Source: a virus. From it: a DNA stretch of 64,000 nucleotides. The translations under genes were made by a program, and so were the position numbers. The notes under the pieces are model-generated. The model did no database searches, had not been told where the DNA came from, and saw nothing but the letters and a program-made list of their open reading frames with translations. The stretch spans positions 1-64,000 of the IMG/VR virus record IMGVR_UViG_3300034196_000019; one strand, 5' to 3'. Shown here piece by piece: positions 1 to 64,000 of the stretch (its first letter is position 1; the number at the start of each line of letters is the position of its first letter).

Positions 1-433
1 TACTACCAAAACGCTTGTTCCTAAACCGTAGGGCAATCTCATTGATTGCAAATCCATAACGGTTAAAGCTAGCCATTTGCTTGATATAAGACAGCCAGCT
101 TTGGTCCATATCATTCATCTGTTGCTCAAGGAACAAGGCTTTGTCTTTAAGCTGCTTTTCATATCCCTTTGGAATGCGTACTTTCCATTTAGCTTCTGCA
201 ATCTTTCCCTCAACAAACTCAAGAGAAGGATTAACAGAACTGTCTGTGCTCATTTCCTTAAATGTGTGATAAGCACGAGGCCAGCGTAATTCCTTCTGAC
301 AATCGTCCCACACTCTACCACCAAGGGTTACAAGTCCTGTATATCCTGTTTCTCCATACACCATTGCTGGGACTTTATTATCCCCCGTCTCTAGTTTGAG
401 GGGGATGGGTGCATCACCCGTACTTTCTGCCAT
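1..433 (-). CDS. Portal protein, 5' part (runs off window)
   Basis: Hand translation from ATG 433 (GGAGAGGAG RBS): MAESTGDAPIPLKLETG...ELRWPRAYHTFKEMSTD...YGFAINEI. Lies directly downstream of terL. Confidence 0.8.
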   Translation of the reverse strand, partial: MAESTGDAPIPLKLETGDNKVPAMVYGETGYTGLVTLGGRVWDDCQKELRWPRAYHTFKEMSTDSSVNPSLEFVEGKIAEAKWKVRIPKGYEKQLKDKALFLEQQMNDMDQSWLSYIKQMASFNRYGFAINEIALRFRNKRFGS

Positions 434-442
434 CTCCTCTCC

Positions 443-1858
443 TTACCGTTCAAATGGGGTACGTACTGTCAGATTAACAGACGTTAATCCAGCGGCCATG
501 TTTGGAATATTTACTCTTGATGCTAAGATTGAAATGCAGTCTGAACAACTATCCACTATGTCGTCATGTCCCATCTCTCCGCCGCGTCTCTTACCTGTGA
601 AAGCCTCAAGTTCTCTGTAGACGAAGCTATTATCTCCATCAACTTTGTTTTCATAATCATAACCACAGCCCTTTAAGAATGAGATATGACCATTCATAGC
701 TAATGAAGAGAATGGACGGAACCTATCTAATTTACTTTGTGTAGTCTTAAGTGTACGTACTCTATATCCTTTCTCACTAATGCCTCTTGTAAGCAAACTT
801 GTTGCCACTTTAGCACTAGCTCCAGGGTCGAGAGGAATAAGAATCTCAGTATTAAATCCATCTCTCTGAGCATTCTCTAGAATGAACTTTTCCCAGTCTC
901 CATAAAGGATACGTGTACGCTGCACATCGTGTACAAAGTAATCACCATTCTTTAACTTACTAATCCTTGCACAAGCTGTATAGTCAGGGCTGGGGTTAGA
1001 TGAAGACTTTAGCGTACCAGCAAAGTCGTATGCTCTCACTGTACGCAAGATTTCATTAGCTGGAGGTTCTTCTGTAAGCTCTCTGCACCATTCTCTTTGG
1101 AAGTATGTAGAACCAGTCTCACGCGCTGTCCAATCCCCCAACAGAAGCCTACGTCGCTCTACATCAGGCAATGCCTCAAGGGATGCCTTGTAGTTTGGGT
1201 TGGATTTCATTAGTGTGGGGTTATCGCTGATATTTCCGAGAAGGACTTGAAATGAGATTGGTCTAACCTGATCTTCATGATCTTTATCTAATTCAGGCTT
1301 CTTATACTTCTCGTAGAGTTCCTCCCAAGAGTCTCCCCAAACAAGATCACCTTGAATACGAAGCAGCCAGCGTGTTAACCCATTCTTCTCTGGGTCAGGT
1401 AGGCCATATTTCTCATGACCTTCTGGATATAACCACCACTTGACCCAATCAAACAAGAAGCTATCAGGGTCAGGGTTGCAGCTAACCCACATACAAGGCT
1501 CCATCTTTGCCTCTGTACGTAGTCGAGAGAATAACCACCAAAGGTGAGCTTCCTCAGCATGTGTACCTTCGTCATAAAATGCACTAGACATCTCAAGACC
1601 TTGATACAAATCACCAGCTCCATCATTCTCGTAGTGAGAGAAGCTAATAGACGCTCCACTTGGGAATACAATCTTCTGATCTTTAGTCTTACGCTCAACA
1701 GCATATCCAGCTTTCTGGTAAAGTCTCATAGCTTGTTCAAACAAACCACCAGCTTTCATAATTGCTGTACTGTTCTTACGAATACAAAACCCACGATAAT
1801 CTGGGTCATGTACAAATCTTAAATGTCTCATCAATCCAACGTAGCTTTTACTACTACC
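443..1858 (-). CDS. terL: Terminase large subunit, exon 2
   Basis: Begins GSSKSYVGLMRHL (second half of Walker A); Walker B FYDEGTH, coupling motif SCNPD, nuclease motifs RAYDFA and HDDIVD. Confidence 0.93.
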   Translation of the reverse strand, partial: GSSKSYVGLMRHLRFVHDPDYRGFCIRKNSTAIMKAGGLFEQAMRLYQKAGYAVERKTKDQKIVFPSGASISFSHYENDGAGDLYQGLEMSSAFYDEGTHAEEAHLWWLFSRLRTEAKMEPCMWVSCNPDPDSFLFDWVKWWLYPEGHEKYGLPDPEKNGLTRWLLRIQGDLVWGDSWEELYEKYKKPELDKDHEDQVRPISFQVLLGNISDNPTLMKSNPNYKASLEALPDVERRRLLLGDWTARETGSTYFQREWCRELTEEPPANEILRTVRAYDFAGTLKSSSNPSPDYTACARISKLKNGDYFVHDVQRTRILYGDWEKFILENAQRDGFNTEILIPLDPGASAKVATSLLTRGISEKGYRVRTLKTTQSKLDRFRPFSSLAMNGHISFLKGCGYDYENKVDGDNSFVYRELEAFTGKRRGGEMGHDDIVDSCSDCISILASRVNIPNMAAGLTSVNLTVRTPFER

Positions 1859-2110
1859 CTAACTAATTTGACGGACGCTACCCCGTTTCCAATCTTTCGA
1901 TTGTAATTGGACCATCTCTTGAATACACCTGAATGTATTCCCTCCTGTTTCGAATGCGCTTGCATCCTACTTTACTCGCTTCCACATTACTGTGTGCTTT
2001 CAATGGCCTCTGCTCGTTCCCATAAGGGCTTCGATCAGGATTGACATAGGACAGCTACTATCCCTTAGTTTTCCCTGAGTTAAAGAGGTTTAACGTGACC
2101 AGTATTGTTT
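1859..2110 (-). mobile_element. Group I intron (IA2-like, no ORF) in terL
   Basis: 5' exon ends in U (GCU) and intron ends in G. P4 CUCAGGG/UCCUGA, P3 CCUCUU/AGGAGG, P7 GGCCAU/AUGGUC, J8/7 AAGAG, P8 GAAUACA/UGUAUUC, P9 CAAUC-GAAA-GAUUG. Removal restores in-frame GGAAGSSKS. Confidence 0.92.
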
Positions 2111-2203
2111 AGCCGCGCCACCGACGATAAGAATCTTCGCGTTGGATTTTAAATACTTCTCTTGGAATGGAGACTGAGGACGAACAATATTGTCGTCTGA
2201 CAT
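2111..2203 (-). CDS. terL: Terminase large subunit, exon 1 (31 aa)
   Basis: AAGGAG RBS then MSDDNIVRPQSPFQEKYLKSNAKILIVGGAA (Q motif plus first half of Walker A). Confidence 0.92.
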
Positions 2204-2336
2204 TTTATCTCCTTATAACGTCGAGGGAAGTGCTACCATAACAAGTAAATGTTATATTATATAGTCTCCCTCTATTGATATTCACAGTTTAATACATTAT
2301 CTCTAATAAGTCAATAGCTTGACAGACAAGGCTAAA

Positions 2337-2747
2337 TTAGAAGTTGAGGTATTGGCTTGTCAGCTTATTGCGATCCCTGCCTGTTTGATCTGTTACACGC
2401 TTTACCTCTGCCTTAAAGTCATCCCAAGATAGAGCTTCCAATTCTTCTTTACTCATCTTTTCTTTGGCCACTTCAAGACTAAAGCCACCTTTGACTACTG
2501 GAATCTCTACAGCTCCTGGTAGCACCTCTACACCACCTTCACTCATATTGAATACACGAATGCTGGCGTTAGCTACGTCAGGGGCCTTGTCAGCTTCAAG
2601 CTCCATATACACAGTGTGAGGGAAGCTCATTTTAGGGAGTTGGCTTTCTTTCTTGGTAGCACCAAGATTAGCTAGCTTGATAATATTTTCAATGAAGTTA
2701 AAACCAATTGGATCACTACCTTTTACTACGAATTCATACAATGCCAC
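2337..2747 (-). CDS. Hypothetical protein
   Basis: 136-aa ORF, AGGAG RBS, GTG start. Confidence 0.75.
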   Translation of the reverse strand: MALYEFVVKGSDPIGFNFIENIIKLANLGATKKESQLPKMSFPHTVYMELEADKAPDVANASIRVFNMSEGGVEVLPGAVEIPVVKGGFSLEVAKEKMSKEELEALSWDDFKAEVKRVTDQTGRDRNKLTSQYLNF

Positions 2748-2759
2748 TTTATTTCTCCT

Positions 2760-2993
2760 TTAGATTTCGATTGTACCGTTAACAATATAACCTTGGTTGA
2801 TATACACTCGACCGTCAATCACTACAAATGGTTTGGGCTCTGATTCTTCGCCCTGATTACAAGCATCGCAATCACAGCCTTTATCATAAACAACTTCTTC
2901 AAGATTATCTACACGAGCTTGAAGGCTTGCAATAAGCTCAAGTACTTCATCACTAACATCAACATTTACTGTCACGTTACTAACTGTTGTCAA
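2760..2993 (-). CDS. Hypothetical protein, DUF1983-like C-terminus
   Basis: TTG start after AGGAG; ends KPFVVIDGRVYINQGYIVNGTI. Confidence 0.6.
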   Translation of the reverse strand: MTTVSNVTVNVDVSDEVLELIASLQARVDNLEEVVYDKGCDCDACNQGEESEPKPFVVIDGRVYINQGYIVNGTIEI

Positions 2994-3003
2994 TTCATAT
3001 CTC

Positions 3004-3435
3004 CTAGTGTTTAAGATTAGATTCAACCATATCCATACTAAAATTAGTAGGGACTGGCGGCTCAACTTGATTGTCTTTCACTTCATCAGCGCTCGCGGGA
3101 TCTTTCCCTTCAAGGTTGATAATAGCAAGTTCTTCTTTCAGGCAAGTATTATTGAAAGACTCAATAGCTTTGATTACAAACTTAGCTGTCTCAAGGCGAG
3201 TCTTATCAATTTGATCCTCTTCCTTTCCAGCAGGCTTAAGGCTTAGCTTGATAATCTCAATACAATCAGCTTGAAGACCATACAGGTGCGTGAGGGTTTG
3301 CCGCATACGAGAACGTCGCTTGAGGTTCTTCTTACCCGGAGTGCGTCCTTCTGGATTAGCTGATTCTCCAGCCTTCCAGTGTGTTTCTCTCTTATTAGGA
3401 AGAGGGCTTTCACCAACATCTTCTAGATCAGACAT
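3004..3435 (-). CDS. Putative terminase small subunit (DUF5681-like motif)
   Basis: WKAGESANPEGR motif; upstream of terL on the same strand; AAGGA RBS. Confidence 0.55.
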   Translation of the reverse strand: MSDLEDVGESPLPNKRETHWKAGESANPEGRTPGKKNLKRRSRMRQTLTHLYGLQADCIEIIKLSLKPAGKEEDQIDKTRLETAKFVIKAIESFNNTCLKEELAIINLEGKDPASADEVKDNQVEPPVPTNFSMDMVESNLKH

Positions 3436-3537
3436 ATTAGTTATTCCTTTATTCTTGTGTATATTGGCGAGTATAAGGCACTTGTCTATCATTTGTCAAG
3501 CTATGATAGGAAATAACTATTTGACTTTATTCTAGGC

Positions 3538-3563
3538 AAAGAAAAGCCCTCATACAGAGGGCT
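3538..3563 (-). terminator. Intrinsic terminator
   Basis: AGCCCTC-TGTAT-GAGGGCT followed by TTTCTTT. Confidence 0.8.
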
Positions 3564-3567
3564 AATT

Positions 3568-4725
3568 TTATCTAGATAGCAATGCGGTTAGATTGTAGAC
3601 TTCGAACTCTCCGATACTAATGTAACTACCATTTCCGGCACCATTAACTTTCAGATAGAACTGTATTTGTTGAGTTGTCGCAGGCTTGATCTTGAACATC
3701 ATTCTCTGGGCAGGAAAACTAACAACAGACCCATTAATGTGGCTTACTTCAACACCGTCAACTCTAATAGTCAGAAACGTCTGTTGTGGGCTTAGTCCAG
3801 AATTAGTGTCTACAACACAGCTAACGAGAAGTTCATCATTAGCTTGCCACCCTGATGTGATTGTCTTATACAAGTAAGGGTTTCCTGTCGCTGATGTAGA
3901 TGTCAGTCTTGCCATCTTACCAACAAAGGGAGATAGTGCATCAACTAAAGAGCCGGAAGCTGTTCCAGCTAGAGCCCACCCATCAGGCACACCATCGGCA
4001 TTTGCATCAGTGAGCATTAGGCAATTCCCACCGGATATGCAGTATCCTGCAAGACCTGAACTATTACTTCTTGGGCTGAACTGGGTGACTGACTCTCCCT
4101 TTATAAGAGAAACCATATCGCTTTTAGCTGTTATAGCAGCAGCAAATGTTGGATGTACGCTGTCTGCTGTTAGTCCTACAATCCACTCACCTGTGGCTGT
4201 TGAAATAACATTCTTCCACGGATCATATATACTTATATTGTATTTTGCAGCCAAAGCTTGTTCTACTGCTATATATGTTGTTACTTGGGCAGCTTTCGTT
4301 GTAAGCGGTGCAGATGTAACAAGGATCGGTGTGATACCTCTGCCTAGAATATTGATAATAATAGCTTCCATATTCTGTCTATGGGTAGTCACGGAAACAG
4401 CATTCAGTCCGTCATTACTTCCCTCCATAATAAAGCATACATCAGAATCTGACGGTACATCTGTATTAACGCGGGCTAACATCATAGCGCTAGTATTTCC
4501 AGCAACACCTCCATTCCTAATCCATGTCATTCTTGGACCAGAAGATAAAATAGCTTGATCAATGAAGGAGATACCACTAACTCCAGCAAAAATAGAATTA
4601 CCTAGTGTGCTAGCTCTGAGAGGAATTCCATTACTTCTTTGAATCAGCCTATTTTGTCCTTGATTCCTCCCATATCTAAAGTCTGCTTGGTTCTTTGTTA
4701 AGGCAGGCGCATCCAATATACTCAT
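3568..4725 (-). CDS. SGNH/GDSL esterase with C-terminal beta-sandwich
   Basis: Blocks GNS, GVAG, EGSND and DSVHP. Confidence 0.8.
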   Translation of the reverse strand: MSILDAPALTKNQADFRYGRNQGQNRLIQRSNGIPLRASTLGNSIFAGVSGISFIDQAILSSGPRMTWIRNGGVAGNTSAMMLARVNTDVPSDSDVCFIMEGSNDGLNAVSVTTHRQNMEAIIINILGRGITPILVTSAPLTTKAAQVTTYIAVEQALAAKYNISIYDPWKNVISTATGEWIVGLTADSVHPTFAAAITAKSDMVSLIKGESVTQFSPRSNSSGLAGYCISGGNCLMLTDANADGVPDGWALAGTASGSLVDALSPFVGKMARLTSTSATGNPYLYKTITSGWQANDELLVSCVVDTNSGLSPQQTFLTIRVDGVEVSHINGSVVSFPAQRMMFKIKPATTQQIQFYLKVNGAGNGSYISIGEFEVYNLTALLSR

Positions 4726-4732
4726 ATTTCTC

Positions 4733-5101
4733 CTAGACCACTGTAATTTCAGGTTGGGATGTTACAGCTCCGTTTAAGTCTCTTGATACTAATGGTTGAG
4801 TAATGGTTTTAACTGGGGAGGAGATGTATGTTGCATGCCATGAATCAATGGCACCTGGGTAAGTACTACTTGCAACATCAGTTGTAAATACCCCAGGTGT
4901 TCCATCGGGCCATGTAATATTTGCAGAAACAATTGCTCCATTAACGTCTCTTACTGAACTATTCAATCTGAAAAGGCTACCATATGCCCAAGATAGAATA
5001 TCTTTATTTATTGAACTTTGCTGTGAATCGAATGCACCTAATTTTACAGCCTGTAAAACACCGAGCTTAGCTACTACTTCATATAATTCTTCTTTATTCA
5101 T
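4733..5101 (-). CDS. Hypothetical protein (possible virion adaptor)
   Basis: GGAGG RBS; beta-rich; RDVNGAI/RDLNGAV internal repeat. Confidence 0.7.
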   Translation of the reverse strand: MNKEELYEVVAKLGVLQAVKLGAFDSQQSSINKDILSWAYGSLFRLNSSVRDVNGAIVSANITWPDGTPGVFTTDVASSTYPGAIDSWHATYISSPVKTITQPLVSRDLNGAVTSQPEITVV

Positions 5102-5174
5102 AATACCTCCAATATTTTAATAATATTAGCATTATTGTTTTCGCTAAGTCAATAAATGTTATAAAATGTCAGGC

Positions 5175-5202
5175 AAAGAAAAGCCCTCCAGCAAGGAGGG
5201 CT
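5175..5202 (-). terminator. Intrinsic terminator
   Basis: AGCCCTCC-TTGCT-GGAGGGCT followed by TTTCTTT. Confidence 0.8.
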
Positions 5203-5215
5203 AAATAGGCTGATT

Positions 5216-5506
5216 TTAATCTTTTGGTTTATTCTCAGCCTTTGCTTTATCGACTACAGACTGTAGGTATCTGGCGAATTTATTAGCCATTCCCACAAAA
5301 GGATTACCATCTTCCGTTAAAATAAAGGATCGATAAGCTGTCATAAAGATATACTCATCCTCTGTCAAGTCATCGAAAATATATTTCTTAGGAGTTTGGC
5401 TGGTCTGAGCGAGAACCTTTTGTACAGAAGGGTGATTGATAATAGCACCAAGCTGTCCAGTCTGTTCTAGTTGGTGTACGATCAAACCAATGTAGTCAGC
5501 ATTCAT
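5216..5506 (-). CDS. Hypothetical protein
   Basis: 96-aa ORF, coupled by TAATG to an upstream 36-aa ORF (5506-5616). Confidence 0.7.
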   Translation of the reverse strand: MNADYIGLIVHQLEQTGQLGAIINHPSVQKVLAQTSQTPKKYIFDDLTEDEYIFMTAYRSFILTEDGNPFVGMANKFARYLQSVVDKAKAENKPKD

Positions 5507-5645
5507 TATTTTTCCTTTTTATATTTAGAAAGAAAAGCCATCTCGTCAGAAATGTCGTGAAGCAGCTCAGCTAGTGCAGCTTTTACTTGATCCTCAAACT
5601 CAGCTACTTCCTTCATTATTTCTCTTATAGCGTTGGCTATACTAT

Positions 5646-6668
5646 TTAAGTTCTGACGTTCACCGGGTTTGCAGTTTGTGCTCCAGTCGTTGTTGCACCG
5701 CTGTTCCCTACAATTAAATTACTATTAGTAGCTACAGCATTTTGCAAGTTACCCATAAGACCAAAAATACCATTCAACAGAATGGTTTGTTGCTGTTGTT
5801 GGGCTTGGGTCTGCATTTGTTGGGCATTTGCGGTGTTAGTGTTTGTAATGGTAATTTCAGTCTCGCGTGCGCGATTAGTGAGGCGATCTTCAAGAGCAGC
5901 AGATTGTGCAACGGTCAATTGACGTTGCAGCTCACTAATAGCATTAGATGTAATCAGTGCACGAGTTTTCTCGCCATCATCTTTAACGATAGTAGCAATA
6001 GAAAACTGAGCGTCTTTAGTGGCATTCAGATTAGCTACACCGTAGGCAGCCACACTTTCCTTAATAGAAGTCTGACTTGCGAGAGAGGCCGCAATTGCAT
6101 CACTTACGTTTTTGTTAATCAGCGATTGGCCATTGATAGTAGCCATAGTGCCAAGGTTGATCTGGTTAACTACAGCAGCCTGAGCCTGGGCTAGAGCTAA
6201 CTGAGATTGCCCTTCGGCAAGGGGAATAGATGCTTTAATATCACCAAGGCTCTGCATCACAGTCGTATTTTGCAGAGCATCGGTAACACCAACTAAACTA
6301 GCCGACAACATAGCAGGGGTGACTCCTACAGCAGCTTCAGCGACAGCACCATTCCCCAAGAGACCCCCACGATTGCCTAGCAATGCTCCACCAAGAATAC
6401 CACCCAAGAGGCCAGCTCCCAGACCTGCCCCGGCTCCAGCACCTACGCCAGCGCCATCATTACGATTACCACCAGCCAGCATTGCTGCGATAAGACCCGA
6501 ACTATCTTCCATCTCTGTTTCCTCTTTATTATAATTATTGTAATACTTCATATCTTTTGCAATATGCTCTTTCACTGTCTCTTTTAGTCCATCCACCTTA
6601 TCGCCTAGCTTAAGGAGATGTTCTTGGACACTAGAAAGGGCAGAACCATCTAACATTTCGTCTGCCAT
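5646..6668 (-). CDS. Glycine-zipper / coiled-coil / Gln-rich protein
   Basis: GAGLGAGLLGGILGGALLG segment, DGEKTRALI motif, poly-Q tract. RBS-preceded in-frame ATGs at 6668 and 6512. Confidence 0.75.
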   Translation of the reverse strand: MADEMLDGSALSSVQEHLLKLGDKVDGLKETVKEHIAKDMKYYNNYNKEETEMEDSSGLIAAMLAGGNRNDGAGVGAGAGAGLGAGLLGGILGGALLGNRGGLLGNGAVAEAAVGVTPAMLSASLVGVTDALQNTTVMQSLGDIKASIPLAEGQSQLALAQAQAAVVNQINLGTMATINGQSLINKNVSDAIAASLASQTSIKESVAAYGVANLNATKDAQFSIATIVKDDGEKTRALITSNAISELQRQLTVAQSAALEDRLTNRARETEITITNTNTANAQQMQTQAQQQQQTILLNGIFGLMGNLQNAVATNSNLIVGNSGATTTGAQTANPVNVRT

Positions 6669-6840
6669 ATTATTTCCTACAGATAGCTGGAAAACGTCCA
6701 GCAAGCGTCTACGCCAATATCAGCGTAAATTCTTGGAGACTTTATTGATGCGTAATGTTTGGGAGATACATAGAAAGGACTTCTATGTCTTTAGAATAGA
6801 AAACCCTTGCATTGCACAAGGGCTGTTGCCGACAACTCTT

Positions 6841-7116
6841 TTAGATTTGGCCCGCTGCACGTTGAGAGGCCAATACTGCATTAATCTTTGATACGATGGC
6901 TGTGATAGAAGTTTGTGCTGTAGCAATATCTGTCACCGCCTGAGCTGGAATATCGGCTACTGCGGCTGCTTTCTTAACAGTGCCAAGTACGGAAGTAGTG
7001 GCTGCTGGTGTAGGAGTACCAGAAAAGAGAGCATCGAGATTGCCCTGTCTAGCGCTTCCAAGTGTTCCTAGTTTAGATAAGCTATCTACAAGCTGATCAC
7101 GGGTTGTTACTGCCAT
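6841..7116 (-). CDS. Head fibre-like protein
   Basis: ATTSVLGTVKKAAAVAD...KINAVLASQRAAGQI pattern typical of phage head fibre proteins. Confidence 0.65.
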   Translation of the reverse strand: MAVTTRDQLVDSLSKLGTLGSARQGNLDALFSGTPTPAATTSVLGTVKKAAAVADIPAQAVTDIATAQTSITAIVSKINAVLASQRAAGQI

Positions 7117-7149
7117 TGTTAGCTTTCTCCTAGTGGATTATTGTTTTAG

Positions 7150-7435
7150 TAAGAATTCGTTGCTCCCACGTACACAAATGGAAGGCTTTAAACTATCGTC
7201 ATAATTCTTTCAGTGGCTTTTAGCCAATTAGACAATCTTCGTCAAGACTGAATGTGTTCTTTGAATTCTGTGGCTGCTACTTTTCGATTGCGCGACAGCG
7301 AACGCCCAATGAATATTGCTACATGTTGCTTCCCAGCAATATACACTTCCGAAGAAGCGAGATAGGACCACCTCCTAAGACTACCATGAGATGTCATGGC
7401 TTCAGGGAGTTGCAATATCAGCCGCATGTGGCGGT
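7150..7435 (-). ncRNA. Candidate multi-branched structured RNA downstream of tRNAs
   Basis: Closing helix GGCUG-A-UAUU/AGUA-G-CAGCC enclosing several hairpins, including C-UUCG-G; second domain closed by AGAAUUC/GAAUUCU; no credible ORF. Confidence 0.5.
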
Positions 7436-7449
7436 CACTTGTCTTTTAT

Positions 7450-7524
7450 CATTCATGGTTGGATTTGAACCAACGGCCGTGGAGGTAGAAACTCCATGCT
7501 CTATCCAGACTGAGCTACATGAAT
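7450..7524 (-). tRNA. tRNA-Arg(TCT)
   Basis: ATTCATG/CATGAAT acceptor, TGGAG-TTTCTAC-CTCCA anticodon arm, GGTTCAAATCC T arm; CCA not encoded. Confidence 0.9.
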
Positions 7525-7527
7525 ATT

Positions 7528-7602
7528 TGGCGAATCAGCTAGGACTTGAACCCAGACTACAAGGCTTTGGAGGCCTGCGTGCTGCCATTACACTACTGAG
7601 AC
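7528..7602 (-). tRNA. tRNA-Trp(CCA), atypical
   Basis: CAGGC-CTCCAAA-GCCTT arm, GGTTCAAGTCC, G73 and CCA. Mismatches at 2-71, 3-70 and 27-43. Confidence 0.8.
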
Positions 7603-7608
7603 GTTGTT

Positions 7609-7685
7609 TGGAGCAGCTATTCAAATTCGAATTGAAACTTGATCGGTGGAAGCGACCCGTGCTAACCGTTAAACACTATAGCTGC
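7609..7685 (-). tRNA. tRNA-Gly(TCC)
   Basis: GCAGCTA/TAGCTGC acceptor, GGTCG-CTTCCAC-CGATC arm, U73 and CCA. Confidence 0.88.
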
Positions 7686-7854
7686 AAATAAGATACCATC
7701 TCCAATGGAGGACAAATCACTCTCTTTTGAAGATGGTAGCAACACACTTCATATTGTCTGTAGTCTAGAGGAGAAGCTATTCTACAACGCGTCAATGAAG
7801 CGTAATGCTTGTTGAAATTGTTGGGAGAATATTGTTTCTCTCCCGTATATGCAC

Positions 7855-7883
7855 ATTATAGCAAATCATACTTTAGGTGTAAA
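7855..7883 (-). promoter_or_regulatory. Sigma70 promoter for tRNA/ncRNA operon
   Basis: TTTACA, 17-bp spacer ending TGC, TATAAT. Confidence 0.8.
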
Positions 7884-7931
7884 GAGCCAATGTCTTAATA
7901 AAAATAATTTAGTTCTTGACACTAATATTTG

Positions 7932-8144
7932 CTAGATATCTGGTCTTACATCATCCATACTTTTAATACTCCTCAGATGAACACTGAACAGATCATCGTA
8001 TTTCTCCTCGACAGACTTTTCTACAATGTCATTATAGCATGGAGGAAATATGCTGACAATAATCTTTTTCATTGTAGATTTTGCTGCCTGGTAAAACATC
8101 TCCTGGCACTTCTCCATGGCTAGCGGATCAAGATCAACATACAT
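7932..8144 (-). CDS. Hypothetical protein
   Basis: 70-aa ORF with AGGAG RBS, coupled to the upstream ORF. Confidence 0.6.
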   Translation of the reverse strand: MYVDLDPLAMEKCQEMFYQAAKSTMKKIIVSIFPPCYNDIVEKSVEEKYDDLFSVHLRSIKSMDDVRPDI

Positions 8145-8332
8145 TAGCCATCACTCCTATGATTCTTAAATCGGCTATTTTTCTGGGTCAATGATTCGTG
8201 ACTATATTCCCAACGCCAAGGTCGGCTGTCATCGGGTAGCTCCTCAAATTCACTGTCCACTGGATTGCTCAAGTATTCCTCCTCCATAATCTTAGTCAGA
8301 AGGTCTTTATATTCCTCGGTATCTTGTTTCAC
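8144..8332 (-). CDS. Hypothetical protein
   Basis: GTG start after AGGAG (shorter than the ORF-track call). Confidence 0.55.
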   Translation of the reverse strand: MKQDTEEYKDLLTKIMEEEYLSNPVDSEFEELPDDSRPWRWEYSHESLTQKNSRFKNHRSDG

Positions 8333-8713
8333 ATCTGCAACTCCTAATTGGTTTATTTCTTGTAGGTTATAGTAAAATACTATGAAAGTCAACTAGGCTA
8401 TAGTATTTTCTACTTTAAGAACTTTGATCTTAGAAATAACTGTTTTCTGAAATTCACATAGTGCTAGAGCATCTCGTAATTCCATACCAAGACGCCTCTG
8501 TTCTTCTCTTCCTAGATTCTTTCGGCTGACAGCTTTCTCAATGAGAGCTTTTGTTTCTGGAGACATACTTATTCCTCATTGTTTTAAGCCTATAAAAGAC
8601 GTTCTAATCTCTAAGCTGTGGGGTAGGGCTAGATAAGAGTTAAAACGTCTAGAGTGCGTGTAAATCATAGAGAAATACGGGTTTTGTAGTTAAACAGAGA
8701 TACTATCTTTGTA

Positions 8714-8935
8714 TTAAAGATCATTACCGTACAAATCTTTATCCTCGTACCACTCACCCCATTTGAACTGAGGCCTAACTTCACCCGTACCACCACACTC
8801 CTTACAATTCCACAGTCCACTCTCAATCTCTGCTTGAGCAATCTCAAAATCATAAAGATCAGATGCTTCTGGATACGTATGCCCATTGCCTTTGCAGGAT
8901 TTACATTCTTCATTCCACATCTTCATATTCTCCAA
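8714..8935 (-). CDS. DnaJ-type zinc-finger small protein
   Basis: CKSCKGNG and CKECGGTG motifs. Confidence 0.6.
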   Translation of the reverse strand: MENMKMWNEECKSCKGNGHTYPEASDLYDFEIAQAEIESGLWNCKECGGTGEVRPQFKWGEWYEDKDLYGNDL

Positions 8936-9016
8936 TCAATAGATTCTCTGGATCAATCCCAATATCGAATTCCACCACTGTACCATCATTCATTGTAATG
9001 CTCTGCATATTACTAT

Positions 9017-9292
9017 TCATTTCAAAATCAATTCCTGTTCACGAATACCAAATTTAATTTCTGTGTCTTGCCAATGTACAAAGCTATCATTGAAATCTTC
9101 AAAATTGTCTTTACACCATTGCCAATCTTCAGAGCCGACCCAATCAAGATGCTTATCATACTGGATAGCTTCTTCCCATGCAACAAGATATTTTGCAATT
9201 TCTTCTGTAGCGCAGAGGTGGACAGGCCATGAATCGGATCTGCCAGGATCTGAGGCATACACTTCATAGATATATTGGATGTTATCGTTCAT
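9017..9292 (-). CDS. Hypothetical protein
   Basis: ATG 9292 overlaps the upstream stop; acidic 91-aa protein. Confidence 0.6.
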   Translation of the reverse strand: MNDNIQYIYEVYASDPGRSDSWPVHLCATEEIAKYLVAWEEAIQYDKHLDWVGSEDWQWCKDNFEDFNDSFVHWQDTEIKFGIREQELILK

Positions 9293-9669
9293 TAGATATA
9301 GCACTCCGAGTATAGTGTTCCGGGGCACTGATCTTCACGGATGATCTGACCAGCTTCCCTTGCAATTGGATAGGCTTCTTTTCGAGTAAGGAAATTACCA
9401 TACTGATCTGTGAAGCCTTGCACCATTTTATCAAGGCCACACCACTCATTAAGTAGCTCCGGTCCAATTGCATAAATCTGTAGCTGCATGATAGGGCAGC
9501 TATGGCGCGTGCCTGTCACAATATAGCCGTTATAGTTATAGGCTGATTGGGCAATCCTTCGTTGAACACCGTAATATTCCCAACGAGGACGACCATCTTC
9601 CATAATGTTAGAAGACATGTGATTCTGATAAATTTCAATTGCTTCGCGAATCTTTGCAAACTTGTCCAT
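9292..9669 (-). CDS. Conserved-type phage hypothetical protein
   Basis: GTRH...QGFTDQYGNFLTRKEA...LYSE motif pattern. Confidence 0.7.
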   Translation of the reverse strand: MDKFAKIREAIEIYQNHMSSNIMEDGRPRWEYYGVQRRIAQSAYNYNGYIVTGTRHSCPIMQLQIYAIGPELLNEWCGLDKMVQGFTDQYGNFLTRKEAYPIAREAGQIIREDQCPGTLYSECYI

Positions 9670-11025
9670 TTATTTTACCTCAATCCGACAAAATGTTGTA
9701 TCACCAAGAATGTCTTTCCATGCTTTAATCATAGCATCATACAAATCTTGTTTTGCACTCTCTTTAACCAAAGCGCTATCATGGTAGCAAAGGATTGTAT
9801 GGCCTTTCTCTCCCATTGCACCAACAATGTTCATCATAATTCTACTGTCGATGTTTTGCAAGACAATCCCACCATCTTTAAAGAAATAGTCTTCAATCAG
9901 GTCGTTATGATATTGGACGGCTGTAAGCACTCTACCATAGTCCACTGAGCCTGTCATTGCATAAAACAACTGCTCCATTTTAACTTTATCACGATCCTGT
10001 CGTACTTTATTACCAAGAGCGTATGCAGCAGCTTTCATATCCTCAGAATTCATACCAATAAGGATTGCTAGCTTTGCCAAAGTACGTGTTGGATTATGTA
10101 CCTTCCCTGTTGCTGATTCAATCTCTTTCTTTAGCTTTTCATCTACTTCGATAAATGACAAGTCAGCATCATATGGGGAGAAGTCCTCTCCGAGAACATC
10201 GTAGACATTCAGACCATCATTGTACATCTGCTGATAGCAAATACTTGGGTGAATGGCAGAATAATCTAGCTCAACAACAGGCTCACCATCGATCATTAGG
10301 GAGGATGCCCGTACATGCTGAGGAAGAAGCTGGACACCACCACCAAGTGTATAGAGACGACCACCTGTGTTCACATCACCAGAAAAGATACGTCGATACG
10401 CAACATCAGCAATTCTACGGCCATCGAATGTAATGTCTGCACCTTCTAGTTTACTGTTCAACATTTTCACCTCTTGTTTAATGCCTTTGAATCCATTGAT
10501 ACCACGAGTGGGCATTAAGTATCTTGTCTTACGTTTGCGGATGATAGCAAGATCGTTCTCATCTAAGTCTTTCCACAAATTGTATTCTGTATTAACGTTT
10601 TCCCACATATCTAAAGTTCTGTCTCTAAACACCATACAGGACGGAATGGTTTCATCTGGAACACGATTACCTGCTACCACCTTCCAAGATTTCACATAGC
10701 CTTTATAAACATCAATATAGCCGTTTTGCTCAAGGTATTTTACTAAACTCTGCACCTTCCTAAATCCAATCTTCTGTTTGTTACCTGTATAAATATCTTG
10801 CCTCATGCTAAAGACAAATCCTTTAGCGTTCTTCTTGATTGCCCTAGCGCTGTTGCTAATCCACCATCTTACGGCTTCATTCCACTTATGTCCAGTACGA
10901 TCTTGTATTTCTTCAATAAGCTTTCTGTAGTATTTTGATTCATGAAAGAACACATAGCTGCGTACACAGGATAGGTTGACAGTATAGGCATCTGAGTCTT
11001 TCATATTAGCTAATTCATAGATCAA
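9670..11025 (-). CDS. Minimal family-A (PolA/T7-RNAP superfamily) polymerase-like protein
   Basis: GGRLY, motif A VELDYSAIHP, motif B RTLAKLAILIGMN, motif C YHDSALV; no exonuclease motifs seen. Confidence 0.7.
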   Translation of the reverse strand: MIYELANMKDSDAYTVNLSCVRSYVFFHESKYYRKLIEEIQDRTGHKWNEAVRWWISNSARAIKKNAKGFVFSMRQDIYTGNKQKIGFRKVQSLVKYLEQNGYIDVYKGYVKSWKVVAGNRVPDETIPSCMVFRDRTLDMWENVNTEYNLWKDLDENDLAIIRKRKTRYLMPTRGINGFKGIKQEVKMLNSKLEGADITFDGRRIADVAYRRIFSGDVNTGGRLYTLGGGVQLLPQHVRASSLMIDGEPVVELDYSAIHPSICYQQMYNDGLNVYDVLGEDFSPYDADLSFIEVDEKLKKEIESATGKVHNPTRTLAKLAILIGMNSEDMKAAAYALGNKVRQDRDKVKMEQLFYAMTGSVDYGRVLTAVQYHNDLIEDYFFKDGGIVLQNIDSRIMMNIVGAMGEKGHTILCYHDSALVKESAKQDLYDAMIKAWKDILGDTTFCRIEVK

Positions 11026-11174
11026 TTACTTCTCCTTGGGTAAGATAGTGGGAGGAGAGAGGTAGGGGGGATATAGGGAGGCTAGTATTAGTATACAAAT
11101 GAGAGACATAAATCCTCTACAGGCCACGGGTTATAAGGGTTTGTACAAAATTCTACTCGCCCCTTTCTCCGTTT

Positions 11175-11572
11175 TTAGTCCAAATAAACCCTCATTGCCC
11201 AGGTGACAAATCTCATTGGTGCATCCTTAAAATCATACACCACTCCATCAACTACCGCAATAGCGTGTCTTGCTACACAGACGTAATACCTCCCTTCAGG
11301 GTGCGTCTCACAGAATTTCTTTAAGGAGATACGATTATCTTTTGAGTATGGCCCAACTCTGTGTCTTGTCTTCTTTAGGGATGGCTGTAAGACTTTCCTT
11401 GAGACTACACCCCTGCACGGAGTACGTCCACACCTAAGTGACATATGTTTGTGTGCCATTTCGTAGCTTGTGTTCAGCACAATGGCAAAAGCCCGAACTG
11501 TGCAGTCATTCCTCTCTTTCTTAGCCTTGCTTGCTGAATCAATAGTTTCTGGTATTGTGAATATTTGTACAA
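11175..11572 (-). pseudogene. Cys/His papain-fold-like phage protein, frameshifted just after start
   Basis: NDCTVRAFAI...HAIAVVDG frame is open to 11570, but the RBS-linked TTG (11572) is in another frame. Confidence 0.5.
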
Positions 11573-11616
11573 AGCCTTATCTCCTATGTTGTCTGACTCA
11601 GATAATTCTGAAAAGA

Positions 11617-11699
11617 ATACTACCCCACCAATCCCCTCTCGTCAAGCATGAAAATAAACCAAAATTGAGCTTGCATATGCCCACTGCATAGGCTATTAT
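11617..11699. promoter_or_regulatory. Divergent sigma70 promoters
   Basis: (-) TTGACG-17-TAGTAT at 11645-11617; (+) TTGCAT-17-TATTAT at 11671-11699; located at the strand switch. Confidence 0.7.
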
Positions 11700-11729
11700 C
11701 TGGATTCAATTGATTAGGAGAGCTACGAA

Positions 11730-12023
11730 ATGATCAGCTATAACGACTTTCTTACTGCTACAGACCCACAGAACATTCCTGAGTTTAAGCATTCATACGA
11801 TGTGTTCAAGAAGGATAACAGGGCACGCACTAGCCTTAATAAAACCTTGGAGACCTCGTACAAAGCTGTATACAGACGGGAATCTAAATACAAAAGCCCG
11901 CAATGGTCTGCCGATGATATCAATCTCTCTGGAGAAGATTTCTACATCGTAACAGCTAATGGTAAAATTCTGTCTCACACAAACTCTGAATGGGGTGCTA
12001 TTGAGGTTGCCAAGAAGTGGTAA
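11730..12023 (+). CDS. Hypothetical early protein
   Basis: AGGAG RBS; first ORF after the promoter. Confidence 0.7.
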   Translation: MISYNDFLTATDPQNIPEFKHSYDVFKKDNRARTSLNKTLETSYKAVYRRESKYKSPQWSADDINLSGEDFYIVTANGKILSHTNSEWGAIEVAKKW

Positions 12024-12355
12024 AATTCACAAATGGCAACCTTGACAACTACGTCAGAGAATGCTTTAAAATAAACCCAGCATCTACATTCTCTTGGTTC
12101 CTAATTTGTAGCTATGCTTATTACCAAAGGTATGAAAGCCTTCTCGGAGACTCTACCTTCGATAAGATGTGTGAGTATATGCTTAAGAATTATGATACCC
12201 TTGAGCATGTGAACAAGGATCTTGTGACAAAAGATATGCTATCCGCTGGTAGTGGGTACAACCTAAGAGAATCTGATTATCCTCTCAGAGTGCAAGTGAT
12301 ATCTGATGAGCTGATTAGGGAATATTATAGTACTTTGGTTGGAGGAGACAGTTAA
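12017..12355 (+). CDS. Stand-alone NAD-dependent ligase domain Ia-like protein
   Basis: YAYY...LLGDSTFDKM resembles LigA YY...SDaeYD. Confidence 0.5.
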   Translation: MVKFTNGNLDNYVRECFKINPASTFSWFLICSYAYYQRYESLLGDSTFDKMCEYMLKNYDTLEHVNKDLVTKDMLSAGSGYNLRESDYPLRVQVISDELIREYYSTLVGGDS

Positions 12356-12491
12356 TGAGCAGCAAGAAAAGCCCCACAGGCTGGATGGCATACGTAGCTG
12401 AATATAAAGCTCTGTATCCTGATAAAAGAATTGACTACAAAGCTCTGATGCAAGAGTATATTAATACTAGACAAAATAAGGAGTCTGAATA

Positions 12492-15400
12492 ATGAAACGA
12501 GTGATTGAATACACCTATCGTACATTTGATATTGGTTGTGGATGCTGTAGTGATTCATCTTCTGAATATGATCTATTTGAAGACTGTCAAATTATAAGTT
12601 GGGGGAACCAGTGTGGATATTGCTCCGACGAGAAAGACTTGCGGAGCGAGCTATCTCACCTTGAACCATTTGAGATTTCAAAAGATAGTACTTATTACTA
12701 GGAGATTGATATGAACGTACTTCAGAAGATAACAGACATCAAGATTAACCTTATGAAAAATAGAGGGTCTGATCCTACAGTTGCTTACCTCGGGAGGATA
12801 GAGATTGAATACATCAAAGAACATCTTAATTATTTTACTGAGAAAGTTGGCAGCACAGACGAAGATATGCTCCTTGGATTGAAATTAATCTGTGTTGACA
12901 GAGAGACATACCTAGCTGTACACTAGCCTTCAAACAAAACCCGTAATTTCAACGTAAAACCAATGCTAAAAGACACGTTCTCTGTCTAGGGTATGCAGAC
13001 GTACTGGGTGTGAAGTAGCGTGTCTTTTAGTGGTGATAAACATAGGATAAAGAATATGAGTCTCTTTAACAAAGAGTTGCTAAATAAAGCTAGCTTCAAA
13101 TGGCAACAGCTTGACGGTAAGACGCTTAGGCTTAAATCTTTATTGGACGAAGAGTCTCAACAAGTTTGTACTTGCGGCAGTACAGAGGATGGAGTAGTAT
13201 ATTTCATTGCAATTGAAGATATTATTAAAACTAATCAGGAGAACACAATTGATTAATAAAGCCTATTTACAATCTCTCACAGAAGCTGAACGTGAGGAGA
13301 TGCGTGCTAAAGCTGCACAATCTCGCCTTGACAAGAAGGCAGCATCTGCTAATATTCAGGCTATGGCTGATGAGAACTACTGGAGGGAACTCTGCTCATC
13401 ACTAAATGTCCGTATGCCTAGATCTGTTTGCCAGGCATCAGAGCTTAAATATGTACGTCGTATTGGTGATAAGCTTGGTGTAGATATCAATACATGGGTT
13501 AAAGATGTTTGTGGTTGCAAAAGTCTTAAGGAAGTGGCAGAATTGAACCCTAACATTGGAGCAGTTGGAATGGTAGGATTCTTCATCGAGCATTGTAAAG
13601 AGGTACTAGACGGTAAATTTATTGAGACACCAAAGGAGAAGAATGATGAATGAAGTTAAACGATATACATTTAAGGGTGCGGCAGGTTCATACGTCTATG
13701 CTAACGACTTTGATAAGGTAATTATCGAGCGTGACGCGGCGCTGGCTTTGAGTGTAGAAAAGATCATGATTGATGTTGTCCCAGGGTATTACGGTATGGG
13801 AGAAGAGGTTTACGCAAAGTCAATTACAGATATTGAAAATCTCCTTAATAAACTTTGTGATGCTGGTGAGCTGCTTCAGGACCGGGTAGATATTTTAGAG
13901 TCTCTTCTATATAAATACTATAGAAATTCTGATGTATGTGCATTTATGGCAAAAGATATTGAAAAAGAACTTAAGTTGGTAAGAAAATAGAATGATTAAA
14001 TATTCCCAATATCTAGAAACTACTTCCCACTTGCAGCCTTTAAGCTCTGGGAATTCCACTCTCACATGGTATAAAGATTTTGTTGTGAATAATACTCTGC
14101 TGCGTTATAGTGGCCTCGTAGATAGCGAATATGTGGATGTCACTGCATTGCAGTCAGAAGAGAATATTACTCGGGAGAATAAATAATGAACATCTCAAGA
14201 GAAGCAAGAGAACTTCTAGCTTATGAGTATATGAACTCAAGAAATGAAGGTCCATATCCAACATATGCAGATCTTGCACTGAGCGGTAATGGTAGTTTTA
14301 CTTTATGCTCCCTACGAGCAATTGATAAAGTTATTCAAAGAGCTAAACCATTAGAGGAAGCTATTATACTCCTTGACAGAGTAGTTACAGAGGTGGGGAG
14401 GAGTATCACTCCAGAGCTGCGATCAGAAATTGATAATATTCTAAGTAAAACTATGTATTCTGGAGAATAACAATGCTCAAGAAATGCTGTTTTGATTATA
14501 AGGCTAAGGAGTTTCCTCTTAATATTGCTGAATATTTCAAGATGATTGAGAATTATATGTGCCCTGTATGTGGAAATGGAGAAATTAAATGAGTATGAAT
14601 CTTGCGCTTAGGTTCGGAAGTATTACAGATTACGATACTCCATATCAGACACCAACATGGTTAACAAATCTGGCACTACATTCTAAAGATACGACGGATA
14701 CGTATAAGAATTATTTTATTGAAATTCACGGTGGTCTTAATGAAGAACTAGTTGAAAACTTTAGCAAGATAGACCAAAGGATTACTAACGGCTATCACTG
14801 GATTATGGTGTAATGTATGAGTGCTGGTGCTGGACAGAATACGGTTGGATACACGGACAAGACTGTGGCACAATATGTAATGGAAAGTATACAGTCTTTA
14901 GACCATATCTAGACTGGAGCTACAGCGAATATTCATATAAATTTATTGTAGAATACGAAGCTCAATTGTGGTATGGTAAGAATATTCCTGAGCATTGGGC
15001 TTTGGAACCAAAGAATAAGTGGAGAATTTAATATATGAAAACACAAGAGGCTATTAATTATCTCCTAACACGAGCTAAAGAATATGGATACACAGAGAGT
15101 ATGATTAAAGGGCTTGCTCCTGATTTGAAATACTTGGTTGAAGGACTAGAGGATTGGGACACTGATACTCTTGATGTACTGTTTGATGATTTGTTTTAAA
15201 GAGGAGTAAAGTATGTCTGAACCAAAGAAGAAAGATATTGTAACTATTCTGGTTAGCTATGAGGAATTTATTGATTATACCTTTATCCACCCAGGAAGCT
15301 TTTACGTTCGTATGGCTACAGGAGACTTTATCTTCTTTAAGACATCTGATCGTAAAGTAGCACAGCAAGAAATTGATAACATGTTAGGTAAAGGCCGTTA

Positions 15401-15500
15401 TACAGCCATTCCAAGCAAGACACAAAAGACTAAAAGCAAACTGGAGTCTGGTGGCCTTAGCTGTACTGGAACTTCTACGAGAAGGGGTCAGTCTAAATGA
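12492..15500 (+). other. Cluster of small hypothetical early genes (e.g. 12492-12701, 12711-12926, 13056-13256, 13249-13653, 13646-13990, 13992-14186, 14186-14470, 14589-14813, 14813-15031, 15213-15500)
   Basis: Tightly packed co-directional ORFs with GGAG RBSs and overlapping start/stop codons. Confidence 0.7.
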
Positions 15501-15740
15501 CAGATCATCTAATTAAGATTAAACAGTTATTGTGGAAAGCAGATCAACAAGACACAACTTATAAAATGAAAAAGTATTGCATTACTCTAGCTGCTAGGCT
15601 GCAAAAAGAGTACAACGATTTACAGAAGGATAAGAAATGATCTGGATATTTGGCTTAATCACAGGGCTAGCTTTCAATATGCCACTTTGGTGGTGGGTAA
15701 TGGGCTTTATATTTGCAGCACTTACATCGGAGGCACAGAA

Positions 15741-16084
15741 ATGGAAGTTCAAGTTCGTGAGGAATTATATCTAGAGTCAGGAGTTGAGTCTGTAAGGACA
15801 GTACAAGAGCTTTACGACTACTCAAAGAAGCTCTTGTGTGAAGTACAGTGGTGATACAGAAATCAGCATTGGTGGATATGACTTCTATGAATGCGTTACT
15901 ATCTATCACTCGCGACGAAAGGCCAGATGAATTCCTTAAAAGGAAAGCTTGGGCTCACAATAAGCAACTAATCAAAGATAACAAACATGAAGCATCGGCG
16001 CATAAACAAATTGTTGAAGAATTTGGATACGACTACTATCAACGCTTGATTAATGAAATTACAAATGGAGAAAAACATGTCTAA
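15741..16084 (+). pseudogene. Hypothetical gene with two apparent frameshifts
   Basis: GGAGG-ATG MEVQVREE...KKLL / VKYSGDTEISIGGYDFYECVTIY / RDERPDEFLKRK... lie in three successive frames. Confidence 0.45.
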
Positions 16085-16553
16085 CAATCGCACATACGAT
16101 GAAAACTTCAAGATTATTGATACAGCAGATATTCAAACAGCCTCTCTTGTTAAGTATGCTAATGCCATTGGATACGAAGCTGTATATCGAACAGATGAGA
16201 ATGGTAAAGATATTCCTGTACGATTTAAGCAGCCTAATTTCCGGTGTGTAGGGCAGGAATATACCTCTGTACGTACAATGCTCAAGCTGCACAATGAAGC
16301 TAGTGAGCAAACATTTGAATATGTCAAGACACTTAGTAAAGATGAATCTCTTGCAGAGTTCTTGAATCGCGAGAATGATGAAGGGTATAATATTATTAAT
16401 CTCTTGTTTGCTGGTACATGCAAGACTGTGCAACAAGTGAAGGGACAAGGTACACGAAAGAAAGGACTTGTAATTCAAAGTGGAATGGTTAAGTTTATGA
16501 CAGACCACGCTTATTATCAGCATACTTGTATGCTTCTTGATGAGGATAAATAA
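16077..16553 (+). CDS. Hypothetical protein
   Basis: ATG after GGAG; 158 aa. Confidence 0.7.
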   Translation: MSNNRTYDENFKIIDTADIQTASLVKYANAIGYEAVYRTDENGKDIPVRFKQPNFRCVGQEYTSVRTMLKLHNEASEQTFEYVKTLSKDESLAEFLNRENDEGYNIINLLFAGTCKTVQQVKGQGTRKKGLVIQSGMVKFMTDHAYYQHTCMLLDEDK

Positions 16554-16716
16554 TGCCACCAATCTATGAAATCTATTACGAAAATAAATCTGGGGATGTT
16601 GTGTTCTGTAGTGATCACATTACATCTGAGATGGAAGCTCGTGATGAGCTTAGGCAACTTAAGGTTGAGTTTCCAGAATATGACTACTGGTATGAAGCTA
16701 TTTATGAGGACGAGCA

Positions 16717-16977
16717 ATGATCATTGGCTTTCTAACATACTTGATGATTGGTGGCCTGCTTTGTATTTTCACACAAGGTAGTGTCAAGAAAGACCTTGAA
16801 CATACTCTTCCAGCATGGTATAAAGAATACACAGAGGACCAAAGATTCATTGAAAGCAATGATAAATTCTCATACGATACATTTGTAAAACTTCTGTCAG
16901 CTATGGTATTCTTCCTTGTAACATTCTTCTGGCCTTATTTTATGTATCTGCTAGTTAAAGGAATCTTTAAGAAATGA
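16717..16977 (+). CDS. Hypothetical membrane protein
   Basis: Two hydrophobic segments, FFWP motif. Confidence 0.65.
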   Translation: MIIGFLTYLMIGGLLCIFTQGSVKKDLEHTLPAWYKEYTEDQRFIESNDKFSYDTFVKLLSAMVFFLVTFFWPYFMYLLVKGIFKK

Positions 16978-17414
16978 ACCAACGGTGGCTTGATCACTTT
17001 GTACGCCTTGTTAAAGAAAAGGCTGCAATGAGCAGAGATGCTGATACAAAGGTTGGGTCTATCATTATCTCAGAAGAGGATATGGTAGAGATTAGTTCTG
17101 GTTATAATGATCTTGCACGAGGAGTTAGGCATACACCAGAACGCAACTCGCGTCCCACTAAATATCTGTGGTCTGTACATAGCGAAGCAAATGCAGTGGC
17201 GAATGCCGCCAGGTTAGGACGAAAAACGAGGGGCGCTACAATCATCACAAACCTTTGTCCTTGCAATCAGTGTGCTGCCTTGATTATCAATGCTGGGATT
17301 ACCAAAGTGATTTGCCCTCCTGTTTATGACCACTACAAATATGCAGCAGAGTGGCAGAATACGCTGGATATGTTTCAAGAAGCTGAAGTAACTGTTTATT
17401 TTGAGGAGATGTAA
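16974..17414 (+). CDS. dCMP deaminase
   Basis: HSEANA and PCNQC zinc motifs; SRD..TKVG and GYN. Confidence 0.9.
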   Translation: MNQRWLDHFVRLVKEKAAMSRDADTKVGSIIISEEDMVEISSGYNDLARGVRHTPERNSRPTKYLWSVHSEANAVANAARLGRKTRGATIITNLCPCNQCAALIINAGITKVICPPVYDHYKYAAEWQNTLDMFQEAEVTVYFEEM

Positions 17415-19204
17415 GTGGTGAAAGACTTTATTGGTTACACGAAAGTAGAACCTTTCTTGATTGAAAGAGCACTTCGTAATTTTAATAAATGGAACAGTAA
17501 GTGGTATGGTAAACTTCAAGGCTACCGTCAAGAACTTATTGGTAAGTTTGATAATAAGCCTCTGAATAAGATTCTTATGTCTATTGGTTTTAAGTATTCC
17601 GAAACTTATAAGGTTAACAGCTTTTCTGGTATCATGGCTCACGAATATTGGTCCGTACTCAAGATTGTTCCAAATGAAGTATTTGATGAGTTTAAAGAAT
17701 ACTACAATAAAGACTTTGCATCTGTAGCCAAAGGACTTCGTTCACTGATTGTTGTTGGGAACGAAGATCCATATGTATCAGCAGAAGGCCGTAATTTTAT
17801 TCGACGGTTCACTAATAAAGAGGAAATCTAAATGAAAATCAAAGTAACCAAGTTATACACTAAACAAGAAGACGGCACTATCGCTGGAGCTACAGGCATC
17901 GTATCCTTCTACGACAAGAACAATAACCTCCTGCATCAAGAATGGTTCAATGGGAAAATTGATAGCCCCTATGAGCGAGATGTGTTCTATTCTGGAGAGT
18001 GGACACGCTATGATAGTGAAGTGTCTCCTGCAAATGGTACATTTAAATATGAATTGCTAGATGTTCCAGAGAAGTCTTAATAATGACTGAGATTATTGAA
18101 GCTACCAATCTTGATGAAGACTCTATTCATGAAGTATCTGGTATTGTAGAGAGTCCTAGTCAACAAAGGAAGGTGTTCACTTCGCTCAAGGAATCTCTAG
18201 AATTTGCAATGTGGGCACGACCTAGATCATTAGCTATAAATACAGAGAGTGGACATGTTGTGATGGATTATTTAGGGAGTGAAGGGCATTCATGAAACAG
18301 TCTCTGATTGACACTATCAAATGTTCATACTGTGGACTATCCTCTTGCAAGAAGGAATGCCCTGCTGAGACAAGCATGTATGTTTACAAACTATTCCTTG
18401 AGCAGCTTACAGAGTTTACAGATGAGCAGCTAGCACATGTACACTATGAAATCTTCGAAGAGGCTAGAATTAGGGCTGGAGTACTATTGAAATGACAGAT
18501 CATCCACTGAAGAACATTGCAGAATGGCGTAAAGGATGTTCTTGTGCTACAGGGCACCCTAGTACGTGTGAGGCTTGCACAGAGGGGTTGATTCAAGCTA
18601 TTGAGAATTGGTTCAAGGAGAATGACACATACCAAACAAAACCTCCTGAAAATAAATATTGACGCACACACAAAGACCTCCTACAATCAGGGGGTCTTAT
18701 CATTTCTAGGAGAATATTTGTGATTACAAAACTAAACTACGCGTACCCTGGGTCGAAGATTAGGTTAAAGGCAAACGACTATTTTACTTATGATCTATAC
18801 CCAAAATTTAGGGAGGTGTTCACTCCTGGGGCAATCCATACTGTACTCTGTACAGATATGTTTGGATACCCAAGTATTGAGGTTGATAGTGTTGAGCTTC
18901 TTTTAGTAGATAGTGAGTATGAACTTTTCTAGGAGAGAAACACATGAGAAAGATTAAATCTAAGGAACGTCAGAATGGGATGCGGTATTGCACGTTTTGT
19001 AAGCCAAATAAAGTAGATGCTATATACAGAAATACTAATGTACATTGTCAAAAGAAGGATGAGAAGCTTCAGTTCGCATGCCTAGAACATAAAGATCTTC
19101 TTATAGATGGTACAGCCGTAAATTGGGAAAGAGGCACAGAAGTAGTAGATTATAATGAACATAGTGAAGCAAACTATCAGATTCGTGGGATGTACGGAAT
19201 TTAG
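17415..19204 (+). other. Small hypothetical genes (17415-17831, 17832-18080, 18083-18295, 18292-18495, 18720-18932, 18944-19204)
   Basis: Adjacent ORFs with RBSs. Confidence 0.7.
18659..18687 (+). promoter_or_regulatory. Sigma70 promoter
   Basis: TTGACG-17-TACAAT. Confidence 0.75.
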
Positions 19205-19215
19205 GAGAGTAAAAT

Positions 19216-19633
19216 ATGTGGCCTTTTGCTTGGTTTAGTAAGAAAGAATATTGCAGTAATTGTAAGGTACAGCTAACTCTGGAGGATAGACCACCGCTAC
19301 CTTTGTGTAATCTTTCAAATATGGCTCCTATGCCAAAAGTTAAGCCTTGTAAACAAGAAGAACCATCGACGATTTACTGTAGATAGTGTCTTCAGTGGCG
19401 ATGGTGATTGCTATACACTGAAAGATAAGGTTACTGGCGAAGAGTTTAACCTTATTGCTTACTATGGTAGGTACAGGGTTAAGGGTAATCTGTGGATCAC
19501 GAAATATGAAGTTAAGTATATCTATAACGTAGTTTCAACACTTCACAGAGGACGCGCAAAACGTAAAGTTGAGCTAGTTAATAATAGGAAGCGTAAAAAG
19601 TACATGAAGCTGTATGGTCCAAAGGAGGTTTAA
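19216..19633 (+). pseudogene. Hypothetical gene with frameshift near 19365
   Basis: MWPFAWF...KQEEP continues in another frame as RRFTVDSVFSGDG...GPKEV*, ending just before the helicase start. Confidence 0.5.
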
Positions 19634-20866
19634 TTGTCTAGTCAAGCTGAAGCAATCAAGCTTATTGAATCTGGCGTGAATGTATGTCTTATTGGGGCAG
19701 CAGGAACAGGGAAAAGTTGGATTATTAATAAGATCACTAACAAGCATACTCTCACTGTAGCCCCTACGGGTATTGCAGCCTTGAATGTCAAAGGACAAAC
19801 AATCCATAGGTCATTCGGGCTACCAATTGGTATTGCTACACAAGACGAGAAACACCGTATTTCAGCTAAAGTAAAGAAGGTATTGGCAAGTAAACACCTT
19901 AAAAGGCTGGTGGTTGACGAATTTGGGATGTGTCGTGCTGATATCCTAGACCTTATTGATTTACGTCTGAAACAAGCTAGAGGGAATACACTTCCTTTCG
20001 GTGGTATTCAAGTTGTGCTAGTGGGAGACCCAAGTCAGCTTGAGCCAATCGTTAATCAGCGAGAAAGCAGTCTATACTTCAAGCAATATAGTACGCCTTA
20101 TGCATTTGGTGCTCACTCGTGGAACTTCACCCCTATTGTCTTAGACAAAGTATATCGACAAGAGAACGAAACACATGTACGTGTACTGCACAGCTTTCGT
20201 GTAAAAGATAAGTGGACAGAGAGAGCCCTGGAGTGGCTAGATGAACAATGTATTCCCTACAATGAAGAGGAAGATATCCTAACTCTTTGTGCTTACAAAG
20301 TGGATGCTGAACGAATAAACAATACGCACTATTCTCAGCTAAGCACAAAGGAGCATATCTATAAAGGGATTACCAATAATTCTAAATGGATGAATGATCT
20401 TCCTGTTCCACAGATGGTACGGCTGAAGGAAGGGGTTAAGGTGATCATCCGTGCTAATGATGTACTTGGAACATATGTCAACGGTAGTCGTGGTACTATC
20501 AAGAAGCTATTTGCTACAACAGCTATTGTCACCCTTGACACAGGCAAAGATGTTGAGGTAGTACAGAACACATGGGAGCAATTTGCATACTCCGCAACAG
20601 CTAAAGGCTTGGCTAAGACTGTAGAACACATGTATGAACAGCTTCCGTTGCAGCTTGGGTACGCCGTGACAGTACATTCATCTCAAGGGCTCACGCTAGA
20701 TCGTTATGCTATTGACTGTGGACGGGGGATGTTCAGTGCTGGACAAGCATATGTTGCACTGAGCCGAGCAAAAGACTTGACACGCATCAGCCTAGCGTCT
20801 AAACTCACTCTGAAAGACATTATTGTCTCACCAGATGTTAAACAATTTTATGAGAGTCTACTATAA
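19634..20866 (+). CDS. Pif1/RecD-like SF1B DNA helicase
   Basis: GAAGTGKS, APTGIAA, VDEFGM, GDPSQL, VYRQ, TVHSSQGLT, YVALSR. Confidence 0.92.
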   Translation: MSSQAEAIKLIESGVNVCLIGAAGTGKSWIINKITNKHTLTVAPTGIAALNVKGQTIHRSFGLPIGIATQDEKHRISAKVKKVLASKHLKRLVVDEFGMCRADILDLIDLRLKQARGNTLPFGGIQVVLVGDPSQLEPIVNQRESSLYFKQYSTPYAFGAHSWNFTPIVLDKVYRQENETHVRVLHSFRVKDKWTERALEWLDEQCIPYNEEEDILTLCAYKVDAERINNTHYSQLSTKEHIYKGITNNSKWMNDLPVPQMVRLKEGVKVIIRANDVLGTYVNGSRGTIKKLFATTAIVTLDTGKDVEVVQNTWEQFAYSATAKGLAKTVEHMYEQLPLQLGYAVTVHSSQGLTLDRYAIDCGRGMFSAGQAYVALSRAKDLTRISLASKLTLKDIIVSPDVKQFYESLL

Positions 20867-22558
20867 ATGCAACTGAATAATAGAAGTATAAATGAAGTAA
20901 TCGATAGGATCAGGCAAGCTGAGATTGAACTAAATATTGCTATAATATATGCACAGGAGCACTGTACACATGGGGATATTGCAGAGTGTGACTATAGCTC
21001 ATCCTATTACAGGGATACATTCCCACCAATTAGAATATGCTTAGGTTGTGGACTTACTGAGGAGGGGTGGGGTTGTGGTTATAGGACCTTGGTAGAGAGG
21101 GATAACCAGCTATCTCCAAGACGAATCTCACGAGATTTGCTATACAAATTGCGTATTGGCAAGATCATCAAACAACAATAATTTTACGGAGGGGTTGGTA
21201 TGAAAGAATCTGTACAGGTAAAAGTTTATAAAGAATACACACTTTGTGAACAGGAAGATTGCTACGGTAAGCTGGTTCAAGTGTCTGATCACCTAGCGAT
21301 GATGCACTATGTTCTTGAATATCAACATGAGTGTACTAATTGTGGGGAGAAACACTGGCTGGAGTATGTCTCACCTACTACCGTCTATGAGGAGATACAA
21401 TGAAATACCTTACAATTATCTTTCTTGTTTCTTTCCTTTCTGGATGCTCAGGCTATGTAGATGATCCATCGGAGCTTATCAAGCGTCTTAAAGAGTGTGA
21501 GAGTGTTGGGATGAAGTCCCAGATTGTCAGTACAATTAATCAGGATGTAGGCTTTCAAGGCTGTGTACCAAGGAGCACTAAATGAAACCTAGTCTTCCAT
21601 TAACACCGCCCTGCAGAGAGTATAGGTCTATATTTGGCTGTGATCTATTAGTAAATGAATATAAAACAGTAGACTGGTATACACAATTGGGTAAATTGTT
21701 TGATGAATCTCAGCTAGTTACAAAAATTCCTAAGTTCTGGCTATTTAGGTTGTTCATGAGAAAGGATCAGATCCAACTAGAACATTCTCTTAGGGTGAAT
21801 CGTGACATGTGTAGAAAGTTGCCTAGAATTTAATCTTACAGTTAAGGAGTAGTAAATGAACACATACAAAAAAGTAATCACCCTTGTCAAGAGTACAGAT
21901 GGAGATTGGGAAGGACTTTATCTTGATAATGAGCTTTATTGTGAAAACCACAGCTTGCGAATTGAAGACGTATTTGATATCATCAATGACCACGATGTCT
22001 CAGAGGCCAAGTCTTTTGAGGTATATTATGAATGGTTGAATATGGTTGGTAGCCTTCCTAACAAACTTAATGAAATTCCAGAGCAGGAGAAGGTACAATG
22101 AAACAGAAAGTATACGAATATGATGTAATTGATACAGAAGCTGGCTATGCCGTAGACCACGCACGTACCCGGAAAGAAGCTCGTAGCATTATGAAATCTA
22201 ATAAGCAAGTATTTGAAGGACAGAAGTTTGCTATTATTCAGCGTAAATATGCTTTGACAATTGAACGGAAGGTACGGTGATGAATAAACATACCAAAGAC
22301 TTCCTAACAAAACTTGCTATCCTAGTGGAAGAGTATGGTGCTAATATGGAGATTGAGGGAGACTGCTACTCTGGAGGTCCAATGCAAGTCAGTTTTGAGG
22401 TGAATAATCCTCAGACATTTGATGAGCATCTTTACTCTCACGCGGAGTGGACTGATCTGGGATTTCATTGTAACGCTGAGGGAATACGAAAATTAACAGG
22501 AGTAGTTGATGAAGATCAGCATGAGAGATTATACAGAAGGAATGATTCTGCCAAGTAA
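20867..22558 (+). other. Small hypothetical genes (20867-21181, 21200-21403, 21400-21585 lipoprotein-like LSGC, 21582-21833, 21856-22101, 22098-22280, 22277-22558)
   Basis: Coupled ORFs with ATGA overlaps and RBSs. Confidence 0.7.
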
Positions 22559-23201
22559 GAACGGAGGATTATTTAAAATATTAAAGATTAATAGCTATAT
22601 GAATGTGGAGATTGAATTTATGATTATCTTGAAATTCAAAATGACTACAAATTTAACCAATGCGAGACGTGGAACTGTAGGGAACCCTTATGCTATATCT
22701 TGTTGCGGTGTTGGGTTTATAGGTGAAACAGATGGTCTAATAACTACGAATACTCCTGCATATAAGGTATGGTCTAGTATGCTGACAAGGTGTTATAAAG
22801 ACTGCTATATTGGGGCTAAATCTTATTTAGACGTGACTGTCAATGAGACTTGGCATAATTTTACAAATTTTGAGCGGTGGTTTAGAACCAGTCCACGCCA
22901 AAAAGGCTACCAGCTCGACAAAGATATCCTTGTTGAGGGCAATAAAGAATACAGCCAAGATTCTTGCTGCTTTGTACCAAAAGAAGTAAATAGTTTCTTC
23001 AGTCAGCGACACCATAAAAACAGCAAATCTGGCTATGCTGGCGTACTACGGCATAAGAGGGACGATCTTTGGGTGGCGCTGGATGGTAAGGTATACACTA
23101 AAAATCTAGATGAGGCTGTACTTGCACAGAAGAAGTTTAGAGTGGCACTTGCAGAGAAGCTTTATAACGAATATAATGGTCTATTGACCCACGCGTGCTA
23201 G
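22506..23201 (+). CDS. HNH homing endonuclease (C-terminus probably frameshifted)
   Basis: YKVWSSMLTRCY, WHNFTNF, LDKDIL..GNKEYS...CCFVPKEVN; the expected DPRV tail lies in another frame. Confidence 0.8.
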   Translation: MMKISMRDYTEGMILPSKNGGLFKILKINSYMNVEIEFMIILKFKMTTNLTNARRGTVGNPYAISCCGVGFIGETDGLITTNTPAYKVWSSMLTRCYKDCYIGAKSYLDVTVNETWHNFTNFERWFRTSPRQKGYQLDKDILVEGNKEYSQDSCCFVPKEVNSFFSQRHHKNSKSGYAGVLRHKRDDLWVALDGKVYTKNLDEAVLAQKKFRVALAEKLYNEYNGLLTHAC

Positions 23202-23547
23202 TAAAACTGCAGGAGTACAACTATCTTACATATAGATTATGATCAATGGGTAGCAGAGAATCCGGACAAGAAATACCCATTCCATGATCAATCTACTTAT
23301 TCTTATGCAGAGTGGGTGGATATTGGTTTTAGTTCTGATTCTATTAGTATTAAAAAGATTATTGAGGAGAATGAATAATGAGTTCTAAGTTGCCAATGCA
23401 CATAGCTAACCTGGGTGATATTGATGTGTATCGAGATGACAGTTTCGTACAAATCACGGTAGATGGTGAAACTGCTATTTTCGTAGACCACAAGAATGCA
23501 GAAGACCTGGCATTCCTAATCAAAGCAGCCGTTAATGGAGAGAAAGT

Positions 23548-25336
23548 ATGAGCAATTACTTTGACAGCATGGGTAACTTCTATGATTGGTGCGAAGCCAA
23601 TAACTTCGATCCAGATACAGAATATGATCGAGAAGATGAATCATATAAACGAGATACAAGTGTTTATTTTTATATCAAGCACAATGAGAAAGATGTATAC
23701 CGTCCTGTGAGTCTTATCGCTAGCTATGATAATGGCTATGGGGATATTGAAGTGGGAGATGAAGACCTTACACGTAAGGTGACACAAGTACTGACAGAGA
23801 AAGTGGAGTATTTGAAATGAACACATTATTTATAAAACCAGAGGATCTTAACTTTGTCCTGGAAAACCCAGGAGCACGAGAGCGTACTCTTGCAGCTATT
23901 GAGGCTTTCAATAAAGCAGATGAAGACCTTCAGAAGATTTGTGATGAACTTGGTATTGAGAAGCCTGAGATGGTGCTATGAGGAATATCCGCTCCTCTTG
24001 GCTAGATGGCCTTCTTGAAGCTGAAAGACTCCACAAAGAAGGGTGGGTATTTGAATATCAGGATGGACTACGTATTCAATTTCGATATAAGAGTCTGGGA
24101 GATGGCCCTACAATGGCTTTCTTTAGTATGAGAGATAGGGCTGACTATAAACATCAGGATGAGTTTCAGAAAGGGTGCATGGACTACGTCCAGTATTATG
24201 TTGAGCATTTGGAGAGGATGAATGAAATATCGCGTTGTTAAAAGGCCGATGTGGAAGGTTGTAGGAGACTCCACCTGGATGGGCTATTCTTATGCTTTTG
24301 TTGTACAAAAGAAAGGATTTCTTTGGGGATGGAACGACATCACTTACTCTGTGACAAGGGAAGATGCTTATAACAAGATCCCTAAGCTAAAGAATAAAAT
24401 ACTTACAGACGATATGGATGAAGTGGTATGAAACGCACTAGTTACTCAAACGTTGTAGGGAATGATATCTACACTCACTATAGCCTATTCTTCTTGCAGA
24501 CATGCTTCTTTTGTGATCAAGAATTTAGACGAGAGAGTGGGTATAGATTCCAATTGCAATGTAATTCTCCTTGGGTGTACTCTTGTTCTGAATGCTCAAT
24601 CTCTAAAGAAGGGTGTAATGATAATGTACGTCTTTGGAAAGAGAAGGCTAGGAAAGCTTTTGTTAATGCTGCTCCACCACCGAGGAGACCTTGAATGATG
24701 CTATTATCCCACATAATTTCTTTAATTATATTTGCTTTGATGGTTGTATCCTTAGCCTTTGCATTTCAACTGGGAATGTGGCTTTGCGATAAACATCAAA
24801 ACTGGAAGGATAGGTAATGAAGAAAGAAGACCAAGATCTGTTTTGCATGAATCATATAGGAAAGAAATTAGCATTCCAACTTTATTATGGAGAGGGGGTG
24901 GTGAATAAACCATGAGCATGACTAAATATGAATGTGCTGTAGACCATTTCGCTCAACAGATGGACTTAAGTCTTGAGGGAATGCCTGCATTGGAAGCTCT
25001 CAATGCTGGAGGGGAAGCTATTGACCTTCTGTTTGCACTTAGGTATGATACTTGGGCAGATAGGGATAACCTTATTGCTGTTGTTGATAATTTGTTAGAG
25101 GAGTGGGGTTGATGAAGAGTAAATATAAATATCAAGTGGTGGTGCATATCCCATACTACCCATCATCTGTTCTTTTTGAGACAGAAGAGGGGGCTTGGGG
25201 ATATTACAATAGTATCAAAGATGCAGATCATGAAGACTCCTCTTTCATCACTGTATGCGAGATCCTAGGGAGCCGTGGAGATGATAGTCAATATGATTCA
25301 GAGATTGAGTGGTATTTAGAGAAGGAAGTAAAATAA
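23548..25336 (+). other. Small hypothetical genes (23548-23820, 23978-24241, 24222-24431, 24428-24694, 24912-25112, 25112-25336)
   Basis: Coupled ORFs with RBSs. Confidence 0.65.
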
Positions 25337-25341
25337 CAGAC

Positions 25342-25384
25342 AAAATAAAAGCCCCTTTCCTGATTATGGATAAGGGGCTTTGTT
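25342..25384. terminator. Bidirectional terminator
   Basis: AAAGCCCCTT...AAGGGGCTTT with flanking A and T tracts between convergent genes. Confidence 0.75.
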
Positions 25385-25426
25385 GTACCTATACTTTGTA
25401 TATCTTACAATTTGTATACCCTGTAT

Positions 25427-25858
25427 TTATGTGCTGAGAACAAAAGGCTCTACACGTAAGCCAATATCAAAATTACCACCTGTGTTTGGGTTGTCTCCAA
25501 CTCCGTCCCAATACCAACGAACATCGTATGTAATAGACTGCGCAACAAAGTTTACAATGCTAATAACATTTGCATCATAAGAATAACCAGGGACAGGAGT
25601 TAGAATAGTGGTCTGAAGGAAGGGTGTTACTGTGAAGGGAGACGATAGTCCAAGATTATCAAATGTAATGAATGCTCTGTCTAAATCTCCAGCTTGAATA
25701 TTTGTTCTCTTGAGCATACGGATATTATTAGTGGGACTTGTTCCGCCACCACCTCCATATGGCAGTGCATGGAAATATCCTTCATCAGCAGCTTGAGCAG
25801 GCCCAATTCTGGCGATGGCCTCATATAGCTGGGATGTTGTTACATTAGAGAGTGGCAA
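25427..25858 (-). CDS. Isolated antisense gene, possible virion protein
   Basis: TTG after AAGGAG; GGGGG linker then beta-rich domain; extended -10 TGCTATACT upstream. Confidence 0.6.
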   Translation of the reverse strand: MPLSNVTTSQLYEAIARIGPAQAADEGYFHALPYGGGGGTSPTNNIRMLKRTNIQAGDLDRAFITFDNLGLSSPFTVTPFLQTTILTPVPGYSYDANVISIVNFVAQSITYDVRWYWDGVGDNPNTGGNFDIGLRVEPFVLST

Positions 25859-25957
25859 TCTGTTAGCTCCTTTATTATAATGACACTGTGTCATTCACTA
25901 GTGCTTATTCACAGTATAGCAAGGATTGTTTGGAATGTATACTGGGATAATTATTTG

Positions 25958-25986
25958 TAGACAAGAGGGATAGGAGCAGATATACT
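25958..25986 (+). promoter_or_regulatory. Sigma70 promoter
   Basis: TAGACA-17-TATACT. Confidence 0.65.
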
Positions 25987-26047
25987 ACTCGCGTAGTAAG
26001 TATAATACTGAGGCTTAGATTATTTTATTGGCAGGAGATAAAGCATA

Positions 26048-26260
26048 GTGAGTGAAGGGTCGGCTGACGCCTGCCAGAAATGCGGAACAGGGCTGTATGA
26101 TACATACGTATACGACATAGCAGAGCTAGATGAAGAGAGGAATTGTCCTGGCTGTTCTGCTACATACAATTGGGAAGAACAGGATTATTCTGAAAATAGA
26201 CTGATGTACGGATGGGAATTAGAGTATCTTGATGAATTACCTAAGAGGGGTAAGAAATGA
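26048..26260 (+). CDS. Small zinc-ribbon protein
   Basis: CQKC and CPGC; AGGAG RBS. Confidence 0.6.
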   Translation: MSEGSADACQKCGTGLYDTYVYDIAELDEERNCPGCSATYNWEEQDYSENRLMYGWELEYLDELPKRGKK

Positions 26261-27408
26261 CACGCAAAAGAAAAGAAAGTCTAGTGTACGGGGTTGGTAT
26301 CAATGACGCTGATTATCAAGTGTCAACCAGAGATAAAAACGGTAAGGAGTGGCGTTGTCCTTTCTACAAGACGTGGAAGAATATGCTTGCTCGCTGCTAT
26401 TCTCCAGCATTCCAGAGGAACCAACCTCTGTATAAAGGGTGTTCTGTAGATGAAAGATGGCATCGATTTAGCCACTTCAAATCCTGGATGCTTGAACAAG
26501 ACTGGGAAGACAAGCAACTAGATAAAGACATGAGGTTTGAAGGCAATCAGGTGTATGGTCCTGATACTTGCCAGTTCCTAAGTCGAAGAGACAATGTAAA
26601 AGCTCAGAAGAGGGCTGTATTTGCTATTTATAAGGGGTTCTGGGTACACCTTAAATCTTTCTACAGAGAAGACATCTCTGCTTACACCTACGCATATAAG
26701 AGGGTTTATTATGATAGGCGTATGGATCTTGCGGAGATTGAGGATGAAAGAAAACAGGCTACTCAGGGTGTCACGGTGATGTGGGAGGGTATAGAAACCC
26801 CACTTAAATCTCTCTGTGATTTGTATAGTAGAGATTATGAGGTTATACGAGATAGACTAAATAGTTGGGCAGGAGGCACAGTCTACAGTCGAGTAATCTA
26901 TGATGAAAATCCTTATGTTTCATTCGAGCTTGCTGGAGCCGGAGGGGTGGTGTACCAGTTTAGTAATAAAAATGAGCTGGTAGACTATCTTGGAACTATT
27001 AACATAAGGGTAGATGAATACTTACCTCTTTGTGGTGGAAGTCTTGTTGTGCTTAAGGAGCTTATACGGGACCATAAGCGTACTGATACTAGAACCCTTT
27101 ACACAATAGGAGAGGTTACAGGATACAAGGAATTCTGGTATCGACACTATGAGACTACCGAGTCTAGAGTTACCGAGAACATGAGCAAACATAACCTACC
27201 ATTCGTTGAGGCTGTTCAGTTGCCAATCCAGAGGATCAAACGACTGGTTGTCAATGGTGAGACAATGTTAGTGAAGAATATGTGGCAGTCTTATGGTCTA
27301 GATGCAAAGCTCTGCAATACAATCAGAAGCCAAAAGAAGCTGACATTTATTCAAACTCTCAATATTATGGGAGTACCCATTCAAGGGTTATCGATCCAAC
27401 CCGTGTAA
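26257..27408 (+). CDS. HNH homing endonuclease with long C-terminal extension
   Basis: VYGVGINDA, WKNMLARCY, WHRFSHFKSW, LDKD...GNQVYGPDTCQF. Confidence 0.85.
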   Translation: MTRKRKESLVYGVGINDADYQVSTRDKNGKEWRCPFYKTWKNMLARCYSPAFQRNQPLYKGCSVDERWHRFSHFKSWMLEQDWEDKQLDKDMRFEGNQVYGPDTCQFLSRRDNVKAQKRAVFAIYKGFWVHLKSFYREDISAYTYAYKRVYYDRRMDLAEIEDERKQATQGVTVMWEGIETPLKSLCDLYSRDYEVIRDRLNSWAGGTVYSRVIYDENPYVSFELAGAGGVVYQFSNKNELVDYLGTINIRVDEYLPLCGGSLVVLKELIRDHKRTDTRTLYTIGEVTGYKEFWYRHYETTESRVTENMSKHNLPFVEAVQLPIQRIKRLVVNGETMLVKNMWQSYGLDAKLCNTIRSQKKLTFIQTLNIMGVPIQGLSIQPV

Positions 27409-27417
27409 AATACACTC

Positions 27418-27443
27418 GCCCACCAATTGGTGGGCTTTCTTTT
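27418..27443 (+). terminator. Intrinsic terminator
   Basis: GCCCACCA-AT-TGGTGGGC followed by TTTCTTTT. Confidence 0.85.
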
Positions 27444-27469
27444 ACCTATAGAAATCCTCGCATACCCCT

Positions 27470-28810
27470 TGTATTGCCTAGCAATGAATGTATACTACTT
27501 AAGGCGAGGTAGCATTACTTGGAGACAATCACCAACCCTGCATGAAATTTAAACTCCCTGGAAATTAGCTTTGTATTCGTTGGGTGTTATTGTTTATCTT
27601 GGGGAGCAAATCCTGAGATAGTTCATATTCTATCGTCTCGATAGGAATGGGGCTTGATAGGATGTGCTGGGACAATAGACCCCCTCTATCATAATCGCAA
27701 AATCCGTTGAGCTACTCTATTAGCTCATATACCGACCCCCCAATGCTACGCATTGGCTATATCTATCACTTATTGCAACGCAATGTATTAAGACTATCAA
27801 TGAACTATACTACTTGACTATTATATTCTTCTCTGAATGGACCTCAAGAATCGTCAATTTAACAAGCGGACGGGCATATTGTAGATTATGCGAAGTCTTG
27901 TTACACTTGTAACAGAGGTTTATGCACACTTGACAGACCTTTGTCAACCAATGATAAATCATTGAATAATACTATACCATCAGCATTACTGATAGCTTAT
28001 ACCCTTCCCTTCGTTTACGAAGAACATTCTCCCACTCATAGCATATTATATTCTTCTCAGATAAGAATTGATAATGAATTGTAGCTATTATGTTCTAATC
28101 TTCGATTAGGAAATACAATTGGACAAGATATATTAATTATTGGCGAGATATTCTCTTGTGATGCAAGAAAGTAGTTGATTTAGTTTAGATAGAAAAGTGT
28201 GCTTAACATATCGAGAGAGTAGGGAACATATAAGCAGTAATAATAAGTTACTAACAGTAAGTAAGCCTTATAGAGAGGATATCCCAGGGGTAGATAACAA
28301 TACTCACTGCTATGCAGTGGATAAAGAGCCTATTACCACAAGAATTAGCACAATACAAGAAGGTATTCGAGGAGTGTAAATACTATTCTTTGCATGAGCA
28401 AAGAATAGGAACAATATATCCACAGTTTCACTGCGTAGGCCATATGTTATAAGGCTTTCACTATTATAGAGGTATGGTTATATACAGAGAGGAGTAGCTC
28501 TATATTCTGTGCTGTAGCACAGGACAGTGTAAACTATTGGCGCTGCCAATGAGTGGTGCTGATACATGCCTTGCATGTGATATGAGTAATGCTTTCACTG
28601 CAATGCAGTGGATACAAGAATGTTCCATGTGTCTCACATGAGATAAGATCAAGATCACAAGCTAGAGCTTGGATTTGTGTTGAATCTATTTTTATTTAAC
28701 TGCGACAGCAGGAGCGTATGTGGTGTTATCAAGATCGCAAGATCAAAGGCGTACACTCTCCATTGCCCTGCAATGTGCTTACTCTGTCCAATGCGTTCGC
28801 ATTGAATATA
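27470..28810. repeat. Non-coding array of about 20 short palindromes
   Basis: Examples: CCAATGC-TAC-GCATTGG, CACTGC-(T/A)AT-GCAGTG twice, ACATGC-CTT-GCATGT, CATTGC-CCT-GCAATG; AAGATC tandems at 28645 and 28730. Confidence 0.75.
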
Positions 28811-28874
28811 CATACTCCTCTATCATTCTGATAAAGACAGCTAGAAGTAATTATATCAGACAAATACTGTTGAC

Positions 28875-28899
28875 AAAGAAAAGCCCCAATGAAGGGGCT
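28875..28899 (-). terminator. Intrinsic terminator
   Basis: AGCCCC-TTCATT-GGGGCT followed by TTTCTTT. Confidence 0.8.
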
Positions 28900-29225
28900 A
28901 ATAATTAAATCTTAACAAGATGGGAGAAGTCTCTCCCTAGGTCTTGGAACCACCTACCGGAATTGTGCCAATAATAAACACAGTACTCCATAGGAATTTC
29001 ATTTATAGATTTATAGAAATTCCCAAACTCATCAGTGTGAGTGGCACCTGTGGGGGTTTTCTTATTCATGTCAACAGACCTCGTTAAGAATTTGCAACTC
29101 GTTATAGGCATTATACAGTAACATGTTGTCTGTGTATAAGATAAATGCAGCGTCTCTTGATTCTTCTTCATCAAAGCTTGATATTTCAATCACCTTACTA
29201 TTCAGTAAGAAAATAAGATAATATC

Positions 29226-29462
29226 TCACTCTTCCTCCGTTATGAACAAACAGTTCAGAGCTTCAAGATCCACATAGTGACCATTACCAATAGTACCTTT
29301 ACCTACACGATCAATTTTAACGTGGGTATTATTGCTATATTTTGGAGTTGTCACCCAGAATTTATCGTCAATCTTTACAGAAACAGGGCGTCCTTTAGCA
29401 CCAGGAACTTTCATTGTGAAAGCTTGCTTTGCAATAAGTTCTGTACCCTGCTTCATATTCAT
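29226..29462 (-). CDS. Hypothetical protein
   Basis: AAGGA RBS; downstream of promoter TTGACA-16-TAGAAT (29548-29521). Confidence 0.65.
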   Translation of the reverse strand: MNMKQGTELIAKQAFTMKVPGAKGRPVSVKIDDKFWVTTPKYSNNTHVKIDRVGKGTIGNGHYVDLEALNCLFITEEE

Positions 29463-29631
29463 GGTTTGAATCCTTATGTTGTTTACTTTGGAACAATCTG
29501 TTCCGTTTTTGTATGTGTCTATTCTATCATTCTAGCCCTCTGTGTCAACAGAAAATACGAAGAAATGTTGGATATTTTGAAAGTATTTTCACCGCAAGAA
29601 TTTATGCTTATATCCTCTATAGGGTTTTATC

Positions 29632-30429
29632 TTATAGAGGATTTGCATTTTCTTGTGACAAAAGTGGGACATTTGTGTCACACATATACTCTGTGCCCTG
29701 CACAGTCTCTTGAATTTCTTGAGGCACCCAACGATATACAGTGCGTCTAGTCACTCCTAGAATGCTTGCGATACTCTTAACAGAACGACCCTGGCTCTTC
29801 ATAATCAAAGCCTTCTCACTATTAGGAACCACCCAACCAGATGTCTCTTCGATCTTCTCGATATCTAGCTTACTAGATAATGCCTCACCACTAAGCATCT
29901 CTAGCTTCTCAGATTGTTCCTTAGCTAATAGCTCTAACCCGTCTACTTTCTGTTTCAATTTGCTAAATGCTGACACACTGGTAAGCCCCGACATAATTGA
30001 ATCACTATTCCTCACAGCCTTCTTAAGCTCGACAGAAAGATGCCCAAACCTTTGCTTACCAAACGAATCAGGCAACACTTTAACAACATAAGGGTTATGC
30101 CTCCATGTCTTGCTCCTTGCCTCTAGCACCCTCTCAGGGTCTTGATTATGCTCAATTGCTGCATAGATTAAACTCTCATCGGGGAGACAGTTGTTATCTA
30201 CTTGATATGTATATGCACTCACTCCAAGCTGTTTGCTAATAGTGAGAGTGGTGCTATTGTCTTTCATCTGCTTAAAAGCCATCAATTCTGCCTTCTTAGC
30301 GGCACTAAGTACAGCCTTGTGCCCATCATCAAATGATAGCAATAAACTGTTGGCCTCAATCACTCTTCGATAAGCCTCCTCTTTTGTCACCGTTGGGACA
30401 ATTTCAAACTGTGCATATTCTTCAGTCAA
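29632..30429 (-). CDS. C-terminal HTH DNA-binding protein
   Basis: GRSVKSIASILGVTRRTVYRW helix-turn-helix. Confidence 0.75.
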   Translation of the reverse strand: MTEEYAQFEIVPTVTKEEAYRRVIEANSLLLSFDDGHKAVLSAAKKAELMAFKQMKDNSTTLTISKQLGVSAYTYQVDNNCLPDESLIYAAIEHNQDPERVLEARSKTWRHNPYVVKVLPDSFGKQRFGHLSVELKKAVRNSDSIMSGLTSVSAFSKLKQKVDGLELLAKEQSEKLEMLSGEALSSKLDIEKIEETSGWVVPNSEKALIMKSQGRSVKSIASILGVTRRTVYRWVPQEIQETVQGTEYMCDTNVPLLSQENANPL

Positions 30430-31137
30430 TTAGTACCTCCAGGAGGTTTTTAAACTCTCAAGTGTTTTGTCTCTCAATTCAACCCTATTCCTCTCGTTCA
30501 TCTCATCTCTATCGTCCTGCAGATGCTTTGTGTAAAGCCAATCAATGTCTTGTTGTACGCAGAGGTAAGCTAAGGCCTGAGTCCATTCTTTATCTTTATG
30601 GTCATACCTAATCAACTCGGAACAAACTCCAGTATCCAACAAGATATCAATATCTACCTTCTTAGACCAACCAAATAGACTGAAGATTTCTGTAATAGCA
30701 ACAGCATCTTGATATCTGGACTCAGGAATTAACGAAGAATTGATTGTCTCATACTTATGTTTTGCCATCTCCACAAGCCCTTCAGCCTGGAACACAGCAA
30801 ATGATAACACTGCTCCGAGTAACTGAGTTTCTAGTCCCGTAGGCGCCTTTAACCACTCCCCACGCACCCTATACCTATCAAAGGCATCTAGTAGGAGTTT
30901 CTCTGTTTTCCGAGCGTTATCTGAAGGCATAGACAACACCTTTACAGTAGTTATACCGCTTGCTGTCTCAATATTGCTAACCCTTCGATTAGGATCAGCA
31001 GAGACGCCAACTTTCACCATTCCAAGGGCATTGACTAGGACATATACCTCTTCTTTACTACCTGAAGCGATAGCCTCTTGCAGGTCTCCGCTAAAGCGGT
31101 TTGCTATATCATTAATTTGCTTATAGTCTTCAGTCAA
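30430..31137 (-). CDS. GIY-YIG (T5orf172-type) nuclease
   Basis: VYVL...VKVGVSADPNRRV...E...RGEW. Confidence 0.8.
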   Translation of the reverse strand: MTEDYKQINDIANRFSGDLQEAIASGSKEEVYVLVNALGMVKVGVSADPNRRVSNIETASGITTVKVLSMPSDNARKTEKLLLDAFDRYRVRGEWLKAPTGLETQLLGAVLSFAVFQAEGLVEMAKHKYETINSSLIPESRYQDAVAITEIFSLFGWSKKVDIDILLDTGVCSELIRYDHKDKEWTQALAYLCVQQDIDWLYTKHLQDDRDEMNERNRVELRDKTLESLKTSWRY

Positions 31138-31343
31138 TTAATAATACCCTTTCCGATTGTTTACATATCTACGGTTGTGTTCTCTTTGTAGCCTATCATG
31201 TCGTTCTTGCTGCTCTTTCTGAGACATGTGGCGTAGCCAACCTAGCCCAGTTCCTGTACATTCTCTACACTTGCAAAGGTTATACGGCTTCACCTCTTCC
31301 ATTAATTCCTCCAAATGAGAATGCCCTCAAGAGAGGGCTGTTG

Positions 31344-31736
31344 TTAATCATAAGCATAGTACAATGTAGGTTCCACATCCTCTTCATACAGAGAATAACC
31401 AATAAAGGTTTTATCTGCTAGCTTCTCGACGTATGGTGTAATCCAATCAAAGAATGCCTCAATTTCCCCATCATAGTTCTTAAGATCAGATCGACTGCAA
31501 AGGAACCATTGCTTTGCGATATCATCATACTTAAAGCTCGTTGTAGCGAAAGGTTGGTGGTAGTAGCTTGAGCAAGTCAACAAAGCACCCCACCGCGGCT
31601 TATTGAATAGAGGGTGATTGGGTAGGTATACTGGGTACTCTTCCTCTCCCACCATCCCTTTCAATAAGTCCACCACATCATCAGGAACATCCTCTTTCAG
31701 TGTCACCTTTACAAACATCTCTGTATACATGCCCAT
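31344..31736 (-). CDS. Conserved-type phage hypothetical protein
   Basis: MGMYTE...LKNYDGEIEAFFDWI...GYSLYEE; AGGAG RBS. Confidence 0.75.
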   Translation of the reverse strand: MGMYTEMFVKVTLKEDVPDDVVDLLKGMVGEEEYPVYLPNHPLFNKPRWGALLTCSSYYHQPFATTSFKYDDIAKQWFLCSRSDLKNYDGEIEAFFDWITPYVEKLADKTFIGYSLYEEDVEPTLYYAYD

Positions 31737-31757
31737 ACTATTTATCTCCTATTTTGA

Positions 31758-32149
31758 TTAAGGGTTCCCAGCTTTCCAAATACCTTGTTCCTCCCTCCTA
31801 CGTTCAATTTCCAACAGCTCAGCCTCTTGCTGTTCATCGCTCATATTTTGCTTATAAGCAGCCTTGCGCTTCTTTAGCCAAGCCGCTTTCCCAAGAGAGA
31901 TAAGGGCGTCTGCATTAGATGAGATACGTTGTTCCAGGGTAATCATTCAACCTCACGCACTCGCTCAAATACGAGATTGTAGCACTCTAGAACCTCTTCT
32001 GACCTTGCTAGAGACCAAGGGAGAATAGCTGAAGTACTTACTCCCCATTTACCCTCAATATTATTATTCATACAGATAATTTCTCTTTTGTCCACAGTAC
32101 CAATTACTTCTTGCCAAGTACCGTGATCAATATATTCCACTTTAATCAT
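31758..32149 (-). other. Two small hypothetical genes (31758-31946, 31943-32149)
   Basis: ATGA-coupled ORFs. Confidence 0.6.
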
Positions 32150-32174
32150 TTCGTATCTCCTGTTTATTAATTAT

Positions 32175-32422
32175 TCAAACATAACACAAAGAAAAGCTAA
32201 AGAACCAAACGCCCATATTCTCGCTATATTCTACCTTTGGCTGCTTAGTTTCAGGGAGAGCCATCTTGTAGCACAAGCGGAGGCAAGCAATCTCTGAACC
32301 GTACACGTACATTGTGTTGTCAATTTGCTCGCATACCACTATGTAATAGTACGTACATCCTCTTTTGTGAAGGCTTTGTAAGAGGAAGCAAGATGGGAAA
32401 GTTGAATTTTAGTGGCTTGCAT
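32175..32422 (-). pseudogene. Frameshifted hypothetical gene
   Basis: MQATKIQL...KEDV continues in another frame as VVCEQIDNTMYVYGSEIACLRL...; promoter TTGCAT-16-TAGAAT upstream. Confidence 0.5.
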
Positions 32423-32928
32423 GGTGGTAAGTCCTTTGGTACGTTTCTGTTTGGTATGTGAGTATTCTAACAGAACCATCAGCCTATGCAAGTATTATTC
32501 TCTCAGACTACCTATTATTTCAAAGAGAAACAGCCTATTTCTAATGCTTTTTAGCCCCTAAAAGGCGCGATAATCTTTTGTCTAGACTATCCTACTGCTT
32601 AAGGGTTTAGTCCTCTAAATAGCTATCAGGAACGTCATTCTCTGCATCTTCAAAACCAGCGCAATAAGCTGAGTGACCACCTTCTTTATGCTCTGAGCAC
32701 CAGTCACTGTAATCAATCTTGATATTACCATTGATATAATCATTATAACCAAGATCATATGCTTTTTCATTTACATTGAGTTGTTCAGTAGTCATCTTCT
32801 CAATCTCCAGGGTTATTTGCTTTCTTGTGACTAATTCTACAGCACACATATTCCCTGTCAACAGATATTTTCATGAGAATTGAGATTATTTTAGACAAAG
32901 AAAAGCCCCGCAAAGCGGGGCAGTATTC

Positions 32929-33291
32929 TTAAGCGGCAACAGCTTGAACATTCTGAAATTCTGTAGTACCCCCAGCAGACGGTGTACCACCTGAACCAGG
33001 GCCTCCATTATTAGGACCACCCCCCTTTGGAGGCTTTCCACTAGGAGGACGCGGCTTGTCATCTCCATTAAGTCCTTTCATCTTATGATAAAGCCACGCA
33101 TAGCGTTTCTGAGACTCTTTGTCAAGAGGAAAGCTAACGGAGATGCTGCCGTCTTCTTTCACAAGCACACTAACCTGTTTAAAGCCTTCAGATTCCTGGA
33201 ATTTGTACGCCTCCAGCAAGCTAGGAGCGACGATAGACAATATGTGACCACTGATACGCATTAGAGATTGATCAATCTTATGATTACTCAT
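32929..33291 (-). CDS. Hypothetical protein with Pro/Gly tail ending QAVAA
   Basis: ORF followed by terminator GCCCCGC-TTT-GCGGGGC-TTTTCTTT. Confidence 0.75.
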   Translation of the reverse strand: MSNHKIDQSLMRISGHILSIVAPSLLEAYKFQESEGFKQVSVLVKEDGSISVSFPLDKESQKRYAWLYHKMKGLNGDDKPRPPSGKPPKGGGPNNGGPGSGGTPSAGGTTEFQNVQAVAA

Positions 33292-33731
33292 TTGATGTCC
33301 TTTTTGGTAGGAGTTTCTGGTTCTTGCAACTCTTTCTTAGCCTTAGCAAGAAGCTGCTTAAGTACATCTACTCCATCGCTTGCTAAGTCTTTAGCCACAG
33401 GATTCTCGATTAGCTTCTCAGTGCCATAAGCTGCCACCATATAGTACATTGTCTTTTCACTTGGGACAAGATTAGCAATTAGAATTGACAACAAACTAAC
33501 CGGAATCAACTTAAAACACAGACTGCTGATACGCTTACATGTGGAAATTTTCTTTACCATGTCTTGTTTCTCATCTTCTGATGCCCATACCGTGGCACTA
33601 TCAAATGTACCAGACAAGAACCCAAAGCCGGCGGCGGTAGACACAAGAAGGCCAATTGAGCCAAGTATGCCAAAAGTCGCTGAAATACTAGGCAGTACAC
33701 CAATCAAATATACAATCAATACTAAGCTCAT
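33288..33731 (-). CDS. Hypothetical membrane protein
   Basis: Hydrophobic segments; PSEKTMYYMVAA. Confidence 0.75.
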   Translation of the reverse strand: MSLVLIVYLIGVLPSISATFGILGSIGLLVSTAAGFGFLSGTFDSATVWASEDEKQDMVKKISTCKRISSLCFKLIPVSLLSILIANLVPSEKTMYYMVAAYGTEKLIENPVAKDLASDGVDVLKQLLAKAKKELQEPETPTKKDIK

Positions 33732-35931
33732 TTGCTCTCCCCTTTTAGTAGTTCTTTCATAAAATTATCGAGCGCAGCAGACTTCTCACAGGATAGGGCA
33801 CCAATAGCCACTCCGGATGTAATTTGAGAATATTTACCGTCTTCAATATCCCGAAGCATGCGGTAAGCTCGGTCCTTTAGGTCATAAATATCAATAACGA
33901 TAGCAGCCATTATTTTATTTCCATTCTGTAAAGTGAGTACGATTCCATCGTTGTTTTCTCTGCTCAAGAGACCAGTAGCCGCTTTTATACATAATAATAC
34001 CGACAAATGTAGATACTATAAACAGTACGATCAGGCCAGCCTGCAAAAATACTTCCCAATGTAACATGTTCTCTCTCCTCAAATCTGTTTAATTAGCTTA
34101 GCTTTACTTAGATCACTAGGATCATCCACGCAAAGAGTAGCAAGCCATACGGAGGAAGTCAAGCGAGACTTGATGTGAATCACGCCTACATTCTCGCCCA
34201 TGGCTTTATACATTCCGTGCAATCGTGTTGTGATCATGGCAATTCCTCTTCGTTAATTTCTTGAGTCTCAGTATCAATCGAGACAATTTCAAATACTGTT
34301 TCACCAATCTTATGCTTAGTGAGCCAGCCTGTCAATCCTTTTTCATCTTCCCATGCTGATAAGTATTGTGCATTGTGAGAAGATGTATTGAGGATAGCAT
34401 CTGCTTTATTTGAGGCCGTGTCAATATAATAATCAGAACACAGGGACATTATGCATACCACTGCGACAGATGCAAAGACAGGCATTTACTTTCTCCTAAT
34501 AATCAGCGTTCGTACACTACACCATCATCACACAAATAGCTAGTCTTTCCTGGGATGTATGTATTTACTGTAACAATTTGAGTAGTTGAGCCAGCTATTA
34601 ATCCAGATGTTGTAGATACTGTGCCAGATGTTTTACTAACGATCTTGCAATTATGTTCTTTTGAGAACTTATCCCACCGCTCAATTTCGTTAACACTTAC
34701 CCATACAAACAAGGCAAATACCAGCAGACAACCCAGGACAATGCCAATCTTTTTAATACTCATTTAGTCTCTCCGTATATGGTTAGCTACATCTATAAGC
34801 GCATTTTTGCTAGAGCGTGTTAGCTACACTGGCTCTGACAGTCTTTCACTTTGTACATATGATATATGCGACAACTGTTACTGCTAAACACAAAGGAACC
34901 ATGAAAATAATTGCTAAGCTTAATATTAACATATAGCTACCAGAACCATATTGTAAATCATCCAGCTTGTGATAGCCACTGTCAACAGTACAGGAATTCC
35001 CACGACAATGCCAAATACTGTAGATAGGGTACATAGTAGTATACGTTCTTGCTTATGTGTGAGCATGATACTCTCCAATTATTTATTTGTTGTAGCAATC
35101 TTATTGGAATGTTCTCAATGGGTCAAGAATATTCTGTAAGGTTACTTGCTCTGCTGTTCGTCAATATCAGCAGCAAAACTGAAGAACATCAAGCCAATTT
35201 CTCGCAAGTCTTGTCGAGTGAGACCTGTCAAGCTGGAGGAAACAGCAGGATATCCGTTGTAGTCTGCGCAAATTGACAGGGAAGTACGGGCGTCTTCATC
35301 TGAACTAACTTCAACTGAGATGCCACCATTATCAATGTGACGATGATATGTCTTTTTCATTTATTTATCTCCTTTAATAAGAGACGTTGTGTCTCTGTGT
35401 GTACTGGGTATGTGTGATGAATTCTAGAGGGTCACCCCTGTCAAGCAAAGAATTGGGGGAATTTGTATTTATTTTAGAGCTTTATTCTGGGCGAAAGAAA
35501 GCCCCGCAATGCGGGGCTATTGTTCAAACATGGGTTACTCTATACAGACTACTCACTTCTGGGAAGGTCTCGTATCCATTGTGCTCAGGGGTACGCCAAC
35601 AGGTGTCCATTTTGTATGCAACAATTACACCATCTTCATTTACAACATACTCAGCAGCAAAGAACTGCTCATCCTCAAGACCATAATGTGTTGCAATGTA
35701 TTCCTCAAACATACTCCCTCCTTATTTAATTTTCTTAGCTGCTTTGGCTAGATGTTCAATACCCTTGAACCAATCTTGGAGGATACTGTCGTCATTACCC
35801 AGATACAGGTCAGCCTCAAGAAATACTTCCCCATGAACGCAAGCGTTATTCAGAGCTACAGCTAACCCTTGAGCACCATGTTCCATGATAATTGCTTTGA
35901 TCAGAGATTCAGCGAGAGCATACTTAGACAT
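33728..35931 (-). other. Small hypothetical genes (33728-33910, 34234-34485, 34503-34763, 35142-35360, 35524-35712, 35722-35931) with interspersed sigma70 promoters and terminators
   Basis: RBS-preceded ORFs; TTGACT-16-TAGAAT at 36004-35977; terminator at about 35495-35518. Confidence 0.65.
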
Positions 35932-36007
35932 TTTGTTTCTCCTATTAGGAAGGCTTATCCTCCCCTCTTGTTACCCATTCTAGAGGATTTTAGAGGGGAG
36001 TCAAGGA

Positions 36008-36793
36008 TTATTTTACAAGATGTGCATATTGACTCCATGGACCGACAAGCTTGAGTAGCACTGACTTAGCCTTGTTTGTCTTCCAGTCAGATTTAAGCTG
36101 CCTCACGTAGATACCTGTTAGCTCTAGATTGAAACTCTCTTGCACACTCTCTAGGATTTCTTCAGTAGACACATAGAAATTGTCAGCAATAAACTTCTTG
36201 ACTTCTTCGCTCACCTTTAGTACAGATTTGTGTGGTCTAAAGAGTGCTGCATAGTTGTCACCAACCAAGTGATACCTTTTTCTAATAGTGCTAGGAGCAA
36301 AACCTAGTTCTCTGCTGTGCTCAGTCAGGCTGACGAGTTCTCCGTTAACAGTTATCCGAATAGTGTCCTCTTTATTCAACCCCTGCTTTTCTTTCTCAAT
36401 CCAGATGCAGTTCTCTTTAGAGTATCCAAGATTTACATCCTTTCTCTCTATAGACAACCCTGGAGAATAAGTATCTAGCATGTCTTCCTTAAACTTATCC
36501 CAGGATAGCCAACTATCACACACTTTAATACCCCTACCACCATACCTATGATAATACTCACTGCCTTGGTTATTACAACGATCAAGCATTTTCAAATAGA
36601 TATGGTTCAACAAGCTACCAGTGTTACTTTGGTCCCCGTTCCTGCGCTTAGGTAGGTAATCTACGTTGAACCCCTTAAGATACTTCCTATTACACAGCTT
36701 GCAGTAGTTTTGGTAACCATCATTACCTCTTGACCACCTGCTAAACTCTGCAACAGGCTTAGTATCCTTACAACCTGTACACTTTTTATTCAT
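36008..36793 (-). CDS. HNH homing endonuclease
   Basis: CTGC...CKLC, MLDRC, YGGRGIKVC, SIERKDVNLGYSKENCIW. Confidence 0.85.
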   Translation of the reverse strand: MNKKCTGCKDTKPVAEFSRWSRGNDGYQNYCKLCNRKYLKGFNVDYLPKRRNGDQSNTGSLLNHIYLKMLDRCNNQGSEYYHRYGGRGIKVCDSWLSWDKFKEDMLDTYSPGLSIERKDVNLGYSKENCIWIEKEKQGLNKEDTIRITVNGELVSLTEHSRELGFAPSTIRKRYHLVGDNYAALFRPHKSVLKVSEEVKKFIADNFYVSTEEILESVQESFNLELTGIYVRQLKSDWKTNKAKSVLLKLVGPWSQYAHLVK

Positions 36794-36803
36794 AATTCCC
36801 CTA

Positions 36804-38492
36804 TCACTGACAAACTACACATTCCCCATTTGAACCCTGTACACCAGCCATCCCGTAAATATAGTACAACCCGTGGATATCCTCATCCTCAATTGCTGTC
36901 TGATGCAGGCGCGCAATCTCATCCTCAGAGCTTTCCGAAGAGATGTATAGGTTTAGGCTCTGCCATTGGCACAAATGCCGCCCCCGCTGTGCTGCTTGTC
37001 GTAAGATAGCATACTGATCAATCTCAAAGGAGGTTTTGAACACTTGCTTCACTTCATCAGACAACCAAGAAACCTTTTGTACGCTCCCCATTGCTTCCCG
37101 TACTTCTTTGATACGTTCTTTAGTGTACAGACCATTAGCTTTAAGATAGTCCAAGAACACTGGGTTTACTCGATCAATCTCCCCCGCTGCTGTACGCTGC
37201 GTCTTAACCATTGCATCGTCTGGGTTAATACCCTCAGAGCAACCGCCCATAATCAGGGCTGTGGATTTTGTTGGAGCGATTGCAAGACGGTGTGTATTAG
37301 CTACACCATACCCTTTACACCACAATGGCTCACCGTACACGCTAGCAATCCACTTGGAGGCTTCCAGGCTATCATCTTTCAGCTTCTTAAAGATCTTATT
37401 GTTAAGGTACAAAGCGTCAAAGGATTCAAATGGAAGCATTTTCATCTGATACAGCGTGGATAGACCGCAAGCCCCCAATCCCAATGCACGGCTATTCTTA
37501 GTAAAAGCTACAGCCTTTTCTAGCCCTGAGATATTCTTAGCTTTCTCAATAAACTCTTGTGCCACACAATCTAAGAATACAGTGGAGATAAATACTGCAT
37601 CTGTATCTTTCCATTCGTCCCACTTAGCAAGGTTCATACTCGCAAGAACACAAGTATAAGTGAAGTCCTTACTACTGTGTAGACAAATCTCATTACAGAG
37701 CTGTGCAGCTTTAACATCCAATCCAAGGTCTACATACATTTGAGGACGACGACGACCCACCTTACTAGGAAAAAACATGTACCCTTTGCCTGTTACCATC
37801 TTGGTCTTTTGCAGTTTCTTGAATCGGAGGTTTATTTCCTCATTCCCCTGGTTAGCAAGCTCTGTATCAGAGTCATACCAGTTCCAACCAATGTTAACAC
37901 CGTCATCGTGTGCTGCAAGGTAGTCACACACCTCATGGAAGTCACCATGAGAGATTGGCAGATAAGTGGCACAACTACCGCGTCGTGCCGTCCCCTGGGC
38001 TACATATTCCATATCTTTCACCAAGCCTTCAATAACAGGAAGAACACCCGAAGACTTACCACCTGCTTCGATTGTAGCGCCTCGTGGTCGGATATCCCCA
38101 AGATAACCTGAAGTACCAAAACCATGCTTGGTCAGGATTGCAATCTCATGTTTTGCTTTGTAGATGCCATCAATACTATCAGGGAAATAACTACCAGCAC
38201 AGCTAACAGGAAGACCACGAGTAGTACCAGTATTAGATAGGATTGGAGTGGACGGGGACAACCAACCTTTCCACATAATATCAAAGAACTTATCTTTCCA
38301 CACCTCTGGTTCTGGTGTATGTACAGCAAGAGTGGAGGCAATCCGCATATATTGTTCCTTAGGGTGATCTGCTTTATACAGATACTTCTCCTTAAAGAGC
38401 TGCCAACTAGCTGTAGACCAGTGTGCGGGAATAGTACCATCTTGCTGCATCTTCTTACGTTCTTTACTTAGAGTCTCATAACTAGTTGTCAC
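36804..38492 (-). CDS. nrdA: Ribonucleotide reductase class Ia alpha subunit
   Basis: SPSTP, PVSC, QLCNEI, CVLASMNL, APTKST, C-terminal YY and CVVCQ. GTG start overlaps the nrdB stop. Confidence 0.93.
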   Translation of the reverse strand: MTTSYETLSKERKKMQQDGTIPAHWSTASWQLFKEKYLYKADHPKEQYMRIASTLAVHTPEPEVWKDKFFDIMWKGWLSPSTPILSNTGTTRGLPVSCAGSYFPDSIDGIYKAKHEIAILTKHGFGTSGYLGDIRPRGATIEAGGKSSGVLPVIEGLVKDMEYVAQGTARRGSCATYLPISHGDFHEVCDYLAAHDDGVNIGWNWYDSDTELANQGNEEINLRFKKLQKTKMVTGKGYMFFPSKVGRRRPQMYVDLGLDVKAAQLCNEICLHSSKDFTYTCVLASMNLAKWDEWKDTDAVFISTVFLDCVAQEFIEKAKNISGLEKAVAFTKNSRALGLGACGLSTLYQMKMLPFESFDALYLNNKIFKKLKDDSLEASKWIASVYGEPLWCKGYGVANTHRLAIAPTKSTALIMGGCSEGINPDDAMVKTQRTAAGEIDRVNPVFLDYLKANGLYTKERIKEVREAMGSVQKVSWLSDEVKQVFKTSFEIDQYAILRQAAQRGRHLCQWQSLNLYISSESSEDEIARLHQTAIEDEDIHGLYYIYGMAGVQGSNGECVVCQ

Positions 38493-39484
38493 TTTTTCAC
38501 CACCCATCCAAAACCGTTAAGATCCCAATCACGGGAATATTGATTACCCTTGCTGCTAAAGAAGTCCTGAGAAGAGTAACCGCTAATACCTTTGTAGAAC
38601 CAATCTCCAATGGGGTTATACTCTACATTATAAATAGGTTCATAACCAAGGTTAGCTAGGCACAAGTCAATCCGACTCTTAGCGAACACCTCAAGTTGAT
38701 GAGGGGTAATACCGTCAATCTTACCTTTCTCAAAGATCTTAGCAATAATAACTTGTTCATGCTCAAGAACAACTTTAGCTGCCTCTACAATATCCTCTTT
38801 CAAGGACTGTTCTTGTTCTGGTGTAATCTCTCCAGCTTCTCGTTTCTCGTGCAACAGTGTACGGAACAACCAAGCTGCTGCAACAGAGTGAAGATGTTCA
38901 TCACGGGCCGAGAAGTTAATACCACTTACAGTGTTTACAAGTTTGTTCTTACCCTGCATTTGAAAGTGCTTCAAGAATGCAAAGCTAGAATATAGGATAG
39001 CACCTTCACCAAACGTAAAGCCGCCCAATGCCCGGAGGTCATCCTTGTTCTCTAGTGTGTCAGTCAAATAATCAATACGAGCTTTAAGCTCAGGATCTTT
39101 TGTATATTCTTCATAAAACTCATCTGTAGCAATACCAAGCTCTTCGTTCAAGGCTTTGTAGAAGAATTGGTGGATGCCCAGTTCCACTGCACCAAAGGTA
39201 GCCGCCATTGGTTGGATATCAGCAGGACGTGGAAACTTCTTCATTACAAAGTTAATCCAGAACTCTGAACCAATAATCTGCTCATACTTAGTAAAGATGC
39301 GGAGTGTTGTAATTACACCGTGCTTTTCTTGCGGTGTGAGGTTAACAAGAATATCTTGCTTGTCCTTATACACCTTAACTTCAAAGTGAGGCCAGTATAC
39401 AGCTTGCTGGGAATTCATAAACTCAATTGCTTCTGGATAATCTACTGTAAATGTAGTCTTCAGAGTCTGCATACGTACTGTCAT
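38489..39484 (-). CDS. nrdB: Ribonucleotide reductase beta subunit
   Basis: ELGIHQFFY, EGAILYSSF, RDEHLH, DFF. Confidence 0.93.
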   Translation of the reverse strand: MTVRMQTLKTTFTVDYPEAIEFMNSQQAVYWPHFEVKVYKDKQDILVNLTPQEKHGVITTLRIFTKYEQIIGSEFWINFVMKKFPRPADIQPMAATFGAVELGIHQFFYKALNEELGIATDEFYEEYTKDPELKARIDYLTDTLENKDDLRALGGFTFGEGAILYSSFAFLKHFQMQGKNKLVNTVSGINFSARDEHLHSVAAAWLFRTLLHEKREAGEITPEQEQSLKEDIVEAAKVVLEHEQVIIAKIFEKGKIDGITPHQLEVFAKSRIDLCLANLGYEPIYNVEYNPIGDWFYKGISGYSSQDFFSSKGNQYSRDWDLNGFGWVVKK

Positions 39485-39741
39485 TTGTATTCCTTAGCAA
39501 GCTCAAGAATTTGAGCCACTGCATCGTTACTAGAACCACGAACAATATCAATTGGCAACTCACCGCCCTTACCATAAAATGCTGTAACTGGAATGGCCCG
39601 GATACCAAGAGCATACGCCTCTTCCATAACATCTGAATCCATAATATCCTTCACATCAAAAGGAATATTATTACTCTCCAAGACAGATTTAACTACTTTG
39701 CAACCTGCACAATTATCCGCGCTGAAAATTGAAATACTCAT
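39481..39741 (-). CDS. Glutaredoxin/NrdH-like redoxin
   Basis: CAGC and RAIP motifs; adjacent to nrdB. Confidence 0.85.
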   Translation of the reverse strand: MSISIFSADNCAGCKVVKSVLESNNIPFDVKDIMDSDVMEEAYALGIRAIPVTAFYGKGGELPIDIVRGSSNDAVAQILELAKEYK

Positions 39742-39747
39742 TACGCC

Positions 39748-40176
39748 TTACTCCTTACAAGCAATATTTACATTAGATACATTGTTCATCATTTTAGCTT
39801 GTGTTGCTTCTGCTACATTGTGGATGTTGTTCAAAGCTAGCATACACCCTACACGACTAATCTCACTCTTTGTTGATCGTACCATGTCTTCTACAGCCAT
39901 GCCATTACGAATCCAATAATCATCTACGCGTTCCTTGAACACTACTCGTGGGCCTCTATCCACTTGCCCACTAAATCGACTACGATGCAAACAATCTGTA
40001 ATCTCCCAACCTGTGCTCAAGTCAGCACCCATCTCATGTAGCACTTGTTCAAACAATTTCTCATCTTGCCCCACCCATGCTGCTTCCCAATCTTTGTGGT
40101 ATTCCAAGTCTAGGAAAGACAAGTATTGATCAAAGAGGTAGGCTTCTGGTTTGCTGCTGCTTTCGTTACTACTCAT
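39748..40176 (-). CDS. Hypothetical protein
   Basis: 142-aa ORF coupled to the thyX stop. Confidence 0.7.
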   Translation of the reverse strand: MSSNESSSKPEAYLFDQYLSFLDLEYHKDWEAAWVGQDEKLFEQVLHEMGADLSTGWEITDCLHRSRFSGQVDRGPRVVFKERVDDYWIRNGMAVEDMVRSTKSEISRVGCMLALNNIHNVAEATQAKMMNNVSNVNIACKE

Positions 40177-41096
40177 TTAATACAAGCCTCCATCTTTAAA
40201 TTATTAGGAATTAATTGGCGATGTTGAATGAATCCTTTGAAGTTACTAGACCAGAAGTTACCAGTCCTATCTACGTGCGTAATACCAGCTTTCCAACTCT
40301 TAGGGTACACAGTGCTGTTAACCATTTTCTCCCCATACCCTTCATTGTAATTCTGCATTGGGGTTGCTTGGTGTTCAAATGGCGAGGCGTGAACTGGCTC
40401 ACTCACAACAAGGCGCTCATAAATACGCTTAGCTTTCTCAAGAGTATCATCTAAAGAACGAAAGCTCACTTGAGCACAGCAGCTAGCAGAAATAGCTAGA
40501 GCATCTTCCAAAGGGATACCACAGCCTTTCAGCCAATATCCCTCACCAAAATATGGTGTATGCCAATCAACAGAAGACAATTGTACAGGATCTTCTTTCT
40601 CAAAGCAATCCAGCATCACTTCAGCAAGACGTTTAATCTCAGGCTGAGCATCTTCATGATTACGAAGCTAGAAGAAGTTCCCAAACTCTGTAGCTGTAAG
40701 CACAGTTTTCATTGTTTGGAACGGCTCAAGAATACGGTTTACAATCTGTTTGTGAGCACCACAGTCGGACATAAAACTTGCGCTGTCAGCAGCATTCATA
40801 GCTGCAAGAAACCACTCACCCTTTACATCAACTCGATCAACACCATAAAGCTCTTCTTTGGCCTGCATACCAGATTTATTCTTGCCCCAATGAATTGGCG
40901 TTGCTGGGTCATTCCGTACTTGTTCAATCATCTTCTCAATTGGAACAGCTCGACTACTCATAGCATTACGACTGAATACACGATGGGTCATAAGTTCAGA
41001 ATGCAGGAATCGAGGATATTCAAGTTCAAAGGTTGCAATCTTCTGTTTATTTGGTGCTTGTGAATATGCAATCAATTTGGCGCTAATATTACTCAC
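40173..41096 (-). pseudogene. thyX: Flavin-dependent thymidylate synthase with one in-frame TAG (40668-40670)
   Basis: ELMTHRVFSRNAMSSR; GNFF*LRNHEDAQPEI continues in frame to HASPFEHQA. Confidence 0.85.
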
Positions 41097-41289
41097 ATTT
41101 TCTCCTATTATTTATTAAAGGAAACTCTTATCTTGGACGAGCATTATATCAGAGTTTCCTATTTCTTTCACTGGTTATTTATTAGGCTCTTTCATTCGTT
41201 GTTCATATTCTTCAGGGGCTCTTCCTGAACCAAGAAACCATATTGATTATAGATTGCTTTCCTAACCTTGGCCTCGTTTTTAATTTCCT

Positions 41290-41670
41290 TCATGCTTTCT
41301 TACCCTCCGCAAGCATACGATTCTCAAGTTTATGATCCAAGCGAATCTTATTGTAAGCTAGCTTTTCCTCTGTAGCTCCAGCCAGATCATAGCCCTCATG
41401 ACCACAAAGATCAAGTATACGAATGAAAGCATCGGCTAATTCTACTTCCACCATTTTACGATGTGGGAGCTTATCATCCATAAGGTTTTTACGTACACCC
41501 TCAAGGGCTTCTGACACTTCACTGTGAATCAATGCTAGCTTAGCAAGAATCTCTGTGACATCACCTTTAGGCTTAGGCTCACCTGTGTAGATGTTAGTCC
41601 ACCAGCCAGAGGCTACGTTATCAGCATATACTTGTCCTTGAAGGTCTGTGATTGCTTGTTTGTAGCTCAT
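41290..41670 (-). CDS. MazG-like NTP pyrophosphohydrolase
   Basis: LIHSEVSEALE, EVELADAFIRILD, KLAYN. Confidence 0.85.
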   Translation of the reverse strand: MSYKQAITDLQGQVYADNVASGWWTNIYTGEPKPKGDVTEILAKLALIHSEVSEALEGVRKNLMDDKLPHRKMVEVELADAFIRILDLCGHEGYDLAGATEEKLAYNKIRLDHKLENRMLAEGKKA

Positions 41671-42239
41671 TTAGCTTTCTCCTGTACCAATACACGGTTA
41701 GCAAAGAATACAAGTTTCTCTGCATCATAAACACTATTGTTGCCTTTCTTCTTTAATCCTTTACGATCAGCAGCAATACGCCAAACTGCTTTAAGGAGAT
41801 TACCCTCCGCAAAGGTAAGACCTAGGGCTTCAATGATATCGTTAGCCTCAGCGGAGTATGGGGTTTCTTGTGTAGTGGGATTATCCACCTTTACTTTGTA
41901 ATAATCAACTGAGCTGCCTGTATATTCCTCTTTAGGTTCTTCTGACAAATCACCAAACACAAGATTACCAGTTTCAGGATTACGTGTGCAAGGGGAGATT
42001 ACTTCTTTTGTGTCTCGGTATGCAGGAGAAATTGGTCGTAGATTTTTACTCGCCCAAGGCCAATTAGTATTCAATGTACGACAAACCGCACCTCTTGTAC
42101 TGATCCAGTATCCATTGTCTTCATCAGCCAGGAGCTTCTCAACCACAGGAAGGATGGTTCCTTTCTTAATTGGTTGATATGTATCATCATAAGCATCATT
42201 TATTACTTGTACATAATCCCCAACTTTAAAATATGTCAA
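41667..42239 (-). CDS. DUF3310-like protein
   Basis: DIIEALGLTFAEGNLLKAVWR...YDAEK. Confidence 0.6.
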   Translation of the reverse strand: MTYFKVGDYVQVINDAYDDTYQPIKKGTILPVVEKLLADEDNGYWISTRGAVCRTLNTNWPWASKNLRPISPAYRDTKEVISPCTRNPETGNLVFGDLSEEPKEEYTGSSVDYYKVKVDNPTTQETPYSAEANDIIEALGLTFAEGNLLKAVWRIAADRKGLKKKGNNSVYDAEKLVFFANRVLVQEKAK

Positions 42240-42805
42240 TTTACTTTCTCCTTTTGTTTGTTCAAATATTTATCACAAAACTCTTCAGTATTAATGCTAT
42301 CCCAATCTTGAATCACAGAGCTTACAGGGATATCAATCGTTTGTCTATAAGATGTATTGAAAAGAATCCTCTTCTCTGGATCAAACCCTTCAAGATTTTC
42401 TAAGCGATCATCAATAATAGCAACTAATGAATCATTCATCAACCATTTCTCTTTAGTCGCCATGTATCCAGCCATAAATGGGAAATGCTGCTTTAACCAA
42501 TAATACTTAGACTTCCCATGTGTACCTTTGCCAACAGAGATAAATACAATATCAAAGAATTGGCTTAGCTCTTTGAGCTTGTCCACAGAGCCGGCTAGGG
42601 GCTCAAATTGTCTGTAGTCCAGAGTACGCCAATATTCAAAAGGCTCGGGGTGGTCGAAGTATGTAGATAGGTTATATTCAATTCCATCCTCTAGGTATTT
42701 ACCTTTAATCCTTTTAGAATTAGCAAATAGCCATTCCAACCAACCCTCATCACTTGGACACACTGTTAAATCAACATCTATGCCCAAGAGTGGTTTATGT
42801 TTCAT
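42236..42805 (-). CDS. HAD-family 5'(3')-deoxyribonucleotidase
   Basis: DVDLT, K..WL..HFP, IIDD. Confidence 0.8.
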   Translation of the reverse strand: MKHKPLLGIDVDLTVCPSDEGWLEWLFANSKRIKGKYLEDGIEYNLSTYFDHPEPFEYWRTLDYRQFEPLAGSVDKLKELSQFFDIVFISVGKGTHGKSKYYWLKQHFPFMAGYMATKEKWLMNDSLVAIIDDRLENLEGFDPEKRILFNTSYRQTIDIPVSSVIQDWDSINTEEFCDKYLNKQKEKVN

Positions 42806-42816
42806 ACTAGGGCTTC

Positions 42817-43779
42817 CTATTTCTTACGGCCTACCCAACGACCATCTTTAATCACCATTGGCTCCAACACCGGCTGGCTGTCAATAATAAGACCAGTACC
42901 AATAATTGGCCGGCGAAGGTTGCAGTTATTGTAACTAAAAGCATAAGCCTCATCATCAATCAAGCAACCACATTGCAGACCAAAGTAGAGCCCACTGGAA
43001 TTGCCCCAGTAGTCAATCTTGAACTTTTCATGAAAATGCCCAGCCACTGCTGAGGACCCAGAAATCTGACTAGTCTTAATTACATCATTACTCCGACCAT
43101 GATGCACATTACAGAGCGTACCATTTGGAAGCTTAATATTTAGCTCGTAGCTCCACTTCCAACCCTGGGAAACATTCAACATTTCATTGTAGCTTTTGAT
43201 GTAATGTCGAGGAATACCATTTGTTTTAGCTTTACGCCAGATCAGGCTACCATGGTTTGATTCGATAATATCCATAACTGGGAACATGTTATGAAGTTGT
43301 TTAATCACTGGCAATGCTTGACGAATCTCATCCCCCGCAGATGGCAAATCGGCATCATGATCATGGAAACTCAAGGCGTGGCCGTCAACCTCATCACCCA
43401 AACAGATAACTCGTGTTGGGTTGTACTTTTCTTTAAGGTGTTGCAGGAATTCTAGAGCATCTTGGTGGTGATACGGAATATGCAGATCACTGATAAACAG
43501 AATACGAGAGTTATCTTCTCCTGCGTCCTTACGACGAATTGAATGCTGGGCAACCTCTGATTTAGTAAGTGCAGCTTTAGGCTTATTTACTTCAAAGCTG
43601 CAACTAATAGGATTAAAGTCAAGATTACCAGCATTGATCTTTGCAATAACATCATTCACCGAGCTTTTACCTTTATCAAGACGAGCTGCAATTTGACGGC
43701 TGCTGTAGCCTAGACGATGCAAATCAAACGCTTCACGATGCCACTCTTTCAGAACAAACACACACTTATTATCAGTCAT
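42817..43779 (-). CDS. Metallophosphoesterase with N-terminal HTH
   Basis: SDLH, GDEVD, SNH, HHG, GHFH; SSRQIAARLDKGKSSV. Confidence 0.85.
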   Translation of the reverse strand: MTDNKCVFVLKEWHREAFDLHRLGYSSRQIAARLDKGKSSVNDVIAKINAGNLDFNPISCSFEVNKPKAALTKSEVAQHSIRRKDAGEDNSRILFISDLHIPYHHQDALEFLQHLKEKYNPTRVICLGDEVDGHALSFHDHDADLPSAGDEIRQALPVIKQLHNMFPVMDIIESNHGSLIWRKAKTNGIPRHYIKSYNEMLNVSQGWKWSYELNIKLPNGTLCNVHHGRSNDVIKTSQISGSSAVAGHFHEKFKIDYWGNSSGLYFGLQCGCLIDDEAYAFSYNNCNLRRPIIGTGLIIDSQPVLEPMVIKDGRWVGRKK

Positions 43780-44621
43780 ACGCTCTCATTCTCCCCTTTA
43801 AATTTATTGATAATACCTACAACTTTCTCTTGAAGCCTCTCGTCTTCACTATAGGAATATTCAGAAGTACTTACCATTACACCAGAAGAGCCATCACTAA
43901 GAGGTAAGATATTCCAGATATACGAAGAGTCTGCATAGTAGCGACTTAGCTCATTGCAAACTGCTTCCTCAATCTCTTCCTCCTTATCTACTGAGATAAG
44001 ATGGTAAACACTTTCAGTCTCAAACCAGATAGCTACACTCACAATTTCTCTCCTTTCAATTCTGACTTTAGTCGGAGTACAAGCTCCACAAGCTCTTCAT
44101 TCATAGCAAGAACAGCGTCCAATGTACGTTGCTTCTGGAATACACTTTCTTTATGGAAGCCATCAGAGATAATAGCATTCTTTTCTTTCCAAGAGGATAG
44201 CTCATCTGTGTAATGATTATCTGACATTGCGCTTGGAATGTTTTGTTTGCTGAACATTTGGATTACGTTAGATGAAGTCATTATTAATAATCTCACACTC
44301 TTCCTCGGTTAGTACAGTAATCTTACCTATATCATTAATTACACCGAATAGGTGTTGATATCGAGGCAAAGGATTATGGACAATATAAGTTACGCCTGGC
44401 GTCAGATGATTACGTCCTTCTGGTCCAATATATTTAACTTTCATCTCTATCCTCTCTGCATCAATATATTCATAATGAGCCAATAGTCTCTCACACATAT
44501 TATCATCTAAGATGGCGATGTGGTTAGCTCCGTATTTACCAAGTACAAAATATTCCTTCCCTTGCTGGATGTCAACAAGGGAGATTAAAGAAATAATTGT
44601 ACTAGCTATTTCAGCTTTCAT
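43776..44621 (-). other. Three small hypothetical genes (43776-44042, 44039-44281, 44268-44621)
   Basis: Overlapping co-directional ORFs. Confidence 0.6.
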
Positions 44622-44739
44622 TTAAACTAAATGATCCACTGGAATACGAGGCATGTTTGGACGAATAAGGCTGCTGTTCCGCTCCAATAAGGATCAAAGA
44701 GAGTGATGTAATGTTGTGTTGGACTATATAGACGGTTCA

Positions 44740-45282
44740 TTATTTCTCCTGTTTGATTAGAATATCCACCACTTGTTTCCTACGAGCTTTTGTATTCTTC
44801 TCAGGGATTATAGCTCGTTCTTGCAGGAATGCAAGGATTGTTTTGTCCTTTTCCATTTGGATTGCTTTCTTTGTGGCTACGGCTAGCTCAAAGGATACAC
44901 CTTGCTTGTCATGATATGCAAGCGCAGAGTTACACCCTTTACACACGAGCCTCAAATCGTCCTCAGTGACGTACAGAAGACGTTCCACAAACCCCTGGAT
45001 ATCAGAGGTCTTCTGTAGAGAGCCAGCAGGAACAATGTGGTCTACTTGAGCCTCTTTGATTGTGTATTCCTTGTGGCACAGGCAACACTCAAACCCCCAT
45101 ACCGTCTTCTTATAGCCCTTCCCAGGGTTGTCAATTTGCTTACGATTCTTGTTGACTACAGCAATCCTTGTGGGATGTCTAGACCATGCTTTGCGTAAAC
45201 AGCCACGTAAATAGGTGAAGAATGCGGTGGAGTTTTTCCACGGACTGTTAGGACTTTCCCACGGCTCCATTCTCTTAGTCAA
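44740..45282 (-). CDS. HNH endonuclease (core, exonuclease-linked)
   Basis: CCLC, VDHIVP, VCKGCN. Confidence 0.8.
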   Translation of the reverse strand: MTKRMEPWESPNSPWKNSTAFFTYLRGCLRKAWSRHPTRIAVVNKNRKQIDNPGKGYKKTVWGFECCLCHKEYTIKEAQVDHIVPAGSLQKTSDIQGFVERLLYVTEDDLRLVCKGCNSALAYHDKQGVSFELAVATKKAIQMEKDKTILAFLQERAIIPEKNTKARRKQVVDILIKQEK

Positions 45283-46358
45283 TATTGTACTCCTAGCGAT
45301 CTCAAATAATCAGAAACATGCCCAACATCCTTTGTAACGTCTGTACGCATCCTCAACAATCGATACATCTCATTCATGTGGTCAATCCACGAGCGTGTTG
45401 ACACATCTCCACGGAAAGATGTGAACTCCTTTTGTTCATCTCCATACCAACCCTTATACGCCTCAACAACGCGACTAAATATCTCAACCTCTGTATCGGC
45501 ACTATCCAAGAAAGATGCTGATGTCTTGTCTCCAATCCCTGGCTTAGTAGGCTTACGGATACCATACTTTGCAAATAGATCTATGGGAAGCTGTGGGAGG
45601 CCAGGAATAGAATCAATTGTGTCCCCTTTAAGAAACTGTACAGCCAGATTCTTTGTTGCTTCTAGTGGTGTGATAGGGACAACACCTAGCTCTGGTTTAT
45701 CAAAGTTGTAATGGAAGCATGGATACTGGGATAGATCTTTATCAATATAACAAGCTACAGTGTCTAGCTTATCAAAATCTCCACCAGATCGTTCCCAAGA
45801 TTCGTGCATAAGAGAGGTGACAATCTCATCAGTCTCAACACCATCATGAATCACCATCTGGTCTTTGTACTTCCACAGCATGTATTCTTTCACTTCAGCA
45901 TGAAGAATTGGCTTAGTAGGACGATCTTCTTTGTAAGGAGCGATCTGTGCAATATCGTAGCGAAAGTTAGTGCCTGTACCAAAGCAAATCTTGAAGTCTT
46001 TACACCAAGGCTGCTTTGTGATTGCTTCAATCTTATTCTTGAATCTACCTTTAACAACTGTCTCTGGAGATACACCGCCGTCTCCCACAAGTTCTACAAT
46101 GTCCTCTACTTCAAATACGTCTGGTGTAATCAGAGATAATCCCTTAGCTTCGCGTTTGGCATTGAAATCAGCAAGCCAACCTCCGCTCTTGGCTTTCCAA
46201 TGACCCCAGAGTTGAGTGCGGTTATCGAAGGTCATTACTCGTCCTGTGTTCTTCCCTGTCGCCTTGATATGTGTCTTCTGACCAGCTAGTGCGGCGTGGA
46301 AGATTAGGGTATCCACGTCGATGATGGCTGTACGTTTTACATCACTCACTTCGTCCAC
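45279..46358 (-). CDS. 5'-3' exonuclease (T7 gp6/FEN-like)
   Basis: IIDVD, NFR...YK..R, ETDE, DKDL, GDTIDSIPG. Confidence 0.88.
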   Translation of the reverse strand: MDEVSDVKRTAIIDVDTLIFHAALAGQKTHIKATGKNTGRVMTFDNRTQLWGHWKAKSGGWLADFNAKREAKGLSLITPDVFEVEDIVELVGDGGVSPETVVKGRFKNKIEAITKQPWCKDFKICFGTGTNFRYDIAQIAPYKEDRPTKPILHAEVKEYMLWKYKDQMVIHDGVETDEIVTSLMHESWERSGGDFDKLDTVACYIDKDLSQYPCFHYNFDKPELGVVPITPLEATKNLAVQFLKGDTIDSIPGLPQLPIDLFAKYGIRKPTKPGIGDKTSASFLDSADTEVEIFSRVVEAYKGWYGDEQKEFTSFRGDVSTRSWIDHMNEMYRLLRMRTDVTKDVGHVSDYLRSLGVQY

Positions 46359-46602
46359 TCCTCTCCTGTAAGAACAAGCTCAAACTCTACAACTTTAGCG
46401 CTTCTATAATGACCCAAGCGAGCCATAGCATTGGCTTTTCTTGTATAGATACGTGTACCGGTTGAATAGTTAGCTCGTTTATTACCGTCTGCATCTACAA
46501 CAATATAGACAAGATTCTTCTTTTCCATAATATATCTCCTCAAACAAAAATGCCCTCCCTTAAACAGAGAGGGCTACCACAATAATTTACTCTTTAAACG
46601 TC

Positions 46603-46914
46603 TTAGTCATCATAACCGCTAATCTCTTTGAAGTATTCCTCAAACTCTTCTTGCTCCATTCGCTTATCTACCAACTTCTCAAATGAATTGCCAGCATCCA
46701 CTTCTGCTGCTTTCAATGTAGACTTAACAATCTTCTTAGTCAAGCCAAGTTTATTCAACTCTTTATCGTATGTGAATTCATCAGCAAGGGTACGCAAGTC
46801 TTCTTTAAGGACAAGAATCTCATTGTGAAGAATACGACCTCGACGGAAGAGATCTTTAGCTTCCTGTGGTTTTGGTTTATCGAACAGCTCGCCTTGCAAT
46901 ACATTATTAGTCAT
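46603..46914 (-). CDS. Hypothetical protein (possible dsDNA-binding)
   Basis: Helical, charged 103-aa ORF with RBS and downstream terminator. Confidence 0.6.
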   Translation of the reverse strand: MTNNVLQGELFDKPKPQEAKDLFRRGRILHNEILVLKEDLRTLADEFTYDKELNKLGLTKKIVKSTLKAAEVDAGNSFEKLVDKRMEQEEFEEYFKEISGYDD

Positions 46915-47301
46915 TATTGAATCTCCTTAGATATTATTATCTTGTTTAAATTTCTCAACAGCTACCGCAAAGTCTGATTTATCCATTGCAGTTACTTGGA
47001 GAACGACAGAAAGCTCTGGAATAAAAACCGCATCCCAATACATACCACCATCTTCACCGGCTTCCAAAGAATTCTTAGTTTCAATTTGAATCTCTTTCAT
47101 AACTACTCTCCTTTAAAATTAAATACAGGTTTCATTTTCTTAATCTCTTTCATAATACGGATAAACTCATCTGTAGCATTTTCAGCATATAACATACTTT
47201 CTTCGCTAGATACTTGTTTCTCAAGATTATCAGAGTCTTTCACTTGCCAACGATCAAAGATAAGAGAAATATCTTCTCTTGTTAGGCTGTAGGATACAGG
47301 C

Positions 47302-48132
47302 TTAGTCATATAGCTCAATACCAAAGTTAATCTCCCCACGTACATAGTCTTTAGACTGAAAAGCATATACCTGTACTTCGGACGGGATATAGTTTTTGTA
47401 CGAGAACGATGCTGGTCCTGCAATAAATACTTTACCAAGTTTAAGTTTATTAACTGTTTTAGTATCTCCCTCTTTTAACAGAATACCAATCTTTGCAGTG
47501 CTGTGTTTTGCATCAGTTAGCTTACGACTTAGAGTAAACCAACATGCATCACTAATTAACTTAAGACAATGGACTATCTGATCAGGATCTTTGGAATTAC
47601 ATTCATAATGTAAAGGGTAATGCTTTACCTTAGACTTATCATCTGTGTATTCAATATCGAAACGCTCAAGTCGGTACAGGGCTTCAGTTTTATACTCATT
47701 TCCAATCTGACCAATTGTTTCTGTTAGATCAATTATATTAGTCATTCTTCAGAGCCTGGTATGTTGAGAGAAAATACTTTGCACAAGCCTCTCCATAATT
47801 ATCATTCTCATTGTATTCACAAAAGTTATTAGGATTAGCTTCATAACTCTTCAGCCAAGACTCAAAGATAGCTTCAATATCAGATTGTCGCATTTGATAG
47901 TATTGTTCGCTACTACTCATTATTGAATCTCCCCAAAGATTGACCACTCACCATCTCGGAAATCTCCGCGAGGATCACACTGTCGTTCTGTACCAAAGAA
48001 GTCATCTGAAGCTAGACTATCAAGAAGATCCTCAATATCCGCCGCTAGAATCTCTGCAAAATCTTCGTCTTCTTGAATAATGCTTTCAAGACGTGGAAAC
48101 AATTTAAGCAAGTTTGTTTGTACTTCGTTCAT
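47302..48132 (-). other. Small hypothetical genes (47302-47745, 47738-47920, 47920-48132)
   Basis: Coupled ORFs. Confidence 0.6.
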
Positions 48133-48457
48133 ACACTTTTATCTCCACTATATTCAGAAATAACATCCCCAATATTTGGAATCATATCATCCAGATAATC
48201 AAGCAATCCTTCGTAATATTCCACTGTCTTCTGAAGGATTGCGATTCGTTGTTCTGGGGTTTCGTATTTAGGGTTATTCATCTAATTCCATCCATTGATA
48301 TATTTTATCAGTAAGCCACATAGTTGAAAGCATAAACGTGACTATACCTAAAGTATATAACAACAGTATAGATAAAATACAGGCCGCTAAAAGCATCTCT
48401 TCTCTCCTTTAATTATAGGAAGAGCCCTCGACAAGAAGGCTCTTTATTCTTAGGTTA

Positions 48458-49534
48458 TTAGATCATGTGCAAGAACATACGACCTTCTTGCAAACCAATT
48501 GGAGCGAAGGGAATATCTCCAAAGTCATCAAAGTCTGTACCCTGTGGGGTAGGGCTAGGTTCAACTTTACGCGTCTCCTGTGGTGCTGTAGGATGAGGAA
48601 TAGCCTGTTCCGGTTGATGTTCCTGGCTAGAGTTGGAGGCTTTTACACGACCAAGTTCAATCAGCGCTTTCTGTACGTCGCTGCCTTCAAAGTTTGTTGC
48701 CAAGCTCATTGTAGTGATAATACTCTGACGCAGATTCTTCAACACTTCTTTGTCTTGTGGACCTTTGAAGTTAACACCGTAGATGTATTTATCATCCAGA
48801 GTAGGGATCAGCTTTTGCATAGCCTTTGGTACTTGACCGTTCAGCTTAATTTTCTCATTCAGATAATGTTTACCTTGAGACTCTTGGATGAATAATTGAA
48901 CATCAAACAATGCAGCCTTACCCAAAAGGTTCCCGATGTACGCTGGTTTTAGCAAACCTTTATCGTCCAGAACACCACCAGTGGCCTGAGCCAGTTTATA
49001 CAGAACAGTGTTGTTCTTGATAGACCAGTTACCGTCATCTGAGCGAGTTTCTTTCAGATTATAGGGCTTGCCAACTGTCTTACCAATTCCTTTGATGAAA
49101 AATTCACCGTTGAGTAACTGACGCAAAGGATGCTCGACACCAGTATCAGACTCAGCAAAGAACTGATCGTTGTTTACCATAATATCAGGAAAGTCAACAG
49201 TCAGTGCCACTTGTTGGCAAGGCTTCACTACCCATCGCTTGTATCGAGTCGGAATACCCTTGTCATTGTCTAGGGTTGCAAAGTACTGTGCAGAATTCTT
49301 CTTAAGCTCTTCAGCTTCATCCTCTTCCGTACCCTTGAACTCCATTTTGGCATCTTCTTGTTTTTGAAGACCAAGGTCAATTACACCAGAGACAATACCA
49401 ATCAGAGCTTCTGGACCATCCTGAGTGCCAGCCTTCTCTACAAGATACTTACTACGTGCGTCCCAATCAATCTCCTTACGATTCTCGTTGCTTGCAGCTT
49501 GTGGTGCGTTCTCAACATTAAATACGAATGCCAT
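48458..49534 (-). CDS. Putative single-stranded DNA-binding protein
   Basis: VIDLGLQ motif; acidic tail DFDDFGDIPF; own promoter and terminator within the replication module. Confidence 0.6.
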   Translation of the reverse strand: MAFVFNVENAPQAASNENRKEIDWDARSKYLVEKAGTQDGPEALIGIVSGVIDLGLQKQEDAKMEFKGTEEDEAEELKKNSAQYFATLDNDKGIPTRYKRWVVKPCQQVALTVDFPDIMVNNDQFFAESDTGVEHPLRQLLNGEFFIKGIGKTVGKPYNLKETRSDDGNWSIKNNTVLYKLAQATGGVLDDKGLLKPAYIGNLLGKAALFDVQLFIQESQGKHYLNEKIKLNGQVPKAMQKLIPTLDDKYIYGVNFKGPQDKEVLKNLRQSIITTMSLATNFEGSDVQKALIELGRVKASNSSQEHQPEQAIPHPTAPQETRKVEPSPTPQGTDFDDFGDIPFAPIGLQEGRMFLHMI

Positions 49535-49662
49535 CTGTTATTTCCTCTTTTTGCGATTTATATAGTTTGTCATGATTGACGTTTATTGCTTTCAGGGTTG
49601 CAGCTCCTACATTCGCCTAGGCTTATCTATATTTCCTAACAGGAAAGTAGTCTAGGACATAC

Positions 49663-49691
49663 ATTATAGCTCTTTTACATCTTGTGTGCAA
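49663..49691 (-). promoter_or_regulatory. Sigma70 promoter
   Basis: TTGCAC-17-TATAAT. Confidence 0.75.
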
Positions 49692-49699
49692 GGATTATT

Positions 49700-49894
49700 T
49701 TATTTCTTTACCAAGAGAACTGTCCCAACTACAGCAAAAATAGTCAGTACAATTACAATAGGAATCCAAATTGGCGCCGCCACCCATACCCAGCTCCATG
49801 CAATAACACCACAAAGTTTCAACGTCATAAAGATTAGGAACATGATAGCCAAGATTGGGAATTGTACGGTAGTACTTTTAGTTACGTTTGACAT
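49700..49894 (-). CDS. Small membrane protein
   Basis: LKLCGVIAWSWVWVAAPIW motif. Confidence 0.7.
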   Translation of the reverse strand: MSNVTKSTTVQFPILAIMFLIFMTLKLCGVIAWSWVWVAAPIWIPIVIVLTIFAVVGTVLLVKK

Positions 49895-50438
49895 TTTATT
49901 TCTCCTTTAAATACTAATTTAGTCGTCAGATTAAATACTAATCAAATATGCTTGCCGAATCTGTTTGATTGGGTAGCAATAGTTATATTCAGAATTACGT
50001 GTGCTAGCTTTAAATAATCCTTGAGCAATACCAAAGCTCGCCAATGGGTTTAGAAATTCCCGAGGTGAAGCCTTATGCTTGAACTCTATCACTAGTTCAA
50101 AGTTTTGATTATCTGGCACTTCATGGTGGAAGTCTTTAAGGGATAAGTTAATCTTTGGAAATGGTGTTTGTTTAGATTTCATTGTTCAAACATCTCCTTG
50201 GTGAAGCATTCATGGAAAACTTTCTTGTGAATGATCAGATCAGCATAGTCTCTGGTATAAAGATGATACCAGCTAATGTATTCTTTAGCATCTTCCTCGG
50301 ATGCAAAACATTCTTGAATACAATCCCAACCAAGGTCAGGGTTAGTTACAACGTACACATTCATTTCATTCTCCTATTAATATTTCTATGTTCTCGGGAT
50401 GGATTTTAGTCTGTGTTTGAGAGGGTGTCAATGAGTTA

Positions 50439-52760
50439 TTAGTGACACTCAGACCACGTTGAACCGCAAGCCCACTCAAATCCAAGATTCACATTAAGCT
50501 TTAGCAGCCGCTCAGTTTTAGTAATTGAGTCCTTAATGATTTTAGACATCGGACTAAATGCTACAAAGTAATTCTCACCAATATGCCCGACCGTACTGGA
50601 ATCTTTTGTCACTACGGCTTTTGCTTCCTCCTCCGTTTTAAACACTTTAAACGATACAAGACTTTTATGCAAGCTAAATTGTGCCTCATCGTGGTACGCA
50701 ATCATCTGTTGAATTGAGGGTTTGTTGTGAAGATCCCGATCAAAGACATTCCCCCACAAATCTAAACGCTCAAGTTCTTGGTGAATATAGACCAAAGTGT
50801 ATTTAGCAGCAAGACTCCCACAATTCTGGAAGATAGCGTTAATACAACTATGCGCTGATCGTGTGTAAACCTTACGCCCATCAATACCTTGTACAAATTT
50901 CTTCTTATTGTTCTCCCAGTGTAATTGCAAAGCATCCTTTAGCTGCTTAAGAGCAGGTACTGCTGCCCAGTAGTCTTCAAAAAGTTTCTTTGCGCGAGCC
51001 ATTGGGATGCTCATACTTTTTGAAATCTTAGCTGCTTGGGCGCCGTACATTAAGGAATAGCCCAGGGTTTTTGCTGTAGACCGATCGATGCCCATCTTTC
51101 TTGCGTTAACACTGTGAATATCATTAGGTTTCTCCGAGACTAGGGTTTTTGCAAGCTCATCCCCATAGTTATACACAAGGTCTCCAGAAGGTTTCTTTTT
51201 GAGTACAAAGTGAGCATTGCAAAGAGCCTCTAGACTTGAAAAGTCAAACCCCATCTGCACTTGATTTGCTGCACGATCAACCCCAAAAAGACTACGCATT
51301 TCATGCCCGTATAGACTCGTTACCCTAGCAATGTTGCAAACACCCCTGTGAGTGTATCTCCCAGTATTGGTTCCGTTTGTATTTGCAGGAGTTGGGATTC
51401 TACCGTCTGCCCGCATTTGAACTAAAAAGCCACTCGTAGGTTCCCCATCTTCATCCAAGCCCCCAGCAATAGAGTTCTTTCTGTGCTTATAAGTATAGTA
51501 TTCAACAACATCTTTTGCAAAAGGAAATTTATCAGCCATTGCTAGTAGGTTAGGGCAAATTTCTTTCTCTACACCAACGGTCAAGGTTGGGGCGGTTGGC
51601 ACTCGTACTGGTTTTGCGAAGTCTTTAGACAGCAGCCAAGTCTTAAGTTCTGTTTCTTTTACATCAAGCAACTTCAATCGCCAATCTTTAAACGGGCCCG
51701 TAAGCGTTTGTTCTACATATCGATCAACAGTTTTTAGGAAATCATCCTTACTCCTTTTCTTTTTCTTAGCATCTACGGTAAGATCGCGCTCTTTATACTG
51801 ACTCGGATTCCAAAACATAGATAGCAGATACCACTTAATATGTTCGCCGTCATCCACAGTAGCCTTACCTGTGGATACGATTGGTTCTTCACTCAATGGT
51901 AGAGAATAAGTCTTACCATAAAGTTCTACCTGACGGTCGTCTACGGATAGCTTTCCGCCGTGTTTCTCTACCCACTTTTCCATAATTGCGGAGATACCAC
52001 CACACTTCTTAAATTGGATTTTTGGTGGGATATACTGCTTTACCTCTCCCTTATTAAGTGGTTTTTCTGGCAGTACAGGATCTACGTTAGCTGCGATTAA
52101 ACGCATACGTTCTGTTAAGTCTGCTACGCAGTTCTCGGCTAACTCTTTATTGAATTTAAAACCATAAAGCTCCTGGGAGAGCGTAATATCAGCAAGTTTA
52201 TTTTCAAGCGCGTAGGCTTTACTCCAAGTATAACTATTATACTCTTCCATCTCCTTAAAGAATAGAGTTGCATTACTAGAAGTATCCTGAATGCAATATG
52301 TCAACATCTCTTCTGAGTATTTTGAGAAATCATGAAAATCAATTTTCGGATTGCCAAAACGATCACCCCAAGCTCCTAGACTGTGATCGATCACTGTATC
52401 ACTATATAGCAAATAACTTAAGACGAGAGTATCCCAAACAAGCACCGGATTGCCATATAGTGTAGAAGACTCCCCCACATACCCTATAGAGTACTCCAAG
52501 CCCATCCAAAGTTTAAGAACAGGTAGGTCATACATCGAAATATTATGCCCGATGATTTCAGTTACAGTTTCAAGATAAGGTTTAAGTTTAGTTTTAATCT
52601 CGACCTCACCTACAAAAGTAGCAACTTCATCTGTATCAATATCTCGACATACAACACACCAGACCTTGAAGTCGTCTTTTAAGCGATATGGGAGTTTTGA
52701 ATAATCCAAGCCATTTTGTAAAAGATCATTTGCCTCAATATCTAGTACTACCCGTTTCAT
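50439..52760 (-). CDS. polA: DNA polymerase, family A, with 3'-5' exonuclease
   Basis: DIE, GHNISMYD, YCIQD; TNTGR, FDFSSLE, RSTAKTLGYSLMYG, YHDE. Confidence 0.95.
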   Translation of the reverse strand: MKRVVLDIEANDLLQNGLDYSKLPYRLKDDFKVWCVVCRDIDTDEVATFVGEVEIKTKLKPYLETVTEIIGHNISMYDLPVLKLWMGLEYSIGYVGESSTLYGNPVLVWDTLVLSYLLYSDTVIDHSLGAWGDRFGNPKIDFHDFSKYSEEMLTYCIQDTSSNATLFFKEMEEYNSYTWSKAYALENKLADITLSQELYGFKFNKELAENCVADLTERMRLIAANVDPVLPEKPLNKGEVKQYIPPKIQFKKCGGISAIMEKWVEKHGGKLSVDDRQVELYGKTYSLPLSEEPIVSTGKATVDDGEHIKWYLLSMFWNPSQYKERDLTVDAKKKKRSKDDFLKTVDRYVEQTLTGPFKDWRLKLLDVKETELKTWLLSKDFAKPVRVPTAPTLTVGVEKEICPNLLAMADKFPFAKDVVEYYTYKHRKNSIAGGLDEDGEPTSGFLVQMRADGRIPTPANTNGTNTGRYTHRGVCNIARVTSLYGHEMRSLFGVDRAANQVQMGFDFSSLEALCNAHFVLKKKPSGDLVYNYGDELAKTLVSEKPNDIHSVNARKMGIDRSTAKTLGYSLMYGAQAAKISKSMSIPMARAKKLFEDYWAAVPALKQLKDALQLHWENNKKKFVQGIDGRKVYTRSAHSCINAIFQNCGSLAAKYTLVYIHQELERLDLWGNVFDRDLHNKPSIQQMIAYHDEAQFSLHKSLVSFKVFKTEEEAKAVVTKDSSTVGHIGENYFVAFSPMSKIIKDSITKTERLLKLNVNLGFEWACGSTWSECH

Positions 52761-52769
52761 TACCTTCTC

Positions 52770-53684
52770 CTACAGATTTTCATGGTCTAAATTTGCTCTG
52801 ACGTATCTTAAGAAATAGCGCTTAACGCTTGTTTCATTAATGCCAAGCTCTCTGGAAACCTCCATAAAGCCTCCGCCTTGCAGTATACGCTTAGTTACTT
52901 GAACTTCAAGCTCTTCTTTTGTTTGTCCTCGCCTCTGAGCTACGAGAAAGCTTTTCCTATACACCTGATCGTAGTCTCCAATATACAGACAGATAGTTGG
53001 TAATTCAAGCCCTTTCATCTCAGCAATTTTTCTAGCTGAAACGCCTTCTGCAATTAACAGTCGAATTTCTCTTGTTAATTCTAGGTTATCTTTATCGTAT
53101 TCAGCTTTACATTTTGCAAGATTATGCCCTGAGATATACCAATATGGAGCGTGTCTCTCCCAGCCAATTTCTCTTGCAATCTGAGCACTGCTCTTACCTA
53201 AAAGTATTTCTGAATGGATAAAAAGACAGAATTCCCCGAAGTTTTTATATCCAAATCTTTTTGCTGTATTGTGTCTTTTATTTAAAGAGGATACAGCTTT
53301 ACCATATCCAACAATAGTTTCACCATACATATTATAGGCGGCTGTTTGATCCACCATATGCCCGCCTATAAGAGCCTAAGAAATATTGTAGTATTCAGGT
53401 GATTCAACAGCGTTTAAACTAACGATCCATTTGTTTTCAGTTTCCAATAAAAGCTTCTTGTCAGGAACTTCTTCGAGGATTTTTGCAGAAAGTCTGGCGC
53501 CTTTAGCCATATCGTCTTTCATTAAGGGGCAAGAACTACTTCCATAATAAGGTAATCCAGTTTTAGCTGAAACAATTCGATCAATACCACGTATGTTCTC
53601 AATAAAACATTCAGCCTTAGATCCAACGTAAAACCGTCTACCCTCTGTTTTATCTAAATTGGTTAGCAAATAAATTATATTCAA
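52770..53684 (-). pseudogene. GIY-YIG (Seg-like) endonuclease with HTH repeats, split by in-frame TAG (53376-53378)
   Basis: IIYLLTN...FYVGS, YYGSS; YYNIS*ALIGGHMVDQ continues in frame. Confidence 0.7.
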
Positions 53685-53707
53685 TATTTCTCCCTATTAA
53701 TTAAATT

Positions 53708-55375
53708 CTAAAATTGTGATACATCGTCTTCTTGAAGTAGCACCTCCCACGACACATCATCTACTGTGAATGAGTCAGCTACACCAAGATAACTCCATGG
53801 GCGGTTCTTCAATACTGTCAATCTTACACGACCACGGCTTCGGTCTGGTAGTATTTCCGGCTCTAGACCAATAATAATAAAGCTCAATTGTTCCAAGGCA
53901 GCACTGCCCCGCATCATCTCCTTTGTCACCATTACCCAATAGGGCTTAGGCTCTTCTCCATCCTTGAGTTTAGGCGGCTTGAATTGCTCTGCTGCACTGC
54001 GGTTGATATGGCTCACTGCAATAATACACACATCATTGGCTGCACAGAATGCTGCAAGCTCTGTCATCACCATATCAAGCTCTTTACGCTCATCAGCAAC
54101 ATTACTGCCTGAGATAACCAAGCTTAAGTGATCTAGGAGAATAAAGCTACAACCTTCTACCAAGTGCATGTGTTTAATTTTAGCCATAAGCTCTGTGATT
54201 GGCAGGCTACCGAAGTGACCTAGCATAACAAGACCATCATTGTCAATAATATCTTGACGTGCTTGTTCAATCTTCTCTCGTGTGCTCACTTTAAGCGGAT
54301 TATTCTTAAATTCAAGATAGTTCACTTTAAGCTTTGCTGCAATCAGGCGCTGCATTGTCTCCTTATTTGTTTCCTCAAGATAGATCATGCCTAGCTTCTC
54401 GCCTGCTTCCATAAACGCAGATGCGAAGATACTTGTTACTGTACTTTTCCCTACGCCACTGGGGCTTGTAAGCAAGACTAGTTCTCGCAAACGAAAACCG
54501 TGAAGCTTATCCATGAGTTTAGGGAAGCTTGGAACATATACACCCTCTGGGCGAGGTTCAAGCAACTCATCTAGAGAGATATCTACAGCCTTAACGATCT
54601 TCTCTGAAGAATATGGGCGGCGACCAAACTGAATAAGTTTAGCTAGCTCATTAGACTTACCAGCTTGCAAGAAGTCGCTTGCATCCTTAAAGCCATCCTC
54701 TGGAGTTACAGTAAACAAAGACTGACCATTGCCTACCAAAGCACTTGCAATAGCTTCACGGGCCTCGTGGCCCTTCATAATCCCTTTCTTAAGCTCTGCT
54801 GGTGTACAGTGGTCATCGTCCATAAAGATGGTCAGAGCATCATAAGACAGAATGTAATCATTGTTATGCAGAATGCTCTCTACTGCGTTAGCTGTACCAA
54901 GAGGAATACTAGCTACTAGGGGTTCAATACCTTCAAACTTCGTCCCTTTAACAGAACCTACTGCGGCCTGGAAAACTGCTAGGCAGTCGTGCTGACCCTC
55001 GGTGAGAATAAGATTGCTACGCTTACGATTCTGTTTTTCTGCAATAGACTGACCAAATAGCTTGTTACTGATGCTAACAGAGCCAACTACACTCCAATGA
55101 TATTTCTCTTCCTTAGATTTAGTAAGGTCTTGCTTCGTATATCCTGTAACTTTATCTTTCTGATTGTATGACGGAAAGTATACGGCAATCGGCGTGCTAC
55201 CGTCCTTTGGGTCTACTGCCACCTTTACACCAAAGCGCTCAAGAGTTTCCTTGCGGATGCCGCGCTCTGGTAGATCTCTTGCCCCGTATGTTTCAATCTC
55301 TTTAATCGTTTCTTTAGGCTGAAAATCTTGCATTACTTCCCCCTGCTTACCAAATTTCTTACGTTCATAGCCCAC
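53708..55375 (-). CDS. Primase-helicase (T7 gp4-like)
   Basis: TOPRIM TEGQHD and MDDD; SPSGVGKST, LLDHL, VSHINR, RGSAALEQ, LKNR. Confidence 0.92.
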   Translation of the reverse strand: MGYERKKFGKQGEVMQDFQPKETIKEIETYGARDLPERGIRKETLERFGVKVAVDPKDGSTPIAVYFPSYNQKDKVTGYTKQDLTKSKEEKYHWSVVGSVSISNKLFGQSIAEKQNRKRSNLILTEGQHDCLAVFQAAVGSVKGTKFEGIEPLVASIPLGTANAVESILHNNDYILSYDALTIFMDDDHCTPAELKKGIMKGHEAREAIASALVGNGQSLFTVTPEDGFKDASDFLQAGKSNELAKLIQFGRRPYSSEKIVKAVDISLDELLEPRPEGVYVPSFPKLMDKLHGFRLRELVLLTSPSGVGKSTVTSIFASAFMEAGEKLGMIYLEETNKETMQRLIAAKLKVNYLEFKNNPLKVSTREKIEQARQDIIDNDGLVMLGHFGSLPITELMAKIKHMHLVEGCSFILLDHLSLVISGSNVADERKELDMVMTELAAFCAANDVCIIAVSHINRSAAEQFKPPKLKDGEEPKPYWVMVTKEMMRGSAALEQLSFIIIGLEPEILPDRSRGRVRLTVLKNRPWSYLGVADSFTVDDVSWEVLLQEDDVSQF

Positions 55376-55559
55376 AAGATTCTCCTCTTGAATTATTTAC
55401 TAGTGGAAAACATCTTTTCTAGGATTTCGCACCAGTCCGGTTTGTTTTCTTCTTCGTACTTAAATTTGAATTTAATTGCATCGTCTTCAGAAAGAAATAT
55501 ACCCTTTGTATTATCAGGGCTGGGATAATAGTTATACCAAGCATTTACTAGATAGACTT

Positions 55560-57573
55560 TCATGATTTACTCCCCTTAAATTCCATAGCGGCCACCCAAA
55601 TACGATAAGCATTCTTTGGAGTATCCCACTTATACTCTCCATCTTCCATAATTACAAGGTCATAATGCTGACGTTTGCGACGTAGGAAGAAAGCATATTC
55701 TTCGTTGTACCATTCTTGGAAGCTGGCCCTATGCGGGTGATTCTTGTCAAGAATATTCTCAGAATTTCCAGAATGGTTTGCTTGGCTCTGTGTCTGATTT
55801 AGCTGGCTCATGCTTTACACTCATTTTAGGTTGCTGTGCGATACAACGATTGTACATCTCTACAGCAAACTTTTCAATCATTGTATCCTGATTATTTTCA
55901 AGACTCATTTTAGGCCATGTGTAAGCCTCACGAATCTGAGAAATATTCTGATCTGTATCACCAAATTTCTCTAGCATCATGGGAAGAGGAATCCCACGCT
56001 GATAGCCAAGCATATTACTCTTACCAAGCTCATAATCAATGAGACAATCGTATTGTTTACTAGGGTTTTCATGCTCTGGAGACGCGCTAGCCTCTTTCTT
56101 AGGCAGACATACTGCTAGCACCACAAGCACGCTAAACAGTAGGATAAATCGTGGGGAATAGGTCATTTTGATTGCTCCTGTTCTGCTAGCCATTCAACCA
56201 TCCAGCCGATCAGTTGTTTTGCATCTTCCGCATCTAGCTCTGCTGTAGCACAATCAATACGGAAGAAACCTGGATCATCTGGTGTATCGTAGATACGAAT
56301 TTGTTCTTCAAATCCAAATGGAATTACTAAGTCTTTCATTTCGTTTCTCCTTTAATTTCATTAAGAGCTTTCTGCTCTGTGTTTGGTACGCTCTCTTGAG
56401 CGGGTATAGCCACAATAATACACTTCTGATCCCGTGGCAAGCTCTTTTCGCAAATATTTAACGCATTTAGTGTCTGTGTGTCCCTCTCTGGTACACCAGC
56501 TAGAAAGAGAATAGCAAGAATAATAAGCATCGTAGCCAGTCCACCAGTAATAAAATCATTCATCTCATTCTCCTCGTACACGGGACTCCATCCAGGCATC
56601 CTCAATTTGTTCTTCAAGACTGAGAATCTGTAATTTCAAATCACGTACATAGTCTTCAGAATAGAGCTTTGTTCCATGCTGTACTTTCTCGTTGATAATT
56701 GCTGTAGTTAGGAATGCTCTTTGAAGGAGTAATCCTACTATATTTTCTGGCTTGCGTTGTACAACACCAACAACGTCTTCATCGTATTCGTTCATTATCT
56801 ATTCTCCTTAGTCTGGTTTGATAGGAAGTGGCATCCAATGTGAAACTATAGGACGATTACAAAACCCCGGACCATCTGCAACAGTTTCAACAAATTGACA
56901 ATGATCCTCAATGTTTAACCAAAAACCACCATTCTCATAAAAACAATCACCCTGCCATTGATCAATCTCAATTGTAAATTCTTCATCGCCAGCATACAAG
57001 ACATAAATTAAGCAGTCTTTATTATTCTGTGGCTTGATCTCTTCCGTCTTGAACCAAATCATTTGCAGTAAGCCTCTTTCAGATACTTCGCAATTTCATA
57101 TGTGAAGACACGGATATTGTCCTCTTTTAGCCAGCGCTCTGTACCAATAACTTTATCATTACGCTGATAACAAACAAGCCCATGTGTACGTCCAACATCA
57201 TGACCAATTGTGTATGAATCTTCTTCAAGACTATTGATCACTTGTTCAAACTCTTGCTGTGTGCATGCGAGGTAGTTCATTTTGAAGCCTCTATGTAGTC
57301 AAATAATGAAGAGTACGTAGGACGTTCCCATATGCAATTACACATAGCCTTGATATCCAGCATTTCAGAGATATTTACTGGGGAAAACACCCGGATAATA
57401 TCGGACTCTGGTCTGCTGCCAAAGAGGTCTTCATTTAGCTTTGTGCTATTGTAGCACCCATTAGAGAATAGCATAACATCAAAGCGGGTGTCTTTTAGCA
57501 CAATGTAGACAACACCTGAGCGTAGTTCTACACGATCACCACTTTTAAGGTCTGACTTAGTAAATCTTTTCAT
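55560..57573 (-). other. Small hypothetical genes (55560-55811, 55759-56166, 56336-56563, 56565-56795, 56808-57062 DUF551-like, 57059-57280, 57277-57573)
   Basis: Coupled ORFs; SHWMPLP in 56808-57062. Confidence 0.65.
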
Positions 57574-57858
57574 TTGTAATTGTCCTGTTCAGAAAGAGCA
57601 TCTAGTACAAAGTTCTCAACTTGTTTCCAAGCCTCAAAGAAATACACATCTTCTTGGTTGATCACTTCTTGTATATAAGCTAGCATATCTTTTTGTGCTT
57701 GATTCATTTCACCAACTCCGGTTTTTCACGCTTAGAGCCCCAAGATACATCAATTGGCTTTTCTCTGCAAGTCTATTCTCAGAATTTATTCATATGCTCT
57801 GGTTTGTTTGATGAGCTTATTCTAGGGCAAAAGAAAAGCCCCGTCAAGGGGCTATGAT

Positions 57859-58452
57859 TTATTTTGTCCAAGGGTACGAAGGAATAAACCTAAAAATCTT
57901 AGCTTCATCAGCTAAGTATGTTCTAGTGAAACAACACTGAATATCTTGCATTTTATCTTCAATTTCAAGATAGTCAAATTGATCAGGCTTGAACCATTCC
58001 CCTTCTAGTCTTCCATCGGAAAATCTTTTGTGCAAGAAATTCTCAACCATTCATGAGTTTTTGTTAAGTTCCCAGAATGCAAGAACAATTACAAGTACAC
58101 CGGCAGCATTCGAAAGAGTCTTAGCCCTATTGATTGGGTCTTTACTGATACCAATTTTAAGCATGCCAGATGGATTCTTCATCAAATATAGGTACTGATC
58201 ATTTGTTACTCCGTATTTTACAGCCCTTTGTTCTTTATCAATCATTTTCTTTCTTACACGTCTTTGCTGTTTGCTAGGCTTCCCAGAGTGACTGCTAAGT
58301 ATTTCAAGCATATTATCTGTAATCTCAAAGTCAGAGTATCTTTTCTTCCAACCCTTACTTAGATCATCAAATCCAAAGATGTATGCCTCAAGTTTTGTTA
58401 CTGCACTCCTTCTATATTCTGTAAGATATTCACTATATTTCATTTTATCCAC
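57859..58452 (-). pseudogene. GIY-YIG (T5orf172-type) nuclease split by in-frame TGA (58051-58053)
   Basis: LYLM...LKIGISKDPINR; KNS*MVENFLHKRF...EGEWF is in one frame. Confidence 0.75.
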
Positions 58453-59183
58453 CCTTGACTCTCAACAAAATCAAGGAATACTTCATTGTCTGTAGGTTCT
58501 GGATAGAATGACTGAGACTCATATCTTTTGTCGAATTTAGGGATAGGCAGATCACATAGCCCATACTCAATTGTATCTGTTACATTTCGCGTATTCTCCA
58601 GAAGAGATTCCACAGGCTCTGAGCTATAACCTCGGATTGCCACCTTCAAGATATGTTCACGAGCCGCGTAGGCTTGCTTTACACGCTCAGTAGTACCAAA
58701 CGGAGCACCGAAGTTATTCATAAACTCTTCCACAGAATTGTCAATGTATTCTTGCAAGTTAAGAGCTAAAGACTCAATACCCACACGGCTGGCTGTAGGG
58801 TTAGAGATATCAACCCAATCAGGAATAAATACAGCCACTTGGCCGTCCTCTGTTAGCTCTTTGCAGCGATCACGGATACGTTGTCTAGTATTTGCATTAA
58901 AGACAGACTCATAGACACCTTTTGACGTATTCCAGATAACACCATAATGCTTGTGTAGAATCTCACGCATTTCCCACTCCTTGCATCCTTGTGGTCTGAT
59001 ACACAAAGGAAACACATCAGCCACACTCTTGTCAAATGCTGAAATAAGAGGTTTGCCTGTCTTCTCTACGTCTTTCATGTGAGTCCTCACAAAACGATCA
59101 GGATATCCTGTCATGCTGATAATCTTAGCACGACTGTAGCCTTGTGTGCGTAAATCTTTTACCTTCTGAATTCTGTCTTGCAT
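58440..59183 (-). CDS. N-terminal HTH DNA-binding protein
   Basis: LRTQGYSRAKIISMTGYPDRFVR. Confidence 0.65.
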   Translation of the reverse strand: MQDRIQKVKDLRTQGYSRAKIISMTGYPDRFVRTHMKDVEKTGKPLISAFDKSVADVFPLCIRPQGCKEWEMREILHKHYGVIWNTSKGVYESVFNANTRQRIRDRCKELTEDGQVAVFIPDWVDISNPTASRVGIESLALNLQEYIDNSVEEFMNNFGAPFGTTERVKQAYAAREHILKVAIRGYSSEPVESLLENTRNVTDTIEYGLCDLPIPKFDKRYESQSFYPEPTDNEVFLDFVESQGWIK

Positions 59184-59224
59184 GAGAATTATTCTCCATA
59201 AGTGTACTATTCTGAACGATGTTC

Positions 59225-59303
59225 AGTGTACAAGCCTCTGTACCAGAATGTCAAGCTGTCTTATTGAAATTAACACAAATCTTGGTACAAAAGCTCTGTA
59301 CCA
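59225..59303 (-). promoter_or_regulatory. Promoter with overlapping operator-like repeats
   Basis: TTGACA-18-TACACT (59254-59225); GTACAA-N3/4-CTCTGTACCAG twice. Confidence 0.6.
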
Positions 59304-59685
59304 GTCCGCGACATCCATATTATATATCCTTGGTACGGGACGCACCTGCGGATACTAAAACCAACACAGATATTCCTGACGGAATGCCATAAAATAAAAT
59401 ACAGTCAACACAAATCCAAGCTCTCGCTTATGACCTTGATCTATATTCTGTGTAAACACACAGGAAGTAATTACTCTTATAATACAGATCAAGAGCAACA
59501 TCAAGATCTTTTTGTATTTGTGTTTGATTTTTATCTGTACAGCGTACAGCCTTATATTTTGTGTTGTCCGTAAGGACGCTTGAGTGTTCATGTGCAATGC
59601 ACATAATATACACTATTCATTGCTACGCAATAGGCATACAGCAAGATTCTCCTCATACAAACCATTTCCTTTTGTAACACTCCTA

Positions 59686-59715
59686 TTTACAAAGCAAGCT
59701 ATGTAATGCTATACT
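59686..59715 (+). promoter_or_regulatory. Promoter for fibre operon
   Basis: TTTACA, 18-bp spacer ending TGC, TATACT. Confidence 0.6.
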
Positions 59716-59781
59716 GACTATTGAACACAATCAACATTTACAATAATAATTCCCTACAAATCAAAAGGATAAAACAATAAG

Positions 59782-60384
59782 ATGAGTGTATCTAGAGACC
59801 AATTAGCAACATATTTCTCCAGGGTGGGGAGTGGCTGGGGGATTACAAGTACGGGAGTACTGGATAGTCTACTGGAACCAGGGATAGCACAAGGGAATCC
59901 AGATACATTTGGTTGGTTCTCTTACGCTAACACAATGCCCACACAAACAATTCCAGGAAACGTGTGGACTACAATCATGAATGATGGGGCTGGTCCTATC
60001 TCTGATGCAAGGTTTCATCCAGACGGTGTAACACGGATGCTCGATCCCGCTACAGGACTAATTCTTCTTGATGAACTGGCTGATGGTGATGAGGTGTATA
60101 TTCGCCACATTGTTAACCTTATTCCTCTTTCTAATCTTGTGCAATACAACTTCAGCCATTATTTCCCTGGAGATCTTACACGTATTCCAGCGAGTACACG
60201 TACTACACTTTCCGAGGGAGGGGGTGTACCAACACAAAGATTCTTACTAGACACTCATGTTTTCATGGATAACATTGTCACCAGAACAAACGGGATGCAG
60301 CCACAAGTGTATGTATCAGCACCATCAGTTATTGAATACTCAGGATGCTATATTTCTGTTAGTCGTAGAGGAGTGAGAACTTAA
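59782..60384 (+). CDS. Putative virion structural protein
   Basis: Beta-rich 200 aa, TAATG-coupled to the fibre gene. Confidence 0.65.
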   Translation: MSVSRDQLATYFSRVGSGWGITSTGVLDSLLEPGIAQGNPDTFGWFSYANTMPTQTIPGNVWTTIMNDGAGPISDARFHPDGVTRMLDPATGLILLDELADGDEVYIRHIVNLIPLSNLVQYNFSHYFPGDLTRIPASTRTTLSEGGGVPTQRFLLDTHVFMDNIVTRTNGMQPQVYVSAPSVIEYSGCYISVSRRGVRT

Positions 60385-62936
60385 TGTATACATGTATTCC
60401 TGTAGAAGTGGGTGTTGATATTGCATTAAGCAGAGCATTCTTCTTTACCTTTAATTCTCTCACACACTACGCTATGGATCTTGGAAACAATCGTGTACGG
60501 ATTGGACGTAAGATTTCTGACCTTATTGAGATTGTAGAGACTCCAGTAAGTAGCTTTGTTGATGTAAATGGTGTGCCTGTTGCTAGCACATATACAGAGC
60601 TGAATAACTATTTCAATACTAAGAGTGGAAGTGTAAAGGCTGGTGAAGGGATTTCTGTAACTAACAACACAGTATCTGTCCTAGCCGGCGGCCCTAGTAC
60701 TCTTGGTGGGTACAAAGTTGGTACAGGCTTGATTGTAGATGGCAGTGGTAAGCTCTCTGCTAGTGCTGTCAGTGAAGTGACTAAAGTACTTGCTACAGAG
60801 GCTGAGATGCTAGCCTTGAGCACAGAGACTCTGCGACCCTATCGTATTATTCGACTAGACACTAAACGTGTTTATTATCTGAATGCTGGAGATAGTCCTG
60901 CTGTACTGAGTAATTGGTTCACTGGTCCATCTATTGAAACAACAGTACTTAGCTTTAAAGGTCGTACTGGTGTTCTTACATCAGAGTTTGGTGATTATAA
61001 CTTTGATCTTATTCCTCTCGTAGATAAGACTTCTCAAGACTCTTATAAACTTGTAATTGATCAGAATAAACTGTACGTTGAGAACATAGCCACTTCCACC
61101 CGTACTGAAGTGAGCTATGCTAGCTCTATGAGTGATCTTGGTGTACGTCTTACTTCTTTGGAAGATATCGTCTCTAGCCCATCTACTGGCCTTGTTCGTA
61201 AAGTAGGTGATAACCAAGATGCAATTGCTAGCCTGAACAATGCTATCAACAATACTACTACAGGATTGGCTAATCGTGTAGCATCTCTTGAGCAAGCTAC
61301 CCCATCCCCAGGCGCTGACTATGCTCCACAAATTGCAGCATTGCAAGCTAAGGATACTGAACAAGACGCTGTGATTTCTTCTGTGAATAGTAAAGCAGAT
61401 TCTGTTGCCTCAAATAATACAGTTCTTGATCAGCGCGTAACTGCACTTGAGAATATACCATCTGGTACAGATTACTCTACTCAGATTAGTGCTATTGAAA
61501 GCAAGAATACAACCCAAGATACTAGGCTTACATCAGCAGAAGCATCACTATTAAATAAGGCATCTCTAGTCTCTGGTAAAGTGCCATATGAACAGCTACC
61601 AGAATTTCCTGTAGGCAGGAAAGTGAATGTTGCAAACCAAGCTGCTAGGTTGGCACTATCTATGTATGCAGACCTTACTATTGCCTATCAGAGTGATACA
61701 GGAGATGCTTGGGGATTAGATGCTAATGCTAATCCGGCTATCTCTGCAAATTGGTCTAAACTTGGGAATGCTCAAGCTATTGGTGTAGCATCTTTCAATG
61801 GACGTACAGGCCAGATCGGTCCAATGTCTGGTGATTATGATGCAGGTAAAATCTCTGAGCTAGTGGATAAGCGTTTTGTAAGTTCTGATCAAATTACAGA
61901 CTGGAATTCTAGAGAGACAGTCTCTGGTTCTCAGACTAAGGCAAGTGCTGCACAAACAGCGGCTGTAGCTTCTGCTAAGACCTACGCTGATAGCACATTT
62001 ATCCCCATGAGTCAGAAGTCAACAGCAAATGGTGTAGCATCTCTAGGCTCAGATGGTAAAGTTCCAAGTGAGCAATTACCACCCTCTTCTCTTGTTACTA
62101 TCCCACTACTCTCCTATACGGACCGCACGTCTTTACGGGTGGCTACTACTTGGTATGTAAATAACAGCGCATATTTACGTAAGGTGCGTATTGAGGTGGC
62201 ATATGTTATTGGGCTTGGCGCCTCTTTCTTAACGATTAGAGACTCACAAGGCGCTAATATATCCATATTTAATAGCGTTAAAGTTGGCAGTAATATTATT
62301 AACTCACAGATTATTGAAGTGGATGTACCAGCCGGTTATTCATATCAATATACTAAAGGCGCAACAAACCCAGATCGTACAATTGTTCAGTGGTTGGAGG
62401 GGGATTTTACCGAAGGAAGCACATTTGTCCCTGCGTCTCAGAAAGGTATTGCTAATGGTGTAGCCCCTCTTGGAGCAGATAGCAAAGTTCCAGCAGCCAA
62501 CCTACCCACTCCTGTAGATATTAGCGGACTGATCCCTCTTGCACAAAAAGGTGCTGTGAGTGGTGTTGCTCCTTTGGGTACAAATAGCCGTGTACCTTCT
62601 GCTAACCTTCCAACATACCTACCACAAACCAAACGTATCTGGAGGGAGGTTAAAGGACAACGTGTTGTTGGCACCTATTACAAAAACTTATCCGGTAACG
62701 AACAGATTGTCCACGTTCGGCACAAAGCAACCACAACAACGGGTCGTTTCACTCAGATCGTCGTTCGTGCATCTTCGGTATCACAATGGTTTAGCTTTTC
62801 AACCCTGAGTCCTTCGTCTCTTGGCTCTCAAGAGGAGGTTATGGCATCTGTACCCGCAGATTGGGAATATGCTGTGACAAATCAAGGAGGAACCACGGAC
62901 ATCAGCTTGATTGACATTTGGTACGAAATGTACTGA
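60384..62936 (+). CDS. Tail/head fibre protein with coiled coil and repeated modules
   Basis: LGGYKVGTGL.VDG.GKLS, RVASLE heptads, SFNGRTG, three GVA.LG...VP...LP repeats, C-terminal TYYKN...VPA...WYE domain. Confidence 0.8.
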   Translation: MYTCIPVEVGVDIALSRAFFFTFNSLTHYAMDLGNNRVRIGRKISDLIEIVETPVSSFVDVNGVPVASTYTELNNYFNTKSGSVKAGEGISVTNNTVSVLAGGPSTLGGYKVGTGLIVDGSGKLSASAVSEVTKVLATEAEMLALSTETLRPYRIIRLDTKRVYYLNAGDSPAVLSNWFTGPSIETTVLSFKGRTGVLTSEFGDYNFDLIPLVDKTSQDSYKLVIDQNKLYVENIATSTRTEVSYASSMSDLGVRLTSLEDIVSSPSTGLVRKVGDNQDAIASLNNAINNTTTGLANRVASLEQATPSPGADYAPQIAALQAKDTEQDAVISSVNSKADSVASNNTVLDQRVTALENIPSGTDYSTQISAIESKNTTQDTRLTSAEASLLNKASLVSGKVPYEQLPEFPVGRKVNVANQAARLALSMYADLTIAYQSDTGDAWGLDANANPAISANWSKLGNAQAIGVASFNGRTGQIGPMSGDYDAGKISELVDKRFVSSDQITDWNSRETVSGSQTKASAAQTAAVASAKTYADSTFIPMSQKSTANGVASLGSDGKVPSEQLPPSSLVTIPLLSYTDRTSLRVATTWYVNNSAYLRKVRIEVAYVIGLGASFLTIRDSQGANISIFNSVKVGSNIINSQIIEVDVPAGYSYQYTKGATNPDRTIVQWLEGDFTEGSTFVPASQKGIANGVAPLGADSKVPAANLPTPVDISGLIPLAQKGAVSGVAPLGTNSRVPSANLPTYLPQTKRIWREVKGQRVVGTYYKNLSGNEQIVHVRHKATTTTGRFTQIVVRASSVSQWFSFSTLSPSSLGSQEEVMASVPADWEYAVTNQGGTTDISLIDIWYEMY

Positions 62937-62948
62937 TCCTCCCACATT

Positions 62949-62975
62949 AGCCCAGCATTCGCTGGGCTTTCTTTT
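62949..62975 (+). terminator. Intrinsic terminator
   Basis: AGCCCAGC-ATTC-GCTGGGCT followed by TTCTTTT. Confidence 0.85.
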
Positions 62976-62990
62976 GCTTAAAATAAATTC

Positions 62991-63018
62991 TTGACAGGAT
63001 AAATGAAGGTGGTAAGAT
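62991..63018 (+). promoter_or_regulatory. Sigma70 promoter
   Basis: TTGACA, 16-bp spacer ending TGG, TAAGAT. Confidence 0.7.
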
Positions 63019-63130
63019 TAGCTCCAGAAGCAAAGAAAGTCCTTTGTTTTAAGGCCCTAAAAGATGCGTAATCGTCGCCCCTGTGGGGTACAGTGGTTTT
63101 GAAATTTAAACAGTTTTTGAGGAGTAAAAC

Positions 63131-63772
63131 GTGAACAAACAATACGGTATTGATGCACGACACGAAGCTACTTCTGACTGTCTCTATGCAAAGAGCTTGG
63201 GAAGTACAGCTTTGAATGAATTCCTCTCAAGCTGGCTGGATGAAGGCTATGAAGATATCCATAATAAAGATATGGATTATTATCTTGCATTGAAAGAAAT
63301 CTCAGATAAGCTCAGCACACCAGAATGTCTTTTGGAGAATTGAAATGACTTATTATCTTATTGGTGTAGTACTATCTTTCATCCTTACAGCTCTCACACA
63401 AGTGCTTGACTATTGCTGTGGGGTTGATGTAGATAAGAAAGAAGCTTTTAACTGGTCTCTGATCCTTTCTATTTGTAGCTGGCTTACAGCAGGGCTTGCT
63501 TTATCCTACATTATCAGCTATTATCTCAGCCAGTTTAACTACCCTTGGAGAAATAAATGAACACTGAAAAACGATCTTGCAAACTAACTTCTGCTGGTAT
63601 TGAGAAATGGAGTGTCCATAACATCAAACCTGATCCAAGACAAGTATTCACTATAGAGTATCAAGCTAAAGACCAGTACTGGATCAAAGCATGGTGGGGA
63701 GAGTCTTGCATCCTCGGTTTAGATATGGTAAATGAAGTATTTTGGGATGAAGCTCTTGGAGAGTATGTATGA
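63131..63772 (+). other. Small hypothetical genes (63131-63343, 63345-63560, 63557-63772)
   Basis: GGAG RBSs; coupled ORFs. Confidence 0.65.
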
Positions 63773-64000
63773 CTCTTACATGGGCTTCCTCTATCAAATC
63801 TCAGCTAGAATTGCTAGGCTTCCTGTTCCACAAGCGTCCTTGTGATAATTATTGGGAGCTTTGTCTTGACAATGAATGCGTTAGTGTAAATAAATCTCTT
63901 GGTGATCTTATTCGTAATTCAGCTAAGGAGCTTGGTGTATGAGCAATATTAGGAAATATACACGAGAAGAGTTTAACGAGCTGCACCTTTCAACCGGAGA

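Follow-up and report, generated by a model that had tools for sequence, protein, structure and literature searches.

To our knowledge, the recognition, cutting and duplication of terminal repeats in phages with fixed ends are understood in very few models, mainly T7 and T3. In T7, a DTR phage whose concatemer junctions are processed through hairpin ends, palindromes and arrays of short repeats beside the terminal repeat are tied to end formation. T7 differs from the phage described here in that it is a podovirus with a 160-bp repeat, has a single palindrome rather than an array, and depends on T7 RNAP for processing. Closer counterparts come from Pakpunavirus and Nankokuvirus, genera that are used in therapy. 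For the pakpunavirus PaP1, an experimentally determined terminal redundancy of 1190 bp that includes g156 and g157 is reported (PMC3652863); both genes map to 90557-91481 in its record, within a hairpin-dense zone. For the nankokuvirus PAK_P3, PhageTerm gives DTR termini at ~63 kb, in sequence described as having neither genes nor transcription (PMC13510664). A hairpin-dense gap at 62817-63739 of PAK_P3 agrees with these termini.

Short DNA hairpins are also known from other settings. Mini-hairpin DNA is described as unusually stable, nuclease-resistant and a poor SSB binder, and is known from phage priming sites as well as from N4 early promoters (PMC13037366). The mini-hairpins d(GCGNAGC)/d(GCGNNAGC) of Hirao and co-workers (reviewed in PMC13037366) have the same GC-N3/4-GC frame and C.G closing pair as the hairpins reported below; however, their sheared G-A loop is rare in our sequence (3 of 20 hairpins), where the stems are longer (5-11 bp) and about 20 copies are arrayed rather than one or two. 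N4 early promoters lie near the first-injected end and are likewise short hairpins (5-7 bp, 3-nt loop) whose stems can vary in part if they remain paired (PMC4496689). They are present in three copies, share conserved sequence from -17 to +1 (-11 purine, -10G, -8G, +1C; PMC4496689) and are read by a giant virion RNAP, whereas the array described here has neither a common sequence nor downstream genes. The untranslated repeat regions in the terminal repeat of T5, compared here as its injection stop signal, contain sequence-conserved elements around eight paired DnaA boxes; T5 itself, a siphovirus, has a repeat of 10 kb and injects its DNA in two steps. Our region has one DnaA box and no pairs (a single TTWTNCACA match, at 27920-27928), and DnaA-box pairs of the T5 type were rejected.

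The window analyzed here is a 64,000-nucleotide stretch of a 90,622-bp virus record, which represents a myovirus (~90.6 kb). The 127 bp by which the ends of the record overlap come from the assembly and fall at an arbitrary position, and the physical ends are hidden because the genome is a circular metagenome assembly. Between two convergent gene blocks lies a gene-free, hairpin-rich region of 1426 bp (27445-28870; unstranded, as are the hairpins and repeats below unless a strand is given). A G+C-rich hairpin with a T-run (27418-27435, + strand) ends the + strand block and also scores on the - strand, and a terminator-like hairpin (28899-28882, - strand) ends the - strand block. Thus, the array is flanked by inward-facing, convergent terminators, as a first-pass annotation of the bare sequence had proposed. 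That annotation had also called the array non-coding, which is upheld by the absence of any ORF longer than 62 aa and of PHROG family matches for the seven small ORFs (0/7). The - strand block encodes RNR, thymidylate synthase, an exonuclease, and the phage's own primase-helicase and PolA, in an order collinear with that of Pseudomonas phage vB_PpS_SYP (SYP). Among the Logan contigs of two DNA runs, one of them possibly the source of this genome, a single contig crosses the array region unbroken. The contigs, each with one depth value, include patchy relatives at 80-95% identity and do not reveal ends.

We counted hairpins with a perfect stem of at least 5 bp and a loop of 3-4 nt, and compared the counts for 27445-28870 with 1000 dinucleotide-preserving shuffles. 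The region is strongly enriched: it contains 20 hairpins compared to 4.0 ± 1.9 in shuffled sequence (maximum 11), and 14 with stems of at least 6 bp compared to 1.1 ± 1.0 (maximum 6). The GC-N3/4-GC apex is found in 12 of the 20 (shuffled 0.14 ± 0.36, maximum 2), and a C.G pair closes the loop in 14 (shuffled 0.53 ± 0.72, maximum 4), compared to 45 of 249 hairpins elsewhere in the genome. These values agree with the earlier estimate of about 20 hairpins and 12 GC apices, and the comparison with shuffled sequence, which had been suggested as a check, places palindrome density above background. Equal-sized genome windows outside the region hold at most 12 hairpins. The whole 64-kb window has 206, with a GC apex in 22, of which 12 fall within 27473-28804. 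When evaluated as single-stranded DNA, 17 hairpins in the 1.43 kb are predicted at or below -2 kcal/mol (11.9/kb), compared to 135 in the remaining 89.2 kb of the genome (1.5/kb), and for each strand of 28290-28830 the predicted fold surpasses those of all 100 shuffles (z = -4.2 and -4.7). The loops comprise 17 different sequences among the 20 hairpins, and the stems have only the GC apex in common. GNA-type loops are not enriched in this window (3/20 versus 36/249 outside).

The array recurs in relatives of this phage. By tblastn, its TerL is 73% identical to that of SYP, 67% to phiPMW and 66% to vB_PsaM_M1, with ~41% identity to Pakpunavirus (PaP1) and ~37% to Nankokuvirus (PAK_P3) and Felixounavirus; the TerL of IMG/VR record G001 is 84% identical. 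By this measure, TerL groups with phages that have mapped terminal repeats (PaP1, PAK_P3). We compared hairpin density in the gene-free region with that in the rest of the sequence examined for six phages, and obtained 14.0 versus 2.8 hairpins/kb for our window, 10.9 versus 2.1 for G001/L003, 10.7 versus 2.5 for SYP, 14.9 versus 2.9 for phiPMW, 19.1 versus 3.1 for PaP1 and 14.0 versus 2.8 for PAK_P3. Position is conserved as well, with the array at a convergent junction in G001, SYP, phiPMW and PaP1; PAK_P3 is the exception, both of its flanks being on the + strand. C.G closing pairs are found in 68 of 115 hairpins inside the six regions versus 110 of 550 outside, and mini-hairpins of the C-[GN(N)A]-G type in 31/115 versus 14/550. 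Loops with G and A at their ends account for 6 of 12 in SYP, 6 of 16 in PAK_P3 and 21 of 37 in PaP1, where loops are mostly GNA or GNNA, in contrast to the 3 of 20 found here. GNA-type loops are equally represented on the two strands (23 versus 24), which fits both DNA strands becoming single-stranded rather than one RNA.

Stems covary between relatives while loops drift. Two orthologous hairpins of L003 and SYP differ by three compensatory pair changes and no disruptive ones, and in a third the change is confined to the loop; the assertion that stem sequences change while pairing is kept is supported by these changes. L003 and SYP both retain the 16-bp palindrome TGTTCCACGTGGAACA, of which phiPMW has a variant. 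Global alignment of our region with L003 is poor because modules are shuffled. In vB_PsaM_M1 the array is weak, with 7 hairpins in ~870 bp against 9 in a 500-bp bin elsewhere, and it is absent from Edwardsiella phage ET-ABTNL-9. None of eight additional IMG/VR phages with genomes of 84-92 kb and TerL identities of 33-53% carries it.

At the left of the region, hairpin ATTGC-CTA-GCAAT (27473-27485) and its flanks are homologous to L003 15220-15254. Hairpin CTATCG-TCT-CGATAG (27630-27644) precedes the best-conserved block of the region (27646-27705, + strand), which includes the palindrome ATAGA-CCCCC-TCTAT (27675-27689) and TCTATCATAATCGCAAAATCC (27685-27705). This block aligns across the left boundary of a 351-bp end repeat of SYP (~27656 in the window) and is a candidate end-recognition site. 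Hairpin CCAATGC-TAC-GCATTGG (27740-27756) is followed 32 bp later by ATTGC-AAC-GCAAT (27772-27784). An iteron-like direct repeat, TATTATATTCTTCTC, is present at 27819-27833 and 28044-28058 with a degenerate third copy at 28085-28101, and its reverse complement resembles, by eye in the printed sequence, repeated GAGAATGATTAT words of SYP; the 16 nt at 28054-28069 are identical to SYP. Five hairpins without the GC apex start at 27899, 27949, 28009, 28095 and 28248 (27899-28260). Hairpin CACTGC-TAT-GCAGTG (28305-28319) lies within a 20-nt direct repeat (28304-28323), and the longest hairpin, CTATTCTTTGC-ATGA-GCAAAGAATAG (28383-28408), is predicted at -9.7 kcal/mol as DNA. Six hairpins starting at 28507, 28536, 28564, 28596, 28626 and 28658 form a regular sub-array (28507-28671) with centre-to-centre spacing of 28-32 bp, and further hairpins start at 28700, 28761, 28789 and 28821 (28700-28833). 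All twelve hairpins itemized by the first-pass annotation are present at the coordinates given there, the one at 28700 with only a 4-bp stem, and both of its direct repeats were confirmed; it had overlooked a thirteenth GC-apex hairpin, CAAGC-TAGA-GCTTG, at 28658. We also concur that the array is not CRISPR-like. The hairpin sequences differ, the sole repeated pair being 28304/28595 at 95%, and a CRISPR array was rejected because identical repeats with unique spacers are absent. A 53-nt element (28646-28698, + strand) has an inverted copy with 87% identity (59390-59442, - strand) in a second long non-coding region (59184-59781, unstranded). This second region occupies a divergent junction and contains six hairpins, five of them with a C.G closing pair; two (59590-59604 and 59619-59631) are 29 bp apart.

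Arrays of this kind coincide with the mapped chromosome ends of relatives. PaP1 and PAK_P3 are, like our phage, myoviruses of ~90 kb with a related terminase (~41% and ~37%) and a gene-poor stretch of ~1-2 kb that carries hairpins with stems of 5-7 bp, loops of 3-4 nt and C.G closing pairs, located in PaP1 at convergent blocks. They differ in that their ends are mapped, whereas the ends here are placed by homology, and the regions do not resemble each other at the nucleotide level. In SYP, the record opens and closes with the 351-bp repeat, inside a 1.47-kb junction gap, and 9 of the 12 hairpins lie outside that repeat; the SYP paper describes the assembly and contains no terminus mapping. The array in our window sits at the junction of convergent + and - strand blocks, as does that of PaP1, and as do the record ends of SYP. 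The first-pass annotation had offered a genome terminus or packaging region, an origin, a decoy array or a long ncRNA. Of these, the terminus or packaging region gains support from the arrays at the PaP1, PAK_P3 and SYP ends, an origin stays a candidate and a long ncRNA is disfavoured; the proposed link to N4-type promoters and a minimal polymerase is unsupported.

Because the matching stretch in relatives is the end of the linear chromosome, the region is most likely the end and packaging region here, and the phage's own ends probably lie within or beside the gene-free stretch. We rate at about an even chance the interpretation that the 1.4-kb stretch is a cis-acting chromosome-end region, comprising terminal repeat and packaging functions, whose hairpins act on single-stranded DNA. 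Under this model, the packaged genome would be linear and non-permuted, bounded by direct terminal repeats, and the few sequence-conserved words would be candidate sites for terminase or another end-binding protein. The ~20 hairpins could vary freely in their stems provided that pairing holds, and the apex would stay in the form of greatest stability, in which a C.G pair closes a loop of 3-4 nt. They would presumably act once the terminal region becomes single-stranded, which could occur during duplication of the repeat, if this proceeds through nicking and strand displacement at concatemer junctions, or through end resection. Once folded, the hairpins could resist nucleases while binding little SSB, hold the displaced strands separate, or mark sites of priming or nicking. 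Equally short hairpins of N4 can extrude from supercoiled duplex DNA (PMC4496689), so the array hairpins might also have a role in double-stranded DNA.

A more specific proposal, which we advance only tentatively and consider doubtful as a whole, is that the array represents an undescribed class of cis element of phage chromosome ends. Its units would be oriented "T-hairpin-GA" mini-hairpins ~29 bp apart that fold only in the single-stranded terminal repeat, and would provide a nicking, priming or SSB-excluding platform for repeat duplication. Alternatively, they might shield the first-entering end from host nucleases, or from defences that sense ends or hairpins. In Pakpunavirus, Nankokuvirus and Plaisancevirus, as well as in this uncultured peat phage, such an element would be kept in structure rather than in sequence. 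A literature search found no description of hairpin arrays in the terminal repeats of these phages, and the main texts of the PaP1, phiPMW and PAK_P3 papers contain nothing relevant on hairpins, nor do the first two on palindromes. The hairpin design of this putative end region appears not to have been described.

The main rival interpretation, which could coexist with chromosome ends at this locus, sees in the array a replication origin or a zone of single-strand initiation. An initiator would recognize the iteron-like words, and the stable mini-hairpins, once the DNA has been unwound, would let primase or a primosome load on either strand. We regard this as possible but rather unlikely. Mini-hairpins occur at the priming sites of phages G4, St-1 and alpha3 and at ssiA (PMC13037366), and the phage encodes a primase-helicase and PolA of its own. 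Strong iteron arrays are found at the matching place of relatives, where CTTATGA occurs 19 times in G002 (0.25 expected) and TCACAGA 7 times in G001 (0.11 expected), and TTGTGTAAC-like words, read off the sequence, are repeated in PAK_P3. In our window, however, heptamers are only weakly repeated; the best, ATATTCT, occurs 5 times (0.42 expected), and the iteron-type words consist of this heptamer and the 15-nt repeat with its two copies and one degenerate copy. The single DnaA box in the region likewise speaks against an origin, with 5 in the whole window compared to 7.9 ± 2.4 expected. On the basis of GC skew, the PaP1 authors assigned a putative origin to the end of the genome (PMC3652863). 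Here, cumulative skew forms a peak at the array, as at a convergence point, and not a trough, and this peak is weak evidence because skew follows gene direction in this genome. Hi-C coverage of PAK_P3 was read as a single replication start site, but the consulted text does not state its position. The regular spacing of 28-32 bp, close to three helical turns, would suit double-stranded palindromic sites for a dimeric phage protein that coats or loops the end region. Candidate dimers would be HTH proteins encoded ~0.7 kb away or a nucleoid-protein-like factor, and the 53-nt element would link the second region. HTH genes lie near both non-coding regions, the 53-nt element is common to both in inverted orientation, and the 16-bp palindrome is conserved. 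In PAK_P3, the gene-free locus at the termini and a second such locus are reported to contact each other 3 min after infection (PMC13510664). We nevertheless judge such sites improbable. A dimer would hold its half-sites to one consensus, whereas the stems here differ yet remain complementary, orthologues change by compensatory pairs, and the half-sites are separated by either 3 or 4 nt. The preference for C.G closing pairs and GNA loops follows a rule of hairpin thermodynamics rather than of protein recognition. In PAK_P3, the second gene-free locus (50.57-51.08 kb) is neither enriched in hairpins nor linked to the end region by any common element.

Transcription-based interpretations fare less well. 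One or more ncRNAs made of many short hairpins, such as a sponge for a host RNA-binding protein, would be compatible with the strong structure of the region on either strand, with two conserved -10-like TATAAT boxes on the - strand inside direct repeats, and with the T.G wobble that extends 10 of the 20 hairpins on the + strand. As RNA, triloop hairpins with stems of 5-6 bp are marginal, a point that we counted against this view. Moreover, the terminators face inward, promoter-like sites are not enriched (13 versus 10.6 ± 3.5), and loop types are equal on both strands. The PAK_P3 counterpart is reported to be without transcription (PMC13510664). Rfam 15 gave no match in 27300-29000 at E ≤ 1, and none at the gathering score in the whole window besides three tRNAs; a known RNA family was rejected accordingly. 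The long ncRNA suggested in the first-pass annotation is thus disfavoured, and we consider any ncRNA very unlikely. Scarcely credible, in our estimation, is the further suggestion that the hairpins are N4-type promoters read by a phage polymerase, the 451-aa protein encoded at 9670-11025. The shared features are the short hairpins with 3-nt loops near the first-injected end in N4 (PMC4496689) and a homologue of the 451-aa protein that is labelled "DNA polymerase" in the vB_PsaM_M1 record. Against these, loops and stems of the array have no common sequence beyond GC, and N4-type promoters were rejected in view of the absent -17 to +1 conservation, the lack of downstream early genes and the inward terminators. 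As for the putative minimal polymerase, the protein matches nothing in Pfam and belongs to no named Atlas cluster, and its best PDB match, an unrelated hexosaminidase, has E = 0.24. The array is absent in 8/8 phages that keep the protein at 48-70% identity. PF00940 had no match in the 90.6-kb genome, although it was equally silent in the control genomes. Among the ORFs listed beyond 60 kb, the largest has 1212 aa, which was also counted against the N4-type interpretation.

If the array does function at chromosome ends, it would provide a concrete cis element for end formation or end protection in several genera, and a sequence-only signature with which to locate the real ends of circularly assembled metagenomic phage genomes. 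It would also warn engineers of these phages that an "empty" kilobase is under selection. If the array is only an origin with priming hairpins, the result would be less surprising and the annotation still useful.

Searches for further relatives gave sparse results. A blastn search of 27300-29000 against 50,697 phage records found no match, and an exact 20-mer of the shared element had no match in IMG/VR. Five stretches matched a degenerate 19-nt pattern based on the conserved block, and one of them is G001 itself; the other four were rejected, three as unrelated coding DNA and the fourth for having no further similarity. As a single-protein query, the helicase found no IMG/VR relative, but as an alignment query it found G001 (57%) and G002 (46%); one metagenome scan yielded relatives at ≤39% identity only. 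This helicase is missing from all 17 of the phages found to share the 451-aa protein. The G002 record ends in its iteron region, and its start and end overlap by 87 nt, so the record ends are uninformative on the physical ends. In a wastewater relative, the loop of hairpin 28789 has 3 nt instead of GTTC, and its stem is unaltered among the changes listed.

The first-pass annotation had described a hairpin array with a GC apex (GC-N3/4-GC) and suggested comparing palindrome density with shuffled sequence. All 12 hairpins that it named are present. Counting perfect stems of at least 5 bp with loops of 3-4 nt, we found 20 hairpins in the 1426-bp region (window 27445-28870), compared to 4.0 ± 1.9 (maximum 11) in 1000 dinucleotide shuffles of this sequence. 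Stems of at least 6 bp numbered 14 (shuffles 1.1 ± 1.0, maximum 6) and GC apices 12 (0.14 ± 0.36, maximum 2). Hairpin enrichment therefore exceeds chance. The region holds 12 of the 22 GC-apex hairpins in the whole window and carries 11.9 hairpins per kb with a DNA folding energy of -2 kcal/mol or lower, versus 1.5 per kb elsewhere. Both strands of its 28290-28830 part fold better than 100 of 100 shuffles.

The window covers bases 1-64,000 of an IMG/VR virus record that is 90,622 bp long, with a 127-bp end overlap that marks its assembly as circular. A sequencing run labelled as a peat metagenome contains the entire window and may be where it came from. It is a lytic myovirus-type genome, marked by DNA polymerase, primase-helicase, RNR, terminase and three tRNAs. 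Genes run on the minus strand from 1 to 11.5 kb, plus from 12 to 27.4 kb, minus from 28.9 to 59.2 kb and plus from 59.8 kb, and the hairpin region is the point where a plus and a minus block converge. An HNH endonuclease gene (26257-27408) precedes it, and small minus-strand ORFs, an HTH protein and a T5orf172 nuclease lie on the other flank. Between two inward-facing terminator-like hairpins (27418-27435, plus strand; 28899-28882, minus strand) there is no ORF longer than 62 aa, and none of the region's seven small ORFs matched a PHROG family. Free-standing homing-endonuclease-type genes (HNH, T5orf172) are numerous in this genome (22506-23201, 26257-27408, 30430-31137, 36008-36793, 44740-45282 and 58051-58452). 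A Dda/Pif1-like helicase (19634-20866, plus strand) has many metagenomic relatives, with identity up to 95%, and is missing from 17 of 17 IMG/VR phages that carry the 451-aa protein considered below, which marks the plus-strand block before the hairpin array as a variable module.

Relatives carry the same kind of array, mostly at the same place. TerL identity to the window is 84% for IMG/VR record G001, 73% for Pseudomonas phage vB_PpS_SYP, 67% for phiPMW, 66% for vB_PsaM_M1, about 41% for Pakpunavirus and about 37% for Nankokuvirus and Felixounavirus. In G001 (locus L003) a 1.2-kb gene-free gap is bounded by convergent terminators, with hairpins at 15024-15240 spaced 26-29 bp apart. The convergent-junction gap is also present in SYP, phiPMW and PaP1, and PAK_P3 has 16 hairpins in a 0.9-kb gap with both flanks on the plus strand. 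Hairpins per kb, in the region versus the remaining sequence examined of each genome, were 14.0 versus 2.8 (window), 10.9 versus 2.1 (G001), 10.7 versus 2.5 (SYP), 14.9 versus 2.9 (phiPMW), 19.1 versus 3.1 (PaP1) and 14.0 versus 2.8 (PAK_P3). What sequence similarity there is between these regions falls in the terminators, in a single block (window 27685-27705) and in a handful of hairpin units whose order is shuffled. Another IMG/VR record, G002, has an iteron-style counterpart: CTTATGA recurs 19 times on one strand (0.25 expected) in some 1.4 kb of non-coding sequence (82596-83986), downstream of the helicase gene across the point where the circular assembly is joined, and this word builds ATAAG-GTNA-CTTAT palindromes. 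The array was not found in ET-ABTNL-9 or in any of eight other IMG/VR phages (84-92 kb) that share the 451-aa protein and have TerL 33-53% identical, and enrichment is weak in vB_PsaM_M1; these cases weaken its generality.

Three relatives keep a 16-bp perfect palindrome, TGTTCCACGTGGAACA, in their end regions (L003 14787-14802; SYP record 294-309 and about 960; phiPMW 20515 and 20735, with an ACAT or ATGT centre), and the window shows only a half-match at 28617-28627. It is a candidate protein site. The phiPMW record (L186) also annotates two "putative phage specific promoters" (20760-20785 and 20944-20969) inside its hairpin-rich junction region.

The first-pass annotation had held that stems change while pairing is kept, and comparison of relatives bears this out. 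Between L003 and SYP, two orthologous hairpins (TTGTAC/GTACAA versus GTGTAC/GTACAC, and CATTGC/GCAATG versus CTATGC/GCATAG) differ by three compensatory pair changes and no disruptive ones, and a third differs in its loop only. Among the changes listed for a wastewater relative over window 28741-28845, none falls in a stem and all are in loops and linkers.

Besides pairing, stability is under selection, to judge from the closing pairs and loops. Across the six gene-free regions (window, G001, SYP, phiPMW, PaP1 and PAK_P3), a 5'-C...G-3' pair closes the loop in 68 of 115 hairpins versus 110 of 550 outside, G-N(N)-A loops number 47/115 versus 81/550, and the full C-[GN(N)A]-G type 31/115 versus 14/550 (Fisher p about 1e-15). 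The full type has the same frame as the "mini-hairpin DNA" d(GCGNAGC) and d(GCGNNAGC), described in PMC13037366 as unusually heat-stable, nuclease-resistant, poorly bound by SSB, and found at phage priming sites and N4 early promoters. The window follows the closing rule (14/20); the G...A enrichment is not seen there (3/20). G...A loops split evenly by strand (23 versus 24), which points to DNA rather than one transcript.

Neighbouring hairpins lie 28-32 bp apart at 8 of 19 distances in the window, and 25 of 97 distances over the six phages fall within 25-33 bp, versus 8.6% under random placement. The window's units are polar: T...G flanks 10 of 20 (19/249 elsewhere), C...A flanks 5 of 20 (18/249 elsewhere), GA follows 11 of 20, and units 28507 and 28789 have identical flanks in opposite orientation. 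This polarity was not found in SYP, PaP1 or PAK_P3.

Terminal repeats of these phages are already known. PaP1 is reported from terminal run-off sequencing to have a 1190-bp double-stranded terminal redundancy with g156 and g157 (PMC3652863). On the 91,715-bp record the two genes span 90557-91481, so by arithmetic the repeat would be its final 1190 bp; hairpins per 500 bp at that end number 14, 8, 9 and 4, versus 0-4 in the other bins scanned. For PAK_P3, PMC13510664 gives T7-like DTR termini "around 63 kb", predicted with PhageTerm, at a sequence reported to lack genes and transcription, and its hairpin gap spans 62817-63739. The SYP record is linear, and both ends lie within its 1474-bp junction gap, sharing a 351-bp repeat; the SYP paper reports an assembly only. 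The window's conserved block (27646-27705) aligns over the left edge of that repeat, at about window 27656. A Pakpunavirus structural preprint gives direct terminal repeats of 1,143 bp. In the literature searches and the main-text passages covered, we found no description of a hairpin array in these repeats, and the PaP1 paper states that its genome is free of complicated secondary structures (PMC3652863).

The most economical account is that the region is the chromosome end of a direct-terminal-repeat phage. A few sequence words would serve as sites for proteins, and the hairpin array would work while the region is single-stranded, either as the repeat is duplicated through nicking and strand displacement or once the ends have been resected. 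The main rival is a replication origin with priming hairpins, which may coexist with chromosome ends. An array of sites for a duplex-binding protein would agree with the regular spacing but disagrees with the covariation of the stems. A reading as RNA is disfavoured because the terminators face inward, promoter-like sites are not enriched, there is no Rfam match, and the PAK_P3 counterpart is reported to lack transcription (PMC13510664).

The first-pass annotation had pointed to the short DNA hairpins recognised by N4 virion RNAP and suggested that the array is possibly read by a "minimal polymerase", the 451-aa protein. A reading as N4-type promoters served by this protein fails on features that define such promoters: the hairpins share no sequence beyond the GC apex, and no genes lie downstream of them. 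This protein (9670-11025, minus strand) belongs to phrog_4756 and has no Pfam or PDB match; the vB_PsaM_M1 record labels its homologue "DNA polymerase", a label for which we found no support. Eight IMG/VR phages (84-92 kb) retain it at 48-70% identity, with TerL only 33-53% identical to the window's and PolA missing or at most 38% identical, and the gene is thus either mobile or unusually constrained.

The sole other enriched place in the window is its second long non-coding region (59184-59781), with six hairpins, five of them C.G-closed. An inverted copy of the 53-nt element at 28646-28698 lies there at 59390-59442 (87% identity). This second region could be an origin or a site of early control. 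Each of the two long non-coding regions is flanked by one T5orf172-type gene with an adjacent HTH gene. The divergent 59184-59781 region also contains GATC-rich, CAAGATC-like words and a T-rich tract, and ahead of the plus-strand genes it has a good sigma-70-like promoter (TTTACA-17-TATACT, about 59689-59717).
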